The position numbers were made by a program, and so were the translations under genes. Below the pieces are notes generated by a model. The model did not search any database and had not been told where the DNA came from. It worked only from the letters and a program-made list of their open reading frames with translations. Below, in pieces: positions 1-64,000 of a stretch of DNA of 64,000 bases; positions within the stretch are counted from its first letter, which is position 1, and each line of letters opens with the position of its first letter. The stretch lies in the IMG/VR virus record IMGVR_UViG_3300030673_000004, positions 62,001-126,000 of that record. One strand, given 5' to 3'.

Positions 1-127
1 TACTGCTCAACTCGTTGCCCGACACACAGACAAGAGCAGCCAGATTGGGAACCGCATCAAACACAATCTCCATCGCGTCGATGGTATTGTTGCGAGAACA
101 GTTCCGGCTGCGAATGATCTTGACCAT
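1..127 (-). CDS. Partial hypothetical protein running off the left edge
   Basis: ATG at 127 with a TAGGAG RBS; frame open to base 1 (MVKIIRSRNCSRNN...). Confidence 0.6.
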   Translation of the reverse strand, partial: MVKIIRSRNCSRNNTIDAMEIVFDAVPNLAALVCVSGNELSS

Positions 128-180
128 TAGATATCTCCTAAATGCTTAAGGTTGAACAAAGTAGACTAACCAACAACCAA

Positions 181-209
181 AAGATAACCAATATTTGTAT
201 AGATGTCAA
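181..209 (-). promoter_or_regulatory. sigma70-type promoter
   Basis: TTGACA-17 nt-TATCTT on the minus strand, upstream of the ATG at 127. Confidence 0.7.
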
Positions 210-226
210 GGTCCTGCTTGCTAATT

Positions 227-2863
227 CTACAGTTTTGGTGCATCTAAAGACCATACCTGAGAAATTCCACCAGCAGCCAGAGCCTCTAAAACAGAGGATC
301 CCTTAAGGAAAGCACGCCGACCGGACTCGTAAGCCACGAGGTTTCTGCTGCCAACAGACAAAAGATCTGCAGAACTAAAAGAACTAAGAGATGCTTTTGA
401 AACAAAAGCACCAGAACGAGACATCAACTTATCCCCGTCATGATACATATAGACAGAAGACGGAATAAACTTAAACAGACGGGTACCGCGACCATTTCTA
501 CGATTCTCGGGGATATCTTTAACAAGCACACGGTGTGCTTGCCCAGCAGTATCCCACGCAACAAGAGTAGAACTATCTTGAGCGCTGAAGGCATAGCGTA
601 AGCCTGTTTTTGCTAAAGGGTAGTCAGAGCCACGAGCAGACAAAGCAACCTTCACCACAAAACCATCCTCAGTCACAGCCACAATATACGAAAAAGCATG
701 GGACGCAATCCCTACAATGTTCCTAAATGTTTTGCTTTGAACGCCAGAAGCATCACTAGACACATTTAGAGCAAGACCCGAAGCATCAACCAGAGTTATC
801 CCAGAATACGATCCAACAACATACATATCCGAAGTTGTTGTTGTACGAATTGGTTGGATATCACTAAAAACACGACCGTCACGTGTGACGCCAAATGCAA
901 GGGTGTCCCCTTGAGAGACTAAAGCTGCGACAGGTGCAGCATCCGGGCGAATCTGTGTTCGACGGGCATCTTGATATTTCCGAAGCGCCTGTAACTCCCT
1001 AATAACAACCGCAGCTAAATTAGCTTTATCTGCAGTTACAGAAGCAAGAGATGCCTCCAGCTTAACAATACGACCCCTCTGTACTGTTAGGTCAGCACGA
1101 CGTAAATCACGCAAACGCAGATCTAAAATAAAACGAGCGGCCTCCTTCGTACATTTAAGAACACTACATAATTCATCTATTGATGATGATACATCACCAT
1201 CGGTAGCAAGAATCTTAACAAGGACAGAAATATTCAACATAGCAAGTAATCGAGCATTCTCAATCATCAAATCATGTTCAATCTTATCACCCTGTAGACC
1301 AAGCAGCTTGGCTTCCTCACCCTCCCGCCAAGAGATCCAAGACTTAAGCAACGTGAGAAGATTTGTCGGACGAAAAGCTATATCATCGACACTGTTACGT
1401 ACTGTAATGTTCAAGTTATAAGAACTACGCGAATGCAGAGATTTGATAACAGCATCTAAAGCAGGTTTATTATCAACACCCACATGTATCTCTTTAATCG
1501 TACCATTATTCTCATCATAAATCAAATCAAACGAACGGATCATCCGAGCTTCAGTTAAAGCTGGAATTGTCTTTTCGGCAAATTTAGTAACTCGCCAGCT
1601 ATCAGGCCAACCTACAATTTTTATAGACGTAATCTTGGGGTCAAAATCATCAGGACCCACGGTATAGTCACAAGCGTATTCTAATCGACCAGACCCGCGT
1701 TCGTAAAGAGAATAAACATCATCAGGGGATGATAAAAGAATACCACCAGAAATACAGTCAGGTCCCTGTATATGCTTAAGAACAGTACGAAGTGTTGCAG
1801 ACTCACCAGATCTAGCTACATAAATCAAAGCATCAATCACTTCTTTCAGATTATGTGATGGTAGTGTGTTTTTTAGACCAACAGCAATACCGTCAGAACC
1901 ATTAAGTAGGATCAGTGGTAGGCGTGAGCTGAAAATCAAAGGTTCTTTCAATTCATCTGAGTAGTTAGGAACCATAGGCGCAACAGACAAACAAGAAAAT
2001 ACAGAATCTGTTATAGGAGCTAACCTAACCTCGGTATAGCGTTCTGCGGCAGGTGGATCAAATTCGTTACCGAAGGACCCCTGAGGTACAACCAAAGGGT
2101 ATCGTTGAAAGGCTAGTCGAACAAGAGTTGAATACGTACTACTATGTGGATGATATTTTCCAGAACAATTATGAACCAACATACCATTTGCATAAAATTC
2201 ATGCACAGACCCTACACCTATATCATAGGTTACTTGTGGCTCAGCTACCTCAACGGACAACACAGGAACTACGTGTAGATTACAATCAAGAACATACCCA
2301 GGCACATCCAAGTCACATTTATACAAAGCCGCATTAAGATTAGGACGCACACAAACAAGATCATCAGGCTTAAGATTGGCAGCAGACACCCACGCAAAAT
2401 CCAGAGTCCTTGAACATATAACACGGAATTTTTGGTTACTAGTACAGGTCACCAAAGAACCCGAGGAAAGCTTTACCTGCAATAAAGTCTTTTCAGGCTG
2501 CTCAAATAAACCAGTCACAGGCTGTACACCTGTTGATGTACATACTAAAGAACCAAGAACTAAATCTTCTATAGGCACAAGCCCCGTAGGCGTAGAAACT
2601 AAAGTCCCGGCGACAAAACAATCTCCGGTCACACGCGCACTCTTTTTGAAGCATTTATCTGGTAAAGCACCAAGTTCATACATAGAATACAAAATACGAC
2701 GTTGCGCAGGCTTTAGGCCATCACGATACTCGGGAATGGCCCTATCCTCAATTACATGGCAGCCATAACGATACATGGAAGATCTAACAAAATGCCCAAT
2801 CTTCTGCTCTGTGATATCATTATCAGAAATAACACACTTTGGAGCTTTAGCTTTAGATCTCAT
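227..2863 (-). CDS. gyrA: Type IIA topoisomerase/gyrase subunit A, intein-containing
   Basis: [47 protein letters not shown] (catalytic Tyr), GIAVG..T.LPSHNL, HIQGPD. Gyrase versus Topo IV cannot be resolved. Confidence 0.95.
2168..2620 (-). mobile_element. Mini-intein (151 aa, no homing endonuclease) in gyrA
   Basis: Starts CFVAGTLV (block A) at aa 82 and has TSNQKF (block B-like), VTYDIGV (block F) and [12 protein letters not shown] (block G) ending at aa 232; +1 residue is Cys. Confidence 0.92.
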
Positions 2864-4785
2864 ACAGCATCACCATCTTCCTCGGTATCACCAGCGTCAA
2901 TTCCCAACAATTCACGACGATACTGAACTTCACTACCCATCATGTGATCTATTTCCATATCATCATCGTCATCAATAGTCAACCGCACAAGTCTACGTTT
3001 TGAAGGATCCATTGCAATCAGTCTCAGTTGATCCGGACGAAGCTCTCCCCAGCCTTTAGCTCTAGTCAAAAGTACGCTACTTCGAGGCGTTGCCTTGAAC
3101 TGAGAATACACGTCATCAGGAGTATCACCAAAAAACTTTTGGTCCTTATATGAACCTAAGTACAAAGGAGCATTTATAAAATATACGCGACCCTGCTCAA
3201 CCCAGGGACGAAAGTATAAAACAAAAAGAGCAGAAAGTAACGATGCAATGTGATATCCATCATCATCAGCATCAGTCAACATGGCAATCTTACCTACCCT
3301 GCCCTTAGATGGGTCACAACGAGAACCAACAGGCGTACCTATTGTTGTAATAATATCCATCACAGAGGGACTCTTAAGAACTTTAGCCAAAGATACCCTA
3401 CCTGTATTTAAGATCTTACCACGAATGGGTAGTATCTCCTGCCAATCAAAAGATGCAGGTTTTGCTGTGGTCCCCGCACTATCACCCTCAACGATAATAA
3501 GTTCACGATCCTCAGGACGAACCCAAGGCTTAGCTTGCTTAAGCTTTATAGGAAGATCAACACGAGCATCGCGTGCAACAATCTTCATAGATTTCACAGC
3601 TTTATTATCTTCAGATAACCGAGTAAAATTAGACTGAAATCTTTGAGATCTATCTAAGATAGCTTTAACAAGAGTCTTATTACGGGTAAAGAACTCAATA
3701 AGAGCAGGCTCTAACATATCACGAATAGGCTTAACTACGTCAGGACTCATTAATTTATTCTTTGTCTGACCCTCATAGACAGGATCCTGCATCTTAATCT
3801 GAATAGCAGCACGTAAACCAAACACTAGAAAACGAGCATCAATATCAACCTTACTATCCGTATTTACTGCTGAGGCTAAAGCAGCCTTCAAAGCACTGAC
3901 ATGAAAACCTGCCTCTTTTGTAAACGAGGAATTACAGTACGAACGTATATCAATTAAATCATTATCATACCAACATAGAGCCACAGACAAAGAAATCTGA
4001 CACTTAGCATAAGATTCTATCAAAGCAGCTCGTGAATCTAAAACAGATGCCTCTAAGAAGAAGGGCTTGCCTAAAGCATCGGGTTCTTCATCACAAGATG
4101 AAACAAAATCAAGCATACCCCGCGATGATTTGTAAGTAGTTGAAACACCATCAACAACAACATCTAAAGTTAAACCAGGATTTAGATATGAAAGATCCCG
4201 AGCTTCTTCTTGCAACCTATCCAAACTAGGATGATAATCAGCAAATAATACTTTATCTAACCGAAACGCAATCACAGTACCGCACCCAAGGCTAATATTC
4301 TTATCAGGCACAGTTTTCTTTATATCACCTAAGGCCATGCCTTGACAAAAACTCTGATAATGCCATCTATTTGAACGAAAAGTCCAAAAAGCGAAATACT
4401 CAGACAAAGCATTTGTAGCCGAGGCACCAACACCGTTCATGCCAGAAGATGTTTTATAGCTATCAGCATCAAATTTAGCACCAGCATGAATACGAGTAAA
4501 CACCGTAGTAGCTGCAGGGAGACCTGTTGCTTCATGAATATCTACAGGTATGCCACGCCCCTTGTCTGCAACATAAAATGTCCACGTAGTTGTATCAACC
4601 GTGATTTTAATATAATCACCATGGCCATCTAAGTACTCATCAATAGCGTTATCAATAACCTCACGAAGACATCGAAAAGCACCCTCATGCTCGGTAGAAC
4701 CAACATACATACCAGGTCGTCTACGAATAGCTTCAGGGAAATCAAGAACACGAATAGACTTAGCTGAGTATTTATCAGCAGGCAT
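2860..4785 (-). CDS. gyrB: Type IIA topoisomerase/gyrase subunit B
   Basis: [87 protein letters not shown]. Confidence 0.95.
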
Positions 4786-4804
4786 ATATCTCCTTAAAAG
4801 CTAG

Positions 4805-5548
4805 TTATCTGACACGAAGAGCAGGTATAGTAAATACCTGAGTTAGATCATGTACATTTGTAACAATGATCTCTTCTCCAGATTTACGTTGAAAACCAAC
4901 AACGCGAACCTGAATCGGCCTACCAGCTTTTCTAACAGAAATAACGTCACCTAACTGATATCCAAAGCGCTCTCCATGCTTTTTTGCCAAGAACGAGCGA
5001 TGAACTTCAAAACCAACAACAGAAGTCTCTTCAAAAGATAACGAATCTAACTGTTCTATAATTTCGGCCACAGCGGCAGGAGCTTGATCATGATCTAATA
5101 AAAAAGCGTCACAACCAGACTGATCGGCCTGAGGTATAAATTCCTCAAGAGGGAGTGTAACAGGAATTGGCTGCTCTGTAAGGGTCAAACGAGGACAGTG
5201 CTCCCGCTGTTTCAAATCACCCATAAACACAGCGTCACGCCTTCTCGGATCATTCCACGAAAGAAACTTAATGCAGGAGCCACAAAAAAAGCCAAAAGGA
5301 ACATCACGTTTATCTGGACCAGCATCAAAATAGCGCAAGTCTAAAGAACTAACATCATGACAAGGCACTGCGTCTGGAACATGATCTTTAGATATTTCGT
5401 CATCTACAAGAACGGACGTATCTTTAACACCCATCCTACGAGATAAAGCTGCAAGCTTTGACAAGGTATCGGTAGTGCTAACACCTTCAGCAGAAGTAGG
5501 TGTTAGCACTAATCCAGGTCTAGGACGGGGAAAGGCTGATGGTAACAT
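4805..5548 (-). CDS. Hypothetical protein
   Basis: 247-aa ORF packed in the minus-strand gene run. Confidence 0.65.
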   Translation of the reverse strand: MLPSAFPRPRPGLVLTPTSAEGVSTTDTLSKLAALSRRMGVKDTSVLVDDEISKDHVPDAVPCHDVSSLDLRYFDAGPDKRDVPFGFFCGSCIKFLSWNDPRRRDAVFMGDLKQREHCPRLTLTEQPIPVTLPLEEFIPQADQSGCDAFLLDHDQAPAAVAEIIEQLDSLSFEETSVVGFEVHRSFLAKKHGERFGYQLGDVISVRKAGRPIQVRVVGFQRKSGEEIIVTNVHDLTQVFTIPALRVR

Positions 5549-6257
5549 TACGAACCGCCATGGCGTCTAAAGAGCTGTAGCGCTCAATAAAATTTGCTTC
5601 CAACAAACGACGCCTACGGAATGATTTTTTACAGGATCCTCTGTATGAAATACCCTTGCGCTTTAACAAACACGCAATTTCCTTAGACGACATATCCTTT
5701 AATTTACGTCTATCCTCAGGAAGATGACCGGTATGATAAGCATAGCTTAACAGTGAAGCCTGCGCAGCCGGGGAACATGCATGTAATTCGTCTCCATGAA
5801 CACTCTGCCAAATAAGAGCCAAGGCACGCCTGAAAACAGCACGCTGTGTGCTATCTGATAGCTTTATATGCGTATCATGGACCCAACGACGAGCATGAGC
5901 ACCTCGATATTTAGAGGCATGCACAATAGACTTCAAAGTAGATGGAGATACCAACCCAACAAAAATAGCCTGAACATTATCAGATCCAAGAGCGTTCAGG
6001 TCTACACCACAACTAATTGTCGGGCCACTCCGATGAGAAGGCACAATAAATGTATCAGTACACCCCTCAAGCAGAACAATCAAAGAACTGTCCGGAAGAG
6101 GAAATGTATCTAAAGGATTAACATCTTGCACGAGTACAGGCTTCTTTGGAACACCAGGGGCCAAAGAAACATGAAAAACTCTTTCTGCTCTAGGACTATG
6201 AAATGAAGATGATACGAGCATAGCCACAACGGGCACACAAATAGCAAATCTACGCAC
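5520..6257 (-). CDS. Putative pesticin-C/T4-lysozyme-like muramidase with N-terminal hydrophobic signal
   Basis: LLEG...SGPTISCGVDL pattern, LLSYAYHTG, C-terminal RRRLLEANF; hydrophobic N-terminus. Confidence 0.6.
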   Translation of the reverse strand: MRRFAICVPVVAMLVSSSFHSPRAERVFHVSLAPGVPKKPVLVQDVNPLDTFPLPDSSLIVLLEGCTDTFIVPSHRSGPTISCGVDLNALGSDNVQAIFVGLVSPSTLKSIVHASKYRGAHARRWVHDTHIKLSDSTQRAVFRRALALIWQSVHGDELHACSPAAQASLLSYAYHTGHLPEDRRKLKDMSSKEIACLLKRKGISYRGSCKKSFRRRRLLEANFIERYSSLDAMAVRNVTISLSPS

Positions 6258-6364
6258 AAATTTCCTTCCTGTCGTGCAGGCAGCTCTGTAACCGGGAACA
6301 CACCGCCTACAGACCGACCTCCTTAGTACCTAATTATTAAAGGCGTTAATGGGTGAGTGTACAA

Positions 6365-6398
6365 ATATAAAAGAGGTTGTCACTTCTGGCAACCTCTT
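6365..6398 (-). terminator. Probable intrinsic terminator
   Basis: AAGAGGTTG / CAACCTCTT 9-bp inverted repeat followed by a T-rich run on the minus strand. Confidence 0.55.
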
Positions 6399-6430
6399 AA
6401 ATTAAGTTATCTATACCAAAACGATAAGAG

Positions 6431-6925
6431 TCAAACAGAATTACGCTGTCTCAACGAGTAGATCGTATGATAGGGCTGCCCCAGTTCCTGGGCTATCTGC
6501 ATTGTCGTCATACCTTTGGCAACTAATTCAAGCACTCGTGGAAGTTCTTCAGAGGGCTTCTTACGCGCCTTAGACGTACCGGAGATCAACCTACTGCGAC
6601 GAGGCACCCGCAGGCGATTTTGACGGCAGTAATGGTCTACATAGGAAAAATCACGACCAACCTCAGAAGCAATCTCACCGACGGTACGACCTTCAGTAGC
6701 TAACGCCTCAATACGTTGATGAAGTTGTGAAATGCTCTCTTGTCGAAAGATACCGTAGCTCTGAACAATCTGACGAACACGCTCACGGGACAAGGAAACG
6801 CAGCACCCAATATCGTCATAAGTAGCACCACTCTTAGCTAGTGCTAATATAAAAGAATCTCGCGAATAGCTACTAGAAGCGCTACCACCAGAAGAGTCTA
6901 CCCTATTCTTATCAAGTGTATCCAT
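6431..6925 (-). CDS. Multi-HTH DNA-binding protein
   Basis: GATYDDIGCCVSLSRERVRQI (sigma region 4-like HTH) plus two further HTH-like segments (GRTVGEIASEVG, GMTTMQIAQELG). Confidence 0.75.
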   Translation of the reverse strand: MDTLDKNRVDSSGGSASSSYSRDSFILALAKSGATYDDIGCCVSLSRERVRQIVQSYGIFRQESISQLHQRIEALATEGRTVGEIASEVGRDFSYVDHYCRQNRLRVPRRSRLISGTSKARKKPSEELPRVLELVAKGMTTMQIAQELGQPYHTIYSLRQRNSV

Positions 6926-6969
6926 GATTACCCCAAAATAGATGTTGCACTAAAATACCAGTAACATAT

Positions 6970-6998
6970 AAAATACACTTTTTATGTGTGATTGTCAA
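6970..6998 (-). promoter_or_regulatory. sigma70 promoter with palindromic-spacer variant
   Basis: TTGACA-17-TATTTT; contains ACACA-N7-TGTAT. Confidence 0.6.
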
Positions 6999-7528
6999 GA
7001 GCAATTATGCTTGTATGCCTGAATGGGCAAACCCGTATAACGAGACACATACGAGGCACCAACCGGAAAAAATCCAAGATTATTAACCAGGTGGATAGAA
7101 GAGTTATTTGTAGTATGAACAGTTGAATACATATCCTTAGTGGGTATATAATCAAGCAGCATATTACACATAGTCGTGGCTATATGTTTACCGGCGTAAT
7201 CTGGTGCGACAACCACATAGCCAAGTTCTATAACATTTGGACAATTCTGTAATAACCAAACATAAAACAAAGAGGAGCGTCTAAAAAGAGCACGAGAAGA
7301 TGTTTGTGACAAAAATTTTAATGAGGCTGTACCAACAATACGAGACCCCTCCTTAGCTAAAACAATAAAGCTAGATCTCTGCATAAAATGATCATAATAC
7401 TCTTGGAGCGAAGCATTCGCAGCAAGAACACCCAAAAGTGTACGAGAGCCAGATCTAATCAACTGCATAACATGGAGTGCTGATAGGGCATCCAGACTAT
7501 CCGTAGGAACAAGAAAATATGTCACCAT
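6995..7528 (-). CDS. GNAT-family acetyltransferase
   Basis: ELGYVVVAPDYAGKHIAT (motif A), NNSSIHLVNNLGF (motif B). Confidence 0.75.
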   Translation of the reverse strand: MVTYFLVPTDSLDALSALHVMQLIRSGSRTLLGVLAANASLQEYYDHFMQRSSFIVLAKEGSRIVGTASLKFLSQTSSRALFRRSSLFYVWLLQNCPNVIELGYVVVAPDYAGKHIATTMCNMLLDYIPTKDMYSTVHTTNNSSIHLVNNLGFFPVGASYVSRYTGLPIQAYKHNCS

Positions 7529-8136
7529 TACGCACCGACCGATCTTACGTACACAACAAGATACCCATTGTCCTGTTTAACAGTACGAAAATGACTAAAC
7601 GCAGACATCTCACCAAAGGGTATCTGTGATGATAAAAAATTCCTCTTATGCTCCGTGGCCTGCTGAAAAGCACAATCAACGGATGAGTCAGACAACAAGG
7701 AATCACTACTAGCAGTACAGGAAAAAACATAATGATATCTAGTACCAACAAAAATAGACAGATTACGATACACGTCAAAAAATGTTGTCAGGGATGTCTT
7801 AATTAAAAAGACATTAAATGACAAAAAACCCAGCTTTATTTGGGCAATAGATCTAAACAAGGCAAAAACAAAACAAAAGCTTTCAGAAAAACAACAAAAA
7901 GCCAAATCATAAAACCCATACACGGCTAGAGCACCTTGACGCAGTTGCACAGAATGCGAGGAGGAACACAAATAAGGACGCCCCTCTGAACTATACAGAA
8001 AACATGAATGAAACAGCAGTAAACAAACCTTAGAAAGGAAACCACGAAAATCACGAATATGTACTACAAGGAGCACCTTGTGCAGGTACTCCCGTGAGAT
8101 AAACAACGGAAACAAGTAAACAGACTCAAAAGACAA
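7528..8136 (-). CDS. Hypothetical membrane protein
   Basis: TTG start preceded by an AGGAGG RBS; hydrophobic segments. Confidence 0.5.
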   Translation of the reverse strand: MSFESVYLFPLFISREYLHKVLLVVHIRDFRGFLSKVCLLLFHSCFLYSSEGRPYLCSSSHSVQLRQGALAVYGFYDLAFCCFSESFCFVFALFRSIAQIKLGFLSFNVFLIKTSLTTFFDVYRNLSIFVGTRYHYVFSCTASSDSLLSDSSVDCAFQQATEHKRNFLSSQIPFGEMSAFSHFRTVKQDNGYLVVYVRSVGA

Positions 8137-8139
8137 ATT

Positions 8140-8934
8140 CTACCCCCTCCTCAGGATTGAGAGCAGATTAAGCCCATGATCCAAAGCGCCACCAACAAAA
8201 TGATTAATAGCACGCAGAAAGATCTTCTGCACTACCAAAAAACCCTGGAAACCGCAAAAAACAAAAAGAACCACCAACAGATCTCTTGGAGCATCTCCAG
8301 AAAAATTCATGGTCTCGTGCAAATACAGCAACTGAGCACCAAGGGACAAACCAGAAGGAACCTGAGTTAGGGCAACCAAAGAATGGACATACAGAAAGAT
8401 CAAAGGAAATACCACAGATCCACCAACAAAAAAGAACATAGTCTTAGACGCAAGAGCATGCATCAAAAGATAGCCACGGACAGTCTGTTTGTCATCAGGA
8501 TCTACCGAAACCTTATAGCAGTAGGGCATAAAATTGCGGTCATTATAAATAGCTGAATCTAAATTTTCGGCTGCAAACTCAGCCATCCGCGATTCTTCTG
8601 TCTCAGGAGCAACCACAGTATGAGGAACGTCAGGTAGTTCAACACAGGACTCAGACGAAGATCCAGAGCAAGCAAGCAACGTTGACGAATGAAGTCCTGC
8701 CATCTTGGCTACCTGCATATAGTTCATACCGAAACAAGCGTCTACATGCTTCATGCAGTAACTAACAATAACACCACTTTTGATACCCAAATCATTACGA
8801 AGAAATGCTAAGATATCAGTATCAGACATACCAGGACAGACTTCCCGCGTCTTTTCCATAAGAGAAGTTTCCCACGAAGAACGCTCAATATCCTCAAACA
8901 TTTCCTGATCAAGAGCATCATTCGTAGTTGACAT
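8140..8934 (-). CDS. Hypothetical membrane protein
   Basis: ATG with a TAGGAG RBS downstream of two promoters; C-terminal hydrophobic helices. Confidence 0.7.
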   Translation of the reverse strand: MSTTNDALDQEMFEDIERSSWETSLMEKTREVCPGMSDTDILAFLRNDLGIKSGVIVSYCMKHVDACFGMNYMQVAKMAGLHSSTLLACSGSSSESCVELPDVPHTVVAPETEESRMAEFAAENLDSAIYNDRNFMPYCYKVSVDPDDKQTVRGYLLMHALASKTMFFFVGGSVVFPLIFLYVHSLVALTQVPSGLSLGAQLLYLHETMNFSGDAPRDLLVVLFVFCGFQGFLVVQKIFLRAINHFVGGALDHGLNLLSILRRG

Positions 8935-8973
8935 TGTATACTCCTAGAAAGACGACCAAACTGACCTATCTTT

Positions 8974-9002
8974 AATATACATTAACTTTGTATAAAAGTC
9001 AA
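8974..9002 (-). promoter_or_regulatory. sigma70 promoter with ATACA-N7-TGTAT palindrome
   Basis: TTGACT-tttatacaaagttaatg-TATATT. Confidence 0.75.
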
Positions 9003-9115
9003 GTAGTTTTGCTCAAGTTTGCATAGTTTTGCGTAGATTTATTGGAGCAGCTACGAACCCTATCATATGATTTAGCAGCAAACTTCATGACAGCCTCTTA
9101 ACTAAGTATACAAAC

Positions 9116-9144
9116 GATATACATTAATTTTGCATATTTGTAAA
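9116..9144 (-). promoter_or_regulatory. sigma70 promoter, same spacer family
   Basis: TTTACA-aatatgcaaaattaatg-TATATC. Confidence 0.6.
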
Positions 9145-9200
9145 ATAATAAAAAGCACAGGTACAATATGCACCTGCGCTCCATTTACACAAGCAAAAAC

Positions 9201-9956
9201 TTAATTTTTACCGTAGATCATCTCGCCGTTTTCAAACACAAGCAAAGAACCAGAAGAGATTGGTTCCCATGCCTTATTTTGTGTAAGACCATGAGTAGTG
9301 ACAACATAACCAGTCAGAGGCTCATCTGATGGCTCTGCATCAGCGATAGTACCATCAGCGAGGAGGGGCTCAACAGGGCAAATATCCAGCCCAAAAGCAC
9401 TACCCTTATCCTTGTAAACAAAAGTACAGGCCCCATCGCTGAACACGAGATTCATGTTCCCATCATCGTTGAAAGTACGGAGAAAGGACTCAAGCTCAGT
9501 AAAATTGTAAAAATCAAGATCCAACTGATGCAAAACAGTAGCGACAGAGCAAAGCAATTGCTCTGAATCAGTCTCGCCCTTGACCGGGTATGTCAGCTTG
9601 TTAGGTTCAATCAATCCAAAAAGTGTACCATTATGAGCAAACACCCAATGATGCTCACGATAATCCAACTCAAAAGGATGTGTGTTTAGAAGAGTATGAC
9701 TGCCACAAGAAGCAAACCGAACATGACCCAAAACAATATCAGAAACCCAAGTAGGATCAGTCGCAATCTTAGTTGCGGCTGCACTTGTAACAGCACTAAC
9801 AGGCTCTTTAGCGATATCCCACACATTACCGCCAACACGATTGACCCGAGCAAATCCCCATCCGTGAGGATTACCCTTAGCACGAGCCTGAAACAACGGC
9901 ATAATACCATTCAGGCGAGCAGCCTTGTTGAAATTCATAGCAAGAAGCTCACACAT
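9201..9956 (-). CDS. Class II glutamine amidotransferase (YafJ/EgtC-like)
   Basis: Start re-set to MCELL (N-terminal Cys nucleophile); NPHGWG, GHVRFAS, NTHPF, FAHNGTL, GETDSE. Confidence 0.88.
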   Translation of the reverse strand: MCELLAMNFNKAARLNGIMPLFQARAKGNPHGWGFARVNRVGGNVWDIAKEPVSAVTSAAATKIATDPTWVSDIVLGHVRFASCGSHTLLNTHPFELDYREHHWVFAHNGTLFGLIEPNKLTYPVKGETDSEQLLCSVATVLHQLDLDFYNFTELESFLRTFNDDGNMNLVFSDGACTFVYKDKGSAFGLDICPVEPLLADGTIADAEPSDEPLTGYVVTTHGLTQNKAWEPISSGSLLVFENGEMIYGKN

Positions 9957-10011
9957 AGCAAATCTTTCGGTTGAGAGTTCTAATACAATATACGAAAAAC
10001 ATGTACGTTTG

Positions 10012-10773
10012 TCAAGGCTCGGGAAGCGCAGATACAAAAGCATCTCGAAGAACCGAGTCTGTTATAGAGGCATCAGAACACAACAACGCCTTAGTCTCGT
10101 CAAACGCATTTCGTACTGTGTCTTGAACAGCCTGAAGCACAATAGGATCCATAACACGGAAAGATGTGCCAGACACTTGCGGACATATACGCTGTATATG
10201 TGACATTATGGAAAGTAAACAAAAACTACTCAGATGATTCGCAGAATCTATAGCAAAATCATAAAGCCAAGCATACACCGATTGATAAATACGCTCTGAC
10301 ACAAATAAAACAGTAGGATCCAACGCACCGTGCGGACGTAACAGAGCCATCACGATATTAAAAGAACATTGTAGAGCTAAAGGCAAATCAGATATTGAAT
10401 TAGAACAAAAACCAACTAAAGCATCTCTCAAGATCTGAACTAAAGATATACCAGTACTAGTAGAATATGGGCTCAGATCACACATATGTGGAAATAGAGG
10501 CTGCTCTAACAAATCAGGAGTAGCACAAGCAGCAAAAACAATATAAGTAGGATCAGTAGTACCCAAATCAGCCTCAGCAACAAAATTAGATGCACCTATG
10601 CGAACATGAGAAAAATGAGAAGCTATCTGAGGATCAACAGAGGATAAATAAACAGATTTATACAAAAACAATAAAACATTAGCATAAGCACAATCAGATA
10701 CACTAAGAAAATATAGTTCATCCCCATCTGTATGCATCCCAGCAAAATGCAAACTCATGTTTTGGTCATACAC
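10012..10773 (-). CDS. Hypothetical protein
   Basis: 253-aa ORF in the gene run; no recognised motif. Confidence 0.6.
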   Translation of the reverse strand: MYDQNMSLHFAGMHTDGDELYFLSVSDCAYANVLLFLYKSVYLSSVDPQIASHFSHVRIGASNFVAEADLGTTDPTYIVFAACATPDLLEQPLFPHMCDLSPYSTSTGISLVQILRDALVGFCSNSISDLPLALQCSFNIVMALLRPHGALDPTVLFVSERIYQSVYAWLYDFAIDSANHLSSFCLLSIMSHIQRICPQVSGTSFRVMDPIVLQAVQDTVRNAFDETKALLCSDASITDSVLRDAFVSALPEP

Positions 10774-10870
10774 AAAAGCAGACCTGCTGGAATCAAGAGA
10801 AAAACAATAATCTGTAGAGTGACTTAGAGTAACATCCTGATACTCAAGCGAGGGAGTAGGAGAATCATAC

Positions 10871-10911
10871 TCCTGTTTGTATTGAGGTGTTCCACCTCAA
10901 TACAAACAGGA
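10871..10911. repeat. Perfect 19-bp inverted repeat with 3-nt loop
   Basis: TCCTGTTTGTATTGAGGTG-TTC-CACCTCAATACAAACAGGA in an intergenic gap. Confidence 0.95.
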
Positions 10912-11053
10912 CGCAGAACAAATAAATGCTCATGCGCCCTATTAGAACTACCGTCAGGATTAAAGGATAAAACATTACGGCTGTACTTAGTTAGTCTCAA
11001 AGCAAGTAAGTGCATCCTTTAATAATACAACACCTCTGCCATAAATGCAAGGA

Positions 11054-11881
11054 TCAACCTCGTAAACGAGACTCTACATCTGTGACATCTCGTGTATCCA
11101 CGGCGTAACCTGGACGAATAAAGCCAATAAAACCATCAACCTTTGCCTGTTCCTCATTATAAAACTTACCAGCAGGACCATCCAAGTAATGCACAAGACC
11201 AGTCTTTGCTTTAACGGAAGCAGGCAGAGTAACTAGATCTGTATAGTGCGCATGCACGCCTGACTTGAAAGCAGCCGTCTCGCAGTCATGAAAAATCAAG
11301 TCAGCCTGTTCATAGAACACTTTTATCTGACTAGGACAAAACTGGGTATCTGTTGTAAAGAAAACACGATACCCTTCCTCGGATGTCACCAAAATGCCAA
11401 ATGAGTCAGTCAAGGCTCGTCCATTCATGACATGAACAGTCTGAACAGGATCAAACGAAATACCTTCCCAAGTAAACGACTCATTAGGCTCAATAGGATG
11501 TAGATCAAAGTAATCAGCAAAAGTATTCACATGACCTTCAATAGACTCCAACGTACCGCGAAGAACATGCGCCCATAGCTTCGTAAGAACGGTACTAATA
11601 CCATAAAGCTTTGGCTTAGGTGCCCGAGAAACACCTCCCCAAGGATAGCGGTTAAACGCCAACCACTCAAGCCCATGGACATGGTCACCGTGCAAATGAC
11701 TGATATAGACACCATCTACATCAAAAGCACCCAGATTAGCGTATTGTGCTAGCGAGTAGGGCGCTGTAGCACCACAGTCAACCAACAAACGCTTACCTGT
11801 ATTTGATTGAATCACAGCCTGACACTGCCATAGACCAGCAGGAGCAAACGCGGAACCAGCACCAGCCCAAAGAATTTTCAT
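11054..11881 (-). CDS. MBL-fold metallo-hydrolase, Apyc1-like (putative cyclic-nucleotide phosphodiesterase)
   Basis: GAGSAF, LLVDCG, SHLHGDHVHGLE, TDT, FHDC, GVHAHY..L..LP...K.K..LVHY. Confidence 0.8.
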   Translation of the reverse strand: MKILWAGAGSAFAPAGLWQCQAVIQSNTGKRLLVDCGATAPYSLAQYANLGAFDVDGVYISHLHGDHVHGLEWLAFNRYPWGGVSRAPKPKLYGISTVLTKLWAHVLRGTLESIEGHVNTFADYFDLHPIEPNESFTWEGISFDPVQTVHVMNGRALTDSFGILVTSEEGYRVFFTTDTQFCPSQIKVFYEQADLIFHDCETAAFKSGVHAHYTDLVTLPASVKAKTGLVHYLDGPAGKFYNEEQAKVDGFIGFIRPGYAVDTRDVTDVESRLRG

Positions 11882-11955
11882 AAAAATACCTCCAAGAACA
11901 AAGATACGTCAAAATCTAAAAATCAACAGATGCAAAAATAAAGATGTGATATTAA

Positions 11956-12774
11956 TCACAACGGTACATCTAAACCAGCAAGATCCTCGGGTATACTGTA
12001 AGCTACAGACAATTTACGAGCCAAATAAGAATCCACTAACTCAGAATTATCGGATATAGCCAATTTAGAGAATATAAAATCACTACCAGCTAAGGACAGC
12101 AAGCCAAAAAGATCTAAAACGTTTAGCTCACAACCTAGCCCAACAACTCGCGTTGTGCCCACCAAGGTATCATGGTACATATGGTAATGACCATGTAAAA
12201 TAAGTCGTGGCTGTATCGCAGCAGCTACGTTATCTAACGTAGCACGATTAGCCTCCCCTGCACTATATAAGTGCTTCAAATTAAAATCAATTGAAGTAGG
12301 AGCATCATGACAGACAAGAACATCACACCTAGGAGCACACAAAGTATGCATAATATCCTTGTAGCCAATACACTCCAGACCAGGAAAAACAGTAGCGCCA
12401 AGGACACGAGAAATGGCATCAATGGAATAAGCACCACCTAAAAAGACAAAATGTAACTTCTCAAAGATAAAATGAAATCCACGCGCTGCCCAAAACAACG
12501 AGGGTAATAGCTCATGAAAAGATAATACATCAGCGCGATGAGGCAGCATATAATGATCTTCATGATTACCATCAATAAAAACAACAGGTATCCCTGTCTC
12601 TTGAGCTAGCCGAGAACAAACACGAAGAAATCTACGAAACGCGGGAATACGCGGAAAATAACCAAAATCACCAACCTGAAGAATCCTATCAACAGATTGG
12701 AGACAAGCCAACTTAAACGCTAGCTCTATAGCAGCGATATCACCATGAATGTCACCAACGACTAAAATCTTCAT
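11956..12774 (-). CDS. Calcineurin-like metallophosphoesterase
   Basis: GDIHG, VGDFG, DGNHE, CHDAP, HGHYH. Confidence 0.9.
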   Translation of the reverse strand: MKILVVGDIHGDIAAIELAFKLACLQSVDRILQVGDFGYFPRIPAFRRFLRVCSRLAQETGIPVVFIDGNHEDHYMLPHRADVLSFHELLPSLFWAARGFHFIFEKLHFVFLGGAYSIDAISRVLGATVFPGLECIGYKDIMHTLCAPRCDVLVCHDAPTSIDFNLKHLYSAGEANRATLDNVAAAIQPRLILHGHYHMYHDTLVGTTRVVGLGCELNVLDLFGLLSLAGSDFIFSKLAISDNSELVDSYLARKLSVAYSIPEDLAGLDVPL

Positions 12775-13325
12775 ACAAAAATATCAGATAATGATGTTTG
12801 ACGCGCAGTCGTTAAACCCGACTCCTGCATTAAAACAGCAAGAACATACGAATTAGGCATAATATGAGGATTTAGTTTATTAAATTCCTGTTCAGATAAC
12901 CCAAAATAACGACAAAGAAACAGACCAACAGCACCACTACGAGAGACACCAGCAGCACAATGAACATAAATAGGAGTTTCTGATACATCAGAAACATAGT
13001 CTAAAATATTACGGGCCTGAGCCGAAGTAAACAATATAGAGGCACCATCAGCTATATTAGGCGTAGAGTCAGTAAAAACAAGAGACAGTACAGAATCAAC
13101 TCCAAGACAAGATAAACCAAGCTTAGCTGTCTCTGTGTCTGCCCAAATACCTCCACTATATGATGCATATGCCAAATCTGTATCTAAGGTTACTTCATCA
13201 CAAATAGAAATAAGTTTAGCTCCTGGCACATATAAAGCAGGAAATGCCCACCTATGATGCAGCACAGACAACACCATCGCGGCACGAGGTACCACACGAA
13301 CAAAAGTAGGCTTAGCTCTAAGCAT
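12771..13325 (-). CDS. Cys-dependent protein-tyrosine/dual-specificity phosphatase-like protein
   Basis: HCAAGVSRS (CX5R) P-loop; downstream PNSYV. Confidence 0.85.
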   Translation of the reverse strand: MLRAKPTFVRVVPRAAMVLSVLHHRWAFPALYVPGAKLISICDEVTLDTDLAYASYSGGIWADTETAKLGLSCLGVDSVLSLVFTDSTPNIADGASILFTSAQARNILDYVSDVSETPIYVHCAAGVSRSGAVGLFLCRYFGLSEQEFNKLNPHIMPNSYVLAVLMQESGLTTARQTSLSDIFV

Positions 13326-13361
13326 ACTGACAAGTATACAAAAAAGTAACCATAAATGAAA

Positions 13362-14621
13362 CTATTTAGTTGGTGCTTTTGTTGTTGGAACTTTAACAGG
13401 CAGTTCTTTTGGAACCTGAAGCATAGCAACAGGAACACGCAAACGACGAATCTCACCAAATTCAGAGTGGTAGTCTACAACCTCAGTGGCTCGCTGCGCC
13501 CTGTAACCCTCACCGGCAGCATAAGCGTCACGTGGGGGCATGATAGGATGATTCTCAACAAGAAGCCCTTCGGACTCATCACGAGTAGTCAAATAAGTAC
13601 CACCTTGACGTGTCTGATGAATATGGCCACAATGACCATATCGGTACTTAGTCTGCCCCCACAATTCAGGGAAATCTGCAGATACAACAGATTGCAACCT
13701 GCGTGCCTGTATGCGGTCACCATGGGTAAACACAAGAAAGGTCTTTCCATGTACAATAGGGATTATGTTACTCGTAGGAACAACAATATGTACCTGAGGA
13801 GATTTCTCGTAAGCAGCCGCCAAAATCATAGAGGCAGCACAACTTGTATGATAATCATGATTACCAGGAACAAAAACAACTTCAACTTCAGGAGCGCGAC
13901 GAGCTGCTTCTTCTATAATAGAACGAAAAGCGAGCACGCCAAGCTGCAATGTATGCATCCAGCGACTGTCAACATCAAGGATATTCCCAGAACGCTCTGT
14001 GACAGGTGTGCGTGAATCTGCGTGCCAAAAATCGCCTAAGGAAGCTATGAGTATTTTCTGGACTTCACCGGGCGCAGGTAAACAATACTCAGCAGCACGC
14101 TTCAGTAAATTAAGACCTGCTTTAGTATCGTAGTCATCATCATTTGTTTCCTTACCCCAAGCGCGCATACCTAAATGATGATCGCTAAGCATCCAAGTGC
14201 GTAATATATTTTCTCTAGGTAGCTTTCGACAAACAGGTATCTTGGGAGCGGCACCCCGGACCTGATCTGCAAATTCTTGAGCCCACGCCTCAAATTCAGC
14301 TACATCAGGATGAAGACGACGCCACTCTTCTATAATACCCTTTTCGGAATGCACATGAACAGTTGTTTTGCTCATACGCATGCTTAGTGGGATAGGTACT
14401 TTAACTAATGATGAGTGCTCACCAGCATTTATGCAACGCTGCTCTACTCGCTTGTAGACATCGCGAACAGTACTACGAGCAAGCCCAAGCTGAGTCGCAG
14501 CGGTCCTTATAGCACCTGTAGAAATCACAGCAGCTATAATATCACGCTCTTTGGATGTCTCAACAAAGTGACTCAACTCAACAGGTATACTAACGCTAGA
14601 ACGACTCATGGATACCCCCAT
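13362..14621 (-). CDS. Metallophosphoesterase with N-terminal HTH
   Basis: IRTAATQLGLARSTVRD (HTH); SDHHLG, LGDFWH, PGNHD, THGD, GHIH. Confidence 0.85.
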   Translation of the reverse strand: MGVSMSRSSVSIPVELSHFVETSKERDIIAAVISTGAIRTAATQLGLARSTVRDVYKRVEQRCINAGEHSSLVKVPIPLSMRMSKTTVHVHSEKGIIEEWRRLHPDVAEFEAWAQEFADQVRGAAPKIPVCRKLPRENILRTWMLSDHHLGMRAWGKETNDDDYDTKAGLNLLKRAAEYCLPAPGEVQKILIASLGDFWHADSRTPVTERSGNILDVDSRWMHTLQLGVLAFRSIIEEAARRAPEVEVVFVPGNHDYHTSCAASMILAAAYEKSPQVHIVVPTSNIIPIVHGKTFLVFTHGDRIQARRLQSVVSADFPELWGQTKYRYGHCGHIHQTRQGGTYLTTRDESEGLLVENHPIMPPRDAYAAGEGYRAQRATEVVDYHSEFGEIRRLRVPVAMLQVPKELPVKVPTTKAPTK

Positions 14622-14660
14622 GAGTCGTTATTTACGTATAGGAAGAATGTCCAATCAGAT

Positions 14661-16940
14661 TTAATACAAATCTGGGCAAATCGAACACACAGGTGCTGCC
14701 ATAAAGGCATTGAACTTTCGGATAGCTCGATCATTCAGGCACGTTTTCAATGTATCCATAGAACAATTCTGGACATCAAACACATGAAGTATATGATATA
14801 CAAACGACAAACGTGATGGGTGTGACCAAGAATTATCATTTGCAGATATGGCAGAAATGAAACACTGCAGAAATTGGATCTGAAAATAAGTGGAAAAAGC
14901 TATAACACGAGAAGATACGCTGCTGTACCGACTATGAGACATAACATAAGAAGGCACATCATCAATACGCCTCTTAAGCGTCTTAAGATACGCACCTGCG
15001 ATAACTTTATACAAATGTGATATATCATCTGTAGAGTAAACAAGAGATGGACGTTCAAAACCAACAGCATCAAACCAGATATCGTTAAAGTAGCCGAGCA
15101 TCTCAATACCAGGCGCAATGAACTTACGGTCTGAAATCTCAAAAAACCTAGTCACACTCTCATACAATTTTGACGCAATGTGACGTGCAACGGTATCTGC
15201 ATCATGATTACTTAGAAGCTCTACAATTTCTTGAGTATACTCAGATTTCACAGTCTTATCCAAATAAGACAAAGTGTCTTCTTCAGAAGCTCCAGTTAAA
15301 ACAGTCACAGCAACAGCAGGAATAAAACCACGAGATACTTCACCGAAAAGGTCCTGACGTGCATCCACGACATCAGAATACTGACTCAAATTATCCATGT
15401 CCAAAAGACGATCAAAAATTGACGCCCCACTCACCCGACCATAGGAATAGGACAAAGTATGCAGTAACTCACGCTTATCCTCATTACCACGATAAGTAGT
15501 ACGAGAAGACTGAAATTCACGCAAGGTCCTGATAGACGAAGACCAAGGAGACACAGAAATCCGATGTACCATAACCTTAAAAATCTTTAAGCTCTTCAAA
15601 GCCAAAGGAAGCCAAATCCTTTGATACTCATGATAGTGCTGACGAGTAAAGAATAGCTTTAACAACTTAGGTACATCTAGAGCAGTAGCTCGGCACAAAC
15701 GAAACAATACAAGACCAACAAGTTCTGCAAAACCTGGCGTAGCTGCTCTTCTAGAGTCTTCAACACAAATACCGGGATACTCATCATTTCGGATATTGAT
15801 ATAACCAATAAAACGAATATCCTTATTATAGAAATTAAGACGCAAAAATGAATTGCGAGATAAGTTTCTAGCGTTTAAGCCAATCCAAAAATCACCAAAC
15901 TTAGCTACAGGCATGTCAATATCAGGAAGAGATCCCGACCCAGGTAAGGGTTTATTATTCCCAATATAACCAATATCTAAATCAGAAGGAATCCCATGAA
16001 GGCAGCGACGATATGCGGGACGATCATGGAAGGATAGCTGCGTATCCAAGGCTACTAGCCATGACAGTAATACATCTTTATTAGCTGCAATCCACACAGG
16101 ATCACATGCTAAATGAGCACACGTCATATACTCCTTCATTATAGCATAAACATATGAAGGATTTACAGAATTTAAGTAATCACCACCAATACCACGATAT
16201 TCAATAACACCATGAGATTGAAATTTAACTAAATTAATACTGACATGCCTATGCTTCGCAGCTAACCCTGTAAGACGTAAAATACCCCGAGCAGCCTCAG
16301 GCAAAAGAATATGATCTAAGCCTAATGAGGCAATACCGCAAAAAGATTTCAAGCGGGCTAGGGCATAAGAAAACAAGGACATGGTTGGAAAGCAATAGCT
16401 GTTTCCAAGGCGATTTACATGACGTAGATCACGCTGATCCAAGCAAGAAGTCAGCAACAAAAAAACCAAAGGATTAAAGTCATCACGAGTAATGGAAGAG
16501 GACGAAAATGTAAAATGGAGACCACAACTATCATTTGTTAAGCCGTTAACACGTTTTAACAAATCAAAAGATCTGCACAGTAACTTCTCACTATCTAAAA
16601 TAGAAACAACAGGGCTAACAACTTCAACAGGTAAGAAACGTGACCCATCAGTCAAATCCTCATAGTCTTCCTGCTGAGGATCAATAGATCCATCACGAGT
16701 AAAATGCCAGCATGTATAGTCAGCTTCCCCTTGATGCTTGTGACCAGCATAAACATTACAGACAGCCCCAATAGGCTGATCAAACTCACGCTGAAAAGCC
16801 GATGCTAAATCTTCACGAGAAGCACCAGGAACAGCAATAACGGTTTCAAACTCGAAACCGCAAGAATAACCGGCACGAGATAATTCAAGATCACTCATGA
16901 CAGGTACATCAAGGCTTTTATGTGCAAGAGTCAGACGCAT
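14661..16940 (-). CDS. Putative amidoligase (COOH-NH2 ligase, Amidoligase_2-like), paralog 3
   Basis: CGFEFE, WHFTRDGSI, VEVVSP, SCGLHF, HVSINL, IEYRGIGG; long unique C-terminus. Confidence 0.78.
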   Translation of the reverse strand: MRLTLAHKSLDVPVMSDLELSRAGYSCGFEFETVIAVPGASREDLASAFQREFDQPIGAVCNVYAGHKHQGEADYTCWHFTRDGSIDPQQEDYEDLTDGSRFLPVEVVSPVVSILDSEKLLCRSFDLLKRVNGLTNDSCGLHFTFSSSSITRDDFNPLVFLLLTSCLDQRDLRHVNRLGNSYCFPTMSLFSYALARLKSFCGIASLGLDHILLPEAARGILRLTGLAAKHRHVSINLVKFQSHGVIEYRGIGGDYLNSVNPSYVYAIMKEYMTCAHLACDPVWIAANKDVLLSWLVALDTQLSFHDRPAYRRCLHGIPSDLDIGYIGNNKPLPGSGSLPDIDMPVAKFGDFWIGLNARNLSRNSFLRLNFYNKDIRFIGYINIRNDEYPGICVEDSRRAATPGFAELVGLVLFRLCRATALDVPKLLKLFFTRQHYHEYQRIWLPLALKSLKIFKVMVHRISVSPWSSSIRTLREFQSSRTTYRGNEDKRELLHTLSYSYGRVSGASIFDRLLDMDNLSQYSDVVDARQDLFGEVSRGFIPAVAVTVLTGASEEDTLSYLDKTVKSEYTQEIVELLSNHDADTVARHIASKLYESVTRFFEISDRKFIAPGIEMLGYFNDIWFDAVGFERPSLVYSTDDISHLYKVIAGAYLKTLKRRIDDVPSYVMSHSRYSSVSSRVIAFSTYFQIQFLQCFISAISANDNSWSHPSRLSFVYHILHVFDVQNCSMDTLKTCLNDRAIRKFNAFMAAPVCSICPDLY

Positions 16941-16969
16941 AGATTCCTTATATATTTAAGCAACAACTG

Positions 16970-18256
16970 TCAAGTGTTACCTGCAACAATAGACTGAAGA
17001 TCAGAAATAATGCTAGTAGTATGCACAATATTCTTCACATAGTTATAAACTACATGCAGATCTCGCATCTCTTGATGCCGACTGTGAACAAGAGCACGCA
17101 GAATAGAAACAAAATGAGATGATGTTAAAAAGTCAAGCAAAGATTTTGCCCAAACAACGCGCTCTTCCGGTGTTCTTCCAGCAGTCAACCAGCGTCGAGG
17201 AGATACTGCAATCTGATGCAAGGGAAGAAAAGAACCAACAGTAGAGTGTCCTAAATGCTCTTTCCTAAAAGACAGCACTAAACCATGAACGGTATCTTTA
17301 GTGCAACGCATTTTAATACTGGGTTCCTGCGGTGAAGACCTAGGGTGAGGACCATCAAGGTCACAAACAGGGTATGTATTACTAGCAGCAGAACTAGTTG
17401 GGATCAACTCCTGCTCTGCAAAATAACGAGCAACAACTAAAGAGAGGCGCTCATGCTTAAGATGAGTAGCAGCAATCAAAGCACCCGATAAATGCTTCGC
17501 AATACCAATCAGAAGCTCCGGTGTTAGTAAAGTCAGCCAAGCACCGCCAATACCACGATACTCAACTAACTTGTTGTTGTTAGACAACTTGCAAGTATTC
17601 ACAGATACATACTTACCATAGTTGTGTAAAATTCGCTGCGACTCACATAAAGTAGCAACACTCTCCTTGCGGGTCAATGTATGATGTTTTCTATGTGCAT
17701 CAAAGCCGCCAACAGCGGATAAGGTCAGCCGTGTTGTTGCCTGACAGTAATGATTTGAAGAACGCCCAAAGTAGTTAAGTAACCCCATATCATCAGCCAG
17801 AGCACAAAACACATTAGGACGAAAAGTATCCCGTGAAAGACCAAGACACGAAAGTGATATATGTAACCCAGTAGATGGTCCTGTTTTACCACCAATACTC
17901 TGAACTAAGGCAAAAACAGACGTTAATTCGGCCAAAGCCTGATCATCCAGGACTGAAAATGTAGGAGAAATCAATTCAACAGGGCATGAACAACGATGAG
18001 ATGTTGTTATTGAACTATCTGATGTAACAGACCACTTATCATAGCTACGCGGACCATTATGATGAACACCATAGCCACCAGCTTGATCTGATACGCGACT
18101 AGACCCAAGAACAGCCAGAAGTCTATCTCGCACAGCAGTCCAATCAAGAGGGCTCGCAAACTCCAATTCCACACCAAATTTGGATTTGAATGTCTCCAAA
18201 TTTGTAAGTATGGATGGTAACGTAGCTACACGAGCATAGGACTCTAAAAAGTTCAT
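16970..18256 (-). CDS. Putative amidoligase, paralog 2
   Basis: FGVELEF, WSVTSDSSI, VELISP, STGLHI, YVSVNT, VEYRGIGG; ATG overlaps the upstream TGA. Confidence 0.8.
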   Translation of the reverse strand: MNFLESYARVATLPSILTNLETFKSKFGVELEFASPLDWTAVRDRLLAVLGSSRVSDQAGGYGVHHNGPRSYDKWSVTSDSSITTSHRCSCPVELISPTFSVLDDQALAELTSVFALVQSIGGKTGPSTGLHISLSCLGLSRDTFRPNVFCALADDMGLLNYFGRSSNHYCQATTRLTLSAVGGFDAHRKHHTLTRKESVATLCESQRILHNYGKYVSVNTCKLSNNNKLVEYRGIGGAWLTLLTPELLIGIAKHLSGALIAATHLKHERLSLVVARYFAEQELIPTSSAASNTYPVCDLDGPHPRSSPQEPSIKMRCTKDTVHGLVLSFRKEHLGHSTVGSFLPLHQIAVSPRRWLTAGRTPEERVVWAKSLLDFLTSSHFVSILRALVHSRHQEMRDLHVVYNYVKNIVHTTSIISDLQSIVAGNT

Positions 18257-20280
18257 GCAAATTCTCCCAAAAGGATTGGCTTTATCGCACGACAACCCAA
18301 CTGACGAGACAACTCATGAACAGCGCCCGTAACATACCAAGCACGTCGCATCGTTGTTGACAACTGAGCACCTGACTGTACTAGAGACTTCCTCAAAGAA
18401 CGAGTAATTCCTACCGTGTCGGAGTCAAACGAGCGCATTAGAAAGGGTGCAAGAAGTCTGCGAAGTTCTGCATAGGGAGTGAAATCAGTAGGCTGTGCAA
18501 AAACAGACATCACGTTCTCAACAGTAACAAAACTGAGTGCATCATTCCTAATGTAGTCAGAAAGGGTCGTGCAGTTCAAAGAACACTCAGGAAACAAGCA
18601 AACAAGAAGCATGTTGCGCGATACAATTTTCGTATCTTCCATACCAACCTGACGGAAAACACGATGAATATCCGAAGGACCGCAAGGATTTCCCTGGTGC
18701 AGAGCATCATCCATTATCTGAGTAACAACACGCTGAGTCATCGCAGGAAATGTTGTAGTACTCATATAGAACAAGACAGAATCCTTAGAACGTTGCATAG
18801 CAACACGTCGGACTCTATCTGACACGGAAGATACCCAGAGAGTATGGAGAGAAGCACGGTACATCTGGCGATATCGCGAAGTGCGCAGCACACGATTCAG
18901 AGAGGCTACAGAAGTCACCAACGGGGTAGCAGCAGAGGCATACTCACGCAAGAGACGCCCAGGGCTACAAGAACGCAGGGCTGCAATCAAAGAAGAAGAA
19001 AAGTCATTAGGGACAAAAGTCACCTGTGACCACTGATACAAAGACTCAAGTGCGCAAAAAATATCAAGCGCCTGACTCCGGTTTACACCAGAAGTAGATT
19101 GACGGATATTCCAGGATTCACCCGTCTTCTCCAAAGTTACCAAAGATGTACCAGAAGGCTCACTAAAACCAACAGAGGACAATGCACGAGGAGCCTTCAT
19201 AATAAACAACGAATTATCTCGCAGGTAAGCAGCATATGAAACACCCCGTACACGAGGCAACTTCCAGTAAAGGCCGCGAGAAGCTTCTGCATCAAGCAAA
19301 GAAGGAAAAACAGTTACGCGAGACGAGGGGAATAAAGAGTTTGATGGGTCCGTAGCTTGCAAAGCATAGCACAAGCGAGACTCGTAGATCGCAGACAGCA
19401 AGGGATGATCCAAAACACCACTAGCCACAAGAAAAGCTACACCAATACGACGAAACAAATCCTGCATAAAGGGCTCAGGATGCTCCAACCAGTTACCACC
19501 AGGAGAACGATACTCCATATAACCACGGCTAGATAAATTACTGGTATTAACAGAGTACCTGTCACTATAACCACTATCTCTAATAGCCTGTGCCATGCGT
19601 GTTCGCAAAGAACCACCCGACGCATTTAGAGCAGTTCGTACCAAATCAGGATTGTTACCCAACAATGACGTATAGAATACGTTAGCATAGCTATTATTCA
19701 AACGCCCACACTGAGACAAAACAAAGTGATCATCAACCAAAAGGCTAAAAAGCAGAGGATCAAAGTTTTCTCGATGAGGTGTATGAGCAGAAGAGACACC
19801 GACATGCATGCCACAGGATTCGTTTGTGTATGCCCTAATAGGTGTTTCACCATGTGCCCACCTATGGACTTTTAGATAAGTAGAAAACATATCCTGATAA
19901 TCCATCACAGGAGATACCAGTTCCAAATCAAAGGAACCAGTATCCCCATCGTCATCAAAATCAACATCATCCGGATCTAGCGAGCCATCACCTGTGAAAT
20001 GCCACTTAGTGTAACCATCGCCACGATGATCACCATACTCACGTGTAACGTGTCCAACCTCGCCACCAACAGCAGGAATGAAACTCTCAACACAATGCTG
20101 CAGATAACCACGCTCAGAATCAAAATCAGAACGATCTGGGTGCGTACCCGCAAGAATCATCTCATACTCGGCACCCAAACGAATTCCATGATGAGTAAGA
20201 TCTGCGTCAGACACGCTATCAAAGAGCTTAAGAGGAGAACGAAACAACTCGGGTGTGATTACAGAAGTAGGCATAGACAA
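18253..20280 (-). CDS. Putative amidoligase, paralog 1
   Basis: LGAEYE, WHFTGDGSL, LELVSP, SCGMHV, RYSVNT, MEYRSPGG. Confidence 0.78.
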   Translation of the reverse strand: MSMPTSVITPELFRSPLKLFDSVSDADLTHHGIRLGAEYEMILAGTHPDRSDFDSERGYLQHCVESFIPAVGGEVGHVTREYGDHRGDGYTKWHFTGDGSLDPDDVDFDDDGDTGSFDLELVSPVMDYQDMFSTYLKVHRWAHGETPIRAYTNESCGMHVGVSSAHTPHRENFDPLLFSLLVDDHFVLSQCGRLNNSYANVFYTSLLGNNPDLVRTALNASGGSLRTRMAQAIRDSGYSDRYSVNTSNLSSRGYMEYRSPGGNWLEHPEPFMQDLFRRIGVAFLVASGVLDHPLLSAIYESRLCYALQATDPSNSLFPSSRVTVFPSLLDAEASRGLYWKLPRVRGVSYAAYLRDNSLFIMKAPRALSSVGFSEPSGTSLVTLEKTGESWNIRQSTSGVNRSQALDIFCALESLYQWSQVTFVPNDFSSSLIAALRSCSPGRLLREYASAATPLVTSVASLNRVLRTSRYRQMYRASLHTLWVSSVSDRVRRVAMQRSKDSVLFYMSTTTFPAMTQRVVTQIMDDALHQGNPCGPSDIHRVFRQVGMEDTKIVSRNMLLVCLFPECSLNCTTLSDYIRNDALSFVTVENVMSVFAQPTDFTPYAELRRLLAPFLMRSFDSDTVGITRSLRKSLVQSGAQLSTTMRRAWYVTGAVHELSRQLGCRAIKPILLGEFA

Positions 20281-20448
20281 AAAATAAGTTAACTATGCGA
20301 GCCTGTCAAGGCCAAAACCAAAAACATACAAGTATTGGAACAAAAACACGTATATGTGGATAAAATGTTGATAAAATGTTTACTAATACTGATAGCCCGC
20401 ACAAAATACATTGAAAATGTTGACAGTGGGGGTAAATGTACGTAGTTT

Positions 20449-21525
20449 ATGCGAACGATGCCGTTCACCATAGTTACATGCTTCTATAAACTGTTTCAGG
20501 ATGCAGGTATCCGAGAAACTGTCAGAAACGAAGTAGCACGAGCTATTATACGTGGATGTGTCCGCATAAAATCCTATAGAGATCAGCGCAAAGCTATCAA
20601 AAACTTGATAGGTGACACTAGCGAACATCAAGTATATATAAAAGTTCAAGAACTCAAGCACTGCTATGAGATGCAGGTGCTTCTATGGAGAGCACTTTAC
20701 TGTTACATTGATACACAAGATATCTCCAAAGCAGCCTACCTATACCAGATGTCTCTGGCCGATCTAACTTGGGTCATACAACTACTATCAGAAACGCACG
20801 AGTTACAGCAAATACCCGATGTAGCACCAGCACACTGGACAACAACCCCAATAACACAACAAGATGTCTACGACATTGTACAGCACAGACGGGTACAAAG
20901 TACAATCCAAGGTCTACTACGCTACTCCAAAAGCGGTGTTGTTTGGGCGTTTGATCAAGGTATAACTAAAGAAGACTTAAAAGCGGATTTAGAATATAAG
21001 GCTATTGCTACTATACTTAGATATGAAGCAAGTCGCAGAGCAAAATGGCATCTCATAAATGTAGTTGTAATTTCTATGGGAAATGAACTAAACAACAAAA
21101 CACGTAAGTCTACATCGTTAGAATCCGGAAGAATTGTTGAAGAAACAGTAGCTGGGCCAAAAGAAAATGAACCCCAGCACACCCATGCGGCAGCTATGCA
21201 ACGCATAGTATCATTGGTTAGTACAAATGATGAAGGTGATGAATTTGAAATATCACGTGTGCCGTCAGATAATGATTTTGCAAGCCTAAGAAAAGTAACA
21301 GACATTATTGAGTGCATGAAAGAATCCCTCAATAAGCGCATACTTGACTACTTAGACGTAACAGTACTCGGAACACATAATGAACCATTTGAAACGTGGA
21401 TTGAACAGCAAGAAATAGAACATAAGCACCAACTAACTGATGATGCTATTGTCAAAAAAGCACGACAATTCTTCAAACTGACAGCTAAAGATATCAAACT
21501 AATGCAAGAGGCCCTAGTTGTCTGA
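20449..21525 (+). CDS. Hypothetical protein; weak sigma-factor region-2-like segment
   Basis: 358-aa ORF, first gene of the divergent unit; EDLKADLEYKAIATILRYE loosely resembles sigma region 2. Function is weak inference. Confidence 0.6.
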   Translation: MRTMPFTIVTCFYKLFQDAGIRETVRNEVARAIIRGCVRIKSYRDQRKAIKNLIGDTSEHQVYIKVQELKHCYEMQVLLWRALYCYIDTQDISKAAYLYQMSLADLTWVIQLLSETHELQQIPDVAPAHWTTTPITQQDVYDIVQHRRVQSTIQGLLRYSKSGVVWAFDQGITKEDLKADLEYKAIATILRYEASRRAKWHLINVVVISMGNELNNKTRKSTSLESGRIVEETVAGPKENEPQHTHAAAMQRIVSLVSTNDEGDEFEISRVPSDNDFASLRKVTDIIECMKESLNKRILDYLDVTVLGTHNEPFETWIEQQEIEHKHQLTDDAIVKKARQFFKLTAKDIKLMQEALVV

Positions 21526-23017
21526 GATACCTGTTACAGATGCTCCCATTCACCAAGTACTCAATGCCCTTAACCGTATTGAAGCAGAAAAGCATAGAAC
21601 TAAAAAAATTGAAATTTTACAAGAGCTCAAAGATAATCAAATAGCTCAGTGGATGTTCTATATAGACAGTCCTGTTAATAGACACTTTGGTATTAAAGTG
21701 TCTACAGAGGCTACACGACTATACTCAGGAACAGCTAAACCCGACGAAATGCTGACAAGGTTTGAGCAGTTTCAACAAATACTTGAAAAATTACTACAAT
21801 TAAAAATCACAAAACAAGATGCACTAGAACAGCTAGAACATTTATTAGAATCCTGCTCATACACAGAGCTATTCCGTGAAGGTGTTTGGTACACCCGTTT
21901 AATAAACAACGGACTCAGATTGGGCCTGCCTACATCAGCAGTAACAGAATGCTGGCCAGACCTCAAAATCACATCAACACTACCATACGCTCGATCTATA
22001 CTTGATACAACAGGATCTGTATCCGAGCACAAAAGAAAACAAATACAATATCCTTGCGTAGCAGAGCCTATTGTTGGTGGCATCCTCGCATCTGTAATCG
22101 TAGTTAACAGCAATTCATATGTTACAGCATTTGGAAGCCGTAAAATACCATGTTTGCAGCCATGGGCAGACACACTTGCTAGTTTTCTTATGGACGCACC
22201 ACCACTTGTAATTAATGGTGAGTTTATTACAAAAAAAGCATATGATGGGCTATCACGAACAAAACAACGAGAGCGCGTAATACAGCTATGCAAAACAAGT
22301 ATTTTTAATCAAGATGATAATACAGATCAGGCTAAGCAAGAACTCGTATTTATAATCTATGATATATTTACACTAGTATCTCTTCATACAGGTATGTTCA
22401 CACTACCCTATGGGCATGCTAAGGAGTCTTCCTTTTGCCGCTCTACAATACTATCAGCTTTAGCAAAAAAAGCTAGCCACCTAGACGTAACAATTAGATG
22501 TGTACATCAAATACTATGTTTTAACTTTGACGACTTAGAAGAAGCTCATAGGTTTTATTTAACACAAGGCTTCGCAGGAAGCATAATAAAGCCCTGTAAG
22601 GCACCCATAGTATTTAGACCATCTGAGTGCTTATTCAAATGGAAAGAAACAAAAAAGCAGATAGGATATATATTATCTATCTTCCACATCAAAGAAACTA
22701 TAGGAATTGAAGTTTTTGTACCCGATACAGGAATGACAGAACATCTGTACATACCGAATAAAGATGTGCGTGACTGGTTTCAAGAACACAAAAATAACCT
22801 AAACGGATACGCAGTTGAATTTAAGGCCACATCCACAGAAGGTACAGCAAAACTATGTGTACTAACTAAGTTAGTAGCTACACAAGAACCACTATCAGAT
22901 GTGCAAATTGCTGCCTTGAGTGAACGCTTCGGGATAGCACTAAATAGTGCAGAACAAATGTCCTTAAAGCAGTTTCAGACAGCGGCATATGACCTAACAG
23001 AGGAAGATAATGTCTAA
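21518..23017 (+). CDS. T4-type ATP-dependent DNA ligase homolog lacking the catalytic Lys (pseudoenzyme)
   Basis: N-terminus LNRIEAEKHRTKKIEILQELKDN; motif I reads AEPIVGG (not KxDG); INGEF, IIYDIF, GFAGSIIK, LFKWK. Confidence 0.85.
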   Translation: MSEIPVTDAPIHQVLNALNRIEAEKHRTKKIEILQELKDNQIAQWMFYIDSPVNRHFGIKVSTEATRLYSGTAKPDEMLTRFEQFQQILEKLLQLKITKQDALEQLEHLLESCSYTELFREGVWYTRLINNGLRLGLPTSAVTECWPDLKITSTLPYARSILDTTGSVSEHKRKQIQYPCVAEPIVGGILASVIVVNSNSYVTAFGSRKIPCLQPWADTLASFLMDAPPLVINGEFITKKAYDGLSRTKQRERVIQLCKTSIFNQDDNTDQAKQELVFIIYDIFTLVSLHTGMFTLPYGHAKESSFCRSTILSALAKKASHLDVTIRCVHQILCFNFDDLEEAHRFYLTQGFAGSIIKPCKAPIVFRPSECLFKWKETKKQIGYILSIFHIKETIGIEVFVPDTGMTEHLYIPNKDVRDWFQEHKNNLNGYAVEFKATSTEGTAKLCVLTKLVATQEPLSDVQIAALSERFGIALNSAEQMSLKQFQTAAYDLTEEDNV

Positions 23018-24485
23018 ATCATATCTAGAATACGTAAGTGAAGCTATTGAGGCATATAAAAACAAAGATGCAAAGACATTAGCTGCCTGTAAGCAATTAG
23101 CATTTACAGCACGAAGGTACCAAAAACAGAATAGCCAAAGCACAGATACAGTACTTAATCTCTACCCAATACTAGGTATTCATCAGTTAACAGAACTCAC
23201 TTGTAAGTATGAAGTCACATCAATTGAACAGTTCTATCAAGCCGTTCAGTCATATCAGCTAACAGATGTTATCGCTACAAATGCCTTGTGGCAGTGGCGT
23301 GCAGCGAAACAACGAATCCTGCGCACTAGCACCACAAATATTGTTGAACACATCAAACGTACACTCGCCAGAGTAGGCATAAAAACAACTGTAGTAGGGG
23401 AGTTCTCTAGACACAAGGATACAATAGCTAATCTAGAGTTTTGTATTGAAGTAGGATCACAAGATGAAATACTTTTAGCAAAAGCTACACTACAACAAGA
23501 ATTGCTAGCTGAAACTAAAATTACAGATATAGGTCTGAGTATAGATCTCAAAACAGACATATTTGATATTAACTGTTTCCTATATTTTGGAACACATCAA
23601 AATTTCTGCACGTGTTCAATATATCATATTGGACCTAAATGTTTTATTGATAAATTAAATCATAAGCTAGTTAGTCGTGGCTATGAATTAACAAGCACAG
23701 GATTACAAACACTAGAAGGCTTGCAAGTACCGTGTAGGTCGGAGAAGACTATATGGGATATAGTTGGATCTACCATACCCCCAACATCAGCACGTGATAG
23801 TATTGATGACATCATGTATGATACTACAAATCTCGTAACATATAAAACGAGTACAGGTGACACAGGAATAACCTATAGAGCAAAAGACTCAGCAAAAATA
23901 AAGCATTGCTTAGAAAATAAGAGTTTAACGCATGTAGCACTTATTATACAAGAGAATTCCTTAGATGCAGTAACACAAGCTATAGACCAGATACACATAC
24001 TAGTCAAAGATAGTGCTATTCCTGTCTATACAGGACTACTAGTAACATCAAACACACTAGAACATCTAAGTCTTGCAGCTAAAGTAGATTTTCTTATCAT
24101 AGAAGATGATGAAATCAATGCTCTATACAAAATAACACTACCCAAAGCAAGAAAGGTAGCTAAAAACATTATCATACGAAATCCCTTCATGTTCTCCCAA
24201 GGGATGTGTCTGACCAACTCATCTTTCCCAAAAGATGAAATTCTTACTATTCTAAACAAAAACAAAATAGCTATTGAGATAACAGGTAACTGCAACTACG
24301 CAGGAACGCCTGTTGACGCATGGAAAGACGTAATACAGACAAGGTGCGCTATAACCATAGGTTCGGCACAGTACGCAAAACAACAAACACAAAGCATAGT
24401 CTCAGCTAGAATAAAGTGCTGTCAAGCTCTCATAAGCCAACAACGTTTAATGGATGCGGCAGCCTTTGAAGAGTGGCTTAGGTAA
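23010..24485 (+). CDS. DNA polymerase X-PHP homolog with degenerate active sites
   Basis: VVGEFSRHKDTIANLEF (DxD changed to NLE), YHIGPKCF, GYELTSTGL, SEKTIW...IPPTSARD; PHP-like C-half lacks the HxH metal motif. Confidence 0.82.
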   Translation: MSKSYLEYVSEAIEAYKNKDAKTLAACKQLAFTARRYQKQNSQSTDTVLNLYPILGIHQLTELTCKYEVTSIEQFYQAVQSYQLTDVIATNALWQWRAAKQRILRTSTTNIVEHIKRTLARVGIKTTVVGEFSRHKDTIANLEFCIEVGSQDEILLAKATLQQELLAETKITDIGLSIDLKTDIFDINCFLYFGTHQNFCTCSIYHIGPKCFIDKLNHKLVSRGYELTSTGLQTLEGLQVPCRSEKTIWDIVGSTIPPTSARDSIDDIMYDTTNLVTYKTSTGDTGITYRAKDSAKIKHCLENKSLTHVALIIQENSLDAVTQAIDQIHILVKDSAIPVYTGLLVTSNTLEHLSLAAKVDFLIIEDDEINALYKITLPKARKVAKNIIIRNPFMFSQGMCLTNSSFPKDEILTILNKNKIAIEITGNCNYAGTPVDAWKDVIQTRCAITIGSAQYAKQQTQSIVSARIKCCQALISQQRLMDAAAFEEWLR

Positions 24486-24517
24486 AATAGACTACACCTC
24501 CTATCAGGAGGTGTCTT

Positions 24518-24907
24518 ATGGACTTAGAATCTGAGCTGCAACAGAAAAAGAGTAGTTTAATACGCATTGGAGTAATCGGTGTTATCCTGGTAGTACTGGG
24601 TGCTGTTATAGGACGAACATCCGCGCCTCTTGAAGGAGTTTATAGCTCCAAATGGGCACGAACCATAGACAGCTTAAAAGTTGTCAATGAACAACAGAAA
24701 AAACTTGCAGATACGGCTAAGATCCGCATTGACTCCCTACAGATCATTCTAAAAAAACAAAAAGAGCTAACTGCTAGCTTGTATGCCGATGTAGTTAATG
24801 CTAAGTCAAATAGGACAGTAGAACATAACAAAGTCCTTGTACTAAATGATGCAGATCTCATTGCTAAATTTCAAGATGAGATAAGCAAAGTTAAACAAGG
24901 ACACTAA
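24518..24907 (+). CDS. N-terminal TM plus coiled-coil protein (i-spanin-like)
   Basis: RIGVIGVILVVLGAVIG transmembrane helix followed by a long helical Lys/Gln-rich region. Confidence 0.5.
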   Translation: MDLESELQQKKSSLIRIGVIGVILVVLGAVIGRTSAPLEGVYSSKWARTIDSLKVVNEQQKKLADTAKIRIDSLQIILKKQKELTASLYADVVNAKSNRTVEHNKVLVLNDADLIAKFQDEISKVKQGH

Positions 24908-25551
24908 TGGGTGCTCCACACAAACGTGAGGGCCATACTGTTAAAAAGTATGAAAATGGCCGTTTCACATGTGAAATCTGTGGTAGAAACTATAGCCTTA
25001 CAGCTTTAGATGAGCACCACAAAATACCCCAAGAGATTGGTGGCCCCAACACAGATGACAACATAGCATCTCTCTGTGATGGCTGCCACCAGACATTACA
25101 TCGCATTGCATTTGATCTAGTGTCTCTTAGCAAAAAGAAACGCTCCGCCCAAGAAGAAGCCACAGATTACTTAACAGCGCTTGAAGTATCTGATGTAGGA
25201 ACAAGTACAGCAAAATTACTTGAGTTTGCTGTTTACCTAGCGCAAGCTAAGACACTAAAAAAAGATAAGTCATTAGCTGTTCCTGATGGCGATGTAACTA
25301 TTGAACTACCTCAAAGGTACAAAGCCTTACTCATACAAGCAGGTAGAGAAGTCAAAGATGGTGCAGGAAAACGACTAGGTATGAAGGGCATAGTCACACT
25401 GGCAGCACTAGACTATCTAAAAAAGAGGCATCCCGAGCTTAAAGCTGAAATAGAAAAATACATATTTGATGGAATTATCTATGCACAACGCTCTAAAGTA
25501 GACATAGAACAAACTGCAAACAAATATCAGTTTGAAGTACAAAACCTTTAG
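24907..25551 (+). CDS. HNH endonuclease domain protein
   Basis: CEICG...LDEHHKIPQEIGGPNTDDNIASLCDGCH. Confidence 0.85.
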   Translation: MGAPHKREGHTVKKYENGRFTCEICGRNYSLTALDEHHKIPQEIGGPNTDDNIASLCDGCHQTLHRIAFDLVSLSKKKRSAQEEATDYLTALEVSDVGTSTAKLLEFAVYLAQAKTLKKDKSLAVPDGDVTIELPQRYKALLIQAGREVKDGAGKRLGMKGIVTLAALDYLKKRHPELKAEIEKYIFDGIIYAQRSKVDIEQTANKYQFEVQNL

Positions 25552-25735
25552 CTGTTGACAAGCAGACAAAAGTTAACTAAATTAGTTCTATGAAAGAACT
25601 AATTGAAGTAGACAAAGCTACTTGGGAAGCTCTAGTTGAGCTTCTTAATGCTACGGAACTGGCTCGATTCAGTTACACAACTCAAGAATCTGTGAACCAG
25701 AAAAGCGAAGCTGCCAGAAAAGCTCTCCAAGCCTC

Positions 25736-26386
25736 GTGAGTCGCTTTGAAGAAACTCTTGATGCGGAGCAGCTAAAAGAACTAGATCGCCGCTCAGGGAG
25801 GCTTGTGGCCGCTCTGACACCTGTTGCGAACAGTGGCTGGATCTCCAATATGAGACCATCACAAGCGATCCTGTGCTGCATAGGTTCAGGACCGTGGCGA
25901 ATTGAGCGACGAACGCTTATAGAAAAAGGCGCTTTAGATATTTTAGGTAAAAATGACCTAGTAGAAAAATCTATAGAGCTAGATGCATATTTTCCATTAG
26001 AGTGGCAAAAATATTTAGTACAAGACATTGTTCTATATACAGTAAGTACAAAATACCATAAATTTGATACTCTTGTACAGTATCAGCCGTCTAGGGATGC
26101 GTTACGGGACTTAGAAAATGCTCTCAATAAAGACCTGTACAACTTTCCTAAAGTCATATGTATGTTTGTTCGTGATTACTTAGAGTTACCCATAGTTCCA
26201 CGAGATAGACATGTCAACGCTAAACTAAAAGAGTACGGGATACCTCAAAACACACGTTTAGTCACAGAATCTCTTATCCGCATAGTCAATACTATGTCTG
26301 TGAACTCTTATGCTAGAGCTTTGTTTGAAGAAAAGAGTAGTAATCCTCAACATCTTTTGATAGAAGATCATCCTCTTTACTCTTAG
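25736..26386 (+). CDS. HhH-type DNA glycosylase-like protein
   Basis: FPKVICMF...IVPRDRHV resembles the HhH/PVDxHV signature of EndoIII/Ogg families. Confidence 0.5.
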   Translation: MSRFEETLDAEQLKELDRRSGRLVAALTPVANSGWISNMRPSQAILCCIGSGPWRIERRTLIEKGALDILGKNDLVEKSIELDAYFPLEWQKYLVQDIVLYTVSTKYHKFDTLVQYQPSRDALRDLENALNKDLYNFPKVICMFVRDYLELPIVPRDRHVNAKLKEYGIPQNTRLVTESLIRIVNTMSVNSYARALFEEKSSNPQHLLIEDHPLYS

Positions 26387-26917
26387 TAGTTCTTAGTTAC
26401 TCTTTACAGTAATCTTAACTACTTATATTTACTTACATATGCTGGAAGGGTTTGTTAGATTCAAGGAGATTGATGCGCCTCCCCAAACCCCTCCATAACT
26501 TTCCTTGCCCAGAGATGGCTAAAAGCTCAACTCTGTAAGTAATAATTAAGGATGGTAAGGTGGCGCATCGCTCTGCCCTCAGATCTAACAAGCCTTCCGG
26601 ATATGCCGTATAGGGCTTGCTGAGTTCTTAGGCTAACCCACCCGCCTCCCGCCGTTAGATCGGCATGTACCCAAGACTTTTTCAAGTCGCCGCAAGCTTC
26701 TGAGAAGTCCTTTGCGTGTAGAGGTGCCTGTAGTTTCCTACAGAGGGGTGTTGTATCACCCCAGATAGTGATCCGTAGGCCATCTACGGCAGCAGACAGG
26801 GCTCGTCCCTGTTGGTGGGTTCCAGTGTCTCCCACGCGGCTGTTAAGAATTTACAGCAATCATTTCCAAAATCTCGGGCTTCTTCAATTTTTTTTATTTT
26901 ACATGTAAATCTATAAG
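26374..26917. other. Candidate bidirectional replication origin
   Basis: Non-coding gap where the plus strand switches from A/C-rich to T/G-rich; AT-rich periodic tract at 26374-26440. Confidence 0.6.
26624..26646 (+). repeat. 23-bp direct repeat, copy 1
   Basis: GTTCTTAGGCTAACCCACCCGCC, identical to 28184-28206. Confidence 0.95.
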
Positions 26918-27898
26918 ATGAAAACAGTAAAAGCTCTTACACGAAATACACAACTAACTCATGATTTTGACGTGTCTTTTCATGGACCCGATGCGACCTT
27001 ATCTTGTGAGTCTGGAGGCTTTGAAGATAATACTTCATTGGTACTGTTTTTGTTTCTGCTCTTGCGTGATCATTTGCCCTCCGGTGTTGTTGAGGAACTT
27101 GTGCGTGAGAGCAGCGTTGCTCCTGAGGCTGGTGTGCGTTACAGTAATGCGTACTTAGCCCAGTACGCTACTAACTTAGCATTACGTCTATTGTGTATAG
27201 ATGTACCTGAAGTTACACCTATTTTTGATGGTGTTAAGATAACAGAATGGTTGAATCAGAACCAGATAAGCATCATTAATAGATTTCATCGTCATCAGCC
27301 GAAGGGATTGGAGCTGTGTCCAAAAGCTGTTGATGGCTCTGGTTGGGCTTTAGTTACATTTTCTTCTGCTCATCTTAGTTTCCCTTTTCCCTGCGTGCTT
27401 GTTGGTCGGAACTATATTTTAGTACCATCTGGGACTACTAATCTTCGCATTGAGTGGGACAGCGCTTCTAGTTTATGGACTCTTTGGAACCCTACAACTG
27501 AAGATACTCATGTACAAGAGAAACATAAAATCAACTATGTGCTGAAACCTAATAACACGCAAGATGAGTGTCGTCAGTTAAGTAATTTGTTAGGTGTTGC
27601 TGTTGATAGACTATCCTCTATGAGGATTTTAGATGCTCGTGGTTGTAGCATTCCTCGTGTTATACGGCTAGATTTATCAACAGGTGCTGCCTTAGTTGGA
27701 ATTTCTGCGTTTCCTGAAAGTAAGGCCGATCATCCTAAACCTACTACGGATGTTCCTGGCTGCACAGATGCTGTCCTGGGTACTTTATTAGAAGCACATG
27801 TTAATCTTTCTGGGTGCTTTTTGCACTTCCCTCAATATGAGCCCTCATGGGAGCCTATTGCTGATATAGTTATTCCTTTATGTACATCTGCAGGTTGA
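26918..27898 (+). CDS. Hypothetical protein
   Basis: 326-aa ORF between the two direct repeats. Confidence 0.7.
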   Translation: MKTVKALTRNTQLTHDFDVSFHGPDATLSCESGGFEDNTSLVLFLFLLLRDHLPSGVVEELVRESSVAPEAGVRYSNAYLAQYATNLALRLLCIDVPEVTPIFDGVKITEWLNQNQISIINRFHRHQPKGLELCPKAVDGSGWALVTFSSAHLSFPFPCVLVGRNYILVPSGTTNLRIEWDSASSLWTLWNPTTEDTHVQEKHKINYVLKPNNTQDECRQLSNLLGVAVDRLSSMRILDARGCSIPRVIRLDLSTGAALVGISAFPESKADHPKPTTDVPGCTDAVLGTLLEAHVNLSGCFLHFPQYEPSWEPIADIVIPLCTSAG

Positions 27899-27928
27899 TG
27901 CTTGTTTTATTTTGAAAGGATTTCATGA

Positions 27929-28117
27929 GTGAGCTGTCTTAAGGGATGGGGGATTCTGTACGCAGACCACTCAGACGTGACGGATTCCACTGAGACAAAC
28001 GTTGAACGAGCTGTAGCATGTCTGAAAACTCATTTCAGTGAGGTCACTGATGTTCCTATGGAGTACTCCTGTGCTGTTATGGGCGAGTGCTGTGAAGAAG
28101 AATGTTGCGATGAATAA
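27929..28117 (+). CDS. Small acidic Cys-rich protein
   Basis: 62 aa ending GECCEEECCDE; AAGGA RBS upstream. Confidence 0.5.
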   Translation: MSCLKGWGILYADHSDVTDSTETNVERAVACLKTHFSEVTDVPMEYSCAVMGECCEEECCDE

Positions 28118-28183
28118 ATAAAATTGATGTCTAACAAGTGGTGTAGCTGACACAACCGAGATACACGCATCTCATACATGTGG

Positions 28184-28206
28184 GTTCTTAGGCTAACCCA
28201 CCCGCC
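28184..28206 (+). repeat. 23-bp direct repeat, copy 2
   Basis: GTTCTTAGGCTAACCCACCCGCC. Confidence 0.95.
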
Positions 28207-28270
28207 GTCGCACTTCTCACGCTTGCGTGAGGCTCTGGTATAAGAAAAGTTTTGTTCTTTTGAAAAAATC

Positions 28271-28298
28271 TTGACTTCTTCAATTTTTTGTGTATACT
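28271..28298 (+). promoter_or_regulatory. sigma70 promoter
   Basis: TTGACT-16-TG.TATACT. Confidence 0.75.
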
Positions 28299-28305
28299 TA
28301 TGTTT

Positions 28306-28434
28306 ATGAGAACGACAACACAAGCACAGGCGGCTAAAGCCGAACAAGGTAATACAATTACCAGTGCTCAGACATGTGGGTATAATAGCTTACGTGTCCG
28401 TGTGGGTCAAAGTTCTCAGGTTGATCTGCCTTAA
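28306..28434 (+). CDS. 42-aa leaderless micro-ORF
   Basis: MRTTTQAQAAKAEQGNTITSAQTCGYNSLRVRVGQSSQVDLP; ATG 7 nt after the -10 box; terminator follows. Confidence 0.55.
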   Translation: MRTTTQAQAAKAEQGNTITSAQTCGYNSLRVRVGQSSQVDLP

Positions 28435-28461
28435 AGAAAGGCAACAAATCTAAGAGACCTT

Positions 28462-28490
28462 GGCCCACTTCTCCGGAAGCGGGCCTTTTT
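28462..28490 (+). terminator. Intrinsic terminator
   Basis: GGCCC.CTTC-TCCG-GAAG.GGGCC followed by TTTTTGTTTTT. Confidence 0.8.
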
Positions 28491-28534
28491 GTTTTTGTGC
28501 ATTCTTGAAACAAAAGAAGATAAAAACAAAACTC

Positions 28535-28563
28535 TTGACAAATCTACATAAATTGAGTATCTT
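28535..28563 (+). promoter_or_regulatory. sigma70 promoter at the head of the RNA island
   Basis: TTGACA-17-TATCTT. Confidence 0.75.
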
Positions 28564-28569
28564 TAGAAT

Positions 28570-29530
28570 ATCAGCACAGAGCAAGAGCATCGACAGCGTC
28601 ACAAGACAATATCGGTAATCAAGCGAAGTGTCATTCATCTTTGACAGTTTTGGTGGGCGCATTGCCCAAGTGAGTGTTAAGCAATCATCTTCATTGGGAG
28701 GTTGGCCTAAAAGCAGCCATCCTATAATGAGTGACGAGCAGAACCGAACAGTAAAGGCTTTAGAGGAAACATCCTGTGACTGGGAGAGCTCACATGTCTT
28801 GAAAGACAGCACGTGGGTGTTGACACCGAATATGAAGCAGGGTGCTAAAGTTCTTGGGGAAGGTTGATAGGAAAGTCGCATGGGAGTCGCGTCCCTGGCA
28901 ACGTCAAAATGGCTAAGACTGAAACTATCTTTTAATGTGAAGTCCATCATAGCAATATGTTCACCTTAGTGACAGCCTGTCTATTCCGATGCACTCGGAC
29001 GGCAGAGAGACTTGATTTGTGGTTGGTTTGTCTCTTTCTGTCGGACTCGGTCAATCAATCTTGTGTAGTCTTTGGCGTATAAGCACACCAATGGAAGTGA
29101 TCGTAGATTACAGTACTTGTGAAACTAAACGCTCGGGTGGTAGCCAACCCACAGAGGCGCTAAGGGGTACAATGGAAAGTTGTACCTGTCGATAGGGACC
29201 TAAGCTACCCCTACAGGGAAATGAGTCGGGTGATCCGAATGATACCTTGTACAGCCGTAGTAATACGGTCTTCTCGGAACTTGCGTGAAATTAAACCACA
29301 CGGGAAGAGAAGCGTAAGTGCGCTTTGAAATAAGCTAGACAATAAGTACTGTTTTTTACTGCAGGCTCACGCTTGCGTGAGTCTGAAACGCCATCTCAGT
29401 GAGAGTGCTGATGGCATTATGCATGATAGAATGCTGGTATTGCATAACTTGTACCTTAGCCAACCTAGGGAATCAAGTCCAGAATCGTAGCGTTGGGACT
29501 CAACCGAGTCGGTGAAATTCCTGTCGGTTA
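28570..29530 (+). ncRNA. Large structured ncRNA candidate (family unassigned; GOLLD/ROOL-like context)
   Basis: About 960 nt after a promoter with no credible plus-strand gene; dense hairpins at 28795-28808, 29166-29186, 29255-29268 and 29362-29385; abuts the first tRNA. Confidence 0.6.
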
Positions 29531-29532
29531 TT

Positions 29533-29606
29533 TGGGGTATAGCTCAGTAGGTAGTAGCTCCGTGCTGTTAACACGGTGGTCAAAGGTTCGAGTCCTTTTA
29601 CCCCAG
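29533..29606 (+). tRNA. tRNA-Asn(GTT)
   Basis: TGGGGTA/TACCCCA acceptor; CCGTG-CTGTTAA-CACGG; AAAGG-TTCGAGT-CCTTT. Confidence 0.92.
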
Positions 29607-29659
29607 CTATCGAACTTTAGTTTTAGTTCGTGGTCAAACTTTGTATAAATCTGGTAAAA

Positions 29660-29720
29660 CGGGAAGGTAGGACGCTGGGTCTGAAAACCCTGGGTATCAG
29701 TTCGATTCTGATAGTGTGCT
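29660..29720 (+). pseudogene. Degenerate tRNA-Phe(GAA) fragment
   Basis: GGGT-CTGAAA-ACCC arm and ATCAG-TTCGATT-CTGAT T-arm; no pairable D-arm or acceptor 5' strand. Confidence 0.45.
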
Positions 29721-29723
29721 TTT

Positions 29724-29877
29724 GTTCTTCCGCTGAAATGGACACTAAGCGGACGTGGTGCTGGGACCTTTAAGTTACAGGTAATGCTGGGCGGCGGTCA
29801 AAATCGGACAGAACCTTGTAGGTTGTATTGGGTCGCTCCCTATACAGCAAGTGGACTGGGCACCGCAGCGGAGGAAC
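29724..29877 (+). ncRNA. Unassigned structured RNA (~154 nt)
   Basis: 12-bp closing helix GTTCTTCCGCTG/CAGCGGAGGAAC; internal GGTGC/GCACC and a 29822-29848 hairpin. Confidence 0.55.
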
Positions 29878-29886
29878 TTTGTTGCT

Positions 29887-29960
29887 GGTCCTATCGTCTA
29901 ATTGGTTAGGACACCACCCTCTCACGGTGGGAGTGTGGAGTTCAAGTCTCCCTAGGACTA
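29887..29960 (+). tRNA. tRNA-Glu(CTC)
   Basis: GGTCCTA/TAGGACT; CCACC-CTCTCAC-GGTGG. Confidence 0.92.
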
Positions 29961-30187
29961 TAAATAAGTGTAGTTTTGCATTAAGCAGACTTTGAAATAA
30001 GAGTGCTTAATGTTTAGCTGCATGAAGTCCGGTAGTCGCCCTGAGTAGCCAGCGGAGACGTTGACCTTTGGGTGAAGCTGAAATAATTGCTTCCTACCGG
30101 CATTTTGCTTTGCTTATATGTACAATGTAATAACGCTATACATATAAGTGAATTGTGACTAGTTCTTCGTTAGGAGAATCCTCACAA

Positions 30188-30263
30188 GCCGCGCATTAGT
30201 CTAAATGGTAAAGACATTCCGGAATCATTCCGGAAAATGTTGGTTCGAATCCAGCACGTGGCA
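30188..30263 (+). ncRNA. Atypical tRNA-like RNA with TCA at the tip of a palindromic anticodon arm
   Basis: D-arm GTCT/AGAC, T-arm GTTGG-TTCGAAT-CCAGC, acceptor with a 2-nt bulge; anticodon arm TTCCGGAA-TCA-TTCCGGAA. Confidence 0.7.
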
Positions 30264-30264
30264 T

Positions 30265-30360
30265 GATGGGATAGCTCAATTGGTAGAGCGGCTCGCCCCC
30301 TTTAGGGATCGGGTGTGAAGGAGACTTCGTCGGTTGATGGTTCGAATCCATCGCTCATCT
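30265..30360 (+). ncRNA. Atypical tRNA-like RNA with expanded anticodon region and long variable arm
   Basis: GATGGGA..TAGCTCAATTGGTAGAGC; GCTCG[CCCCCTTTAGGGAT]CGGGT; variable arm GTGAAG-GAGA-CTTCGT; GATGG-TTCGAAT-CCATC. Confidence 0.7.
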
Positions 30361-30793
30361 ATCTGTATAATAAGTAGTTGCGAACTTATTATTGTGCGCT
30401 TGAGCACTAGCCTGTATAAGGTTTTCTTTATACAGAAAGCAGAGCAACTTGGGAGTAGCCAAGTTATATTAACCTACTCGCAATCATGATCAAGATTAAA
30501 TAGAATCCGTTCTTGCTCGGGGCATATTGCAGACCGCCCATAGGTTTCAGACGTTATTGAAAATCTATGAATGTTTCTGCTAGACAATAAGCATTTCATA
30601 TGGAGACTCTATGTCCCTGCACGCATGCATCTAGTTAGCGCTTGCTCTGCTTGCACGATATACAGAACAGTTGATATATGTGAATGCTGAGTTGCTGTTT
30701 CCTGTGTAAATAGGTTACAGTTTGGTAGCATTTTGTGAAAGCAACTTACTACCACGAGGATGATACAGGTAATCTCGTAAAAACTGTATCAAT

Positions 30794-30866
30794 GCCAGTG
30801 TAGCTCAGTTGGTAGAGCAGTTGCTTTGTAAGCATCAGGTCGCGAGTCCAAGTCTCGCCGCTGGCT
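30794..30866 (+). tRNA. tRNA-Thr(TGT)
   Basis: GCCAGTG/CGCTGGC; loop TTTGTAA. Confidence 0.92.
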
Positions 30867-30867
30867 C

Positions 30868-30996
30868 TTGTTCCTTGCTGTTAAGAATGAAGTTCATCTT
30901 ACCTAAAACAAGATATTTTGGATTCGAATCCAAAATACGCTTAACCGCGTATGGCTTTGGTGCCAATTTCTTCATTTTGCTTGTTTGCAGGAACAA
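30868..30996 (+). ncRNA. Y-RNA-like element 1 (degenerate tRNA-mimic domain)
   Basis: TTGTTCCT/AGGAACAA stem; TGCTGTT...TTGTTTGC signature; inner hairpins in T-AS-D order (TTTTGGA-TTCGAA-TCCAAAA, TACGC/GCGTA, GGC-TTTGGT-GCC). Confidence 0.7.
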
Positions 30997-31001
30997 ACTT
31001 T

Positions 31002-31074
31002 TCAGTCATGCTGTTCTGACATCAGGTTCATCCTTTTAAGATATTTTCCCGATGTTGATTTGTTTGCTGACTGA
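31002..31074 (+). ncRNA. Y-RNA-like element 2 (minimal, 73 nt)
   Basis: TCAGTCA/TGACTGA stem; TGCTGTT...TTGTTTGC; GGTTCATC motif; no tRNA domain. Confidence 0.7.
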
Positions 31075-31087
31075 TTTACTGTAGAAA

Positions 31088-31227
31088 GGTCAGTGCTGTT
31101 AGAGATCGGTTACTTCCAATTTCAAGGACGAGGTCACAGGTTCGAGTCCTGTTCCTGGCTTTTAATGCCGGGATAGCTCAGTTGGTTAGAGCGCGTAAAC
31201 TATCCGGTTTCGTTTGTTTGCCTGACT
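31088..31227 (+). ncRNA. Y-RNA-like element 3 (YrlA-type, full tRNA-mimic domain)
   Basis: GTCAG/CTGAC stem and signature; T-arm ACAGG-TTCGAGT-CCTGT precedes acceptor TCCTGGC-loop-GCCGGGA, then D-arm GCTC-AGTTGGTTA-GAGC. Confidence 0.85.
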
Positions 31228-31232
31228 GTTAA

Positions 31233-31305
31233 TGGCCCTTAGCTCATCTGGTAGAGCGCTACTCTGATATGGTAGAGGTGCTTGGTTCGAGTCCAAGAGG
31301 GCCAA
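31233..31305 (+). tRNA. tRNA-Ile(GAT)
   Basis: TGGCCCT/AGGGCCA; CTACT-CTGATAT-GGTAG. Confidence 0.92.
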
Positions 31306-31311
31306 TTCTTT

Positions 31312-31377
31312 ATACTTGCTGTTAGTCTTCAGATACATCTTTGGCTTGTAAAACCTGAAGACAGTTGTTTGCAGTAT
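31312..31377 (+). ncRNA. Y-RNA-like element 4 (minimal, 66 nt)
   Basis: ATACT/AGTAT stem; TGCTGTT...TTGTTTGC; GTCTTCAG/CTGAAGAC; GATACATC motif. Confidence 0.7.
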
Positions 31378-31385
31378 GAAGATAT

Positions 31386-31457
31386 GCACGAGTAGGTCAG
31401 TGGTAGACCACCTGCTTGCCAAGTAGGATGTCGTGGGTCCGAAACCCATCTCGTGCT
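31386..31457 (+). tRNA. tRNA-Gly(GCC)
   Basis: GCACGAG/CTCGTGC, U73; loop TTGCCAA. Confidence 0.92.
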
Positions 31458-31581
31458 TAGATGCGTAAATGAAATATGTCAACAAATGCTTCTATCATAT
31501 CTAGTAATCCGTGTATTCCATCTGGAGTTTATCCTGTGAAATCACCATCACCAGCCACACCTCCGAAGCATACATAAAAGT

Positions 31582-31706
31582 CCTATCTCAGTATAACCTT
31601 ACGAGCTAGCTGCCCTTGTTAGTGATAATAAGGAAGGTCAGGTCAAAGTCCTGGAGCGCCCCCGTTAGGCACAATAAGGAGCTTACGGTAACGGTACTGA
31701 GATAGG
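31582..31706 (+). ncRNA. Unassigned rod/multibranch RNA (125 nt)
   Basis: Perfect 12-bp helix CCTATCTCAGTA/TACTGAGATAGG enclosing further helices and CAGG-TCAAAGT-CCTG. Confidence 0.55.
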
Positions 31707-31710
31707 CAAT

Positions 31711-31782
31711 GCACCAGTAATTCAGTGGTAGAATCTCTGCCTTCCAAGCAGTTGGTCCCCAGTTCGATCCTGGGTTGGTGCT
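31711..31782 (+). tRNA. tRNA-Gly(TCC)
   Basis: GCACCAG/TTGGTGC, U73; loop CTTCCAA. Confidence 0.92.
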
Positions 31783-31966
31783 TTTGTTCATGGTGATGCT
31801 TGAGCAATAAATAGTATACTTTCATCACAGAGTATAATATAAATCTCCCGTGCATAAGAAGATGCGGAAATTCGGATAACGCAGCTTATGTGCTAACGGA
31901 CACTGGTGTTGATCGCACCCTGTTAGGGAGTTTTTGATCAGTACGTTTTCAGATCAAAACATTATT

Positions 31967-32050
31967 GGGTTGGATTGTAGTACGGCTACTACAGATGGAC
32001 TGTAAATCCATTGCCTTTCGGCTTTGCCTGTTCGAATCCGGAGCAACCCA
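31967..32050 (+). tRNA. tRNA-Tyr(GTA), imperfect T-stem
   Basis: ATGGA-CTGTAAA-TCCAT; variable arm GCC-TTTC-GGC; GGGTTG/CAACCC acceptor. Confidence 0.8.
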
Positions 32051-32089
32051 CTTCATTTTTCATAATCACCATTGTTAAGGGAGTTACTT

Positions 32090-33478
32090 ATGCCTACCAT
32101 CGTTGAGAATGCTCACGGTGTTCGGGCTTACGAATTTGGAGATGAAGTGTCTCTTCGTAGGCTTGTTCTTGCGTCCTTGCTGACTGAAGATTCTTCAGAC
32201 ATGCAAAAGCAAATCGCTGACTTGGTGCCTCGTGTAAGTCCTACGTCTGTGATGAATCTGGCGATCACAGCTCGTAAGGATTATGCGCTACGCAAGGTTC
32301 CCTTGTTTTTGGTTCGTGAGATGTCTCGCTATGAAAACCATCGTCCCTATGTAGCAGATACTCTAGCTCAAGTTATTGAGCGTGCTGATGAGATGAGCAC
32401 TTTTCTATCCATGTATTGGGCAGGAAAGAATGTAGGCGAGGGGCGTGAGCCTCTTGCTAGGCAGGTTAAGCTTGGGTTGGGGCGTGCTTTTGGGAAGTTC
32501 AATGCTTTCTCTTTGGCTCGTTATGATCGTAATAGTGCTGCATTTTCCATGCAGGATGTTATTAGGATCGCGCATCCTCGACCTGAGTCTCCTGAGCAGG
32601 AAGTACTCTTTCGACAGATTGCTAAGGGTGAAGCTCTTCCTCCTGTAAAGGATTGGGAACACGAGCTATCTCAGTCAAAGGACAAGAAGGCTTCATGGGT
32701 TTCTCTTTTGGAGAACAAGCAGCTTGGTGGCCTTGCTCTGTTGAAGAACTTGCGTAACATGCTGCAAGCCGGTGTCTCTCAAAGTTTGATTGTCTCAACT
32801 ATTGCTCAGCATCCGTTCAAGTATGTTTTGCCCTTTCGGTTCATCTCTGCTCTTCGTGAGCTTGTGCTATCTGATGTAGTTGTCTCTAACGAACTGCGGG
32901 ATGCTTTAGAACAAGCAATGTTTCGCGGTTTGGTGGATTTTCCTAAGCTTGACGGAGATACCGTGTTCCTTGTTGATGTGTCTGGGTCTATGAGTCATCC
33001 TCTTGGGATGTCTTTCTCAGATCGGCACGGTAGGACTCATGCTAGCTCTATGACTCGATCTGATGGCGCTGCTGCTTTGACTATGATGCTGAATGAAATT
33101 TGTGATGTACCTCACATCTTTAAGTTTCATACGCGAATCATTCCAATTTCCGGGTCTCGCGGTTTTGCTCTAGGGTCTCAAGTTAACTATGCGCGGCAAA
33201 ACACACGTCTGGGTGACTGCTTAAAGCAGGCTCAGCATGAGATGTTGGTTAAGGGAATCACTCCTAAGCGTTTGATTGTTTTAACGGATGAGGAGTCTCA
33301 GGATCCTGTTGGGGAAGGATTCGCTCAGTATAACTACATGATCAACGTGAAGTCGGCTTCTTACAGTATTGCTTATAAGTCATGGATCCGCATGACTGGC
33401 TTTAGTGAGCATATTGTTAAGCTGCTTGTTGGGCATGAGCGGTTAGATAAGTATGTTAAGGAACATGTAGCATTGTGA
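32090..33478 (+). CDS. rsr: Ro60/Rsr TROVE-vWA RNA-binding protein
   Basis: LRRLVLASLL, LRKVPLFLVREM, VIERADEM, KFNAFSLARYDR, WEHELS, LALLKNLRNM, VLPFRFISA, VDVSGSM (MIDAS), LIVLTDEESQD; ATG with an AAGGGAG RBS. Confidence 0.93.
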   Translation: MPTIVENAHGVRAYEFGDEVSLRRLVLASLLTEDSSDMQKQIADLVPRVSPTSVMNLAITARKDYALRKVPLFLVREMSRYENHRPYVADTLAQVIERADEMSTFLSMYWAGKNVGEGREPLARQVKLGLGRAFGKFNAFSLARYDRNSAAFSMQDVIRIAHPRPESPEQEVLFRQIAKGEALPPVKDWEHELSQSKDKKASWVSLLENKQLGGLALLKNLRNMLQAGVSQSLIVSTIAQHPFKYVLPFRFISALRELVLSDVVVSNELRDALEQAMFRGLVDFPKLDGDTVFLVDVSGSMSHPLGMSFSDRHGRTHASSMTRSDGAAALTMMLNEICDVPHIFKFHTRIIPISGSRGFALGSQVNYARQNTRLGDCLKQAQHEMLVKGITPKRLIVLTDEESQDPVGEGFAQYNYMINVKSASYSIAYKSWIRMTGFSEHIVKLLVGHERLDKYVKEHVAL

Positions 33479-33529
33479 ATTTCTGCCTGCAGTGCCTTGA
33501 GGGGAGGGTATTGTGGGTAGATTTTGTTC

Positions 33530-33603
33530 GGGCGAGTAGCTCAGATGGCTAGAGCAGTTGGTTCTTAACCAACGGGTCGTGGGTTCGAGTCCCACCTCGC
33601 CCA
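33530..33603 (+). tRNA. tRNA-Lys(CTT)
   Basis: GGGCGAG/CTCGCCC; GTTGG-TTCTTAA-CCAAC. Confidence 0.93.
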
Positions 33604-33606
33604 TAG

Positions 33607-33750
33607 CTTGAATACATGCTGTTTGACTTCGGATACATCAACTAGATGGTCGCAGGTTCGAATCCTGTTAAGGCTTTGAAAGAAGCTTTATAGCTCAGTT
33701 GGTAGAGCACCAAGCTAAATTTCCGATTTCTTTTGTTTGCTGTATTTGAG
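33607..33750 (+). ncRNA. Y-RNA-like element 5 (YrlA-type, full tRNA-mimic domain)
   Basis: AATACA/TGTATT stem and signature; GCAGG-TTCGAAT-CCTGT, then TAAGGCTTT-GAAA-GAAGCTTTA, then GCTC-AGTTGGTA-GAGC. Confidence 0.85.
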
Positions 33751-33755
33751 TTTTT

Positions 33756-33819
33756 GGGGATGTCGTCTAGTGGTCTAGTTTTCATGGTGGCTACTTGAGT
33801 TCGAATCTCAGCCTCCCTA
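33756..33819 (+). pseudogene. tRNA-Glu(TTC)-like pseudogene with internal deletion
   Basis: GGGGATGTCGTCTAGTGGTCTAG joins directly to TTTTCATGGTGG; the D-stem 3' strand and anticodon-stem 5' strand are missing; T-arm intact. Confidence 0.7.
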
Positions 33820-33832
33820 TTACTTAGATCTG

Positions 33833-33861
33833 TTGACACAAATCTTTGACTGTTGTATATT
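33833..33861 (+). promoter_or_regulatory. sigma70 promoter
   Basis: TTGACA-17-TG.TATATT. Confidence 0.75.
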
Positions 33862-33872
33862 TGGTTGTGTTA

Positions 33873-33957
33873 GCCCAGATGGTGGAACTAGGTAGACACT
33901 GGGGTCTTAAAAACCCTTGACTGTAATGTCGTGCGGGTTCAAATCCCGCTTTGGGCA
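33873..33957 (+). tRNA. tRNA-Leu(TAA)
   Basis: GCCCAGA/TTTGGGC A73; loop CTTAAAA; long variable arm. Confidence 0.92.
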
Positions 33958-34028
33958 CTTTATATAATGTGGTGCATTGCCCTCTAGGCGTGGTTACTAG
34001 GCTAAGTTGCGGGCATCTCAGAAGACAC

Positions 34029-34057
34029 TTGACATCCATGCAATAGTATAGTATATT
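34029..34057 (+). promoter_or_regulatory. sigma70 promoter
   Basis: TTGACA-17-TATATT upstream of a tRNA and tmRNA. Confidence 0.75.
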
Positions 34058-34066
34058 TGTTTTACT

Positions 34067-34137
34067 GGGGCTATAGGCTAGGGGTAAACCTGCGCGTCTG
34101 CAACGCGCCTTCCCCGGTTCGATTCCGGGTGGCTCCA
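34067..34137 (+). tRNA. tRNA-Ala(TGC) with C33, or Cys(GCA) anticodon on an Ala acceptor (ambiguous)
   Basis: Acceptor GGGGCTA/TGGCTCC-A gives G3-U70 and A73; arm GCGCG-TCTGCAA-CGCGC, alternative register CTGCAAC. Confidence 0.7.
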
Positions 34138-34159
34138 CTTCTTTGATATCTTTGAATTC

Positions 34160-34512
34160 GGGGGTGTATTGGTTTCGACAGATTCTGTGAGAATGATAGC
34201 GCGTGTCGAGGGTCCAGGTGGCCTCGTAAAAACCTGGAAAAAGTCAAACGGCGAAGAGATCTACTCTTACGCTCTGGCTGTCTGAGAAATCAGATACCAG
34301 AACCTTGCAATGAGATGCTGTTGTAGTTGCTTGGTATAATCTAGACGGCTGGGTTACAGTAATGTTTGTAGTCTGTAACTAAGAAAATCAAACTACGGTG
34401 TGTATGAGTCTGTTCTTCGACGCATGCGCAGTTAAGATCAAAAGAAGAACTACACACGTAGTGTTTTCATTTAAGTAGTTTTTGGACGCGGGTTCGAGTC
34501 CCGCCACCTCCA
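34160..34512 (+). ncRNA. ssrA: tmRNA; tag (A)GEEIYSYALAV at 34250-34285
   Basis: GGGGGTG TATTGGTTTCGAC 5' end; GACGCGGGTTCGAGTCCCGCCACCTCCA 3' end with G3-U; internal tag ORF ending ALAV-stop. Confidence 0.95.
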
Positions 34513-34545
34513 TTGTGTAAATGAGATCTATTTAAGGAGATCTCT

Positions 34546-34878
34546 ATGTCGGATGTAGTAAAAGATTTGTTACCTGATGAATATAACAGGGTACTTTCTT
34601 CAAATTCTGTGTCTGTAGTTGATTTTTGGGCTTCATGGTGTGGTCCGTGTACCGCGTTAGCTCCTGTCTACGAGGATATTGCCTCGGAGTATCAGACGAA
34701 AGCTAATTTTTACAAACTTGATGCTGGAGAACATACTGCTTTCGCAAAACAATTAGGGATACGAACGATTCCTACCTTGCAATTTCTGAGTAAAGGTACT
34801 ATTGTTCAAACCCTTACAGGTGCTACTACGAAAGACGCTATCATGGCTGCTCTTTTGCAGGCACTCTCTCTCATTTAA
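34546..34878 (+). CDS. trxA: Thioredoxin
   Basis: VDFWASWCGPC, IRTIPTL; AAGGAG RBS. Confidence 0.95.
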   Translation: MSDVVKDLLPDEYNRVLSSNSVSVVDFWASWCGPCTALAPVYEDIASEYQTKANFYKLDAGEHTAFAKQLGIRTIPTLQFLSKGTIVQTLTGATTKDAIMAALLQALSLI

Positions 34879-35006
34879 CTCTGCTTTTAGCAGATATAGA
34901 CTTGCCTAGATTAGTTTCTAGACAGCATTCGAGTGAAATCGAATGGCCCATACAGGGCAAAATAGCAGCAGAACTGCTATTCACCAACTTAGAGAAAGTA
35001 GATACT

Positions 35007-35576
35007 ATGAGCACCAAGATTGCTCTTGCAAATGTTCTTCGCATCGTTGCCGAGAACAAGGATTCGCTGACCAAGGAGATCCTTGCGGATGTTCTTGATG
35101 GTGTTGCTGATGGCTTGGAGTCGGATGTTACTGTTGGAATCTCGCTTCAGCGTGCTCCGCAGGCTCCTGGAACCAAGGCACCTACCGCTCCAGCTACTTC
35201 TGCTTCTGACACGGATGCCACTTCTGAAGAAGGCTATGAAGCTGTCACCGAAGGCTTCATCGAGGCTGGTGACGAGTGGAAACTTCGTGATGGTTTGACG
35301 CACACTGATGGTCGTGAGGTCACCTGGCGTGAAGTTACTGCTGACCTTGTTGGAAAGCCTGTCACTGACTTTAGCAAGTCACTCCTTCGTCGTCCTGATG
35401 AGGACGCTTTTGAGGATGTCACCGAAGGCTTCATCGAAGCTGGTGACCAGTGGAAGCTCAGTGCTGGTTTGAAGCACCGCGATGGCCGTCCCACTGTGTG
35501 GCGCACTGTGGAAGATTCTCTTGTCGGCAAGGACGTTGCCGAGTTCGAGAAGTCTCAGTTCCGTCGCAAGGCTTAA
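35007..35576 (+). CDS. Hypothetical protein with two tandem 58-aa domains
   Basis: Start re-set to MSTKIALA; repeats VTEGFIEAGD.WKL..GL.H.DGR...WR.V...LVGK.V..F.KS..RR, 174 nt apart. Confidence 0.8.
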   Translation: MSTKIALANVLRIVAENKDSLTKEILADVLDGVADGLESDVTVGISLQRAPQAPGTKAPTAPATSASDTDATSEEGYEAVTEGFIEAGDEWKLRDGLTHTDGREVTWREVTADLVGKPVTDFSKSLLRRPDEDAFEDVTEGFIEAGDQWKLSAGLKHRDGRPTVWRTVEDSLVGKDVAEFEKSQFRRKA

Positions 35577-35582
35577 GCCTCT

Positions 35583-35631
35583 TTCCCTTGTTATACTACG
35601 GGTTTTACTCTTAGTGTAGCAAGGGATTTTT
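35583..35631 (+). terminator. Probable intrinsic terminator
   Basis: TCCCTTGTTATACTA...TAGTGTAGCAAGGGA followed by TTTTT. Confidence 0.55.
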
Positions 35632-35638
35632 GTATACT

Positions 35639-35724
35639 GCCGAGGTGGTGGAATTGGTAGATCACGGTAGACTCAAAATCTACTGCCTGTAATGGGCGTG
35701 AGGGTTCAAGTCCCTCTCTCGGTA
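35639..35724 (+). tRNA. tRNA-Leu(CAA)
   Basis: GCCGAGG/TCTCGGT A; GTAGA-CTCAAAA-TCTAC; long variable arm. Confidence 0.92.
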
Positions 35725-35819
35725 CTACTTGTAGTTCAGCAGTTTGTTAAGATGGATTCTCAAGAATATGATTGGTCATAATTTAATAGGCCGTACATTT
35801 GAGAAAATAGGAGATCTCA

Positions 35820-36011
35820 ATGAGTAACAGGAGAAAGACTTTGGTGGATGTTAGGCGAGAGTTCAACATCACAATTCCAGGTCCTGTTCCGAAGCAGCCG
35901 GAATTCAATGATCACATCCAATGTACTTGTGATCATTGCAAGGCTTATCTTGGGACATACCAAGTAGATCCTGTAGATCAGGATGAATTTGGAATTGACT
36001 TAGTTCAGTGA
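35820..36011 (+). CDS. Small hypothetical protein
   Basis: AGGAG RBS; H.QCTCDHC motif. Confidence 0.6.
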   Translation: MSNRRKTLVDVRREFNITIPGPVPKQPEFNDHIQCTCDHCKAYLGTYQVDPVDQDEFGIDLVQ

Positions 36012-36039
36012 ATATCGCAGGTTGTCGGTACTAATTGTT

Positions 36040-36122
36040 GGAGAGTTCGCATAACTGGTAGTGCAGCACTGTGCTAAGGTGCCGTCCGCAAGGATATGAG
36101 GGTCCGAATCCCTCACTCTCCG
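36040..36122 (+). tRNA. tRNA-Ser(GCT)
   Basis: GGAGAGT/ACTCTCC G73; loop GTGCTAA; variable arm GTCC-GCAA-GGAT. Confidence 0.9.
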
Positions 36123-36475
36123 TTTCTTTGAAAGGTTGGTCATGGAAAATGTTGTAGTGGATTCTCCTTGTGAGAAGCTGGCAGATTTTGCGTTAAGTAT
36201 GCTTGAGTTTAATTTCTCTTTAGGTCCGTTTCCTCTTCAAGGTTTGCTTGATCGCGGTATTTATCTTGATGATGTCCTTCGTGATCCTTTGTGTGTTTTT
36301 AATGAACGCTAAGGTGGTGTAGAATGCCAATGTCTGAAGAAGAAATCCGTGAATGGGAAGAAACTCGTGATCTTGAGAAAGAGATCATAGCTGGTGTTGA
36401 TGAGTTCCTTAAGACGGGACCTGCTCGTATTACTCAAGTTCGTCGTGAGATTAAGCAAGAGTCCTAAGAACTAAC

Positions 36476-36547
36476 TGGGGCGTAGTTCAATGGCAGTAAC
36501 AACGGTTTTTGGAGCCGTATATGCAGGTTCGATCCCTGCCACCCCAA
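36476..36547 (+). tRNA. tRNA-Gln(TTG)
   Basis: TGGGGCG/CACCCCA; ACGGT-TTTTGGA-GCCGT. Confidence 0.9.
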
Positions 36548-36562
36548 CTTTTACGTTACTGA

Positions 36563-36633
36563 TGCCCTTTCGTCCAATGGCAAGACACTGCTCTCTGGAA
36601 GCAGCTATCCTCGTTCGAATCGGGGAAGGGCAA
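36563..36633 (+). tRNA. tRNA-Gln(CTG)
   Basis: TGCCCTT/AAGGGCA; CTGCT-CTCTGGA-AGCAG. Confidence 0.92.
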
Positions 36634-36841
36634 TTCTTTTGGTGTGCTGGAATAAGACAGTAAGAGATGGTTATGAGTCAGAGTAGCTGCTGATTACTTA
36701 GCCTGTAAGCTACTGCTACAAAGAAATATTTAGTAGTTTGGATACGGCAGTATGTTCAGCTATCCTACTAGAGCAACGAACGGTATCCTGCCGGGTATTG
36801 GTTTACTTTGTCGAGATGCCTAGCGTGCTGAGGTGTGGGTT

Positions 36842-36914
36842 GGGTTTATAACACAATTGGTTAGTGTAGCGCCCTTTTAAGGCGCGAATCTGAGTTCAAA
36901 CCTCAGTGGACCCA
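36842..36914 (+). tRNA. tRNA-Lys(TTT)
   Basis: GGGTTTA/TGGACCC; GCGCC-CTTTTAA-GGCGC. Confidence 0.92.
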
Positions 36915-37125
36915 TTATTTGTGATTAAGCTACGCAGTGTCTAAGCAGTTAGACAAAATGTGAAAAGATTGGCGCACTTTTGTCGTTAATCTGGAGTAGC
37001 AAGATTAGCGTGCTGTACGTGCGATTGGTATTTAGGATATTACCTATCTTCCTTCCTACTTGTCCGGCTGTTCTTTTCTGTTGGTTTCCTGGGCCAACAT
37101 TAACGTATAACTTAGGTACTTATCT

Positions 37126-37434
37126 ATGGATATCTTAAATAAGCGTATTAGTCCAGAAGCATTTGGGGTATACGTGGGTCGTCCTTCTCGTTGGGGAAAT
37201 CCTTTTGAGATATGTCCTGGAGTAACTAGGGAAGCTGCTTGTTCAGCGTTTGAATCTTGGGCGTTTTCTCCAGAACAAGCATCGTTTCGGGAAGATGTTC
37301 GTCAACATCTTCGAGGTAACAATTTAATTTGTTGGTGCTTTCCTAAACGTTGTCATGCAGAAACGTTACGGAAAATAGCGTTAACAAAAACAGATGCTGA
37401 CTTGTTTAGAGTTGCACCTCTGTTTGGTTTGTAA
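37126..37434 (+). CDS. DUF4326-like protein
   Basis: YVGRPSRWGNPF...LRGNNLICWCFPKRCHAETL. Confidence 0.85.
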   Translation: MDILNKRISPEAFGVYVGRPSRWGNPFEICPGVTREAACSAFESWAFSPEQASFREDVRQHLRGNNLICWCFPKRCHAETLRKIALTKTDADLFRVAPLFGL

Positions 37435-37438
37435 ATGC

Positions 37439-37512
37439 GCCTTGTTAGCTCAATCGGATAGAGCACCTGATTACGAATCAGGAGGTTGAGCGTTCGAATC
37501 GCTCATAAGGCA
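37439..37512 (+). tRNA. tRNA-Arg(ACG)
   Basis: GCCTTGT/ATAAGGC; CCTGA-TTACGAA-TCAGG. Confidence 0.93.
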
Positions 37513-37532
37513 TTTTGTAGGAGGAGGTATAC

Positions 37533-37913
37533 ATGAATCCGAATGGTCGTAAGCGTAAGCCTCGCACAACAGGTGGAGAGATTAGTGGCTTTGCTTTGGA
37601 TTGTCATGGGAATCCTTGGGGATTGAGTCCACGTATTCGACGCAAGCTGAATGCGCGTATCGCTCAAGGTCTCTGTGCCGCTTGTGGAAAGAACCCTTGC
37701 GCGTGTAAATCTTTTCGCGTTGATACTGAAGAGCGTACTTTCTTTTACGGTGAGACGGAGAGGGAACGCCTGCAACGGAAGGTACTTAAGCCCGAACTAC
37801 AAGGCATTAACGGTTGTGATCATTTTCGAGCTGGTGGCTTTGGACAGCGTGACCCGAACGATTTGCCTGCACAATATCTAAGACAGGATCCGCGCACACC
37901 TATAGAGGAATGA
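37533..37913 (+). CDS. Basic hypothetical protein with Cys cluster
   Basis: GGAGG RBS; CAACGKNPCAC. Confidence 0.55.
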   Translation: MNPNGRKRKPRTTGGEISGFALDCHGNPWGLSPRIRRKLNARIAQGLCAACGKNPCACKSFRVDTEERTFFYGETERERLQRKVLKPELQGINGCDHFRAGGFGQRDPNDLPAQYLRQDPRTPIEE

Positions 37914-37916
37914 TAT

Positions 37917-38201
37917 ATGTCAAAAGTAACCGTTGAACAGGCTGTGACTGTTCTAAATGAAGCTCTTGCTTTAGATCCAAAGGCCATAGGTGCCTTACTG
38001 GCTACACGCATTTCCTGTAATGCCGAGTTGTCTGAACATCCAACAGTTCAAGTTTGCGAGGATGCTCCTGGTAAAACTACTGTAGGTATTCTAGGTTTGC
38101 TCAATGGTATTTTTGGTGTTACATCTAAGGGAAATGGTTTTATTAAGGCATCCCTTAGCGATTCTGGTGCTGTAGAATCATTTCATGCTAGTGGTTCCTA
38201 A
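37917..38201 (+). CDS. Hypothetical protein
   Basis: GAGGA RBS; 94 aa. Confidence 0.7.
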   Translation: MSKVTVEQAVTVLNEALALDPKAIGALLATRISCNAELSEHPTVQVCEDAPGKTTVGILGLLNGIFGVTSKGNGFIKASLSDSGAVESFHASGS

Positions 38202-38252
38202 TTACGCTGGTGGAGCTCGATGAGACGGGGATAGCATCATCACTATTACTAC

Positions 38253-38325
38253 TGGCTTGTAGCTCAGTGGATAGAGCAACGGACTTCTAATCCGTGGGTC
38301 GAGAGTTCAAGTCTCTCCAGGCCAA
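38253..38325 (+). tRNA. tRNA-Arg(TCT)
   Basis: TGGCTTG/CAGGCCA; ACGGA-CTTCTAA-TCCGT. Confidence 0.93.
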
Positions 38326-38328
38326 TTT

Positions 38329-38402
38329 GTCTGCATAGCTCAACTGGATAGAGCGCAAGTTTCCTAAATTTGAGGTTGATCGTTCAATTCGATCTGCAGA
38401 CA
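38329..38402 (+). tRNA. tRNA-Arg(CCT)
   Basis: GTCTGCA/TGCAGAC; CAAGT-TTCCTAA-ATTTG. Confidence 0.92.
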
Positions 38403-38450
38403 TGTTTGTAAATTAACGGTAGAGACACTCACTTGGACTGGAGTTAACTA

Positions 38451-39038
38451 GTGACCTACCCGAACGAAAAATATGTTGAAAAGTTTCAAAGCCTGATGCA
38501 CAGTAACCGTGGTCAGGCTTCTGTTGTTTCTGGGATACTGGGTCTCCCTTTAACTCAAGTTATTTATGCTTGTTTTTATTTGCGGGGTTTGCCTACAATT
38601 CTTAGTGATATATTTCCACAAGCTGCTGAGCGTGATACGTCAGGTATTGATTTTTACTGGGAATTCACAGATGAGCATAAATCTGTTCTTTCTACATTTT
38701 ATCTTGAATCTGGATTTAAGCGTAATGATATATGTACATTTTTTAATATAGCTCGTGGTAGTGCTACATCTTTTTTCTCGCGACAATTAGGTACTTTGCG
38801 TAAGCAAGGTAACGCCTACATGACAGATGATCACAAGATTATTCGGCATAAGTTAGCTTTTGATATGAGAATAGCCTTTACAGATTTGATTGATAGGTTA
38901 TCTTTATTAGAAACCGCTGCTGAGCGGGCTAGTAATGCAACACATGCATCTGACGTAGTTGTTACTCCTGATGCACCAGCAGTACCTAAGCAGAAGTCTT
39001 GGTATTCGCGATTCTTGGAGGTTATTCATGTACGATGA
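38451..39038 (+). CDS. Hypothetical protein (possible HTH)
   Basis: TGGAG RBS with GTG start; GFKRNDICTFFNIARGSA is HTH-like. Confidence 0.6.
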   Translation: MTYPNEKYVEKFQSLMHSNRGQASVVSGILGLPLTQVIYACFYLRGLPTILSDIFPQAAERDTSGIDFYWEFTDEHKSVLSTFYLESGFKRNDICTFFNIARGSATSFFSRQLGTLRKQGNAYMTDDHKIIRHKLAFDMRIAFTDLIDRLSLLETAAERASNATHASDVVVTPDAPAVPKQKSWYSRFLEVIHVR

Positions 39039-39267
39039 TATTAAGGCCAAGGTACTATCCTTGGCCTCTGATGTTTCTGGGATGCCTGAGGAGACTATTC
39101 GTAAAAGTGGTTACTTATGTAACGTCATGGAGTATGAAGTTTACATACAGCTACTTCCTGTTTTAGAAGCATTTTTTCATATTAAGTACGATATGCGTAA
39201 GTATGAAATAGATAGCATTGAGGGCTTGTGTCTTTTGACGCGGGATTTGATTTTGATACCCGCTTAA
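39028..39267 (+). CDS. Small protein with acyl-carrier-like N-terminus
   Basis: GGAGG RBS; MYDDIKAKVLSLASDVSG loosely ACP-like but lacks the DSL motif. Confidence 0.55.
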   Translation: MYDDIKAKVLSLASDVSGMPEETIRKSGYLCNVMEYEVYIQLLPVLEAFFHIKYDMRKYEIDSIEGLCLLTRDLILIPA

Positions 39268-39281
39268 CGTAAATTTAATCT

Positions 39282-39911
39282 ATGATTTTCACACAAGCTA
39301 TTTTAGACCTACAGACAGCCTTGCGTGCTGCTGGTTATCATGTTGAAGAGACACCTGCTGAGTCTTCTGGGTGGCTTGCCTATTTGCCGGATCGGGATAC
39401 GACATTAAAGTGCTGTCATAGCAGTGGTAAACCACCTGCTCTATGCATTACAGCCGATGATATCCAGCTTCCGACTACTTCTTACAAGGCTGCTACCTTC
39501 TCTATTCGTGGGCAGGCTGGTGAGTCGGAAGATACATGGATGCAGATTCAGGTATACAGTGTAGCCTTTAAGGCACCTGACGATGTCATGCGTGCTATTC
39601 CGCTCTCTGCTGAATTGTGCCGTTCTGCGTGGAATGCTGTCGTAACTGCTGTAACTCCCGTTTTGCCCGTTCAGGATACATCTATCTGTTATGACGATTA
39701 TCCTGATGTTGTATATGATGAGTGTTTTAATTCTTATCGTAAACCGCGACAATGTACACTTGGTTTTGACTTGGCTCTCCCTAGTAGTTGTACTGAGTGC
39801 CACAAACCTCTACTTTGGAATCGTCCCACTAATAGGCGTCCACCTCATTTGCCATTTTGTAGTAAGGTTTGTGCTTCGAACTTTAATGGTCATGATTTTG
39901 GGCGCAGATAA
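39282..39911 (+). CDS. Hypothetical protein with C-terminal Cys4 zinc finger
   Basis: CTECHKPLLW...PFCSKVC. Confidence 0.65.
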   Translation: MIFTQAILDLQTALRAAGYHVEETPAESSGWLAYLPDRDTTLKCCHSSGKPPALCITADDIQLPTTSYKAATFSIRGQAGESEDTWMQIQVYSVAFKAPDDVMRAIPLSAELCRSAWNAVVTAVTPVLPVQDTSICYDDYPDVVYDECFNSYRKPRQCTLGFDLALPSSCTECHKPLLWNRPTNRRPPHLPFCSKVCASNFNGHDFGRR

Positions 39912-39917
39912 GCATTT

Positions 39918-40133
39918 GTGTTTTTTGACGATAGGAAATATATGCTTGAATTCAAAACTGCTGCTGAGGAAGCTGCCTATTATGAACGCGAGAAGATACA
40001 GAAAGCCTTAATGGGCTTAGATCTTGATCGTTCTGTTTCTGTGATTATGCGAGACGTGCTGGTTAAACTGCACGGCAAGATAAATCCAGCGTCTGTTCAA
40101 AAGTATTTAGTGACAGAGTTGGGTATACTGTAA
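39918..40133 (+). CDS. Small hypothetical protein (weak GatB/YqeY C-terminal resemblance)
   Basis: VIMRDVLVKLHGKINPASVQKYL. Confidence 0.45.
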   Translation: MFFDDRKYMLEFKTAAEEAAYYEREKIQKALMGLDLDRSVSVIMRDVLVKLHGKINPASVQKYLVTELGIL

Positions 40134-40433
40134 GTGCTTGGTTTGCTCTTCTGTGATCTAAAGTTTTGTTTTTTGTAGAAAACTCTTGCATCTGTCTAAA
40201 TTTTGTTGTATACTTCTTTCTGTAGACACGACCTTGTGTCTCAGCACACTTTACTAGATAAAAGAAAATGACTCTCTCACATCCAACAGTCCCGACAATG
40301 CATCTAAGCTCCTGGCTTATGTTGCTATCGTTTATGCTGTTTATTTGTGTGAGTCCTTCATTTTCTTGTTGATCTAGCTAACCTAGTCATCTAAGAAGAA
40401 AGAGGGAGCCTCACACAAGCCTCCCTCCCAACT

Positions 40434-40505
40434 GACGTTGTGGTTGAGTGGCTTAAACAGCAGTCTGCAAAACTGTCTACGCGGGTTCGAATCCCGCCAA
40501 CGTCT
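40434..40505 (+). tRNA. tRNA-Cys(GCA)
   Basis: GACGTTG/CAACGTC U73; GCAGT-CTGCAAA-ACTGT. Confidence 0.93.
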
Positions 40506-40561
40506 TGCGAGATATCCGAGATATCTTATTACAATTTAGGTTACATAGTAACCTTCCGGGT

Positions 40562-40634
40562 GTGGCCGTAGCTCAATTGGTAGAGCTTCTGTTTGTGGAA
40601 CAGACGGTTATGGGTTCAAATCCCATCGGTCACC
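40562..40634 (+). tRNA. tRNA-His(GTG)
   Basis: GTGGCCG/CGGTCAC C73; TCTGT-TTGTGGA-ACAGA; the genomic -1 base is T, not G. Confidence 0.9.
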
Positions 40635-40687
40635 TGATACGGGAGTATCGTCTTTGACATTTTTGACTCTGTTTGGAGTTAGTGTTT

Positions 40688-40769
40688 GCGCAGATGGTGA
40701 AACTGGTAACCACGTTCGTTTCAGAGGCGAATGGAGCAATCCTTGAGGGTTCAAGTCCCTCTCTGTGCA
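40688..40769 (+). tRNA. tRNA-Leu(CAG)
   Basis: GCGCAGA/TCTGTGC A; loop TTCAGAG; variable arm GGA-GCAA-TCC. Confidence 0.92.
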
Positions 40770-40779
40770 ATCTAGATAT

Positions 40780-40851
40780 GCCCTCGTAGCTGAGGTGGTT
40801 TAGCGCTGGACTGAAAATCCGGGTACATTGGTTCGATTCCAATCGTGGGCA
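40780..40851 (+). tRNA. tRNA-Phe(GAA)
   Basis: CTGGA-CTGAAAA-TCCGG; ATTGG-TTCGATT-CCAAT. Confidence 0.92.
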
Positions 40852-40860
40852 CTTGTTACT

Positions 40861-40942
40861 GCGGAGATGGTGAAATTGGTAACCACGCTGCCCTAAGAAG
40901 GCGGTGGAGCAATCCTTGAGGGTTCAAGTCCCTCTTTCCGCA
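40861..40942 (+). tRNA. tRNA-Leu(AAG)
   Basis: GCGGAGA/TTTCCGC A; CTGCC-CTAAGAA-GGCGG; body nearly identical to Leu(CAG) at 40688. Confidence 0.92.
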
Positions 40943-40953
40943 CTTGTTGTGAT

Positions 40954-41027
40954 AGACGTGTAGCTCAATTGGCTAGAGTTGCAGACTCCAAATCTGCCGG
41001 ATGTAGGTTCAACTCCTACTGCGTCTG
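40954..41027 (+). tRNA. tRNA-Trp(CCA)
   Basis: AGACGTG/TGCGTCT G73; GCAGA-CTCCAAA-TCTGC. Confidence 0.92.
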
Positions 41028-41083
41028 TTTTATTGTAAATGAAGTCTTGCCAGGTGTCTGGCGTCTTCTTAACTTAGGAATGT

Positions 41084-42331
41084 ATGCCTGATACAAAAGT
41101 TGCTTTGCATGTAGAAATTCCTGATGATATTCTGAAGTTGATCCAAGGTAAAGCAAACATATTGATTCATGGTCGTGCTGGTACAGGTAAGTCAACTATT
41201 TTGCGAGCAATAACTGCTAAATACCAAAATAGTGTTGTTTTGTCTCCTACGGGCATAGCAGCATTAAATGTGGGTGGTCAAACGATTCATTCATTTTTTG
41301 GTTTAGGCTTTGGTTTTCTGCAGCCTAAAGATGTGCGTTCTTGCTATCGTCAAAAATCCGTGCTGGAGAAGCATCCGATCATTATTATTGATGAAGTATC
41401 TATGGTACGCTCTGATGTCTTTACCGCGATAGACGTAGCCTTAAGGAAGACTCTTGGTGTTAAGCGTCCTTTTGGTGGCCTTCAGGTAATACTGCTTGGT
41501 GATACAGGTCAACTACCTCCTGTTGTTGTTTCAAACGAAAAAGCATTCTTTCCTGATGGAACATCTATGTTTTTTCGTTCTCAGTCTTTTGCCGATGCTC
41601 TTTTTGAGCATGTTGAACTAAACCATGTGTATAGGCAGACACATGCCGGGTTTATTGAGTTTTTGACCCGTATTAGGAATCTGTCTGTGACTCCTCGTGA
41701 CATGCACGATTTTAATGCACGTGTTTCTGTGTGTAATACAGAAGAGTCTTTAGGTGATCATATAATTCTATGTTTAACCAATAGAGCTGCCGAAGAGGTG
41801 AATGCTTCTAGATATCAAGAAATCCAATCTCCTGAGCATGTGTATCATGCAAACATCACAGGTTCTATAGCTGAAAGGGATTTTCCTACAGCCGAGTCCT
41901 TGAGATTGAAATGTGGCACTAAAGTGCTGATGCTTAGAAATGATAGTGATGGTCGTTGGGTTAATGGTACCATGGCTGTTGTTAGTAAGCTTTTGCCTCG
42001 TCAGATCTGGGTGACGATAAAAGGTAAGGAACATGAAGTTACTAAAGAAGTTTGGGAGAAGTTTAAGTACGACGTATCTGGTCAGGCTATACGTAAAACA
42101 GTAGCGGGGTCATTTGAACAATTTCCCTTGAAGCTTGCTTGGGCAATTACGGTACATAAGTCGCAAGGTATGACTTTAAGTCGTTTTCATTTGGATTTAA
42201 GTACTCCTCCTTTTGAGCACGGGCAACTTTACGTGGCCCTATCGCGTGCTGAGGGTCTTGATAGTATCTCATTGTCCCGTGCTCTTGAGATGACTGATGT
42301 AAAAGTTGATCGTGACTTGCTTTTAACCTAA
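41084..42331 (+). CDS. PIF1/RecD-like SF1B helicase
   Basis: GRAGTGKS, SPTGIAA, GQTIHSFF, IIDEVSM, GDTGQLPPV, YRQ, LRNDS..WVNG, QFPLKLAWAITVHKSQG, GQLYVALSR. Confidence 0.95.
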   Translation: MPDTKVALHVEIPDDILKLIQGKANILIHGRAGTGKSTILRAITAKYQNSVVLSPTGIAALNVGGQTIHSFFGLGFGFLQPKDVRSCYRQKSVLEKHPIIIIDEVSMVRSDVFTAIDVALRKTLGVKRPFGGLQVILLGDTGQLPPVVVSNEKAFFPDGTSMFFRSQSFADALFEHVELNHVYRQTHAGFIEFLTRIRNLSVTPRDMHDFNARVSVCNTEESLGDHIILCLTNRAAEEVNASRYQEIQSPEHVYHANITGSIAERDFPTAESLRLKCGTKVLMLRNDSDGRWVNGTMAVVSKLLPRQIWVTIKGKEHEVTKEVWEKFKYDVSGQAIRKTVAGSFEQFPLKLAWAITVHKSQGMTLSRFHLDLSTPPFEHGQLYVALSRAEGLDSISLSRALEMTDVKVDRDLLLT

Positions 42332-42349
42332 TTTTAGTTTGGAGTAACT

Positions 42350-42559
42350 ATGTCAGTTGAATTTATCTATGAAGAAGGATGTCTTCAGGCTGAAGAGGAA
42401 ATCATTTCTGAAGTACGTGAAATTCTACGTGCTCGGGTGAAGGCAGAGGCTATTAAGTCTGATGCCCGAGATGCCAAAAATAGACTTGTTGTTAAGAAAG
42501 AACATGTTCCTGATCTATCTAAGATAGGTTCTCATCTATTTGACGTGATTTGCTTGTAA
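42350..42559 (+). CDS. Small hypothetical protein
   Basis: GGAG RBS; 69 aa. Confidence 0.65.
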   Translation: MSVEFIYEEGCLQAEEEIISEVREILRARVKAEAIKSDARDAKNRLVVKKEHVPDLSKIGSHLFDVICL

Positions 42560-42572
42560 ATTTTAGACTTAA

Positions 42573-42645
42573 CGGGATGTAGCTCAACTGGTAGAGTACC
42601 TGCTTTGGGAGCAGGTTGTTGCAGGTTCAAATCCTGTCATCCCGA
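42573..42645 (+). tRNA. tRNA-Pro(TGG)
   Basis: CGGGATG/CATCCCG A; CCTGC-TTTGGGA-GCAGG. Confidence 0.93.
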
Positions 42646-42708
42646 CTTTTCTGGAGGTGCTTGTTTGTATTTTGATCTTACTTGGTAAATTGTTTTATAT
42701 TGGGTTAT

Positions 42709-42791
42709 GCCTAGGTGGTGGAATTTGGTAGACACATGCGCCTTAGGAGCGCACGCCGCGAGGTATGAGGGTTCAAGTCCCTCCCTGGGTA
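42709..42791 (+). tRNA. tRNA-Leu(TAG)
   Basis: GCCTAGG/CCTGGGT A; TGCGC-CTTAGGA-GCGCA. Confidence 0.93.
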
Positions 42792-42808
42792 CTCGTTGAA
42801 AGGATACA

Positions 42809-43414
42809 TTGATGCCTGATGATGTGTTTGACACTACAGAGACGCTGGTAATTAATTTATTCGGCGGTCCTTGTTCCGGTAAGTCTACGCTAGCTGCTCA
42901 ACTCTTTAGTTCTCTGAAAGCTCGTGGCGTGTCTTGCGAGTATAACGTGGAATACGCTAAGCGAAAAACGTGGGAGCGCTCCTTGTTTATGCTTCAGGAT
43001 CAATTTTACGTATCGGCAAAACAGCATCATGAGCTCCTTATGGCATCACAGGGATGTTCTGTTATTGTCACAGATTCTCCTTTGATTCTTGGTGCTGCCT
43101 ATATGTCTCCTCGGGATGCTGAATCTGGCTTAGCTGATACTCTTTGTCAGTATTCTCGTCTCTTCAAGAACTTCAACGTTTTCCTTGATAGATCCACACT
43201 TAAATACGATACTGTTGGTAGAAATCAAGAATATACTGAAGCCATTGCGTTGGATCGTAGAATCTTACAAATCCTTCATGATTATCCTATAATGGCTGGC
43301 TGTCCTTGGACAAATGCTGAAGGTATCGCTATGGTCCTTACAAATAATAAAACACCTCCTGAACTGGCTGCTCATGTGATAAATACTTTGAGTACCTATG
43401 GTGTGATTTTGTAA
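42809..43414 (+). CDS. P-loop kinase (NadR/AAA_28-like)
   Basis: INLFGGPCSGKST, EYAK, IVTDSPL, GRNQ. Confidence 0.85.
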   Translation: MMPDDVFDTTETLVINLFGGPCSGKSTLAAQLFSSLKARGVSCEYNVEYAKRKTWERSLFMLQDQFYVSAKQHHELLMASQGCSVIVTDSPLILGAAYMSPRDAESGLADTLCQYSRLFKNFNVFLDRSTLKYDTVGRNQEYTEAIALDRRILQILHDYPIMAGCPWTNAEGIAMVLTNNKTPPELAAHVINTLSTYGVIL

Positions 43415-43443
43415 ATAGTTTGTGTTTGAGTTTGGAGGAACAT

Positions 43444-43713
43444 ATGCCTGATGTATCTGTTGGTGTTGCGATAACATTGAAAATTGGAGATAGCTCGTTT
43501 GAACTATCTAGAGATGATGCTTTAGCTGTATATACTACTCTTGGGGCTGCTCTAGGTATTCCTGCTGTGCAAAGTTCCCTGCCTGCTTTTGCTCCCTGTA
43601 CAACTCCTTGGAAGTATCCTATGTATCCTGCGCCGTATTCGCCGGATATTGTTTATACTACTGCAGGTCCTGTAACTGTATCTGTGTCCGCTCCTGTGAT
43701 GCAGCAAGATTAG
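43444..43713 (+). CDS. Hypothetical protein
   Basis: GGAGG RBS; 89 aa. Confidence 0.6.
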   Translation: MPDVSVGVAITLKIGDSSFELSRDDALAVYTTLGAALGIPAVQSSLPAFAPCTTPWKYPMYPAPYSPDIVYTTAGPVTVSVSAPVMQQD

Positions 43714-43723
43714 TTTTGAGTTT

Positions 43724-43806
43724 GGAGGGATAGGCTAATTGGTAAGTCAGTTCTCTTGAAAAGAACCGTCCTAACGGACTTGGGGGTTCGAGACCCTCTC
43801 CCTCCG
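43724..43806 (+). tRNA. tRNA-Ser(TGA)
   Basis: GGAGGGA/TCCCTCC G73; GTTCT-CTTGAAA-AGAAC; variable arm GTCC-TAAC-GGAC. Confidence 0.93.
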
Positions 43807-43874
43807 CTGTAAGTAGCTTGATTCGAAGAGTTTCAATAGTACCTATTGGTTATGTAAAGTTATAACATCTTATT

Positions 43875-44081
43875 ATGGTTACTTCCTTTTTGATTTTCAA
43901 ATTGTGGTTGGCTCCTCTATCCGTTAATTCAGATGATGCTTTTGGAGCTAAGCTTACATTACAAGTTGGTTCAGATCTGTGGTTAAAGGTTCGTGTGAAA
44001 GATGAGGGTGTTGATCTGAATAAACTGCAGCTCAAAGATGGCACACCTAAATTTCGCTTCTGGGCAGAAACGGATTTTTAG
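43875..44081 (+). CDS. Small hypothetical protein
   Basis: 68-aa ORF between tRNAs; start uncertain. Confidence 0.4.
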   Translation: MVTSFLIFKLWLAPLSVNSDDAFGAKLTLQVGSDLWLKVRVKDEGVDLNKLQLKDGTPKFRFWAETDF

Positions 44082-44138
44082 TATGGTTTATATCAGTATT
44101 GAAGAAACACCAATAGAATTACTCGATGCTTTAGATGA

Positions 44139-44333
44139 ATGCTTTTGGGATATTTTAGCATGACGGCTACTCTCCAAAATATAAAGTATTGGTTGATCTA
44201 TTCTTCTGTGATTTTTATTTTGCTTTTAGGTTTGTTGCACTATTTAGATATCTTGAGCCTTTTAGGCATATCTGTTGTTCTCAGGTACTTGTGCGGTATT
44301 TGCAATAGTATTTATAGGAATACCTGTCGTTAG
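44139..44333 (+). CDS. Small hydrophobic protein
   Basis: 64 aa, two hydrophobic stretches. Confidence 0.4.
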   Translation: MLLGYFSMTATLQNIKYWLIYSSVIFILLLGLLHYLDILSLLGISVVLRYLCGICNSIYRNTCR

Positions 44334-44338
44334 CCTTT

Positions 44339-44421
44339 GGAGAAGTCGCTCAATTGGTAGAGCAGCACTCTCGAAAAGTGCCGTCCTAACGGATCTGTGG
44401 GTTCAAGTCCCTCCTTCTCCG
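44339..44421 (+). tRNA. tRNA-Ser(CGA)
   Basis: GGAGAAG/CTTCTCC G73; GCACT-CTCGAAA-AGTGC. Confidence 0.93.
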
Positions 44422-44545
44422 CTCTGTGTGCCAAAGGTGCTATCCACGCATTTTCGACATATTTTGTGTTTTTGCCTTGACAAGCCTACATGTTTACTCT
44501 ATTTTTCAAGTATCGTTCACCCTAACCTTACTCGAAAGTTGGTTC

Positions 44546-45226
44546 ATGTACGCTGCTAAGGTAGTTAAACTTGATTTGGATAATGCTGGTATTCGTGTTA
44601 TCCCGTGGGAAGAGGCGGAGAGGCTGCAGGTTGCTATGAAGGAGCAGTTTGGTACTTCCTTGCGTGGCTTTTCTCATATTTCAAAGAAAGCCTGTCCTAC
44701 ATTGGAGACGATGTGCTCTTTGAAGCTGTCGTGTGGCACCGTGAGCATCCCCTTTGCTTCTGTGCCTGAGTTGTACGAGCATATCACCCGAGCTGTTGAT
44801 CGCAAGACTTGGAAGCATCGGTCTACTAAGGAACTCCTGAAAGACTCTAAGTGGCGTGCTGCTCATCCGGAGCGTGTTAAGAGTCTTAACACCTCATTAC
44901 GCAGCGAACACACTGCTGTCGTTACAACCGCTCCTACTCAGACGGCTGCTGACTCTACACCAAGGGCCGACGTTCTGTCTCTGGCTACTGCTATTAGCGA
45001 CTCAGGAACATCCGCTCTTTTTGATGCCCTGTCTCGTTCTGAGCAGGAACGTCTTGTTTTTGTTGTGTACAAGACGGGTGCTTATACCTATGATGGTCTT
45101 GCTGAGTACCTCCATGTGTCTACTCAGGTGATCAAGAACAACCTGTGTCAGTATAGGAAGCATCACGGTATTCCCCCTCTGCCATCTGGAAAGAAATCTA
45201 TGAATGTTCTTTCGCTGAACATTTAA
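44546..45226 (+). CDS. Hypothetical protein with C-terminal HTH, paralog A
   Basis: Start re-set to MYAAKVVKLDLDNAG; GAYTYDGLAEYLHVSTQVIK HTH. Confidence 0.75.
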   Translation: MYAAKVVKLDLDNAGIRVIPWEEAERLQVAMKEQFGTSLRGFSHISKKACPTLETMCSLKLSCGTVSIPFASVPELYEHITRAVDRKTWKHRSTKELLKDSKWRAAHPERVKSLNTSLRSEHTAVVTTAPTQTAADSTPRADVLSLATAISDSGTSALFDALSRSEQERLVFVVYKTGAYTYDGLAEYLHVSTQVIKNNLCQYRKHHGIPPLPSGKKSMNVLSLNI

Positions 45227-45232
45227 GTCGTT

Positions 45233-45319
45233 GGAAGCGTAAAGCGTAATTGGTTGACCGCCCTGGTTTAGAAAACCAGTATCCGAAAGGGTTTGTAGGT
45301 TCGAGTCCTACCGCTTCCG
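45233..45319 (+). tRNA. tRNA-Ser(AGA)
   Basis: GGAAGCG/CGCTTCC G73; CTGGT-TTAGAAA-ACCAG; variable arm ATCC-GAAA-GGGT. Confidence 0.9.
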
Positions 45320-45349
45320 TTTTTAATTCACCTGAACTTGAGGTATCAG

Positions 45350-46000
45350 ATGCGTATCAATAAACTTATCCAGTTTGACTTGGATAATGCTGGAACTTAT
45401 GTTGTTAGCTGGGATGAGGCTTGCGCTCTCCATACGGCATTACAGCCGGTTGCGTTCCAAGTCCGTAAGCTTCCTACAAGTGTCGATACTAAGGTGTGTT
45501 TGGCTACATCCTGTACTCTACAGTTGGCTACTACATCTACTGTAATTCCTTATGAGCAAGTTCCTGCATTGTATAATGCTCTGTCTGAGGAACTGGGTAT
45601 CAAAACTGCGCGTAAGGGCCGACGCAGATCTTATGATGAGTTGCTTGCTGATGTCTCTTGGTGCTCTAAGAATCCAGATCGTGTCAAAAAGGCTCGTGAG
45701 TATGTTCAGAGACGCCGCTTGTCTGCAGTGGTTCCTAAACGATCAGCACCCACAATTGCTCTAGCTCAACAGATTCACGAATCGGGCTCATCTCTTTTGT
45801 TTCACTCGTTGTCTCAAGGTGATCGTGATGCTATGATTTCCGGGTTGTATAGCACAGGATCCTATACATATAAAGAGCTTGCTGCTTATCTCTGGGTGTC
45901 TATTAGTACCATTCAGAAACACTTACAGCAGTATCGTCGGTGCTCTGGGCTGCCTAAGTATATAAGACCTACTAGAGCTGATCTCACTCTGGCTTTGTGA
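45350..46000 (+). CDS. Hypothetical protein with C-terminal HTH, paralog B
   Basis: MRINKLIQFDLDNAG; GSYTYKELAAYLWVSISTIQK; colinear with paralog A. Confidence 0.75.
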   Translation: MRINKLIQFDLDNAGTYVVSWDEACALHTALQPVAFQVRKLPTSVDTKVCLATSCTLQLATTSTVIPYEQVPALYNALSEELGIKTARKGRRRSYDELLADVSWCSKNPDRVKKAREYVQRRRLSAVVPKRSAPTIALAQQIHESGSSLLFHSLSQGDRDAMISGLYSTGSYTYKELAAYLWVSISTIQKHLQQYRRCSGLPKYIRPTRADLTLAL

Positions 46001-46007
46001 TATTCTT

Positions 46008-46306
46008 GGGCCTTTAGCTCAGTTGATTTGTAAACATGAGCTTGGAATCAAGATGTAGGTAACGCATACGAAAAGTGCAGAGACTAACGCCCTATGCAAT
46101 TCGCAGTAACAACTACATTAGTGCTGACATCTATACCCGTTGTGCTGCTGTAGTTTATTAGTCTTCAATAATGCACAAGTTTCTGTAAATAATAAGTGTG
46201 GGGATTGCAGCTCAATGGTTCGTAGCACCGGCCTTATAAGCCGTTGGTTGTGGGTTCGACTCCCATCAGTCCCACTTGGTCCTGGGTTCAAGTCCCAGAA
46301 GGCCCA
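46008..46306 (+). pseudogene. Split tRNA: 5' piece 46008-46025 and 3' piece ~46277-46306 around a ~250-nt insert
   Basis: GGGCCTT-TA-GCTCAGTTG pairs with TGGTC-CTGGG-TTCAAGT-CCCAG-AAGGCCC-A; its own anticodon arm is absent. Confidence 0.8.
46201..46274 (+). tRNA. tRNA-Ile(TAT), nested inside the split tRNA
   Basis: GGGATTG/CAGTCCC A; CGGC-CTTATAA-GCCG; GTGGG-TTCGACT-CCCAT. Confidence 0.85.
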
Positions 46307-46348
46307 CTTGGATTGTAAATAACTCTTAACTTTATGTTTGGAGTTTTT

Positions 46349-46741
46349 ATGATGCCTCTTACGTTTACAATAGATTTTGATGGTACTTGTGTAGATCACA
46401 GGTTTCCTAGGATAGGTCCATCGCTACCTGATGCTGTAGAAACAATGCAGGAGATGGCTCGTAGAGGTCACCGGCTGATCTTAGATACTATGCGCTCTGA
46501 TTTTGAGGGTCCCTATCTAACTGAGGCTATTGCTTGGTTTCGCTCTAATGACATTCCACTGTTCGCTGTTAATGAAAATAAGGAACAGTTATCTTGGACA
46601 ACAAGTCCAAAGATTCACTGTGACTACAGCATAGATGATCGAAATTTGGGATCACCTTTAATGCAGGTACCTTGGATGAAGAGCCCTGGTGTTGACTGGG
46701 AGCAAGTACATGCTTTGTTGTTGCAGGATACTCGGTACTAG
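46349..46741 (+). CDS. HAD-superfamily hydrolase
   Basis: IDFDGTC, LILDTMR, AVNEN, SPKIHCDYSIDDRNLG. Confidence 0.88.
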   Translation: MMPLTFTIDFDGTCVDHRFPRIGPSLPDAVETMQEMARRGHRLILDTMRSDFEGPYLTEAIAWFRSNDIPLFAVNENKEQLSWTTSPKIHCDYSIDDRNLGSPLMQVPWMKSPGVDWEQVHALLLQDTRY

Positions 46742-46744
46742 CTT

Positions 46745-47038
46745 ATGGCACGCTCTACGTTTCCTATAAATTCAGCTATCCTTGTATTTGAACAAGGATC
46801 TTCTGATTTTAAGCGTGCTACATCTGCTGATAGCTTGGTAGCATCTATGTCCGATGTGCTTCAAGATTTGCGCAACGTAGTAAAGCATGATAGGTTACAG
46901 TCTGGTGCCTTTGACTTCAGTCGGCTATCTGAGAAATATGATGTCTCCTTAGCTACTATCCAGTGTATTGTTGATGAGGTTCGTCGTGGCATGTATGAAA
47001 CTCTAAGTAATCAAGGTATTGATATAGATTCAATTTAA
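46745..47038 (+). CDS. Hypothetical protein
   Basis: 97 aa in the gene run. Confidence 0.65.
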   Translation: MARSTFPINSAILVFEQGSSDFKRATSADSLVASMSDVLQDLRNVVKHDRLQSGAFDFSRLSEKYDVSLATIQCIVDEVRRGMYETLSNQGIDIDSI

Positions 47039-47325
47039 TGAAAATCTGGGAGGACTTGATGTCACACGATTCTTTACACATGCCAGAGTGTAACTTTCCG
47101 CATGGTGACTTAGGTCAGCCCGGTTGCATTTGTATTGTTGCAAATCGTAATTATGTCAAAGATCTTGAGGATAAAGCTTGTGCTTTTGAGCAGATTAAAT
47201 CTGTTGTTGAAAAGCTGCAGCAGGATTTAACGCAGAAGCATTATAATCGCTGGGATTGCTTAGACGCAGCTATGCGAATAATTGATGTTGCTTCTGTTGC
47301 TACAACAGGAAAGTACGTAGACTAA
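47038..47325 (+). CDS. Hypothetical protein
   Basis: 95 aa, overlapping stop/start. Confidence 0.6.
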   Translation: MKIWEDLMSHDSLHMPECNFPHGDLGQPGCICIVANRNYVKDLEDKACAFEQIKSVVEKLQQDLTQKHYNRWDCLDAAMRIIDVASVATTGKYVD

Positions 47326-47326
47326 A

Positions 47327-47399
47327 CGCGCATTAGCTCATTAGGTAGAGCGGGATTTTCATAAGGTCTAGGTGGCAAGTTCGAATCTTGCATGCGCGA
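47327..47399 (+). tRNA. tRNA with CAT anticodon (elongator Met or Ile2)
   Basis: CGCGCAT/ATGCGCG A, paired 1-72; loop TTCATAA; weak anticodon stem. Confidence 0.8.
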
Positions 47400-47449
47400 C
47401 TTTAGTTGTAAATAAGCCTTGTACCATTAACTACGAGGCACATATATAT

Positions 47450-47887
47450 ATGTCAGATGAGTCCCTTACAAAAGTTCAGCATCGTGTATCTTCTATCCTG
47501 CATGTGCAGGTGGGTGAATCAGGTGTCTGGGAGCCTACTACAGATCAGCTTGATGCTCTAGTCAGTCAGTTTGTTTCGGCAGTAAACACAAATGTAGCTC
47601 TTGCAGTAGTAGCTACTCGTAAGGGCGTGACTGCTCAGTGTATCCATATTCCAGATACCGATGCTGCTATACTGCATGTTGAGGCAGGCGCACCTGGATG
47701 GGAGCCGTTACCATCCGAGCTTAAAGATCTAACAGATTTGTTTGAGAAAGCAGCTACTTCTGACGGTAGTATTGCTGTAGTAGCTACTCGTACCGGTGTG
47801 ACTGCTCATGTTGTGGATTTATCCAATCCTGATTCTGAGGCATTTCCTGAGTTTCTATATGACACTGATTGCGAGGATGCGTCATGA
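47450..47887 (+). CDS. Protein with two tandem ~60-aa repeats
   Basis: ILHV..G..G.WEP....L..L...F..A.....AVVATR.GVTA occurs twice. Confidence 0.8.
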   Translation: MSDESLTKVQHRVSSILHVQVGESGVWEPTTDQLDALVSQFVSAVNTNVALAVVATRKGVTAQCIHIPDTDAAILHVEAGAPGWEPLPSELKDLTDLFEKAATSDGSIAVVATRTGVTAHVVDLSNPDSEAFPEFLYDTDCEDAS

Positions 47888-48561
47888 ATCTCTATGAACA
47901 TGCTGTGAGCGAATTTGAGTTGCTTGAGCAGAATTTGGACAGTGATCCAGATAAGCATCCTATCATTTTAGAATTCAAAGCTGAAATTCTTTCTCTAGTT
48001 AAGCGTTTTGCGGACTCTGGTCCATCTGGTGGTTCTGCTCCCTTTTATGCGTCTGCCGTATCTCGGGCTATTAAAGATCTCTTTATGTTTGATCCTATTG
48101 GTCCCCTCACAGGAGATGATAGTGAGTGGGTAGATACATCTGAAATTAGTGGCCTGTCTGAAGGAACGCTATGGCAGAATAAGCGGCTATCTTCTGTGTT
48201 TAAGGATGGTAATGATCCGGCTCATTACTTGGATGCTGTTGTATTCCAAGGTGAGTCTGATTATGATCGTTTCAGTGGTCATGTTGATAATGTTTCCAGT
48301 GTTTGGTGTATTAAGAGTTTTCCTTTTAGACCCAAAACATTCACAATAGACGTGTATCGTGTTCCTAGTGAGACAGATCCAGATCGTGTCAGTTGCCGTG
48401 AAGGTGATTATTTATACCACATTAAAGATCCTTCACAGTTAGAGGCTGTTCGCGACTACTATGATGAGAAGATATCTCGGATATCTTCAATAGACTCAAC
48501 ATCGGCTGTAGGCGCGCAAGTTGATGCTGTTTGCTGCCCAAAGACAGTAAAGTTGGACTAA
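47884..48561 (+). CDS. Hypothetical protein
   Basis: GAGG RBS; GPSGGSA, PIGPLTGDDSEW, WQNKRLSSVFK. Confidence 0.75.
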   Translation: MNLYEHAVSEFELLEQNLDSDPDKHPIILEFKAEILSLVKRFADSGPSGGSAPFYASAVSRAIKDLFMFDPIGPLTGDDSEWVDTSEISGLSEGTLWQNKRLSSVFKDGNDPAHYLDAVVFQGESDYDRFSGHVDNVSSVWCIKSFPFRPKTFTIDVYRVPSETDPDRVSCREGDYLYHIKDPSQLEAVRDYYDEKISRISSIDSTSAVGAQVDAVCCPKTVKLD

Positions 48562-48574
48562 TTTTGTTTGCATC

Positions 48575-48603
48575 TTGACATTTTCAGATATTGGTAGTAT
48601 ATT
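48575..48603 (+). promoter_or_regulatory. sigma70 promoter
   Basis: TTGACA-17-TATATT directly upstream of tRNA-fMet. Confidence 0.75.
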
Positions 48604-48609
48604 TCTTTT

Positions 48610-48682
48610 AGCGGGATAGAGCAGTTGGTAGCTTGCTTGGTTCATACCCAAGAGGTCGTTGGTTCAAATCCAACTCCCGCAA
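48610..48682 (+). tRNA. Initiator tRNA-fMet(CAT)
   Basis: A1:A72 mismatch, GAGCAG..GGTAGC D-arm; CTTGG-TTCATAC-CCAAG (only two of the three G-C pairs). Confidence 0.85.
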
Positions 48683-48704
48683 CTTTTCTTAGTGCATACT
48701 TAAA

Positions 48705-48793
48705 CTCAATATACTGTTAGTTTTCGGATACATCTTCGCCATACATGAAGACCTCCTGAAAGGGTAATCCGATTACGTAAGTTTGTTATTGAG
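48705..48793 (+). ncRNA. Y-RNA-like element 6 (divergent, remote)
   Basis: CTCAATA/TATTGAG stem; TACTGTT..TTTCGGATACATC...TCCGAT..TTTGTT matches elements 4 and 5. Confidence 0.55.
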
Positions 48794-48802
48794 GTTACTT
48801 GA

Positions 48803-48875
48803 GGGCGGATAGATTAGCGGCTAAATCCATACGTTTACACCGTATTGACCGTGGGTTCGAGTCCCACTTCGCCCA
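48803..48875 (+). tRNA. tRNA-Val(TAC)
   Basis: GGGCGGA/TTCGCCC A; ATACG-TTTACAC-CGTAT. Confidence 0.92.
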
Positions 48876-48894
48876 TTAAGTGTAAATAGTACCT

Positions 48895-49725
48895 ATGGCT
48901 AAATGTTTGAATTGTGGTACTGATTTGCTTGGAAAATATCAAAGAAAATTTTGTTCTCACTCATGTTCTGCTACGTATAACCAAACAGGTCGTTCTAGCA
49001 ACAATAAAAATACACGAGTTAACAAGATTTGTTTTCAGAAAGCGCATATAGCACAATGTTCTATATGCGGAAAGACAATTAAACGCGAATCAACATGTTG
49101 TGCCCCTTGTGCTAAGCGTCAGCGTAGATGTAATTCATATATCTCACATGGTCCCTATGCTGGGTGTTTAACATCCTTGCCATACATTGCGTCGATACAT
49201 GGACGACGTATTGTTCGGTATACTGATGCTTTAGGTAAGAAAAGAAGTACATCTTTAGCGCGCTATCTAATGTCACTTTACCTTGGTTATATACCAACTA
49301 ATGCGTGGGATGTAGATCATATAGATCAAGATCCTACAAATGATCGTATATCTAATCTACAGTTGATATCAAAACAAGCTAATCTGTCTAAGGGTGGTAA
49401 ACATAATTCACGGCATGTTATTCATGCAACGTGCGCTGTATGTGGCGCTGTTGTTCAAAAACCGGGTCTTATTGCTTATTATCCGAGGGATACTATTTTT
49501 ACTTGTTCTCGTATGTGTGCTGGTCATATCTCACACATGCGAAAAACTATGTCTCTTTCAGAGCTTCATTTACGTAATGCTGCTTTTGATGTTGATGTGC
49601 CTAGACAAAGTGTTCCTATCATTGAATATAAGCGTATTGAGAGATTATCACCAGATTTAGAATTCGTATTGAATATCCTGCTTGCTTATGGGCAGGACTA
49701 CTATCCTAGTAAATGTTCTGCTTGA
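48895..49725 (+). CDS. HNH (homing-type) endonuclease with Zn fingers
   Basis: CLNCG..KFCSHSC; SLARYLM; WDVDHIDQDPTNDRISNLQLIS; CAVCG..FTCSRMC. Confidence 0.88.
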   Translation: MAKCLNCGTDLLGKYQRKFCSHSCSATYNQTGRSSNNKNTRVNKICFQKAHIAQCSICGKTIKRESTCCAPCAKRQRRCNSYISHGPYAGCLTSLPYIASIHGRRIVRYTDALGKKRSTSLARYLMSLYLGYIPTNAWDVDHIDQDPTNDRISNLQLISKQANLSKGGKHNSRHVIHATCAVCGAVVQKPGLIAYYPRDTIFTCSRMCAGHISHMRKTMSLSELHLRNAAFDVDVPRQSVPIIEYKRIERLSPDLEFVLNILLAYGQDYYPSKCSA

Positions 49726-49746
49726 AGTAACTACGACTGGTCCTAA

Positions 49747-49780
49747 GGGGAGGTAGCTTCGGTTGCCTCCCTTTTCTTTT
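49747..49780 (+). terminator. Intrinsic terminator
   Basis: GGGAGGTAGC-TTCG-GTTGCCTCCC-TTTTCTTTT. Confidence 0.85.
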
Positions 49781-49790
49781 GAGTATTGTC

Positions 49791-49819
49791 TTGACATACA
49801 TACAAAATTAATGTATATT
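49791..49819 (+). promoter_or_regulatory. sigma70 promoter with ATACA-N7-TGTAT
   Basis: TTGACA-tacatacaaaattaatg-TATATT. Confidence 0.85.
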
Positions 49820-49903
49820 GTGATTACTGCTCTACCGGTGAACACTCGTACTTATGGGTATTTTACAGTGGCTTTAGTCATAACAAAACAGCAATTTAAG
49901 TCT

Positions 49904-50314
49904 ATGGTTCTGGCTATGCCGACTAGGGCCTCATCAGGTAGTCGGTCTGCTGCTTGGTATAGTTTTTTGGATTTTCATATAAATGCTTACATTAAAATAC
50001 TTCCATTAAAATTTAGTTTTATGAATCTTGGTGATCGCTATAAGGGCATAGATGACCCTACTCTTATTCTAGCTAATGTTGCTCTTGTATCAGAGTCTTG
50101 GCTGCATCAAGGTTATTTTACAGCTTTTCGCGAGTATCTTGAGGATGTCACTGATGTAGCTGATCGTGTTTTTGTTGTAGAGGATATAATGAATCCCGTT
50201 CTTTTGGCTTCATTAGGCTGTCATGGTTATTCACCTGTTATATCTACTGTACATTATGATTCAACTACTATTGTGTATCCAACATTAGCTCGAATGTATA
50301 AACAATCAAAGTGA
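49904..50314 (+). CDS. Hypothetical protein (possible GNAT-like fold); start uncertain
   Basis: LANVAL...HQGYFT...VEDIMNP.L..GY. Confidence 0.5.
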   Translation: MVLAMPTRASSGSRSAAWYSFLDFHINAYIKILPLKFSFMNLGDRYKGIDDPTLILANVALVSESWLHQGYFTAFREYLEDVTDVADRVFVVEDIMNPVLLASLGCHGYSPVISTVHYDSTTIVYPTLARMYKQSK

Positions 50315-50327
50315 GAGGTGCTTGATA

Positions 50328-50549
50328 ATGGCGGCTGTTGACGTTCGTTCTTTCATAGGAAAGCCTGTTGAGTTGCGTAAGGTCTCTGGTGCTCTCTACC
50401 GAGGAACCTTTTGGCGCACAGGTATTAATCGCTATGCATTAGTGCATGTTACATTTATCAGCAAGCACGGTACAGAGACTACTCCTGGGAGTAGTGAGAC
50501 TCGTAGAATTAAGCTGGAAGATATTTCTACAATAAAGTTCCTTGCTTAG
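50328..50549 (+). CDS. Small hypothetical protein
   Basis: GAGG RBS; 73 aa. Confidence 0.65.
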   Translation: MAAVDVRSFIGKPVELRKVSGALYRGTFWRTGINRYALVHVTFISKHGTETTPGSSETRRIKLEDISTIKFLA

Positions 50550-50578
50550 TTGACAAACATACAAAATTAATGTATATT
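50550..50578 (+). promoter_or_regulatory. sigma70 promoter with ATACA-N7-TGTAT
   Basis: TTGACA-aacatacaaaattaatg-TATATT. Confidence 0.85.
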
Positions 50579-50610
50579 GTGTTTATCACTTTAGCAAAAA
50601 GGATACTCTA

Positions 50611-50988
50611 ATGTCTCTTCGTCGGTTTACCTGGATGCTTGCTAATCTCAACGAAATTCATCCTGTGCGCGGGGTCTCCTTTCAAGGTTCGGAGGACCAC
50701 GGGCAGATTGAGATTAAGTTCAACACAGAGTCCGTTTCAGACAGTTTCACTCTAGTTCTTTATGGCAAGAGCACCAAGAATACCATCAATGTTGGTCTTG
50801 ACCGTGTTAGTGCGCCACGTATGGATAACATTCATCCGAATACCCTTGGTCGTATCTTCTCTACTGTCGGGTCGTTCTCGCACAAGAACCTCAGCCTCCC
50901 TCGTAATTATGTAAGTGTTCGGAAAGCAATTATGTCTGCTGGTTTTTCGTCCTATTTGTGGGCTGGTTCCATGTTTAATAAAGCCTAA
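50611..50988 (+). CDS. Hypothetical protein
   Basis: AAGGA RBS; 125 aa. Confidence 0.75.
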   Translation: MSLRRFTWMLANLNEIHPVRGVSFQGSEDHGQIEIKFNTESVSDSFTLVLYGKSTKNTINVGLDRVSAPRMDNIHPNTLGRIFSTVGSFSHKNLSLPRNYVSVRKAIMSAGFSSYLWAGSMFNKA

Positions 50989-51020
50989 TTCAACTACACC
51001 ACGAAACCTAGGAACTCATC

Positions 51021-51422
51021 ATGGCACGCTTTGATCTTACCCAGTTCGAGACACTCTCCGGATCTGTCAACGCAATTCGTTACGAGGCAGGCGAGCGCCT
51101 CACCAAGTTGGGTGTACCGAAGGCTCCCTTCTCCCTGTCCGTGTCGAAGCTCAAGCACATCCTCCGGAACATGGAAGAGCACAACCGTGCTACTGTGCAG
51201 GAGGTTCGGATTCTTAAGCGCGAATTCGATCTTGTTGATAAGCACGATCAGTACGAAACCGCAGCGGAACGTATCATCCGCTATCACATGATGCGGCGTT
51301 TCTTGGCGGCTGCGGAGTTCCACGCCCAGCTCTGGACCACCATTCACGAACTGCGCAGGCGGCTGGAGATCCTTGAAGCTGAAGGTGCCACGCAGTTTTC
51401 GGAGGGTTCTCATGTCAACTGA
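51021..51422 (+). CDS. Hypothetical helical protein
   Basis: AGGA RBS; C/G-ending codons. Confidence 0.75.
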   Translation: MARFDLTQFETLSGSVNAIRYEAGERLTKLGVPKAPFSLSVSKLKHILRNMEEHNRATVQEVRILKREFDLVDKHDQYETAAERIIRYHMMRRFLAAAEFHAQLWTTIHELRRRLEILEAEGATQFSEGSHVN

Positions 51423-51693
51423 AGCAGGTCGTTTGATCGACATGAAGCAGCGCAGGAAGTACCTTCGCACTCGGTACAAGGTCTTGCTTGACGAAGCGTC
51501 TCGCGTGTACAAGCCATACACTGGTCGCTTCTGTGATCCGGACGATGACCCCACGTTTGACCGCAATATGGCTATTTACGAGCACGCACAGGAGCGTCTC
51601 CGTGAAGCTAAGTGCGAACTGGATGCCTTTGAGTTGGAATTTGCTTGTTGCTATCCGCAGTGTGTTAATCTGACACAGATAAAATTAATGTAA
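51412..51693 (+). CDS. Hypothetical protein (MSTEAGRLID start)
   Basis: GGAGG RBS; 93 aa. Confidence 0.7.
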   Translation: MSTEAGRLIDMKQRRKYLRTRYKVLLDEASRVYKPYTGRFCDPDDDPTFDRNMAIYEHAQERLREAKCELDAFELEFACCYPQCVNLTQIKLM

Positions 51694-51768
51694 CTTTACT
51701 TAGGAGTTATTATGGTTGAGTTTCAAGCCCAATTCACTCTCGCACACCAATCTATCCGGAGAGTTCTT

Positions 51769-51975
51769 ATGTCAACTGAAGCTGGTCGTTTGATCAACAA
51801 GCACGGATTTCAGATCACCGACAAGCACGTGTCTTGTGGTGAGTCTGTTCCTGTGTCGCTGTTCCGTCACAGCCTCGGTCACATGTCCATTGCCGAAGCC
51901 AGAACTCTTCTATCCGACCTCGGCAAGGTCATCGCGGTCGCTGATAGTCTCAACTCCAAATCAACTCCGAGGTAA
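51769..51975 (+). CDS. Hypothetical protein (MSTEAGRLIN start)
   Basis: GGAG RBS; 5' end duplicated from the 51412 gene. Confidence 0.65.
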   Translation: MSTEAGRLINKHGFQITDKHVSCGESVPVSLFRHSLGHMSIAEARTLLSDLGKVIAVADSLNSKSTPR

Positions 51976-51978
51976 TAC

Positions 51979-52578
51979 ATGGGAACCATCGTCATCTGTC
52001 GAGGTAAGTCGAACTCGTCTCTCATCTTCCCTGTTGAGCTATCTGTCAGCCACGGACTGATCTCGTTGGTTAACGAGGAGTTTCGTGTTCTCAACGAGAA
52101 CCTCGCCTCGCTCCAGTTTGACGGCATTGTTCCCATGTTCTCTATCCACGACATGGACGACAGCTTTAACTTCAATAAGGAGAATCTGGGGTTCTTCGGT
52201 GTTAGCTGCGGCATCCTCATGTCGCTCACTGAGTTTGTGTCTCACGTCTCCCATGCGGAGATCTCACGTGTGACCGAGCAGTATGTCCTTGCCAAGTCCA
52301 TGCTCAAGCTCCATATTGGTGGGAAGCCCCAGGTGGTTAGGCGTATCATCAATGGGAATCGTGTGCGCGTGGCATACTCCGAGGCTGAACTTGTTGCTGC
52401 CGTTGGTAAGACACAGTTTTCTCGGGACGCTGTGCTTCGCAAGTATGCGGCCATCTTCAAGGCCTTCGTTCAAGCCGGGGCACACGTCAACTTTGGTGCA
52501 TTTGATAAGGAAGTCGGCAGAATACTCATTCGCGCTGTTGAGTGCAGGGAGCGTGAACTTGCTCGTGGAAATAGTTGA
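51979..52578 (+). CDS. Hypothetical protein
   Basis: GAGG RBS; 199 aa. Confidence 0.75.
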   Translation: MGTIVICRGKSNSSLIFPVELSVSHGLISLVNEEFRVLNENLASLQFDGIVPMFSIHDMDDSFNFNKENLGFFGVSCGILMSLTEFVSHVSHAEISRVTEQYVLAKSMLKLHIGGKPQVVRRIINGNRVRVAYSEAELVAAVGKTQFSRDAVLRKYAAIFKAFVQAGAHVNFGAFDKEVGRILIRAVECRERELARGNS

Positions 52579-52603
52579 CAATAATACAAAATTAATGTAT
52601 ATT
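52575..52603 (+). promoter_or_regulatory. sigma70 promoter with ATACA-N7-TGTAT
   Basis: TTGACA-ataatacaaaattaatg-TATATT. Confidence 0.85.
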
Positions 52604-52632
52604 GTGTTTATCACTTCAGCAAGGAGTTACGA

Positions 52633-52986
52633 ATGATTACGAAGCAGCAGTTGACAGATGCTTTAATTACTACTTGGGGTACACTTGAAGATGCTGGTGA
52701 CAGCCTTGCTGTCATTATGCCTGTACCTAAGGAATCATCGGATGCTCGTATAATGCTCACGTTTTCTGTGTTTTCTGATGATGCTGTGGATTTTGCTATA
52801 TCTGGCATACCTGTGGAGACTCTTGATTACTTTAAGGAGACTCTTAAGTGCTTGTTGTCTATCTCAGCAGTTGAGGATAACTTTAAGCCTTACGAAAATT
52901 CAGATATCCGTATTTTTATTCAAACGGACGTGGATACAGGTTTAGTTGTCAAATGTATCATTTATTGCGAATTGAACTATAAATAA
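52633..52986 (+). CDS. Hypothetical acidic protein
   Basis: AAGGAG RBS; 117 aa. Confidence 0.75.
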   Translation: MITKQQLTDALITTWGTLEDAGDSLAVIMPVPKESSDARIMLTFSVFSDDAVDFAISGIPVETLDYFKETLKCLLSISAVEDNFKPYENSDIRIFIQTDVDTGLVVKCIIYCELNYK

Positions 52987-53009
52987 ATAAATTTAATAAA
53001 GGAAATCCT

Positions 53010-53222
53010 ATGTCGATTGCTATTTGTAGGTTGACTCTTCGGGCTCATTGGTTGTTTCCTCTTGTGCTTGGGGATGCTATTAGCACTTTAGAGGAAGCAC
53101 AGCGTGTCATTAAGGATCTTAATGTACACATTCCTGGTGCTGATACCATTACGCTGCTTTATTTTTTGTCAGGCACGAATGCGGCGATTATATCTGAGTC
53201 CCCTTCGTCCTGTGCTCCATGA
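53010..53222 (+). CDS. Small hypothetical protein
   Basis: AAGGA RBS; 70 aa. Confidence 0.55.
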   Translation: MSIAICRLTLRAHWLFPLVLGDAISTLEEAQRVIKDLNVHIPGADTITLLYFLSGTNAAIISESPSSCAP

Positions 53223-53580
53223 ATTGCTTGCAGGAAGTATTTCTTGTTTAGCTAAAAATTTTGCGGTTGACCAATATCGCTTGAATAGTTCTTTGCAGGG
53301 ACACTCTTACTATAAGAAAACAAACTCCTCTCGTATTAAGCTGACTGAGGCAGATTTGCGTCGAGCCCTGCTTGTATCTCGACAGGCATTTAACACTAAG
53401 TTTCAAGAACTACTCCTTAGTACTAATAAACTGGCAGATATTGTTCCTATGTCTACTGATTCTGTTGCTGGGGTGCTTCATCAAGTATACCTTAAAGCTT
53501 ATGACGCAGAGTGCAATGCGGCTGCTCGTCACGCTGTGGCCTGTGTCGCAGGTGCGGGTGTTCGTCGTAGGCGCACTTAA
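53104..53580 (+). CDS. Hypothetical protein; true start probably downstream
   Basis: Open frame filling the gap before the next promoter. Confidence 0.45.
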   Translation: MSLRILMYTFLVLIPLRCFIFCQARMRRLYLSPLRPVLHELLAGSISCLAKNFAVDQYRLNSSLQGHSYYKKTNSSRIKLTEADLRRALLVSRQAFNTKFQELLLSTNKLADIVPMSTDSVAGVLHQVYLKAYDAECNAAARHAVACVAGAGVRRRRT

Positions 53581-53593
53581 GATTAATTTCATG

Positions 53594-53622
53594 TTGACAA
53601 GTATACATTAGAAATGTATACT
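53594..53622 (+). promoter_or_regulatory. sigma70 promoter with extended GTATACA-N7-TGTATAC palindrome
   Basis: TTGACA-agtatacattagaaatg-TATACT. Confidence 0.85.
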
Positions 53623-53660
53623 TGTTTTTGTACTTAAACTTTAACTGTGGCTGTACTTTA

Positions 53661-54317
53661 ATGTCTGTTCAAAAATATCCACGAACGTATCATGCGCCCT
53701 GGTCTGATTGTCTTGCTTCAGATGACAAGTACATCGGGTCGTTGGTTGCCTTTGATGGTAAGCGTGTTATTGTTACAGAGAAAATGGATGGTGAGAACAC
53801 TACGCTTATGTCTGACCGGGCTTTTGCTCGCAGCATTGATTCCGTTCATCATTACAGTCGTGATTGGGTTAAGGCATTTTGGGCTACAATCAAAAATGAT
53901 ATTCCTAAGGACTGGCGTATCTGTGGTGAGAATTTGTGGGCACAACACGCTATTGCCTACAACGACCTCAAGTCTTTCTTTATGGGGTTTTCTGTCTGGG
54001 ATGACAGGAACATCTCATTGTCCTGGGATGCTACTCTTGAGTGGTTTGACCTTCTGGGTGTTACTCCAGTAACAGCCATCTATGATGGCCTCTACGATGT
54101 TGCTGCTATCATGGATGCTTTTGATGCTTATAAGAAAACAGCAGGTCATGACGTAGAGGGGTATGTCATTCGCGTGGCAGATGAGATTGCTTATGCTGAT
54201 TTCAGGACGCACATGTGCAAGTACGTTCGTAAGAATCTTGTTCAGCTTGATACGGCTCATTGGCTGTATGGCGGTCGTGCTGTCATTCCAAATAAACTCT
54301 ATACTGAAAGCACCTAA
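53661..54317 (+). CDS. ATP-dependent RNA ligase (Rnl2-like)
   Basis: KYPRTYH.PWS, VIVTEKMDGENT (intact KxDG), ICGENL, GFSVWD, EGYVIR, KYVR. Confidence 0.9.
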   Translation: MSVQKYPRTYHAPWSDCLASDDKYIGSLVAFDGKRVIVTEKMDGENTTLMSDRAFARSIDSVHHYSRDWVKAFWATIKNDIPKDWRICGENLWAQHAIAYNDLKSFFMGFSVWDDRNISLSWDATLEWFDLLGVTPVTAIYDGLYDVAAIMDAFDAYKKTAGHDVEGYVIRVADEIAYADFRTHMCKYVRKNLVQLDTAHWLYGGRAVIPNKLYTEST

Positions 54318-54616
54318 TGCTCAAGTTTCTTCTGTTCCTTGGATTCTTTACTGTACTGACCGGGTGCGATACATCGGATCATGCTATAAAGGCACCTTGT
54401 TCTAGCTATACAATTAAAATTGATTCCGTGCTTTTTCGTGAGGCATATATCACTTTGGTTCCTACCTGCAGTTTGGCTGTGCCTATTAAATGTATTCAAA
54501 ACCAAGATCACTTTGGTTACGGAGATACGGTTATTGGTGTAGAGACTCGGGACCTAAGCGATTCTTCTTTTAGCGGGTATGCTATCTGGGATACGCTAAA
54601 GCGGTATCATAAGTGA
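54317..54616 (+). CDS. Putative lipoprotein
   Basis: MLKFLLFLGFFTVLTGC lipobox. Confidence 0.7.
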   Translation: MLKFLLFLGFFTVLTGCDTSDHAIKAPCSSYTIKIDSVLFREAYITLVPTCSLAVPIKCIQNQDHFGYGDTVIGVETRDLSDSSFSGYAIWDTLKRYHK

Positions 54617-54942
54617 GTCCACATGTAATAAATGCTACTGTGGACAACATTTTGATGGTTGTTTCTACACCGACAACTATTACACTGCTTGCTTCAAATA
54701 ATCCGAAGCTGCGTCGTTGGAGTGGATTGACAGGTATGTTTGGGCAGATCTTTTGGATCACATCTAACTGTACTTGGGAGCGTTGGGGGATGTGTTTGGT
54801 ATCTTTCTATATGGCTTTGATCTATGTTAGGTCTTTCCTTACTTATTGGTTGATTCCACATAAGCATGATTTTTATGATATGTGGATGCAGTATATACAT
54901 GCTCCTCATATTTTAGTTCATTTCAAACACGGGAGGCACTGA
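54613..54942 (+). CDS. Small membrane protein
   Basis: WSGLTGMFGQIFW...WGMCLVSFYMALIY hydrophobic helices. Confidence 0.65.
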   Translation: MSPHVINATVDNILMVVSTPTTITLLASNNPKLRRWSGLTGMFGQIFWITSNCTWERWGMCLVSFYMALIYVRSFLTYWLIPHKHDFYDMWMQYIHAPHILVHFKHGRH

Positions 54943-55018
54943 TGGGTTGCTGGGATGGAATATGCGCTCTTTCTAACTTAAGTATCCCTGGGGGTGCTAA
55001 GGTTACGGAGGAATTCTA

Positions 55019-55540
55019 GTGGCTATTACTTATATGGTGGGTGATCTAGTAGATCTTGCCGCTAATGGTACCTTTAGTGTTGTGGTTCACGGCGCGAATT
55101 GCAAACAAACTATGAATAGTGGTGTGGCTAAAGCGCTACGTGATAAGTGGCCTCAGGTATATGCTGCTGACCTTGCATATAGTACGGCAGGTAATCCTTT
55201 GAAGCTTGGCCGTTATTCTCAGGCATATGTAGATTGTGGCACCATAAAAATTGCTATTATCAACGCTTATATTCAGTTTGACTTTGGATACGATGGAGCA
55301 CGTTACGTAGAGTACTGCGCTATTCACGATGTATTTTCTGGGCTTGCTGCTCACTATAGGTCGTGTGCAGCACAACCCGTGATTGGATTGCCTCGTATTG
55401 GTTGTGGTCGTGCTGGTGGGAAGTGGGACATCGTATCTGGTATTTTAGATGCAACTATGCCTGATTTTGATCTACGTGTCGTAGATTTACCTCAACCTGA
55501 AGTATGGTACAATCGGGTTTTAGCTGGAGGTAGGTCGTGA
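55019..55540 (+). CDS. Macro domain (ADP-ribose hydrolase) protein
   Basis: VGDL, VVHGANCKQTMNSGVAKALRDKWP, IINAYIQ, IGLPRIGCGRAGGKW. Confidence 0.9.
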   Translation: MAITYMVGDLVDLAANGTFSVVVHGANCKQTMNSGVAKALRDKWPQVYAADLAYSTAGNPLKLGRYSQAYVDCGTIKIAIINAYIQFDFGYDGARYVEYCAIHDVFSGLAAHYRSCAAQPVIGLPRIGCGRAGGKWDIVSGILDATMPDFDLRVVDLPQPEVWYNRVLAGGRS

Positions 55541-55598
55541 TGCTATGTTATCAAAACAATAAAGTTTTGTAAAACTTGGGATTTTCTTGTTTTGACTC

Positions 55599-55627
55599 TT
55601 GACATAGATACTTCTTTATAGTATATT
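55599..55627 (+). promoter_or_regulatory. sigma70 promoter with ATACT-N7-AGTAT variant palindrome
   Basis: TTGACA-tagatacttctttatag-TATATT. Confidence 0.8.
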
Positions 55628-55641
55628 GTACTTACTGTTGA

Positions 55642-55732
55642 ATGCAGCAAGTTTTGACGGGTCACCCACGCAATGGGTTCGAGCCTAATTAGTAGGTAAA
55701 CTACTATCGTCAGATTGCGAAACAAACTGCAT
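55642..55732 (+). ncRNA. Unassigned structured RNA (~90 nt) ahead of tRNA-Asp
   Basis: ATGCAG/CTGCAT and TTTGACGG/TCGTCAGA helices enclosing CCCA-CGCAA-TGGG and AGTAG-GTAAA-CTACT. Confidence 0.5.
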
Positions 55733-55744
55733 GACACGGTAACC

Positions 55745-55818
55745 GGGTGGTTAACTCAATTGGTTAGAGTACCTGCCTGTCTCGCAGGATGTTAAGAGTT
55801 CGAATCTCTTACCGCTCG
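55745..55818 (+). tRNA. tRNA-Asp(GTC)
   Basis: GGGTGGT/ACCGCTC G73; CCTGC-CTGTCTC-GCAGG (pyrimidine at position 37). Confidence 0.9.
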
Positions 55819-55821
55819 TAT

Positions 55822-55857
55822 AAGACCTCTAGGTTTTCCTGGGGGTCTTTTTTTGTT
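55822..55857 (+). terminator. Intrinsic terminator
   Basis: AAGACCTCTAGG-TTTT-CCTGGGGGTCTT followed by a T-run. Confidence 0.85.
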
Positions 55858-55894
55858 TTGGTAGTAAATCAGAAGAAAACCACTGGAGGTCTTC

Positions 55895-56665
55895 GTGAAA
55901 TATGCTATCAGCTACCGTGATCTAAACGGTACCAAGTTTACTACAGTTGTTGCTGAGACATCTTTGAAAGTTGAGCCTGTTTATCTGCTTCGGATCTTTG
56001 AAGAGCGGGTACGTAAAATACCTGATTTATTGGCATCTAAGAATTTTCGTCTTGCTGATGCTGACATTATTTTGGATACAAATACAGTACACACCAGTCG
56101 CGGTGATGTTATTCTGAACGCTCCTTCTGTTCTTTTATTTGTTCAGGTGAACTCTTCCGATTATTGTACTCTTGCACTTTATGTTGCAGCCGTACTGTTT
56201 GAGACAGTGGGCGTGTCATGGAGTGGGGACTCTACTCGTGATTCGCTGGAAGAGTTATTAGATCTTCAAGCCAGTATGAATGATGTTGCTTTTGCAAAAC
56301 AGAACATACATTCTGTTGCATCTGGCGAAGCGATGCAGACATCGTTCTTTTTTCGTAACTTGACTGATCCAGCAAAGAAGCTGACATCAAACTCCGACAC
56401 TTGTGTGTGGCTCCGTAACTATCTGTGGGCCGCTAAGGAGGAGCTTGGGGAGCTGGCTGAACTGATACCTCAGAAGTGGTGGTCTAAGAATGAATTTGAT
56501 ATGGAGTCTGCTCGGGAAGAATTTATTGATGTTGTCCATTTTGTCCTTAGCATTGGATTAGCTCTGGGACTAGACAAAGATGGTATTCTTGCTGTGTACC
56601 GTAAAAAGAATGCGGTTAACTTAAAGCGTCAAGCTGGCGGTTACACGGCTCGTGGTAATGGTTGA
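55895..56665 (+). CDS. Dimeric all-alpha dUTPase/dCTPase with N-terminal extension
   Basis: EELGELAELIPQKWW, EEFIDVVHFVLS, YRKKNAVNLKRQAGGY. Confidence 0.85.
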   Translation: MKYAISYRDLNGTKFTTVVAETSLKVEPVYLLRIFEERVRKIPDLLASKNFRLADADIILDTNTVHTSRGDVILNAPSVLLFVQVNSSDYCTLALYVAAVLFETVGVSWSGDSTRDSLEELLDLQASMNDVAFAKQNIHSVASGEAMQTSFFFRNLTDPAKKLTSNSDTCVWLRNYLWAAKEELGELAELIPQKWWSKNEFDMESAREEFIDVVHFVLSIGLALGLDKDGILAVYRKKNAVNLKRQAGGYTARGNG

Positions 56666-56690
56666 CAATAATACATTTTTAATGTATCTT
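56662..56690 (+). promoter_or_regulatory. sigma70 promoter with ATACA-N7-TGTAT
   Basis: TTGACA-ataatacatttttaatg-TATCTT. Confidence 0.8.
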
Positions 56691-56696
56691 TAATCC

Positions 56697-57083
56697 ATGA
56701 CTATCTTGTATCTTCTGATGATGTCGTTCTCTGCTCTTCTCTGTACCAAGGAAGAGCATTTGTTTGTTCATACTTTGGATGCTCAACTCTCTTCTGCTGA
56801 CGGTCAATATCATCGCACGGCTTTCCCTCGTGCGGATCTTGCCTTTGATAGTAGCGCTGATTTGTTTGAGAGTTTGGTACATCGTGATTCTGGATACATC
56901 CTACAGGGCGTAACTTGGATGTGGGATCTTAAACCGGGGCATGTGCTGGTTCTTCGTGTTCGTCCGTTTAAGACAGAGGGTGCTTGTATTGAACTATATG
57001 AGGCACAGGTTGTTGTTTACTATGCTGATGTTTTCAGGTTGCCTGCAGTGAGGCGTAATATTGAACGATCTTTCGCCAAGTGA
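56697..57083 (+). CDS. Hypothetical protein
   Basis: 128 aa; ATG immediately after the promoter (possibly leaderless). Confidence 0.55.
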   Translation: MTILYLLMMSFSALLCTKEEHLFVHTLDAQLSSADGQYHRTAFPRADLAFDSSADLFESLVHRDSGYILQGVTWMWDLKPGHVLVLRVRPFKTEGACIELYEAQVVVYYADVFRLPAVRRNIERSFAK

Positions 57084-57441
57084 AACACTAGAACTGGCTG
57101 AGTTTCTTTCTTGCTACTCGAAAGATGAACAGGGTGCGGCTTTGTCTTTAGATGATGCTCTGCGTGTTGTTGAATCTACCGATGCTTATGCTCTGCAATT
57201 GTCACCTAATGATTACTTGGTTTATTTGAAGCTTATTCAATCAATCCAAGAAAATGGTCCCCTGATGCCTGTAAGTAAATTACCAGATGCTATATCTAAG
57301 TTTATACTAGATATGTTTAATCATGGTTATACGCTTATGGAGCAGCAGGTCTTGTTGCGATCGGTGCATCGTGTGCAGTTAATTTGGTTTATTTTAGGTG
57401 CTTCCTTGACATTCGGGCTCTGTTTCTTTATATTTCGATGA
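57061..57441 (+). CDS. Hypothetical protein with C-terminal TM helix
   Basis: LIWFILGASLTFGLCFFIF C-terminus. Confidence 0.6.
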   Translation: MNDLSPSETLELAEFLSCYSKDEQGAALSLDDALRVVESTDAYALQLSPNDYLVYLKLIQSIQENGPLMPVSKLPDAISKFILDMFNHGYTLMEQQVLLRSVHRVQLIWFILGASLTFGLCFFIFR

Positions 57442-57938
57442 TGCCTCTTTCTACTCCTTTGGGAAATTTAGACCCATCATCTACTATGTTTTCTGTGTTT
57501 GTTTACGGAAGTTTACTTCCTGGATTACACAATCACATCCTGATTAGGCACGCCGAGTGTATTGGGGATGGTGAGATTTCCGGCGTCTTGTTTTCTATGG
57601 GTGCTTTTCCTGCTATTGTCCCTTTGCGCTTCTTTAAGGATAAGACGCTTACAAACACAGTAAAAGGTAAAGTCTATCAGGTAGATAGAGATACCATGTC
57701 TGATTTAGATACTCTTGAGGGTTACACGCCTGGGTCTCATAGCAATTTATATGATCGGGCTATTGTTCCTGTTCACATGAAGAGTGGATCTACCTTGGAT
57801 GCTTTTGTTTATCAAGCATCTCATTATATTGTATCTAATATCGCTCAAGGACAGAATCCTATTGTGCCTGAGGGTGACTGGGCTACGTATGCTCGGCACT
57901 ACGTTACACCTGCTATGGTTAAGCACCAAAGGTCTTAA
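57438..57938 (+). CDS. Gamma-glutamylcyclotransferase (AIG2-like)
   Basis: VFVYGSLLPGLHNH, FPAIV, VKGKVYQV, LDTLEGY, LYDR, AFVY. Confidence 0.9.
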   Translation: MMPLSTPLGNLDPSSTMFSVFVYGSLLPGLHNHILIRHAECIGDGEISGVLFSMGAFPAIVPLRFFKDKTLTNTVKGKVYQVDRDTMSDLDTLEGYTPGSHSNLYDRAIVPVHMKSGSTLDAFVYQASHYIVSNIAQGQNPIVPEGDWATYARHYVTPAMVKHQRS

Positions 57939-57940
57939 TA

Positions 57941-58573
57941 ATGTCTCGTGCTGTAATTGATATTGCTACAAGTGGTACCGATCCTAAGTTGCATGCTATC
58001 TTGGAACTTTGTATTATCAAAGTTGATGAAAGTTACAATGTAATAGATACTTTATCCTTGCGTATTAGGCATAAGAATCTTGTTGTAGCTCCAGAGGCTG
58101 TTGCTTTTAACGGGTTAGATCTCCGTGAATCTATTGATTGGACTGATGAGTCGGCTGCACGAGATACAATTTGTTTATTTCTTTCTCATAGTTCGTTTGA
58201 TGCGATTCAGTCCGGTGCTCGTATTGCAAAGTGTACATATACAGGTTTAGGCGCGGCTCAGGATGCTTTGTTTTTGCGCTCTTTTCTTGGTGAGACTGTG
58301 TACACTGCCTTGTTTATGCCTCGTATTTCTGAGTTAGGTACTTTAGCTGAGGCTTGTGTTATAGAAGGACTGATACCACAACCCAGGTCTTCGTCTATGT
58401 TAGAGTTGGCTTATGCTGCTGGTGTTGATGTTCCTGATGAAGGTACACACTCTGCTAATTTGGATGCTCAGATGGCACGTGACTTAGGCCGAGCTCTCTT
58501 TTTGCAGTTACGTAATGCGGGATCTCGTTTGCGTGGTGAGGAACCCTGTGCTACATTTGATGTGAATGTATAA
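57941..58573 (+). CDS. DEDDh 3'-5' exonuclease homolog with ExoI Glu lost
   Basis: VIDIATSGTDP (normally DxETTG), AILELC, NG, QDALFL, THSANLDA. Confidence 0.75.
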   Translation: MSRAVIDIATSGTDPKLHAILELCIIKVDESYNVIDTLSLRIRHKNLVVAPEAVAFNGLDLRESIDWTDESAARDTICLFLSHSSFDAIQSGARIAKCTYTGLGAAQDALFLRSFLGETVYTALFMPRISELGTLAEACVIEGLIPQPRSSSMLELAYAAGVDVPDEGTHSANLDAQMARDLGRALFLQLRNAGSRLRGEEPCATFDVNV

Positions 58574-58599
58574 CTAACTTATAGTGTTTGTCAAATACT

Positions 58600-58630
58600 A
58601 AAACCCGCTTAATGCGGGTTTTTTGTTTTC
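58600..58630 (+). terminator. Intrinsic terminator
   Basis: AAAACCCGC-TTAAT-GCGGGTTTT followed by a T-run. Confidence 0.8.
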
Positions 58631-58672
58631 AAGTTTTGCATAAATGTGATTTCGCGATGATTCTCTCTGTTT

Positions 58673-59509
58673 TTGAACAAAAGTCTTTTTGTCATGACAG
58701 ATGCAACATCACACATTCTGGATCCTTATAGTCGTTCGCTTAGTATTGCGAGTGATACTTTTGAGGTTACTGGGTCTGTTGCAACTCATGAGGGTCGTCT
58801 TGTTGAAGCCCGTAGTCTGTTTTCGGATTTCTCATCTGAGAGAAAGCGTATTGGGACAGATTTTTTTGAGGTTAACGCTGCTGAGGAAGACGCCTCTGCT
58901 TTTAGGAATCGTGTTGATATTTCATGGTTAGCTTCCGCTGCTGATACATTTAAGGTCAGCCCGGACATTGGTGATTATGTATTAACCACCGTAGGCATTG
59001 TGACGAGTGATCTCCCTAATAAGAATATGCAGGGATTCACCAAGCAAGAGCTTACTTATTTTGACCCCATAATTGGAAGACCTACATATAAAACATTCGT
59101 TGGTGCTGGTTTGCACTACGAGCACCAGAATAAGGATCCCTTAAAAGCTAAGGGGGTAATCCTTGATTCTATGATTACATATATACCTAAATACGATGTA
59201 TTTAAGGTATTAGTTCTTGCTGCTTGGGATCGCACTAAAGATGTGGATCTTGTAAAGCAGATTATGAGTGGCGAACGCAGTGGCTACTCAATGGGATGCT
59301 TAGTTAAAGCATTTGTTTGTTCTGTATCTGGTCAGATTGTAACTCCGGATAAAGGACCCTATCGTAGAGGCCAAATCGTATATGTCGATGGGCAGCCTCG
59401 TTTATGCTACCACTTATGCACGGGTAGCAACTTTTTTGAGATGTCCTCCGTTGGCAACCCCGCAGATGTTTCTGCCATTGGAGATCGTCTTGGTGTTTTG
59501 AAGTCTTGA
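58673..59509 (+). CDS. Probable prohead (maturation) protease
   Basis: PNKNMQGF..EL, LHYEH (His), GVILDS, GYSMG (Ser), FFEMSSVGNPAD; sits upstream of scaffold and capsid genes. Confidence 0.75.
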   Translation: MNKSLFVMTDATSHILDPYSRSLSIASDTFEVTGSVATHEGRLVEARSLFSDFSSERKRIGTDFFEVNAAEEDASAFRNRVDISWLASAADTFKVSPDIGDYVLTTVGIVTSDLPNKNMQGFTKQELTYFDPIIGRPTYKTFVGAGLHYEHQNKDPLKAKGVILDSMITYIPKYDVFKVLVLAAWDRTKDVDLVKQIMSGERSGYSMGCLVKAFVCSVSGQIVTPDKGPYRRGQIVYVDGQPRLCYHLCTGSNFFEMSSVGNPADVSAIGDRLGVLKS

Positions 59510-59606
59510 ATTTTTGAGGGCAGACAGCCACGCCCAGAACTTTCGATAGCAGTGGCCTACAAGTTAATACGAAGGCTATCGGAATAGTCAACAAGGAAAC
59601 CATACG

Positions 59607-61532
59607 ATGAGGCAATCATCTAAGATTCAGAAAGGCTTCGCAGAGTTTGAACGACTCATGCTTGCTGAAGCCGCTGGTGAAGCCCCTGAGTCGGTTCCTG
59701 CTCCTGCGCCTGCTCCTGTAGCAGAGCCTGCTCCTGTAGAAACAGCTCCAGCACCTACTGCTGATCCTGCTGCTCTTCCATCGGAACCTGCTCCAGCTCC
59801 TGTAGCAGATCCTGCTGCTCTTCCACCAGAACCTGCTCCTGTAGCAGATCCTGCTTTGGAAGCTCCAGCACCTGTTGAGCCGGTTACCGCCCCTGTAGCT
59901 GAAAACCAGACAAATGATATTGATGCAGATCTAGATCTGTCCGATCTAGAGGGATTAGAGCCTGCTGAGCCCGCTCCTGCGGCATTGGCACCAGAAGCTC
60001 CGGCACCTACTGCTGATCCTACTGCTCTTCCACCAGAACCTGCTCCTGTAGCGGATCCTGCTTTGGAAGCTCCAGCACCCGCACCTGCACAAGAAAATCC
60101 TGCTAATTTTACAGTTGCTTGTGCTTCTGTCGAAGATGTTATGGAGCACTTGGAAGCTCTTGCTTCTGCTGGTTCCGAGGATCCTGTAGCACAATTAGTT
60201 GCTACTGGTGCTGTTCATCGTATTGAAGTTCCTTCGGCTGACGTAGACATGGTTGCTTTTGCTTCCGCTATTGATGCTCTGGAAGATGAAGATGACGACG
60301 ACAAGGAGAATGTAGAAGTCTCTGAGGATGGTACAAATCATGTACACGTCACTACAGTTGACGCAGATCTAGAAGACGAAGATGACTACCGTGAGCTAGA
60401 TCGCATTCTTAATGAGCTGTTTAATGGCGGTGATAGTGCTGAGGTATTTGATGAAGGTTCTGATGAGGGTGCAATCCCTACAGAAGAGCCCGAAACTACT
60501 GAGGATTCTGAGGTTGGGGATGAGGTAACTCCCTCTACAGACGAATCTGAAGAGGCTGAAGCTGAGACCGATCCCATAGTTCCCGAGGGTGATGAGTCTG
60601 CTACCCCCGAAGTTTCTGATGAAGAAGAGCAGGCTAATGCTTCAACACAATCTGGCGCGGGTGAAGCCGTTGCCAAGGAGGATAACGACATGGTTGTTCG
60701 ACCTGTGGCTGATGAAGAGGCAATTGCCTCGGCCACCCCTGATCAAGTACAGCTTGTACTAAGTAACACACCTGAGCCAACTTGGAATGTGATTGTTGCT
60801 GGCGTAGCCGCTGCTTCAATTGCACTCAAAGATCAGGCAGATCCAGCACGTTCCGCTACTGTTTTTGGTACTCAGAAGTATCATGACGGTTTGCTGCGGG
60901 CCATGGCTTCTCAGGGAATTCTTCCTGTGTTGCAAAGTGTTAATGCGACACTTTATGGGAATGAATTCCGTAAGTCAGAGTTGGCTCAAGAAATTCGTGC
61001 CTCTGTTGAGCAAGAGAGTTTGGAAGCTACTGCTTCTACTCTTGTTGATATGCGTGATAAGTTTCTTGATCGTTGCAACTTGGTAGCTGTGGGATCCTCC
61101 AAGGGATTCTTTGCCAAGGTAAAGAATCCTATGACAGGTAAGCTGGCTTTTGCTCTAGCGTCTGTCGGGGTACCTGATGCTGATGCTAACCGTATGGCTA
61201 AGGCTTTAGTTCTGGCTTCTGCTCCTGAGATGTTCAAGGTTATCGCTGATGAAGCTACTAATCTGATGGACAAGCCGGATGATACTGTTGAAGCACTCCG
61301 CGAGAATATTGATGACTCGTCTGACATTGATCGTGATGAGGTAAAGGCTACACCCGATTCTGTCACAGATGAAGAGTGCGATGCTTGCAATACACGTGCT
61401 ACTGCATCCGCTAGCTTTGCTTCTCGCTTGAGTCGCCAGGCTGGTGCTTTTGGGGTTCCCGCTGCTCAAACTACTACTGCTAGTGCTCAACCAAGTTTTG
61501 CCAAGATATTTGGCAAGCTTAGCATGCACTAA
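59607..61532 (+). CDS. Acidic Pro/Ala-rich head scaffold-like protein
   Basis: APAP/ADPAALP repeats, Asp/Glu-rich linker, helical C-terminus; between protease and capsid genes. Confidence 0.7.
   Translation: MRQSSKIQKGFAEFERLMLAEAAGEAPESVPAPAPAPVAEPAPVETAPAPTADPAALPSEPAPAPVADPAALPPEPAPVADPALEAPAPVEPVTAPVAENQTNDIDADLDLSDLEGLEPAEPAPAALAPEAPAPTADPTALPPEPAPVADPALEAPAPAPAQENPANFTVACASVEDVMEHLEALASAGSEDPVAQLVATGAVHRIEVPSADVDMVAFASAIDALEDEDDDDKENVEVSEDGTNHVHVTTVDADLEDEDDYRELDRILNELFNGGDSAEVFDEGSDEGAIPTEEPETTEDSEVGDEVTPSTDESEEAEAETDPIVPEGDESATPEVSDEEEQANASTQSGAGEAVAKEDNDMVVRPVADEEAIASATPDQVQLVLSNTPEPTWNVIVAGVAAASIALKDQADPARSATVFGTQKYHDGLLRAMASQGILPVLQSVNATLYGNEFRKSELAQEIRASVEQESLEATASTLVDMRDKFLDRCNLVAVGSSKGFFAKVKNPMTGKLAFALASVGVPDADANRMAKALVLASAPEMFKVIADEATNLMDKPDDTVEALRENIDDSSDIDRDEVKATPDSVTDEECDACNTRATASASFASRLSRQAGAFGVPAAQTTTASAQPSFAKIFGKLSMH
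59700..60090 (+). repeat. Imperfect coding repeats (PAPTADP.ALP.EPAPVADPALEAPAP)
   Basis: GCTCTTCCACCAGAACCTGCTCCTGTAGC.GATCCTGCTTTGGAAGCTCCAGCAC occurs near 59815 and 60025. Confidence 0.85.
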
Positions 61533-61636
61533 TTGATTCTTTAATGCAATAAAAATTGCATAAAGTTTTGCACACCGTATAAACACCGAATTACACCGTT
61601 TTTTAATAAAACTTCTGCTCAAAGGAGAACATTACA

Positions 61637-62341
61637 ATGTTCAATCTAGCGAATTTCCGTCATCTTCAGACAGTTACTCGTTCTGTAACTCCCGGTGCTT
61701 CGATCACCGCAGAGGGACAGATCTTGAAGTCCATTCTTACTCAGGGTCAGGAGACTCTGCAGCCCGCTACTGGTGCAGCCGGTGAAGTTCTTGTTGGATT
61801 TGCTATCCAGCGTAATCTTCGTCCTAGCACTAAGGTTGTGGTTGAGACTCTCGCTGTAAGCGTTGCTGCTGGTGGCACTGTTACCCTGTCTCACTCGAAC
61901 TTGGTTTCGAGTACTCTGCGCGTTCATAACGAAGCCACGGGTACAGACGTAGTTGTTACAACAGGCTACACTGTGAATTTGACTTCCGGTGTTGTGACTT
62001 TTGTTGCTGCTACGACTGCAAGCGTTACCTTCACCTATGTCTACAATCTGACTGCTGTTGAAGCTGACATTCTGTTTAAGAATGCTCCTATTGGCTCCAA
62101 TGCTTCCTCTGTCTGGGGAACTGCTACAGTTGCTGTTGGCTTCGGTGAGATCAGCACAGATCAGTATGATACCACTAAGGATTACACCGTTGCCGGTACT
62201 TTGCGTGTTGGCGCTGCTGGTGTAATCACTCTGGATACCGCTGGTACTGGAACAGCCACTGCAATTCCTGGTGGTCGCGTTATCAAGGCCCCGACCTCTG
62301 ATGATCCGCTGCTCACTATCGGTTTCAACTTCGCTGGCTGA
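61637..62341 (+). CDS. Probable capsid decoration/cement protein
   Basis: Thr/Gly/Val-rich beta protein with an AAGGAG RBS, directly upstream of the major capsid gene. Confidence 0.65.
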   Translation: MFNLANFRHLQTVTRSVTPGASITAEGQILKSILTQGQETLQPATGAAGEVLVGFAIQRNLRPSTKVVVETLAVSVAAGGTVTLSHSNLVSSTLRVHNEATGTDVVVTTGYTVNLTSGVVTFVAATTASVTFTYVYNLTAVEADILFKNAPIGSNASSVWGTATVAVGFGEISTDQYDTTKDYTVAGTLRVGAAGVITLDTAGTGTATAIPGGRVIKAPTSDDPLLTIGFNFAG

Positions 62342-62380
62342 TAATAACCTGAGCAAAAATTCACCAAGGAGAATATTACA

Positions 62381-63496
62381 ATGAAAAAGACATGGATTGC
62401 TACTAAGAATCAGGCCCCTGTATCGGGCAATGCGGCGTTTTCGCCTGAAAGTATTGCTCGCGCTGTTGGCGCTGAGGGTACTTGGTCGGCGGAAGCTGCT
62501 GTCGCTAATGATGGCGAGTTGAATGCTGGCAGCAAGCAGGAGCTTATGCGCCTTGCTGGCTTGCTTGCACAGGCAGCCGGTGCCGGTGTGGCTCAGGCTC
62601 ACGTAGAAGAAGATACTTCTGCCGACGAAGCAAAGCAAGCAATTGCTTCTGCTTTCTCCGATAAGGAAGGCCATCAGTGGCAGGCAGTTGGTGAGTATCT
62701 TGGTGACCAGGTCGAACAGACTCTTGGTCGTGTTGGATTTACTCGTCGTCTTCTGCAGTTCAAGCAGTTGGCTAAGGGTGAAGTGCCCCGTGTTCGCTTC
62801 CGTGAGCGTGACTCTGATGTGTACTTCTTGACCGATGACCCAACTGTTGTGGCTTCACAGCCTCGTCAGCAGTTTGAGTTCCCGCCCATTTTCAAGTTGG
62901 CCTTCCGCGCTAACATTGATGTGCAAGAAATTGCTCTTGATCCGGGTGACATCCTGGAAGATCGTTACAATGACGGTCTTGAGCAGTTGATGGTTGGTGA
63001 AGACCGTGCATTCAAGCGCTTGGCTGATACCGTTGCTCCTATGTACAACCCTTACGTGTTCTTCCCCTCATTGACTCCTGCAGTCTTCATGGGAATGAAG
63101 AACGAAGTTGAGAAGTGGGGTGGACTTCCTGTGACCAATACTCTTCTGAGCATTGATCTGTGGAATGATATCACAACTGATCAGGAGTTTGTATCATGGT
63201 GGTCCGAGATCTCGAAGCACGAGATCAACTTGGAAGGTAACTTGGGTCGTATCGGTGGTGTTGAGATCATCACTGATGGCTGGCGCAACAAGCGTTTCCA
63301 GGTGTTGAACAGCGGCGAAATCTATATGCTTTCGCACCCGAAGACCCTTGGTATGATCCTTCAGTTGGATCAGTTGGATGTTCAGTCCACCAATGGCTTC
63401 AACCTGGGACAGACATGGAAGGGCTGGCTGATGACTCAGATGGAGTCTATCGTCCTCCCCAACCCGTATGGTATCATTCGCGGTCAGCGCACCTGA
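62381..63496 (+). CDS. Probable major capsid protein
   Basis: AAGGAG RBS, strong codon bias, HK97-like layout (GFTRRLL..KQL..GEVPR, GNLGRIGGVEII, SGEIYML), followed by a terminator. Confidence 0.8.
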   Translation: MKKTWIATKNQAPVSGNAAFSPESIARAVGAEGTWSAEAAVANDGELNAGSKQELMRLAGLLAQAAGAGVAQAHVEEDTSADEAKQAIASAFSDKEGHQWQAVGEYLGDQVEQTLGRVGFTRRLLQFKQLAKGEVPRVRFRERDSDVYFLTDDPTVVASQPRQQFEFPPIFKLAFRANIDVQEIALDPGDILEDRYNDGLEQLMVGEDRAFKRLADTVAPMYNPYVFFPSLTPAVFMGMKNEVEKWGGLPVTNTLLSIDLWNDITTDQEFVSWWSEISKHEINLEGNLGRIGGVEIITDGWRNKRFQVLNSGEIYMLSHPKTLGMILQLDQLDVQSTNGFNLGQTWKGWLMTQMESIVLPNPYGIIRGQRT

Positions 63497-63518
63497 TATT
63501 AAGTTTGATATTTTTTAC

Positions 63519-63552
63519 AAGGGGCATTTGGGAAACCAAATGTCCTTTTTTG
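63519..63552 (+). terminator. Intrinsic terminator
   Basis: AAGGGGCATTTGG-GAAA-CCAAATGTCCTT followed by a T-run. Confidence 0.85.
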
Positions 63553-63590
63553 TTTTCACTTCTATTGGAAAACATATGTGAGGATTTGCC

Positions 63591-63890
63591 ATGGTTACAG
63601 AACGTGATATTTGTGTTCTTACAACGTATCTTAAAGATGCCGGTTGTTCTGACGTAGCTTTAGCTATGGAAATGGCTTTGTTCTCAGAAGAGTCTGCTGA
63701 TCTTGGTGAGGGTGTTACTGAGGCTGCTGCCGATACATCTGACGTGTCTTTAGGTTCTTTATCTTTAAGAATACCCCAGATATCTAGTGAGACAAAAGAT
63801 AGTTATCGTGTTATTGCGTCATCTCTGTTAAAAAACAGTAGTGTTGATGTACAGAAGCGTGCTCGTACTCTCTTGAAGGTTCTTGGTTAA
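63591..63890 (+). CDS. Hypothetical protein
   Basis: GAGGA RBS; 99 aa. Confidence 0.7.
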   Translation: MVTERDICVLTTYLKDAGCSDVALAMEMALFSEESADLGEGVTEAAADTSDVSLGSLSLRIPQISSETKDSYRVIASSLLKNSSVDVQKRARTLLKVLG

Positions 63891-63891
63891 T

Positions 63892-64000
63892 ATGGCAGGT
63901 CGTGGCTTTAGTGGATCTGTTCCTGTAGGTACTCCTGTATTTGTAAATGTTACAGGTACTAAAACTACATCTTTACTTGATTCTTATGGTAAACGAAATG
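63892..64000 (+). CDS. Partial protein running off the right edge
   Basis: ATG 1 nt after the previous stop; frame open (MAGRGFSGSVPVGTP...). Confidence 0.6.
   Translation, partial: MAGRGFSGSVPVGTPVFVNVTGTKTTSLLDSYGKRN

What the first reader, a model, noticed from the sequence alone, without database searches (positions are those of the whole stretch)
30868..33750. Phage Ro60 gene surrounded by an array of five related Y-RNA-like genes
Seen: five elements (30868, 31002, 31088, 31312, 33607) share one scaffold: variable closing stem, TGCTGTT, inner helix, a G(A/T)T(A/T)C(A/T)TC-like motif, and TTGTTTGC. Their closing stems differ in sequence yet all pair, which is covariation within one genome. 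They are interleaved with tRNAs on both sides of an intact TROVE-vWA gene. Established: bacterial Ro (Rsr) binds Y RNAs encoded next to it, tethers partners such as PNPase, and is linked to RNA repair; a mycobacteriophage Ro/Y pair is known. Inference: a multi-Y-RNA Ro system in a jumbo phage, with interchangeable adaptors that could recruit different nucleases/ligases or shield phage tRNAs from host anticodon nucleases.
Basis: partly seen in the sequence, partly recalled or inferred. Interest (0 to 1): 0.9.

Follow-up and report, generated by a model that had tools for sequence, protein, structure and literature searches.

The report
Phage Ro60 gene with six Y-RNAs
A giant phage carries a Ro60-type RNA-binding ring protein and six small structured RNAs of the Y-RNA kind packed between its tRNA genes. 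This is a real example of a known system, and arrays of this size turn out to be common at such genes in phages and bacteria.

Summary
All five elements sit at the stated coordinates. A sixth copy lies at 48705-48793, between tRNA-Met and tRNA-Val. All six share one scaffold: closing stem, bulged U, 2-bp clamp, asymmetric internal loop, inner helix, then a UUACUUC-like motif. Both helices covary within this genome (94% of cells paired against 63% after shuffling). Three copies are long and carry a tRNA-like module, and two of these hit Rfam YrlA below threshold. Three are short hairpins.

The ORF at 32090-33478 is a Ro60 ortholog with a TROVE ring, a vWA domain and a full MIDAS motif. Its best structural match is Thermus phage phiLo Ro60 (TM 0.75).

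A covariance model built from these copies found 238 matches in 91 sources (the window plus 90 phage TROVE loci) and 267 in 80 bacterial TROVE loci. Every match is on the TROVE strand and most lie close to the gene. It found none in 842 kb of control viral DNA. Loci usually hold 2-4 copies and up to 7 (Caulobacter phage CcrColossus).

The Ro/Y-RNA reading is therefore supported. Protein binding, RNA processing and partners (probably host PNPase) are inferred, not shown. The anticodon-nuclease shield idea has no support.

The parts
32090..33478 (+). Ro60 ortholog: TROVE HEAT-repeat ring plus vWA domain, 462 aa
   Evidence: ORF listed. Pfam TROVE 1e-11 and PHROG 850 'RNA-binding protein' 1e-31. 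phmmer against PDB: phiLo Ro60 9l5y/9kop, 2e-19 over residues 41-410. AlphaFold2 model pLDDT 84.6. The top 13 Foldseek PDB hits are all Ro60 (TM 0.75 phiLo, 0.66 D. radiodurans Rsr). MIDAS residues D296, S298, S300 and D400 are invariant and T372 nearly so in 29 homologs.
30868..30996 (+). E1, long Y-RNA-like element. Closing stem 30868-30875/30989-30996, bulged U 30876, clamp 30877-78/30987-88, inner helix 30884-92/30970-78. The distal part has a degenerate T-arm-like palindrome. It starts directly after tRNA-Thr.
   Evidence: R2 51.9 bits and R3 62.0 bits. Fold z -4.66. No Rfam YrlA hit. Ortholog at L237:249-381.
31002..31074 (+). E2, short hairpin-type Y-RNA-like element (YrlB-like). Closing stem 31002-31008/31068-31074.
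   Evidence: R2 66.6 bits. Fold z -2.5. Orthologs L237:383-461 and L240:216-294 have compensatory changes in both helices.
31088..31227 (+). E3, long Y-RNA-like element with a tRNA-like module: T arm, 7-bp acceptor-like stem-loop and D arm. Closing stem 31088-31093/31222-31227.
   Evidence: R2 44.8 bits and R3 63.9 bits. Rfam YrlA 34.8 bits at 31128-31198, below the gathering score of 69. Orthologs in L235, L237, L238, L239 and L242.
31307..31382 (+). E4, short hairpin-type element with a 10-bp closing stem. It fills the spacer between tRNA-Ile (ends 31305) and tRNA-Gly (starts 31386).
   Evidence: R1 97.3 bits and R2 68.1 bits. Orthologs in L235, L237 and L239.
33606..33751 (+). E5, long element with a tRNA-like module, directly after tRNA-Lys(CUU) and downstream of the Ro60 gene.
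   Evidence: R2 56.4 bits. Rfam YrlA 37.7 bits at 33626-33732, below the gathering score. Fold z -3.09. R2 found no counterpart in L234, L237 or L240, which carry sequence downstream of the gene.
48705..48793 (+). Short/intermediate form between tRNA-Met (48610-48683) and tRNA-Val (48803-48875). The clamp is A-U/C-G instead of G-C/C-G.
   Evidence: R1 39.0, R2 60.1 and R3 56.1 bits. Sequence.
30794..32051 (+). tRNA genes interleaved with E1-E4: Thr 30794-30867, Ile 31233-31305, Gly(GCC) 31386-31457, Gly(UCC) 31711-31782, Tyr 31967-32051.
   Evidence: ARAGORN and Rfam tRNA. The same order Thr-Y-Y-Y-Ile-Y-Gly-Gly-Tyr-TROVE is seen in L237 and L239, and partly in the shorter related contigs.
33482..33603 (+). 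Hairpin followed by a T-run just after the Ro60 stop codon (33482-33521), then tRNA-Lys(CUU) 33530-33603, which precedes E5.

Best explanation
The locus is a phage Ro60/Y-RNA system.

The 462-aa protein forms the Ro60 ring (TROVE HEAT repeats closed by a vWA domain with a complete MIDAS site). Six small RNAs are encoded on the same strand. Three are long (about 130-146 nt) and carry a tRNA-like module in which the Ro-binding stem takes the place of the anticodon arm. Three are short hairpins (about 73-89 nt).

All six share a module that is the likely protein-binding site: a variable closing stem, an invariant bulged U, a 2-bp G:C clamp, an asymmetric loop (UGUU(A) opposite a 3' side that ends in UUGUUU or a close variant), an 8-9 bp inner helix usually ending in C-R-G (G-A-A-G in E1), and then a UUACUUC-like motif.

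The RNAs sit within a few nucleotides of tRNA genes or of each other. No strong promoter lies within the array. They are therefore most likely made as parts of polycistronic tRNA transcripts and released by the ordinary tRNA-processing nucleases (RNase P on the 3' side, RNase Z or E on the 5' side).

By analogy with D. radiodurans, Salmonella and Thermus phage phiLo, each RNA would dock on the Ro ring through the shared module. Its variable distal part would then gate the ring or tether a partner, most likely host PNPase. The effect would be to reshape decay and quality control of structured RNAs, including the phage's 34 tRNAs and its tmRNA, during infection.

Shown here: the RNA structure, its conservation, its exclusive association with TROVE genes, and the protein fold. 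Inferred: expression as discrete RNAs, the processing route, binding to the protein, the identity of partners and the biological outcome.
For: Protein:
- Searches show a full-length Ro60 fold and a conserved MIDAS site.

RNA scaffold:
- The five reported elements fold alike.
- Model hits in the window are exactly six, all on the + strand.
- Covariation within the genome is 94.1% of cells paired, against 62.6% after shuffling.
- Across 42 sequences it is 94.6% against 56.4%, and 36-47% when the 3' partners are slid. All 17 pairs show changes on both sides.

Link to Ro60:
- R3 gives 238 hits in the window plus 90 phage TROVE loci, and 267 hits in 80 bacterial TROVE loci. All 505 are on the TROVE strand and most lie close to the gene.
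- It gives 0 hits in 842 kb of unrelated viral loci.
- The link holds in loci with no tRNAs within 9-13 kb: L288 (6 tandem copies), L325, L287 and L245.

Y-RNA character:
- E3 and E5 match Rfam YrlA in the YrlA-specific order of T arm, acceptor-like stem and D arm, at 34.8 and 37.7 bits.
- The family has two length classes. 49 of 53 long members carry a T-loop motif, against 1 of 97 short ones. This mirrors YrlA and YrlB (PMC4201824).

Processing:
- Gaps to neighbouring tRNAs or elements are 0-19 nt and mostly 6 nt or less.
- No 11/12 promoter match lies on the + strand between 29000 and 33833.
- D. radiodurans Yrn2-tRNA-Yrn1 is a known polycistronic precedent (PMC4201824).

Mechanism by analogy:
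- phiLo Ro60 binds two upstream Yrl RNAs and host PNPase and attenuates PNPase activity (PMC12135203).
Against: - There are no expression data for this uncultured phage.
- No binding data exist for this subfamily.
- The RNAs score below the Rfam YrlA gathering threshold (35-38 bits against 69).
- The GNCGAA/CGAA motif used to define bacterial and phiLo Y RNAs is present only in altered form (CGG-A/U-UAC).
- E1 has only a degenerate tRNA-like part.
- No PNPase gene or other obvious partner lies in the window.
- The covariation counts come from model-fitted alignments, which lean towards the modelled structure.
- Which conserved piece contacts the protein (the outer bulged-U loop or the inner CGG-UUACUUC junction) is unknown.
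Confidence: 0.78

Rival explanations
1. The elements are structured spacers that punctuate and stabilise polycistronic tRNA transcripts. They would act as processing or insulation cassettes for tRNA maturation and work independently of the Ro60 protein.
For: In the window, all six abut tRNA genes or each other. In L301 and L314, further copies sit exactly between tRNAs.
Against: - The family follows TROVE genes, not tRNAs. L288 has 6 tandem copies and L245 has 7, and L325 and L287 also carry copies, with no tRNA in 9-13 kb.
- The window has 34 tRNAs but only six elements, five of them within 1.3 kb of the Ro60 gene.
- Control viral loci gave 0 hits.
Confidence: 0.1
2. The long elements act mainly as tRNA mimics that occupy or titrate host tRNA-binding proteins, such as modification enzymes, RNase P, the CCA-adding enzyme or a tRNA-directed defence factor. 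Ro60 would only stabilise them. Counter-defence would be the main function, not PNPase tethering.
For: - E3 has a 7-bp acceptor-like stem, the feature that makes M. smegmatis YrlA an RNase P substrate (PMC4201824).
- A Ro60-like protein of coliphage Bas63 was scored as a counter to the ppl defence system (PMC11482910).
- The window also holds a Tad3-type Thoeris inhibitor and an Rnl2-type RNA ligase.
Against: - Half of the copies here, and about two thirds of the best 150 family members, are short forms without any tRNA-like module.
- No anticodon arm exists in the long forms, so anticodon nucleases have no target.
- No defence system or host is known for this phage.
Confidence: 0.08
3. The repeats are DNA-level elements, either miniature mobile repeats or recombination sites left by tRNA-array shuffling, with no RNA function.
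For: There are several copies in one genome, mostly in intergenic DNA of a tRNA island.
Against: - The primary sequence of the stems differs between copies while pairing is kept, including G-U pairs that work only in RNA on this strand.
- All 505 family hits lie on the strand of the adjacent TROVE gene.
- Positional orthologs are kept across relatives with 61-90% protein identity.
Confidence: 0.02

Closest known systems
Thermus phage phiLo Ro60 with Yrl1 and Yrl2 (Hu et al., NAR 2025, PMC12135203; PDB 9kop, 9l5y)
   Same: - A phage-encoded Ro60 ring with a vWA domain. It is the best sequence and structure match to the window protein.
- Y-RNA-like genes lie just upstream on the same strand.
- The RNAs have a stem-bulge-stem architecture.
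   Different: - phiLo has two RNAs, defined by a CGAA motif. The window has six, with a CGG-(A/U)UAC variant and an extra conserved outer loop.
- Protein identity is only about 23%.
- No tRNA island or tRNA-like module was reported for phiLo.
- Binding to RNA and to host PNPase was shown for phiLo. Nothing has been shown for this phage.
Bacterial YrlA/YrlB Y RNAs with Rsr (Chen et al., RNA 2014, PMC4201824; Rfam RF02553)
   Same: - The RNAs are encoded within a few kb of the Ro60 gene, on the same strand.
- One class has a T arm, acceptor-like stem and D arm in YrlA order. A second class is a plain hairpin.
- There are at least two RNAs per locus.
- They are co-transcribed with tRNA in D. radiodurans.
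- YrlA-related RNAs were already reported in 22 phages.
   Different: - The window RNAs score 35-38 bits against a gathering score of 69. Bacterial members of the same TROVE subfamily score 39-46 bits.
- The Rfam alignment of E5 starts at the 5' strand of the inner helix, so the closing stem, bulged U, clamp and asymmetric loop lie outside the Rfam match.
- The copy number is higher.
Metazoan Y RNAs with Ro60 (for example Xenopus Ro60-Y RNA, PDB 1yvp)
   Same: - The protein is a ring bound to small RNAs whose 5' and 3' ends form a conserved helix with a single bulged pyrimidine on the 5' strand, followed by an internal loop and an upper stem.
- There are several paralogous Y RNAs per genome.
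- The window protein matches these structures at TM 0.57-0.67.
   Different: - Metazoan Y RNAs are RNA polymerase III transcripts with no tRNA-like module, and the conserved sequences differ.
- The resemblance between the bulged-U helix here and the bulged-C helix there comes from my recollection. It is a lead, not a test.
Caulobacter phage CcrColossus gp139 locus (JX100810)
   Same: - A jumbo phage with a TROVE gene 34% identical to the window protein.
- Seven tandem copies of the same RNA scaffold lie directly upstream (L245:4620-5821), in both long and short forms.
   Different: - The RNAs are unannotated in GenBank. One is partly annotated as tRNA-Gln and others carry 'terminator' features.
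- The loop sequence is GGCGU/UGUUCC rather than UGCUGUU/UUGUUUGC.
- The array is not embedded among tRNAs.

Membership tests
Ro60 / Rsr protein family (TROVE + vWA ring) | TROVE (HEAT-repeat) domain detectable by sequence | tested here: met
   Pfam PF05731 at 1e-11, 45 bits against a cutoff of 23. phmmer to phiLo Ro60 gives 2e-19 over residues 41-410.
Ro60 / Rsr protein family (TROVE + vWA ring) | Full-length fold: helical ring closed by a C-terminal vWA domain | tested here: met
   AlphaFold2 model with pLDDT 84.6 and pTM 0.76. The top 13 Foldseek PDB hits are all Ro60, aligned over 480-550 columns at TM 0.57-0.75.
Ro60 / Rsr protein family (TROVE + vWA ring) | MIDAS motif DxSxS...T...D in the vWA domain | tested here: met
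   D296, S298, S300 and D400 are invariant and T372 nearly invariant in 29 homologs.
Ro60 / Rsr protein family (TROVE + vWA ring) | Binds Y RNAs and misfolded RNAs | not testable with these tools
   Needs EMSA, RIP-seq or a complex structure.
Rfam YrlA (RF02553) | Score at or above the curated gathering threshold of 69 bits | tested here: not met
   E5 scores 37.7 bits and E3 34.8 bits. E1, E2, E4 and E6 are not hit.
Rfam YrlA (RF02553) | tRNA-like module in the order T arm, acceptor-like stem-loop, D arm, enclosed by a stem | tested here: met
   Met for E3 and E5: the Rfam alignment covers the T arm, stem-loop and D arm and the folds agree. E1 is degenerate. E2, E4 and E6 lack the module.
Bacterial Y RNAs in the wide sense (Chen et al. 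2014) | Encoded within a few kb of the Ro60 gene on the same strand | tested here: met
   E1-E5 lie within 1.3 kb upstream or 0.13 kb downstream, on the same strand. E6 is 15 kb downstream on the same strand. All 505 family hits are on the TROVE strand.
Bacterial Y RNAs in the wide sense (Chen et al. 2014) | GNCGAA(N)G motif near the 5' end, the proposed Ro contact | tested here: inconclusive
   The Rfam alignment places E5's CGGAUACAU opposite the model's CgaAUGCuu. The family consensus is C-G/A-G-UUACUUC. This is related to the published motif but not the same.
Bacterial Y RNAs in the wide sense (Chen et al. 2014) | Bound and stabilised by the Ro60 protein in vivo | not testable with these tools
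   No expression or binding data exist for this uncultured phage.

The most novel reading that the evidence does not exclude
The short-Ro60 subfamily found in phages and bacteria may use a shared docking module (bulged U, G:C clamp, UG.A/GCUUGUU loop) carried by a set of 2-7 differentiated Y RNAs. The ring would then be a programmable hub: each RNA brings a different client or effector. In large phages, the set embedded in the tRNA island would serve counter-defence or protection of the phage translation apparatus. Examples would be sequestering host PNPase, or engaging tRNA-directed host factors through the tRNA-like modules. The positional conservation of the four upstream copies across relatives with 61-90% protein identity would then reflect non-redundant functions.
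Probability: 0.2. Interest if true: 0.75.

Novelty: new variant of a known kind. Interest (0 to 1): 0.42.

Why it matters
Ro60 and Y RNAs are conserved from bacteria to humans, but what the bacterial and phage versions do is still poorly understood. This window is a good worked example. The survey it prompted shows three things.
- Multi-copy Y-RNA-like arrays are the norm next to one large Ro60 subfamily, in both phages and bacteria.
- The RNAs share a docking module that the Rfam YrlA match does not cover.
- They are mostly unannotated or mis-annotated. One CcrColossus copy is partly annotated as tRNA-Gln.

This gives experimenters a defined RNA motif to mutate. It also points to cultured systems where phage Ro60 function can be tested genetically: CcrColossus on Caulobacter, the Brevundimonas jumbo phages and the Rhizobium phages. 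The specific claim that made the finding look exceptional, an unusually large array, does not hold.

Tried and rejected
- I scanned IMG/VR for the two short motifs at short and long spacing. The first 100 of those loci later gave 0 model hits, so I reused them as a negative control.
- The motif pair at 48525-48571 looked like a sixth copy. It lies in the 3' end of the Tad3-like ORF, does not fold (z +0.93) and is missed by all models, so I rejected it.
- The TGCTGTT at 30693 folds into an unrelated hairpin and is not hit by any model.
- Rfam at gathering thresholds returned only tRNAs and the tmRNA.
- MAFFT alignment of the short copies put the inner helix out of register, so RNAalifold recovered only the closing stem. 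I fixed this by building R1 from four orthologs with a hand-written structure and then iterating.
- With filters off, R1 lost the long copies.
- I looked for an E5 counterpart downstream of the Ro60 gene in close relatives (L234, L237, L240). There is none.
- megablast against GenBank phages found no close relative of the window.
- crAss001 has a related TROVE gene but gave no significant model hit. The scaffold is therefore not universal to all phage TROVE genes.
- The per-locus copy numbers are my hand tally of the tables. They were not computed by script.


Full report
**What is in the sequence**

The window comes from a 375.5-kb IMG/VR contig. Its replication genes are phage-type: topoisomerase II subunits, an SbcD-like exonuclease and a DNA ligase. 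It carries 34 tRNA genes and a tmRNA, all on the + strand. No close relative exists among GenBank phages.

Each carries TGCTGTT near its 5' end and TTGTTTGC near its 3' end. At short spacing the pair occurs three times, against 0.02 expected. One of those three (48525-48571) is a chance match inside a coding ORF.

All five fold into the same layout:
- a closing stem of 6-11 bp;
- one bulged U;
- a G-C/C-G clamp;
- an asymmetric internal loop;
- an inner helix of 8-9 bp;
- a motif of the form (A/U)U(A/U)C(A/U)UC.

**Models and the sixth copy**

I built a covariance model from four orthologs of the E4-type copy (R1). I then iterated it on its own hits to give R2 and R3.

R2 finds exactly six matches in the 64 kb window, all on the + strand. 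They are the five reported elements plus a sixth at 48702-48796, between tRNA-Met and tRNA-Val. In the sixth copy the clamp G-C has become A-U through changes on both strands.

Among the six copies, 94.1% of cells pair. This compares with 62.6% after shuffling and 29-45% when the 3' partners are slid. Fifteen of 17 pairs changed on both sides. The alignment is fitted to the model, which inflates such counts somewhat. A model-free MAFFT/RNAalifold run still recovered the closing stem, with 6 of 9 pairs compensatory.

**Two classes of RNA**

E1, E3 and E5 are 129-146 nt long. E3 and E5 contain a T arm, an acceptor-like stem-loop and a D arm in the permuted order typical of YrlA. They hit Rfam YrlA at 34.8 and 37.7 bits, below the gathering score of 69. 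E1 has only a degenerate version and gets no Rfam hit.

E2, E4 and E6 are 73-89 nt hairpins, like YrlB.

Across the 150 best family members the lengths are bimodal (66-109 nt and 120-164 nt). The T-loop motif occurs in 49 of 53 long members and in 1 of 97 short ones.

**The protein**

ORF 32090-33478 encodes 462 aa.
- It has a Pfam TROVE match.
- It aligns with Thermus phage phiLo Ro60 over residues 41-410 at E 2e-19.
- An AlphaFold2 model (pLDDT 84.6) has Ro60 structures as its 13 best PDB matches: phiLo TM 0.75, D. radiodurans Rsr 0.66, Xenopus and human Ro60 0.57-0.67.
- The MIDAS residues D296, S298, S300 and D400 are invariant, and T372 nearly so, in 29 homologs.

It is a Ro60 ortholog of a short (about 430-470 aa) subfamily that is abundant in metagenomes. 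There are 2403 clusters at E <= 1e-20 among the 8000 candidates scored, 389 confirmed viral stretches and at least 547 confirmed stretches in bacterial and archaeal species genomes.

**Relatives**

Contigs encoding proteins 61-90% identical share the gene order. L237 and L239 show the full order tRNA-Thr, three elements, tRNA-Ile, one element, tRNA-Gly, tRNA-Gly, tRNA-Tyr, Ro60. The shorter contigs show parts of it. The elements there have different stem sequences but the same pairing. This positional conservation argues that the four upstream copies are individually maintained. R2 found no counterpart of E5 in L234, L237 or L240, which carry sequence downstream of the gene.

**Survey**

| Searched with R3 (E <= 0.05) | DNA searched | Hits | Strand |
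|---|---|---|---|
| Window plus 90 phage TROVE loci | 803 kb | 238 | all on the TROVE strand |
| 80 bacterial TROVE loci of the same subfamily | 547 kb | 267 | all on the TROVE strand |
| 100 unrelated viral loci holding both short motifs by chance | 842 kb | 0 | none |

In the phage loci, most hits lie within about 1 kb upstream or 1.7 kb downstream of the gene. In the bacterial loci (Acidobacteriaceae, Bradyrhizobium, Caulobacteraceae and others), nearly all lie within the 3 kb upstream flank.

The link is to the TROVE gene and not to tRNAs. L288 (six tandem copies), L325, L287 and CcrColossus have no tRNA within 9-13 kb.

By my hand tally, most phage loci hold 2-4 copies. L288, L255 and L304 hold 6, L292 holds 5 and CcrColossus holds 7. 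In CcrColossus one copy is partly annotated as tRNA-Gln. Bacterial loci average 3.3 copies, and 4-6 is common.

The window's five-plus-one is therefore at the upper end but ordinary.

**What is conserved family-wide**
- the bulged U (150 of 150);
- a GG or GC clamp;
- a loop G (150 of 150);
- an inner helix ending in C-(G/A)-G;
- UUACUUC, with its U, C and C invariant or nearly so;
- an A-rich stretch before the 3' strand of the inner helix;
- a 3' loop GCUUGUU.

In the Rfam alignment of E5, the match starts at the 5' strand of the inner helix, with E5's CGGAUACAU opposite the model's CgaAUGCuu. The outer closing stem, bulged U, clamp and asymmetric loop lie outside that match. Bacterial members of this subfamily also stay below the Rfam threshold, at 39-46 bits. 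For that reason I call the RNAs Y-RNA-like and a variant, not members of RF02553.

**Mechanism**

The elements touch their neighbours:
- E1 begins right after tRNA-Thr.
- E4 fills the spacer between tRNA-Ile and tRNA-Gly, leaving 1 nt and 3 nt.
- E5 begins 2 nt after tRNA-Lys.
- E6 sits between two tRNAs.

The phage's strong TTGACA-N17-TATATT promoters occur at 33833, 34029, 48575 and elsewhere, but not within the E1-E4 array. The simplest reading is co-transcription with tRNAs and release by tRNA-processing enzymes. D. radiodurans Yrn2-tRNA-Yrn1 is a precedent (PMC4201824).

Binding to the ring through the shared module, and tethering or gating through the variable part, follows from the established behaviour of Rsr with Y RNA and PNPase. 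It also follows from phiLo Ro60, which binds two upstream Yrl RNAs and host PNPase and attenuates PNPase (PMC12135203). These steps are inferred, not shown.

The tRNA-like modules have no anticodon arm, and half of the copies have no tRNA-like part at all.

A counter-defence role remains possible. A Ro60-like protein of coliphage Bas63 scored as a counter to the ppl system (PMC11482910). The window also encodes a Tad3-type Thoeris inhibitor and an Rnl2-type RNA ligase.

**Comparison with what is known, and verdict**

Phage Ro60 genes with Y RNAs are already established:
- YrlA-related RNAs in 22 phages (PMC4201824);
- two RNAs bound by phiLo Ro60 (PMC12135203);
- three abundant RNAs upstream of an Rsr-like gene in a Listeria phage (PMC12282133);
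- TROVE proteins noted in jumbo phages (PMC7824862).

Relative to the papers I could search, three things appear new: how common arrays of 3-7 copies are, the shared outer docking module, and the tight embedding in tRNA islands. I could not read the 2020 Annual Review on bacterial Ro60, so prior mention of large arrays cannot be excluded.

The identification is supported. The functional speculation is untested.

Noticed in passing
window 30188-30262: A cloverleaf-shaped RNA with a normal T arm, but an 8-bp 'anticodon' stem closed by a 3-nt loop (fold z -3.96). Neither ARAGORN nor Rfam calls it a tRNA. It looks like a tRNA-like RNA with no usable anticodon loop, and it sits directly before the odd 96-nt tRNA below.
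   Followed up: partly
window 30265-30360: A 96-nt 'tRNA-???' (Rfam tRNA 36.8 bits) with a long insert in the anticodon/variable region. It could be an intron-containing or otherwise atypical tRNA.
   Followed up: no
window 33756-33819: Right after E5 there is a weak tRNA-like sequence with a good T arm but no clear anticodon arm (Rfam tRNA 20.9 bits, below threshold). The fold is not better than shuffles.
   Followed up: partly
window 31580-31707: A 12-bp long-range helix encloses about 100 nt of structured RNA between the two tRNA-Gly genes (fold z -4.15). It is absent from relative L237, where the two tRNA-Gly genes are 11 nt apart. It could be an inserted element or another ncRNA.
   Followed up: partly
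window 47869-48558: An ORF with a Tad3 domain (type I Thoeris inhibitor, Pfam PF25185, 6e-24), just upstream of a strong promoter, tRNA-Met and E6.
   Followed up: no
window 53622-54317: An Rnl2-type RNA ligase (Pfam PF09414, 2e-27) inside the tRNA island. This is consistent with a phage RNA-repair capacity.
   Followed up: no
window 34160-34515: A phage-encoded tmRNA (Rfam 178.7 bits), 0.4 kb downstream of E5. Related contigs (L240, L314) also carry a tmRNA close to the Ro60 gene.
   Followed up: no
window 9987-57434 (nine sites): Nine exact TTGACA-N17-TATATT promoter matches against 0.09 expected, eight of them on the + strand in the tRNA island. Three (49791, 50550, 52575) share nearly the same spacer, ACAAAATTAATG.
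   Followed up: no
L245:5035-5102 (Caulobacter phage CcrColossus, JX100810): The GenBank 'tRNA-Gln' lies inside one of seven Y-RNA-like copies (5027-5199), and ARAGORN finds no tRNA there. It is probably the T-arm part of a tRNA-like module that was mis-annotated. Some annotated 'terminators' upstream of gp139 lie at or within copies of the array.
   Followed up: partly
L395:5608-5666: A SECIS_3-like element (60.2 bits, gathering score 63) lies downstream of the TROVE gene in an Acidobacteriaceae MAG. It is probably unrelated to this finding.
   Followed up: no

What the first reader, a model, noticed from the sequence alone, without database searches (positions are those of the whole stretch)
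31002..31377. Minimal 66-73 nt Y-like RNAs that keep only the conserved stem
Seen: elements 2 and 4 retain the signature stem but replace the whole tRNA-mimic domain with a loop of about 20 nt; element 1 keeps a shrunken T-AS-D domain. This forms a size series of 66, 73, 129, 140 and 144 nt. Inference: a natural deletion series separating the Ro-binding module from the effector module; short forms could be gatekeepers or competitive inhibitors of the host Ro.
Basis: partly seen in the sequence, partly recalled or inferred. Interest (0 to 1): 0.7.

Follow-up and report, generated by a model that had tools for sequence, protein, structure and literature searches.

The report
Short Y-like RNAs beside phage Ro
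A 375-kb peat jumbo phage carries six related hairpin RNAs in its tRNA gene array next to a Ro60-type gene, and the two shortest (72 and 75 nt, no tRNA-like domain) are conserved, structure-preserving genes in related phages, so they look like a short class of phage Y RNA and not like decaying copies.

Summary
The window (62001-126000 of a 375.5-kb IMG/VR jumbo phage) holds 34 tRNA genes, a tmRNA and a TROVE/Ro60 gene (32090-33478). Six + strand elements share one stem module:
- E1 30868-30996, E2 31001-31075, E3 31088-31228, E4 31309-31380, E5 33609-33748.

E3 and E5 carry YrlA-type T, acceptor-like and D arms. They match Rfam YrlA only below threshold. E1 has a degenerate version. E2, E4 and E6 have none.

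A covariance model finds exactly these six in the whole genome. It also finds 21 more beside Ro genes that are 61-90% identical. In the joint alignment 95.8% of cells pair, and all 18 pairs show compensatory changes.

Elements of 80 nt or less occur in every related lineage sampled. Their apical loops are partly invariant: E2 19/23 columns, E4 11/26. An E4-like loop recurs beside Ro genes only 35-41% identical. So "decaying duplicates" is rejected, and "keeps only the stem" is incomplete.

Hairpin-type Y RNAs without a tRNA-like domain are already known (YrlB, Yrn2, Thermus phage Yrl2). This is therefore a new variant of a known kind. Ro binding and expression remain untested.

The parts
30794..30867 (+). 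tRNA-Thr(tgt). Its 3' end abuts E1.
   Evidence: ARAGORN and Rfam.
30868..30996 (+). E1, a 129-nt Y-like element. It has the shared stem module, a first hairpin, a good T arm (UUCGAAU loop), a 5-bp hairpin and a degenerate D-like hairpin.
   Evidence: R2 52.5 bits although not in the training set. Fold z -4.33. No Rfam YrlA hit. Orthologue at L004:250-382.
31001..31075 (+). E2, a short 75-nt Y-like hairpin. It has the stem module and a 23-nt apical region (GUUCAUCCUUUUAAGAU...).
   Evidence: R1 30.8 bits and R2 64 bits. Orthologues at L004:384-462 and in L011/L012 (Ro 61% identical), with compensatory changes in both helices and 19/23 apical columns invariant.
31088..31228 (+). E3, a 141-nt YrlA-like element. 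It has the stem module plus a T arm, an acceptor-like hairpin and a D arm.
   Evidence: Rfam YrlA 34.8 bits over model positions 23-87, gathering score 69. R2 50.1 bits. Orthologues in L004, L006, L007, L008 and L009.
31233..31305 (+). tRNA-Ile(gat), lying between E3 and E4.
31309..31380 (+). E4, a short 72-nt Y-like hairpin. It has the stem module and a 22-nt apical region containing CAUCUUUGGCUUG.
   Evidence: R2 72.9 bits. Orthologues at L004:688-766, L006:89-164, L007:391-467 and L008:1808-1881. Similar loops in L022 and in Xanthomonas phage MET23-P3. A natural variant, C>T at 31327, keeps the pair as G.U.
31386..31457 (+). tRNA-Gly(gcc), starting 5 nt after the last paired base of E4.
32090..33478 (+). 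Ro60/Rsr-type gene (TROVE domain, 462 aa), the presumed protein partner.
   Evidence: Pfam TROVE E 1e-11. More than 2,400 homologues. The nearest solved structure is Thermus phage phiLo Ro60, 9KOP/9L5Y, E 2.4e-19.
33609..33748 (+). E5, a 140-nt YrlA-like element downstream of Ro and tRNA-Lys.
   Evidence: Rfam YrlA 37.7 bits over model positions 1-114. R2 55.1 bits. R2 found no element downstream of Ro in L004, L005, L011 or L012.
48706..48792 (+). E6, a sixth, 87-nt Y-like element without a tRNA-like domain. It lies between tRNA-Met and tRNA-Val, 15 kb from Ro.
   Evidence: R1 35.1 bits and R2 53.1 bits. The clamp is A-U/U-G instead of G-C.

Best explanation
The six elements are a paralogous family of phage-encoded Y RNA-like noncoding RNAs. 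Their likely partner is the phage's own Ro60 protein.

Shown:
- All six share a covariation-supported stem module, and this module is the only feature common to all of them.
- E3 and E5 cap it with a YrlA-type tRNA-like domain. E1 has a degenerate version.
- E2, E4 and E6 cap it with short apical domains.

Inferred:
- Ro binding site. The module's geometry is a helix, a 5-nt/8-nt internal loop, then a 7-8-bp helix. This matches the Rfam YrlA consensus, so the outer helix with its bulged U, clamp and U/G-rich loop is the likely Ro-binding site.
- Biogenesis. The elements sit within a few nt of the flanking tRNA genes and no promoter or terminator signal stands out at them. They are probably transcribed with the tRNA array and released when RNase P and the tRNA 3'-end processing enzymes cut out the neighbouring tRNAs.
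- Function of the short forms. They are old, conserved genes. Like the hairpin-type second Y RNAs of bacteria, they probably occupy Ro as a gate, or present a different conserved pyrimidine-rich loop to another partner. This would give the phage several Ro particles with different specificity.
For: Family and structure:
- R1 was trained on E4 only and cross-detects E2, E5 and E6.
- R2 finds six hits of 50 bits or more and nothing else in 375 kb.
- Across 27 elements from 8 lineages, 95.8% of cells pair, 18/18 pairs show compensatory changes, and the covariation score is 0.856 against 0.215 shuffled and 0.10-0.13 slid.

Link to YrlA and Ro:
- Sub-threshold YrlA hits on E3 and E5.
- All elements are on the Ro strand, and five lie within 1.3 kb of Ro.
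- In whole-genome scans of Caulobacter phage CcrColossus and Xanthomonas phage MET23-P3, R2 hits occur only just upstream of Ro.
- Both the R2 model and the Rfam YrlA consensus have the 5/8 loop geometry.

Retention of short forms:
- Elements of 80 nt or less occur in L004, L006, L007, L008, L009/L010, L011/L012 and L022.
- Conserved loops.

Precedent:
- Thermus phage phiLo Ro60 binds a one-hairpin Yrl2 and forms a complex with host PNPase (PMC12135203).
Against: - There is no evidence of transcription, processing or Ro binding. No RNA run was listed and the complex job was not folded.
- The published motifs GNCGAAN0-1G, GGUCCGA and CGAA are absent from the stems.
- The Rfam YrlA scores are about half the gathering score, and cmscan aligns the YrlA basal helix to the inner helix, not the outer one. 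Which part binds Ro is therefore unresolved.
- E6 lies 15 kb from Ro.
- Single-sequence fold z-scores are modest, -1.3 to -4.3.
- The alignments used for pair counts were fitted to the model.
Confidence: 0.65

Rival explanations
1. The short copies are decaying duplicates, that is, pseudogenes of long YrlA-like genes without function.
For: E2 looks like E1 with an internal deletion. E6 has a weakened clamp and the poorest fold z-score, -1.26. L012:120-198 is a degenerate copy at 33 bits.
Against: - E2 and E4 orthologues persist in lineages whose Ro is only 61-66% identical. Both helices are kept through compensatory changes and parts of the loops are invariant.
- An E4-like loop is seen at 35-41% Ro identity.
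- The element that R2 does not find downstream of Ro in any relative covering that stretch is a long one, E5.
Confidence: 0.04
2. The hairpins are processing or stabilising signals of the polycistronic tRNA precursor, for example entry or stop sites for RNases. They are unrelated to Ro, and the long forms are tRNA-derived inserts.
For: All six lie inside the tRNA array, a few nt from tRNA ends. E6, and the copy in Ralstonia phage RsoM2USA, lie 15-30 kb from Ro but between tRNA genes.
Against: - Only a few of the roughly 33 tRNA spacers carry one.
- In CcrColossus and MET23-P3 the same module sits in tandem directly upstream of Ro. MET23-P3 has no tRNA gene in that stretch (Rfam found none), and CcrColossus has one annotated tRNA-Gln there, which overlaps a YrlA-like hit.
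- The conserved internal loop and apical loops are more than a processing hairpin needs.
Confidence: 0.12
3. One reading: the short forms are decoys that bind and block the host's Ro60, acting as competitive inhibitors and not as partners of the phage Ro.
For: The gate function of Y RNAs is a published model (bioRxiv 10.1101/312249). Stem-only RNAs could fill a Ro ring without recruiting an effector.
Against: - The host is unknown, and so is whether it has a Ro.
- The stem motif varies with the phage Ro clade: UGCUGUUAG here, UGGUGUU in L022, UGGUGWAG in Xanthomonas phages and UGGCGUAG in CcrColossus. This fits co-evolution with the phage protein.
- The conserved loops argue for more than passive blocking.
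Confidence: 0.12
4. The elements are a mobile repeat, such as a miniature inverted-repeat element or homing site, that spread within the tRNA array.
For: They are multi-copy with terminal inverted complementarity. HNH endonuclease genes lie in the array.
Against: - All copies are on one strand.
- The helices differ in sequence between copies but keep pairing.
- Positions are orthologous between relatives.
- There are no copies elsewhere in the genome.
Confidence: 0.03

Closest known systems
YrlA (Rfam RF02553; Chen et al. [quoted passage not shown]
   Same: - Encoded next to a Ro60 gene on the same strand.
- A terminal stem, then a 5-nt/8-nt internal loop, then a 7-8-bp helix.
- E3 and E5 have T arm, acceptor-like hairpin and D arm in the YrlA order.
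   Different: - Scores reach only 35-38 bits against a gathering score of 69.
- The GNCGAAN0-1G motif is absent and UGCUGUUAG stands near the 5' end instead.
- There is an extra small hairpin after the inner helix.
- There are six paralogues, and they are embedded in a tRNA array.
- E2, E4 and E6 have no tRNA-like domain and no Rfam hit.
Hairpin-type second Y RNAs of bacteria: S. Typhimurium YrlB, M. smegmatis YrlB, D. radiodurans Yrn2 (PMC4201824)
   Same: - They coexist with a tRNA-like Y RNA at the Ro locus.
[quoted passage not shown]
- In M. smegmatis they are processed from one precursor with YrlA.
   Different: - Those RNAs were shown to bind Ro; these were not tested.
- YrlB has no known homologues outside Salmonella, whereas E2 and E4 have orthologues in several phage lineages.
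- At 72-75 nt they are shorter than the 80-130 nt given for characterised Y RNAs in 2014.
Thermus phage phiLo Ro60 with Yrl1 and Yrl2 (PMC12135203; PDB 9KOP, 9L5Y)
   Same: - Phage-encoded Ro60, which is the nearest solved structure to this one.
- Phage-encoded hairpin Y-like RNAs lie upstream of it.
- Yrl2 is a single hairpin that binds Ro 1:1, and the Ro-RNA pair forms a complex with host PNPase.
   Different: - The phiLo RNAs were picked by a CGAA motif in a large bulge, which is absent here.
- phiLo has two RNAs and no tRNA-array setting is described for them; here there are six.
- No tRNA-like forms are described there.
Unannotated Y-like arrays in cultured phages: Caulobacter phage CcrColossus (NC_019406), Xanthomonas phage MET23-P3 (OK913680), Ralstonia phage RsoM2USA (MG752970)
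   Same: - The same stem module is detected by R2.
- Copies with and without a T arm occur side by side. Examples are CcrColossus L027:1123-1207 and 1213-1313, MET23-P3 L026:1885-1948 (64 nt), and an 86-nt copy between tRNA genes in RsoM2USA.
   Different: - The clamp is GG/CC, and the motif is UGGCGUAG or UGGUGWAG.
- Their Ro is only 34-37% identical.
- In two of them the copies sit in tandem directly upstream of Ro, not spread between tRNA genes.

Membership tests
YrlA (Rfam RF02553) | Score at or above the curated gathering score of 69 bits | tested here: not met
   E5 scores 37.7 bits and E3 34.8 bits. E1, E2 and E4 have no match at E up to 10 in targeted scans, and E6 has none at E up to 1 in the whole-genome scan.
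YrlA (Rfam RF02553) | tRNA-like domain: T arm, acceptor-like hairpin and D arm, in that order | tested here: met
   Met for E3 and E5 (alignments). Partly met for E1, which has a T arm but a degenerate D arm. Absent from E2, E4 and E6, so these three are not YrlA.
YrlA (Chen et al. 2014 criteria) | GNCGAAN0-1G motif near the 5' end | tested here: not met
   A regex search finds none in any of the six. UGCUGUUAG occupies a similar position. Phage relatives carry intermediate forms (UGGUGAAG, UGGCGUAG). Homology of the motifs is an inference.
YrlA (Chen et al. 2014 criteria) | Within about 4 kb of the Ro60 gene and on the same strand | tested here: met
   E1-E5 lie within 1.3 kb of the gene at 32090-33478, on the + strand. 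E6 is on the same strand but 15 kb away.
Y RNA (functional class) | Long stem formed by pairing of the 5' and 3' ends | tested here: met
   18 pairs, 95.8% of cells paired, all pairs with compensatory changes, and both controls far lower.
Y RNA (functional class) | Bound by Ro60, with accumulation that depends on Ro60 | not testable with these tools
   The complex-prediction job with RNA was not folded. No RNA-seq run was listed.
Hairpin-type Y RNA (YrlB / Yrn2 / phiLo Yrl2) | [quoted passage not shown] | tested here: met
   E2 and E4 folds. The apical regions CCUUUUAA and UCUUUGGCU are pyrimidine-rich. This class has no sequence definition, so the match is one of shape only.
phiLo Yrl1/Yrl2 | CGAA motif in a large internal bulge | tested here: not met
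   Reading the printed E2 and E4 sequences shows no CGAA anywhere in them; this is a check by eye, and searched only for the longer GNCGAAN0-1G, which contains CGAA.

The most novel reading that the evidence does not exclude
The short forms are not stripped-down leftovers. They are an old, separate class of phage Y RNA whose conserved loop (about CWUCUUUGGYUUGAAAA in the E4 type) is its own effector module. In this reading one phage Ro ring is programmed by several RNAs released from a tRNA precursor, some aimed at tRNA-handling factors and others at a different partner. The stem module shared by all six would then mark the minimal Ro-binding unit of this clade.
Probability: 0.4. Interest if true: 0.62.

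Novelty: new variant of a known kind. Interest (0 to 1): 0.5.

Why it matters
Y RNAs are modular: a Ro-binding stem plus an effector module. However, the partner of the bacterial tRNA-like module is unknown, and the hairpin-type second Y RNAs have never had a family definition.

This phage clade offers paralogues with the full, partial or no tRNA-like domain on one shared stem, with orthologues that show which parts are constrained. That gives three things:
- a ready-made set of natural constructs for mapping what Ro needs and what the apical modules recruit;
- covariance models that find such RNAs where Rfam finds nothing;
- cultured phages (CcrColossus, MET23-P3, RsoM2USA) that carry the same module and could be tested.

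It also suggests that jumbo phages deliver Ro particles together with tRNAs and tmRNA as one RNA-maintenance package.

Tried and rejected
- Complex prediction: complex prediction with Ro and E4 RNA was not folded by the tool. It is no evidence either way.
- Expression: no RNA run was listed for the region.
- DNA runs: laying four DNA runs gave mostly tRNA cross-matches from other organisms. It also gave a few near-identical contigs from wastewater and freshwater, with one structure-preserving variant.
- Close relatives in IMG/VR: none found, by Ro peptide patterns or by the E2 and E4 loop patterns.
- JGI metagenome scan: it returned only one 375.8-kb contig, judged from its size to be the same phage.
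- Phage collection: blastn matched tRNAs only.
- Antisense targets of the E2 and E4 loops in the phage genome: the longest complements are 11 nt, which I estimate is about what chance gives in this genome.
- Promoter and terminator scan: promoter-like sites are no more frequent than in shuffles, terminator-like sites are nominally more frequent (9 against 4.8), and neither marks the elements.
- My first loose motif-and-stem scanner gave about 90 genome hits against 3-19 in shuffles. I dropped it in favour of covariance models.
- Register of the published Ro-binding motif: three alignments are possible (lower motif, top of inner helix, or geometry-based). None could be settled.

Full report
SETTING

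The window is positions 62001-126000 of a 375,537-bp IMG/VR virus record with direct terminal repeats. Near-identical DNA is held in peat metagenomes, with fragments in wastewater and freshwater runs. Between about 29.5 and 55.8 kb the + strand carries 34 tRNA genes and a tmRNA at 34160-34515. Inside this array lies a 462-aa TROVE-domain protein at 32090-33478. It has thousands of Ro60-type homologues. Its nearest solved structure is the Ro60 of Thermus phage phiLo (9KOP/9L5Y, E 2.4e-19).

THE OBSERVATION

- E1 30868-30996 (129 nt)
- E2 31001-31075 (75 nt)
- E3 31088-31228 (141 nt)
- E4 31309-31380 (72 nt)
- E5 33609-33748 (140 nt)

All share the same module, in this order: an outer helix, one bulged U, a two-base-pair G-C clamp, an internal loop (5' UGUUA, 3' NNNUGUUU), an inner helix of about eight pairs closed by G-C, then RUWCWUC.

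The apical parts differ:
- E3 and E5 continue into a T arm, an acceptor-like hairpin and a D arm. They match Rfam YrlA at 34.8 and 37.7 bits, against a gathering score of 69.
- E1 has a good T arm but a degenerate D-like arm and no YrlA match.
- E2 and E4 have only 23 and 22 nt between the strands of the inner helix.

IS IT MORE THAN CHANCE?

A covariance model built from E4 and two orthologues only (R1) detected E2, E5, several relatives and a sixth copy.

A second model (R2) finds exactly six matches of 50-73 bits in the whole genome. All are on the + strand inside the tRNA array, and the next hit scores 14.6 bits. E1 and its orthologue were not in R2's training set and still score 52.5 and 55.7 bits.

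RELATIVES

Seven Ro proteins 61-90% identical to this one were found and their contigs fetched (L004-L013). The gene order tRNA-Thr / elements / tRNA-Ile / element / tRNA-Gly / tRNA-Gly / tRNA-Tyr / Ro is conserved. R2 finds 21 further elements there.

On the joint alignment of 27 elements:
- 95.8% of cells form standard pairs.
- All 18 pairs show changes on both sides.
- The covariation score is 0.856, against 0.215 for shuffles and 0.10-0.13 when the 3' partners are slid.
- Even the two-pair clamp covaries (C-G to A-U in four copies).

The alignment was fitted to the model, which favours the structure, but the margins are large.

Retention of short forms:
- E4 orthologues occur in L004, L006, L007 and L008.
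- E2 orthologues occur in L004 and in L011/L012, where Ro is 61% identical.
- Other forms of 80 nt or less occur in L007, L009/L010 and L012.
- By contrast, R2 finds no element downstream of Ro, where the long E5 sits, in L004, L005, L011 or L012.

THE LOOPS ARE NOT INERT

Among E2 orthologues, 19 of 23 apical columns are invariant against 20 of 36 paired columns. Among E4 orthologues, CAUCUUUGGCUUG is kept in four of the five lineages (L004 carries a 3-nt insertion inside it) while the helices change by compensation. An E4-like apical sequence recurs in a 71-nt element beside a Ro only 41% identical (L022:3317-3387). It also recurs in a 64-nt element of Xanthomonas phage MET23-P3, where Ro is 35% identical. 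So the short forms keep more than the stem.

A NATURAL SERIES OF ARM LOSS

E2 shares GUUCAUC, a three-pair AUC/GAU stub and AAGAUAUUUU with E1, and lacks what lies between. At the position of E1, L008 and L009 have 95-nt elements that keep the first hairpin and a small UUCG hairpin but no T or D arm. L007 has a full E1-type copy. With E6 and the 95-99-nt forms, sizes run 72, 75, 87, 95-99, 129, 140, 141. Because E2 and E4 have orthologues across the clade, these losses are old.

LINK TO Ro, NOT TO tRNA GENES

In whole-genome scans of Caulobacter phage CcrColossus (280 kb) and MET23-P3 (43 kb), R2 hits lie only in the tandem array of Y-like elements directly upstream of Ro. Those arrays mix YrlA-like copies with copies that lack a T arm. 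Ralstonia phage RsoM2USA has the nearest Ro among cultured phages (37% identity). It has an 86-nt copy between tRNA-Met and tRNA-Gly, 30 kb from its Ro, which resembles the position of E6.

The 5' motif changes with the Ro clade:
- UGCUGUUAG in this clade
- UGGUGUU in L022
- UGGUGWAG in Xanthomonas phages
- UGGCGUAG in CcrColossus

This fits co-evolution with the protein. It also suggests, without proving, descent from the published GNCGAAN0-1G motif, which is literally absent here.

The 5-nt/8-nt internal loop followed by a 7-8-pair helix is the same geometry as the Rfam YrlA consensus. However, cmscan itself aligns the YrlA basal helix to the inner helix. Which part contacts Ro is therefore unresolved.

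LIKELY MECHANISM

Shown: a conserved, structured, paralogous RNA family beside Ro, with and without a tRNA-like cap.

Inferred:
- The shared stem module binds the phage Ro.
- The elements lie a few nt from the neighbouring tRNA genes and no promoter or terminator signal marks them. They are probably cut out of the tRNA precursor by the tRNA end-processing enzymes.
- The apical modules give the Ro particle different partners, or the short forms act as gates.

Published work supplies the frame:
- Y RNAs are modular tethers and possible gates (bioRxiv 10.1101/312249).
- Phage phiLo Ro60 binds a one-hairpin Yrl2 and forms a complex with host PNPase (PMC12135203).

RIVALS

- Decay of duplicates is contradicted by conservation.
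- A pure tRNA-processing signal is possible, but it fits poorly with the Ro-adjacent tandem arrays in phages that have few or no tRNA genes at that locus.
- Inhibition of a host Ro cannot be tested and is less simple than binding the phage's own Ro.
- A mobile repeat is contradicted by strand bias, positional orthology and covariation.

NOVELTY

Y RNAs without a tRNA-like domain are known, and so are phage Ro-RNA pairs. The following are new here:
- a six-member family interleaved with tRNA genes in a jumbo phage;
- a divergent stem motif that neither Rfam nor the published motifs capture;
- two short orthologous groups with conserved loops, shorter than the 80-130 nt quoted for characterised Y RNAs (PMC4201824);
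- a natural series of arm loss.

No paper in the held library describes this. I rate it a new variant of a known kind, of moderate interest. Expression and Ro binding remain to be shown.

Noticed in passing
window 48706-48792 (+): A sixth Y-like element (E6, 87 nt, no tRNA-like domain) lies between tRNA-Met and tRNA-Val, 15 kb from Ro.
   Followed up: yes
window about 31845-31960 (+), between tRNA-Gly(tcc) and tRNA-Tyr: Another conserved structured noncoding stretch lies just upstream of the Ro gene. blastn finds homologues in L004, L006, L007, L009/L010 and L011/L012, and the positionally matching L008 stretch aligns with them. RNAalifold gives 26 pairs, 16 with compensatory changes. R2 and Rfam do not match it. 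Its function is unknown; it could be a further Ro-related RNA.
   Followed up: partly
window 31458-31710 (+): A 250-nt insert lies between the two tRNA-Gly genes. It has a long terminal stem at about 31581-31707 and a fold z-score of -3.06. It is absent from L004, where the two tRNAs are 11 nt apart.
   Followed up: partly
window 30191-30360 (+): A weak tRNA-like match at 30191-30263 (27 bits) is followed by a tRNA at 30265-30360 with a 36-nt insertion in the anticodon region. ARAGORN cannot assign an anticodon.
   Followed up: no
window 47869-48558 (+): An ORF matches Pfam Tad3, the Thoeris inhibitor (E 6e-24). It lies inside the tRNA array just upstream of tRNA-Met and E6. Nearby are a PIF1-like helicase (41084-42328), an HNH endonuclease (48895-49722) and a thioredoxin (34546-34875).
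   Followed up: no
window E1-E6, motif after the inner helix: Within this genome E4, E5 and E6 all read AUACAUC. E1 and E2 read GUUCAUC, and E4 orthologues in L006, L007 and L008 read GUUCAUC or UUUCAUC. This may reflect homogenisation between paralogues.
   Followed up: no
L027 (Caulobacter phage CcrColossus NC_019406, record 107.0-109.7 kb): About eight or nine tandem Y-like elements lie upstream of the annotated RNA-binding (TROVE) protein. None is annotated as such. An annotated tRNA-Gln (locus 1535-1602) overlaps one YrlA-like hit.
   Followed up: partly
window 33752-33872 (+): The spacer after E5 aligns at 76% identity to the stretch of L004 that holds tRNA-Glu(ctc), but no tRNA is called here. 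It may be a decayed tRNA gene.
   Followed up: no

What the first reader, a model, noticed from the sequence alone, without database searches (positions are those of the whole stretch)
31088..31227. Circularly permuted tRNA fold (T-arm, closed acceptor, D-arm)
Seen: here and at 33607-33750 the 3' half of a tRNA precedes the 5' half. The acceptor stem is capped by a loop (TTTTAAT or GAAA) and the anticodon arm is replaced by the long Y stem. D and T loops are near-perfect tRNA consensus. Established: this is the YrlA architecture. The two copies use unrelated acceptor sequences, suggesting independent tRNA donors or long divergence.
Basis: partly seen in the sequence, partly recalled or inferred. 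Interest (0 to 1): 0.75.

Follow-up and report, generated by a model that had tools for sequence, protein, structure and literature searches.

The report
Phage Y RNAs with tRNA-like module
Two small RNA genes flanking the Ro60 gene of an uncultivated 375-kb peat phage fold like a tRNA read in permuted order, which is the already described YrlA type of bacterial and phage Y RNA, so this is a well-supported but ordinary new member.

Summary
At 31085-31231 and 33608-33750 (+) a T-arm, a 7-bp acceptor helix closed by a loop, and a D-arm follow each other. They sit on a long stem formed by the RNA's two ends. The tRNA tertiary-contact nucleotides are all present, and no credible anticodon arm is.

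Both RNAs flank a TROVE/Ro60 gene (32090-33478). Both match Rfam YrlA below threshold (34.8 and 37.7 bits; cut-off 69). ARAGORN calls them tRNA only after in-silico permutation.

Orthologues next to 61-90%-identical Ro60 genes in metagenomes keep the fold: 96.6% of cells pair, 22 of 34 pairs show compensatory change, and all 7 acceptor pairs covary. A model built from them also finds arrays of such RNAs beside Ro60 in known Caulobacter, Xanthomonas, Rhizobium, Brevundimonas and Microcystis phages.

So this is a YrlA-class Y RNA. The literature already describes YrlA as a circularly permuted tRNA and already reports it in phages.

Two differences from canonical YrlA:
- The GNCGAA Ro-site motif is replaced by U-GC-UGUUA / UUGUUU-GC.
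- The acceptor is always 7 bp, as in the RNase P-cleaved M. smegmatis YrlA.

"Independent tRNA donors" is not supported, because acceptor sequences turn over quickly by covariation. Four more Y-like RNAs lie in the same tRNA island. Expression and Ro binding could not be tested.

The parts
31085..31231 (+). Y3, the YrlA-type Y RNA gene (the finding). Basal stem 31088-31093/31222-31227; bulged U 31094; GC clamp 31095-31096/31220-31221; internal loop UGUUA 31097-31101 / GUUUGUUU 31212-31219; upper stem 31102-31109/31204-31211; UUAC (YUAY) 31110-31113; V-like linker to 31127; stub 31128-31130/31194-31196; AGGUC 31131-31135; T-arm 31136-31152; acceptor 31153-31159/31167-31173 with loop UUUUAAU; D-arm 31176-31192.
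   Evidence: Sequence; Rfam YrlA 34.8 bits; R1 151.6 bits; covariation
33608..33750 (+). Y5, the second YrlA-type Y RNA gene. Basal stem 33607-33616/33741-33750; bulged U 33617; GC clamp 33618-33619/33739-33740; upper stem 33625-33633/33722-33730 (two central mismatches); T-arm 33652-33668; acceptor 33669-33675/33684-33690, extended by 2 pairs and capped by GAAA; D-arm 33693-33708; 5-nt insertion CCAAG after position 26.
   Evidence: Sequence; Rfam YrlA 37.7 bits over the full model; R1 113.9 bits; remnant of its 3' half in L001
32090..33478 (+). Ro60/Rsr orthologue (462 aa, TROVE domain), the presumed protein partner. AAGGGAG precedes the ATG.
   Evidence: Pfam TROVE E 1e-11. Best solved relative is Thermus phage phiLo Ro60, 9KOP/9L5Y, E 2.4e-19. 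2403 TROVE homologues found
30867..30998 (+). Y1, a Y-like RNA with the same stem motif. Its three inner hairpins are a decayed T-arm / closed acceptor / D-arm series (TTGGATTCGAATCCAA; ATACGC-TTAACC-GCGTAT; GGC-TTTGGT-GCC).
   Evidence: Motif pair; fold z -5.1; R1 51.6 bits, and 61.5 bits for its L001 orthologue
31001..31077 (+). Y2, a short Y-like RNA: stem, UGCUGUU/UUGUUUGC loop, upper stem, no tRNA module.
   Evidence: Motif pair; fold; orthologues in L001, L009 and L010 with compensatory stem changes
31308..31382 (+). Y4, a short Y-like RNA without a tRNA module, between tRNA-Ile and tRNA-Gly.
   Evidence: Motif pair; fold z -3.3; R1 44 bits; orthologues in L001, L003 and L006
48703..48796 (+). 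Y6, a probable further Y-like RNA between tRNA-Met and tRNA-Val. Its clamp is AC/GU instead of GC/GC, and it shares UCGGAUACAUC with Y5.
   Evidence: R1 35.1 bits, E 1.6e-6 on the whole genome; fold. No orthologue examined.

Best explanation
These are two paralogous genes for YrlA-class Y RNAs of an uncultivated 375-kb phage with terminal repeats, from peat.

Shown:
- Each RNA pairs its 5' and 3' ends into a long stem.
- The stem carries a conserved asymmetric internal loop: U bulge, a GC clamp, UGUUA on the 5' side, UUGUUU and GC on the 3' side.
- On top of the stem sits a tRNA-like module in the order V-loop, T-arm, 7-bp acceptor closed by a loop, D-arm.
- This module has every nucleotide that tRNAs use for the D/T-loop elbow: U8, A14, G15-C48, G18 G19, G53-C61, U54-A58, U55, C56.

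Inferred:
- The conserved stem loop is the docking site of the phage Ro60 ring encoded between the two genes.
- The tRNA-like module is the effector end. By analogy with D. radiodurans, Salmonella and Thermus phage phiLo, it tethers Ro60 to a host partner, most likely PNPase (the phage has none) or another tRNA-binding factor, and gates access to the Ro60 cavity. That would place the RNP in RNA surveillance or decay during infection.
- The genes lie 1-5 nt from flanking tRNA genes and have no strong promoter of their own. Their ends are therefore probably cut out of polycistronic tRNA transcripts by RNase P and the tRNA 3'-end nucleases.
For: - Architecture read directly from the sequence.
- Rfam YrlA is the only non-tRNA family matching both copies (E 7e-6 and 5e-5 over 3.9 kb).
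- Ro60 gene between the copies, same strand.
- Five orthologues of Y3 in syntenic metagenome contigs plus Y5: 96.6% of cells paired, 22 of 34 pairs with compensatory change, 7 of 7 acceptor pairs covarying, no shuffle or slid control comes near.
- Sixteen sequences including four known phages: 95.6% paired, 28 of 34 compensatory, and the clamp covaries GC/GC to GG/CC.
- In the whole 375-kb genome the model hits only this tRNA island.
- ARAGORN recognises the arms only after permutation.
- Tight packing against tRNAs. The only strong promoters lie downstream at 33833 and 34029.
- The phage lacks PNPase and RtcB but has a CCA-adding enzyme and an Rnl2-type RNA ligase.
- Literature: YrlA biology and phage occurrence (PMC4201824); crystal structure of the YrlA tRNA mimic (10.1101/312249); phage Ro60-Yrl-PNPase complex (PMC12135203).
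Against: - Both copies score about half of Rfam's YrlA gathering cut-off.
- The GNCGAAN0-1G / CGAA motif used to define the Ro60 site of YrlA and of phiLo Yrls is absent from all six Y-like RNAs. Ro60 binding at the new motif is therefore inferred from position and conservation only.
- No RNA-seq run was listed, so transcription, ends and processing are unobserved.
- The protein-RNA complex prediction was not folded.
- Single-sequence fold energies are only modestly better than shuffles (z -1.8 and -2.7).
- The effector (PNPase or another) is pure analogy.
Confidence: 0.8

Rival explanations
1. A processed, two-piece Y RNA. RNase P cuts the closed acceptor 5' of position +1. The 3' strand is trimmed and receives CCA from the phage's own nucleotidyltransferase. 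The Ro60-bound RNA then carries a true tRNA-like open acceptor end, as in M. smegmatis YrlA. This refines the best explanation rather than excluding it. It may hold for Y3 (floppy UUUUAAU loop) and not for Y5 (9-bp helix with a GAAA cap).
For: - The acceptor is exactly 7 bp on a 5-bp T-stem in every member of the clade and in the other phage YrlAs. [quoted passage not shown]
- Loops of Y3 orthologues are unstructured and 3-10 nt long.
- The phage encodes a PolyA_pol/CCA-adding family enzyme, and 31 of 33 of its tRNAs lack an encoded CCA.
- In two other phages the loop starts N-CCA directly after the acceptor 3' strand (CcrColossus L023 3028-3199, Rhizobium phage L026 3111-3252).
Against: - No RNA data.
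- Neither window copy encodes CCA in its loop.
- Y5 and several phage homologues have GNRA-capped, extended helices that look built to stay closed.
- Salmonella YrlA and D. radiodurans Yrn1 are not cleaved.
Confidence: 0.3
2. A circularly permuted tRNA gene in the strict sense, as in the red alga Cyanidioschyzon merolae. The transcript would be circularised and re-opened to give a functional, decoding tRNA.
For: ARAGORN calls the permuted sequences tRNA-Gly(tcc) and tRNA-Lys(ttt) when introns are allowed.
Against: - Those calls treat the whole Y stem as a 61- or 48-nt intron at a non-canonical position. They build mismatched anticodon stems from linker sequence that is not conserved in orthologues.
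- What is conserved instead is the long terminal stem with its internal loop, and that is useless for a tRNA.
- The element sits beside Ro60 in many phages.
- From general knowledge, the circularising pathway is not known in bacteria or phages.
Confidence: 0.02
3. tRNA debris or an artefact. The apparent fold would be the T-arm of one decayed tRNA followed by the D-arm of the next. This is the false-positive class that the YrlA authors warned about.
For: - The island is full of tandem tRNAs, and R1 does give weak partial hits across true tRNA junctions (for example 38297-38355, 31 bits).
- A real pseudo-tRNA (33756-33819) and a tRNA/Y chimera (L001) exist in this locus family.
Against: - The two acceptor strands pair with each other, and the pairing is kept by compensatory change in all orthologues.
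- There is no upstream D or anticodon arm and no downstream anticodon or T arm.
- The outer stem and motif are conserved across phages with only about 35% identical Ro60.
- The stretch is identical in 91.6- and 94.0-kb contigs assembled from two runs.
Confidence: 0.03

Closest known systems
YrlA of Salmonella Typhimurium (Rfam RF02553; crystal structure 6CU1 as cited in 10.1101/312249)
   Same: Terminal stem with an internal loop next to a tRNA-like module in the order T-arm, closed acceptor, D-arm. D and T stems nearly invariant. YUAY element present. Encoded beside Ro60/Rsr on the same strand.
   Different: The window RNAs reach only about half the Rfam cut-off. The acceptor is 7 bp rather than 6. 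A V-arm-like linker is present. The GNCGAAN0-1G motif is replaced by U-GC-UGUUA / UUGUUU-GC. There is no rtcBA operon and the phage has no RtcB. The genes are embedded in a tRNA array.
YrlA of Mycobacterium smegmatis (PMC4201824)
   Same: About 147 nt, 7-bp acceptor stem, upstream of Ro60, co-transcribed with a second smaller Y RNA and processed from a precursor.
   Different: For M. smegmatis, RNase P cleavage, CCA addition and Ro60 binding are shown by experiment. Here none could be tested. The stem motif also differs.
Phage YrlA-like RNAs (mycobacteriophages, Caulobacter phage CcrColossus, Bacillus phage G; PMC4201824 as summarised in PMC12135203)
   Same: Phage-encoded Ro60 with several Y RNAs just upstream. 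My model R1 finds 3-6 hits upstream of Ro60 in CcrColossus, Xanthomonas MET23-P3, Rhizobium RHph_TM21B and Brevundimonas Kabachok, with the same motif type (clamp GG/CC) and 7-bp acceptors.
   Different: Ro60 is only 31-37% identical. The window phage spreads its Y RNAs between tRNA genes on both sides of Ro60 and has at least five or six of them.
Yrl1/Yrl2 of Thermus phage phiLo with phiRo60 (PDB 9KOP, 9L5Y; PMC12135203)
   Same: Closest solved relative of the window's Ro60 (E 2.4e-19). Phage Y-like RNAs upstream of Ro60. Ternary complex with host PNPase shown in vitro.
   Different: The phiLo Yrls were picked by a CGAA motif in a stem-bulge-stem. No tRNA-like module is described in the passages I read.
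Permuted tRNA genes and tmRNA
   Same: tRNA parts in non-canonical gene order; tRNA-like T-arm and acceptor. A tmRNA gene lies 410 nt downstream at 34160-34515.
   Different: Permuted tRNA genes encode a complete tRNA with an anticodon arm. tmRNA has an open, chargeable acceptor. The Y RNAs have neither, as encoded.

Membership tests
YrlA (Rfam RF02553; Chen et al. 2014) | Score at or above Rfam's gathering cut-off (69 bits) | tested here: not met
   34.8 bits (31128-31198, tRNA-like core only) and 37.7 bits (33626-33732, full model). Known phage loci also stay below the cut-off (36-52 bits).
YrlA (Rfam RF02553; Chen et al. 2014) | Encoded within 4 kb of a Ro60/TROVE gene, on the same strand | tested here: met
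   Y3 ends 859 nt upstream of the ATG at 32090. Y5 starts 130 nt after the stop at 33478. All lie on the + strand.
YrlA (Rfam RF02553; Chen et al. 2014) | tRNA-like module in the order T-arm, closed acceptor stem-loop, D-arm, with tRNA consensus D and T loops | tested here: met
   Read from the sequence. 100% pairing of T and D stems and 97.6% of the acceptor in A1. ARAGORN permutation test.
YrlA (Rfam RF02553; Chen et al. 2014) | 5' and 3' ends pair into a stem that carries the Ro60-binding site | tested here: met
   The stem itself is met: helices 1 and 2 are 94-96% paired with 11 of 16 pairs compensatory. That Ro60 binds there is not tested.
YrlA (Rfam RF02553; Chen et al. 2014) | GNCGAAN0-1G motif on the 5' strand of the stem | tested here: not met
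   No match in any of the six Y-like RNAs. The only CGAA occurrences are in T-loops. The conserved motif instead is U-GC-UGUU(A) with UUGUUU-GC opposite; UGCU is shared with the Rfam consensus AUGCU.
YrlA (Rfam RF02553; Chen et al. 2014) | Conserved YUAY at the start of the V region | tested here: met
   UUAC at 31110-31113 and AUAC at 33633-33636. UUAC in L001 and L003; UUCC and GUUC in L006 and L005.
YrlA (Rfam RF02553; Chen et al. 2014) | RNA is expressed, bound by Ro60/Rsr, and carries pseudouridine 55 and dihydrouridine | not testable with these tools
   No RNA run listed. The complex prediction was not folded.
tRNA (Rfam RF00005) | Cloverleaf in native order with an anticodon arm; 29 bits or more | tested here: not met
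   Only half-matches of 17.1 and 16.1 bits on Y5 and none on Y3. ARAGORN finds nothing in native order.
Permuted tRNA gene (Cyanidioschyzon type) | Complete tRNA, including a conserved 5-bp anticodon stem and 7-nt loop, recoverable after permutation | tested here: not met
   After permutation ARAGORN needs a 48-61-nt 'intron' and mismatched anticodon stems. That region is not conserved among orthologues.

The most novel reading that the evidence does not exclude
In this phage clade the YrlA-type Y RNAs are genuine substrates of the tRNA maturation line. They would be cut out of tRNA operon transcripts, opened by RNase P at the strictly conserved 7-bp acceptor, and CCA-tailed by the phage's own nucleotidyltransferase. 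The phage Ro60 would then carry a two-piece, open-ended tRNA mimic, possibly chargeable. A second paralogue (Y5, GAAA-capped) would stay closed. Such a pair, together with four stem-only Y RNAs using a CGAA-less Ro60 site, would form a graded set of Ro60 regulators that monitor or protect the phage's 33-tRNA pool during infection.
Probability: 0.12. Interest if true: 0.6.

Novelty: new member of a known kind. Interest (0 to 1): 0.3.

Why it matters
Mainly as annotation. It places an uncultivated jumbo phage among the Ro60/Y-RNA-encoding phages, and it shows that Rfam's YrlA model under-detects the phage branch: every phage locus tested scored below the cut-off, whereas a model built here scores 50-150 bits.

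Three modest points go beyond the textbook picture:
- A Ro60-site motif without CGAA is shared by distant phages and supported by covariation of its clamp.
- The 7-bp acceptor is universal in phage YrlAs. This makes the RNase P/CCA pathway, seen so far only in M. smegmatis, a testable general prediction for phages.
- Five or six Y RNAs are interleaved with tRNA genes. One has a decayed tRNA module, and a D-arm-mediated tRNA/Y-RNA deletion is seen in a relative. This gives a snapshot of how these RNAs duplicate, decay and recombine with tRNA genes.

Tried and rejected
- **Relatives by DNA or peptide pattern.** DNA similarity to 50,697 phage records found only tRNA-sized matches, so no close relative. 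A peptide-pattern scan of viral contigs for Ro60 relatives found nothing. Relatives came instead from the protein database and contig look-ups.
- **Complex prediction.** The Ro60 plus Y3 job was accepted but not folded. It is no evidence either way.
- **RNA runs.** None was listed. Laying DNA contigs confirmed the assembly: the stretch is whole in two long contigs with 0 differences. It gave no informative variants, and the many short 'joints' are other organisms' tRNAs.
- **Sixth exact motif pair.** The pair at 48525-48571 was rejected as a Y RNA. It folds no better than shuffles (z +1.2) and lies inside the 3' end of an ORF with a Tad3 domain. A seventh pair on the minus strand outside the window (genome 52098-52174) was not hit by R1.
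- **Independent tRNA donors.** Comparing the acceptor, D and T parts with all 33 phage tRNAs found no donor.
- **Strict permuted-tRNA reading.** Rejected.
- **Single-sequence MFE folds.** They mispredict parts of the tRNA module. The structure rests on comparative data instead.
- **RtcB, Rnl1 and PNPase.** Not found in the phage genome. The Rnl1 control rang nowhere, so that negative is void.

Full report
**1. What the window is**

The window is bases 62001-126000 of a single 375,537-bp virus record. The record has direct terminal repeats, is estimated complete, and has 42.8% G+C. The same stretch is found in peat metagenome runs. It lies whole and without a difference in contigs of 91.6 and 94.0 kb from two of those runs, which may be its source.

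From about 29.5 kb to 56 kb all genes run on the + strand. The region is a tRNA island with 33 tRNA genes (ARAGORN lists one more, odd call at 30265-30360) and a tmRNA at 34160-34515.

**2. The observation**

Both copies are as described.

Copy 1 (Y3):
- T-arm: ACAGG-TTCGAGT-CCTGT, 31136-31152.
- The 3' acceptor strand TCCTGGC follows at once. Then come a 7-nt loop TTTTAAT and the 5' acceptor strand GCCGGGA, giving 7 bp with one G-U.
- U8 A9, then the D-arm GCTC-AGTTGGTTA-GAGC.
- Before the T-arm stands AGGUC, a standard tRNA variable loop.

Copy 2 (Y5):
- T-arm GCAGG-TTCGAAT-CCTGT.
- Acceptor TAAGGCT/AGCTTTA, lengthened by a U-A and a U-G pair and capped by GAAA.
- U8 A9, then the D-arm GCTC-AGTTGGTA-GAGC.
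- A 10-bp terminal stem, 33607-33616 with 33741-33750.

In both copies the nucleotides that build the tRNA elbow are in place: U8, A14, G15 with C48, G18 G19, G53-C61, U54-A58, U55 and C56. This is read directly from the sequence.

A direct test of 'permuted tRNA' used ARAGORN. It finds nothing in either RNA in native order. When the part from the 5' acceptor strand onward is placed before the part ending at the 3' acceptor strand, it calls both, with perfect acceptor, D and T arms. It does so only in intron mode, treating the whole terminal stem as a 61- or 48-nt intron and inventing a mismatched anticodon stem. So the acceptor, D and T parts of a tRNA are present in permuted order, and a real anticodon arm is not.

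**3. What it is**

- The ORF between the copies (32090-33478, preceded by AAGGGAG) has a TROVE domain (E 1e-11).
- Its closest solved relative is the Ro60 of Thermus phage phiLo (E 2.4e-19).
- Rfam's YrlA model (RF02553) is the only non-tRNA family that matches both RNAs. It gives 34.8 bits on the tRNA-like core of Y3 and 37.7 bits over the whole model on Y5, against a cut-off of 69.

**4. Comparative evidence**

Ro60 proteins 61-90% identical to the window's occur on short metagenome contigs. I fetched eleven such loci. They are syntenic: the same tRNAs and the same small RNAs between them.

Alignment of Y3, four orthologues and Y5 (A1) with a structure I wrote by hand from Y3:
- 96.6% of cells pair, and 22 of 34 pairs show a change on both sides.
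- No shuffle out of 500 and no slid control comes near; slid controls give 36-45% paired.
- All seven acceptor pairs covary. The acceptors are TCCTGGC, TTCCAGC, CGCAGGC, AGTCCCC, ATGTCGC and TAAGGCT.
- The D stem never varies, and the T stem is always paired.
- Caveat: the structure was derived from one of the sequences, which favours it on the 'paired' measure. The compensatory counts do not suffer from this.

The covariance model R1 built from A1:
- It scores Y3 at 151.6 bits and Y5 at 113.9 bits, and finds two further orthologues in L007 and L008.
- In the whole phage genome it hits only this island.
- It also finds one to six elements beside Ro60 in known phages whose Ro60 is only 31-37% identical. 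These are Xanthomonas MET23-P3, Caulobacter CcrColossus, Rhizobium RHph_TM21B and Brevundimonas Kabachok (upstream of Ro60) and Microcystis Mvi-JY20 (downstream).
- Rfam YrlA matches some of these too, always below its cut-off.
- The 16-sequence alignment is 95.6% paired with 28 of 34 pairs compensatory. This alignment is fitted to the model and so leans towards it.

**5. The stem and the likely Ro60 site**

All Y-like RNAs of the window share one design:
- a basal stem of free sequence;
- a bulged U;
- a two-pair clamp (GC with GC);
- an asymmetric loop, UGUU(A) on the 5' side and UUGUUU on the 3' side;
- an upper stem ending in UCGG/CCGA;
- then a YUAY-like element.

All six TTGTTTGC octamers on the + strand of the window are preceded within 47-128 nt by TGCTGTT. 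In the other phages the clamp is GG with CC, which is a compensatory change. In the candidate at 48703-48796 it is AC with GU.

The motif that the describers of YrlA give for the Ro60 site, GNCGAAN0-1G, is absent from all six RNAs. So is the CGAA used to pick the phiLo Yrls. Only UGCU is shared with the Rfam consensus. That the new motif is the Ro60 site is therefore an inference from position and conservation.

**6. More Y RNAs than the finding lists**

| RNA | Coordinates | Nature |
|---|---|---|
| Y1 | 30867-30998 | Same stem; T-like, closed acceptor-like and D-like hairpins that have lost the tRNA consensus |
| Y2 | 31001-31077 | Stem only |
| Y4 | 31308-31382 | Stem only |
| Y6 | about 48703-48796 | Probable |

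A sixth exact motif pair at 48525-48571 is rejected.

The genes abut tRNA genes with gaps of 1-5 nt. In gene order, upstream of Ro60 lie tRNA-Thr, Y1, Y2, Y3, tRNA-Ile, Y4 and tRNA-Gly. Downstream of Ro60 lie tRNA-Lys, Y5 and a decayed tRNA-Glu. The only strong promoter-like sites in 29300-34600 lie downstream, at 33833 and 34029. Co-transcription with the tRNAs and release by the tRNA-processing nucleases is the natural inference. PMC4201824 reports processing of YrlA and YrlB from one precursor in M. smegmatis.

**7. Origin of the two copies**

The data point the other way:
- Orthologues of one and the same gene already have unrelated acceptors.
- The D and T modules of Y3 and Y5 are closer to each other than to any of the phage's tRNAs, and no tRNA matches both acceptor strands.
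- All paralogues share the stem motif.

Duplication followed by fast compensatory turnover explains the pattern.

Exchange with tRNA genes does happen, but destructively. In L001 (Ro60 90% identical) a 154-nt deletion joins the D-arm of tRNA-Lys(ctt) to the D-arm of Y5, leaving a chimera. L002 (84%) has no Y5 at all.

**8. How it probably works**

Shown here: the fold, its conservation, and its linkage to Ro60.

Taken from the literature:
- Bacterial Y RNAs bind Ro60/Rsr through the terminal stem. In D. radiodurans they tether it to PNPase and gate its cavity.
- Salmonella YrlA folds as an L-shaped tRNA mimic and is modified by TruB and DusA.
- M. smegmatis YrlA has a 7-bp acceptor. It is cut by RNase P, trimmed and CCA-tailed in vivo.
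- A phage Ro60 with its Yrl RNAs forms a ternary complex with host PNPase in vitro.

Inferred for this phage: Ro60 docks on the UGCUGUU/UUGUUUGC stem of each Y RNA. The tRNA-like module of Y3 and Y5 presents a tRNA-shaped handle to a host factor. PNPase is the default candidate because the phage has none.

Every phage YrlA examined has the 7-bp acceptor. The phage also encodes a CCA-adding-family enzyme. Y3, with its unstructured loop, is therefore a credible RNase P substrate. Y5, with a GAAA-capped 9-bp helix, looks built to stay closed.

A hint in the same direction comes from two other phages, where the loop begins N-CCA right after the 3' acceptor strand. Two of 16 is suggestive, not proof.

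**9. Comparison and novelty**

The thing works like YrlA and by most criteria is one. It meets linkage, module order, terminal stem and YUAY. It fails two formal tests, the Rfam cut-off and the GNCGAA motif. I file it as a member of the YrlA class in the broad sense, on a divergent phage branch, and not as a new kind.

The description as a circularly permuted tRNA, the occurrence in phages, the modifications and the RNase P test are all published (PMC4201824; 10.1101/312249; PMC12135203). What is new here is limited to:
- this uncultivated phage;
- the CGAA-less motif with its covarying clamp;
- the uniform 7-bp acceptor in phages;
- the size and layout of the Y RNA set.

**10. Limits**

- No transcript data.
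- No binding test.
- The host is unknown.
- The wider alignment is model-fitted.
- I could not see the supplementary tables of the 2014 paper. I therefore cannot say which of the phage RNAs found by R1 were already listed there.

Noticed in passing
window 30867-30998, 31001-31077, 31308-31382, 48703-48796: Four further Y-like RNAs with the same stem motif. One (Y1) has a decayed T/acceptor/D series, two are stem-only, and one has a compensatory AC/GU clamp. All are butted against tRNA genes.
   Followed up: partly
L001 2836-2960 versus window 33530-33750: In a relative with 90% identical Ro60, a 154-nt deletion joins the D-arm of tRNA-Lys(ctt) to the D-arm of Y5. The result is a tRNA/Y-RNA chimera that lacks both T-arms, so the shared D-arm sequence acts as a recombination site. 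A relative at 84% (L002) has no Y5.
   Followed up: yes
window 33756-33819: The homologue of the relatives' tRNA-Glu has lost 9 nt across the D-stem/anticodon-stem junction. It scores 20.9 bits on Rfam tRNA (cut-off 29) and ARAGORN does not call it. It is probably a pseudo-tRNA.
   Followed up: partly
L023 3028-3199 (CcrColossus) and L026 3111-3252 (Rhizobium phage RHph_TM21B): In these YrlA-like RNAs the acceptor loop starts with a discriminator base followed by CCA. In CcrColossus a hairpin insert follows, and the record annotates its 5' part as tRNA-Gln (3035-3102), which ARAGORN does not call. This may mark RNAs made to be opened into CCA-ended molecules.
   Followed up: partly
L022 3689-3759 (Xanthomonas phage MET23-P3): ARAGORN calls the 5' two-thirds of a YrlA-like RNA (R1 105 bits) tRNA-Asn. 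Its V arm is a 5-bp stem with the 7-nt loop CUGUUAA, an anticodon-arm look-alike. This hints that YrlA may descend from tandem tRNAs.
   Followed up: no
window 34160-34515: tmRNA gene (Rfam 178.7 bits) that ARAGORN did not report in the window. By my reading of the Rfam alignment its tag reading frame ends ...EEIYSYALAV. A relative's tmRNA (L009) has the tag AEESYSYALAV.
   Followed up: no
window 47869-48561: ORF of 230 aa with a Tad3 (Type I Thoeris inhibitor) domain, Pfam E 6e-24, inside the tRNA island.
   Followed up: no
window 53622-54317; genome 9473-9856 (-); window 34546-34878; window 41084-42331: Rnl2-type RNA ligase domain (E 2e-28); a CCA-adding/poly(A) polymerase family enzyme elsewhere in the genome (E 1.5e-25); thioredoxin right after the tmRNA; a Pif1-like helicase. 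No RtcB or PNPase was found in the phage.
   Followed up: partly
window 33833, 34029, 48575, 49791, 50550, 52575, 55599, 57406 (+); 10015, 9002 (-): A recurring near-consensus promoter-like element, TTGACA-N17-TATATT. Three copies share the spacer ATACAAAATTAATG. None lies directly upstream of Y1-Y5.
   Followed up: no
window 30265-30360 and 45235-45317: Two odd tRNA calls. One is a 96-nt 'tRNA-???' with a two-base anticodon call (Rfam 36.8 bits). The other is a match just at threshold (29.5 bits) that ARAGORN does not list.
   Followed up: no
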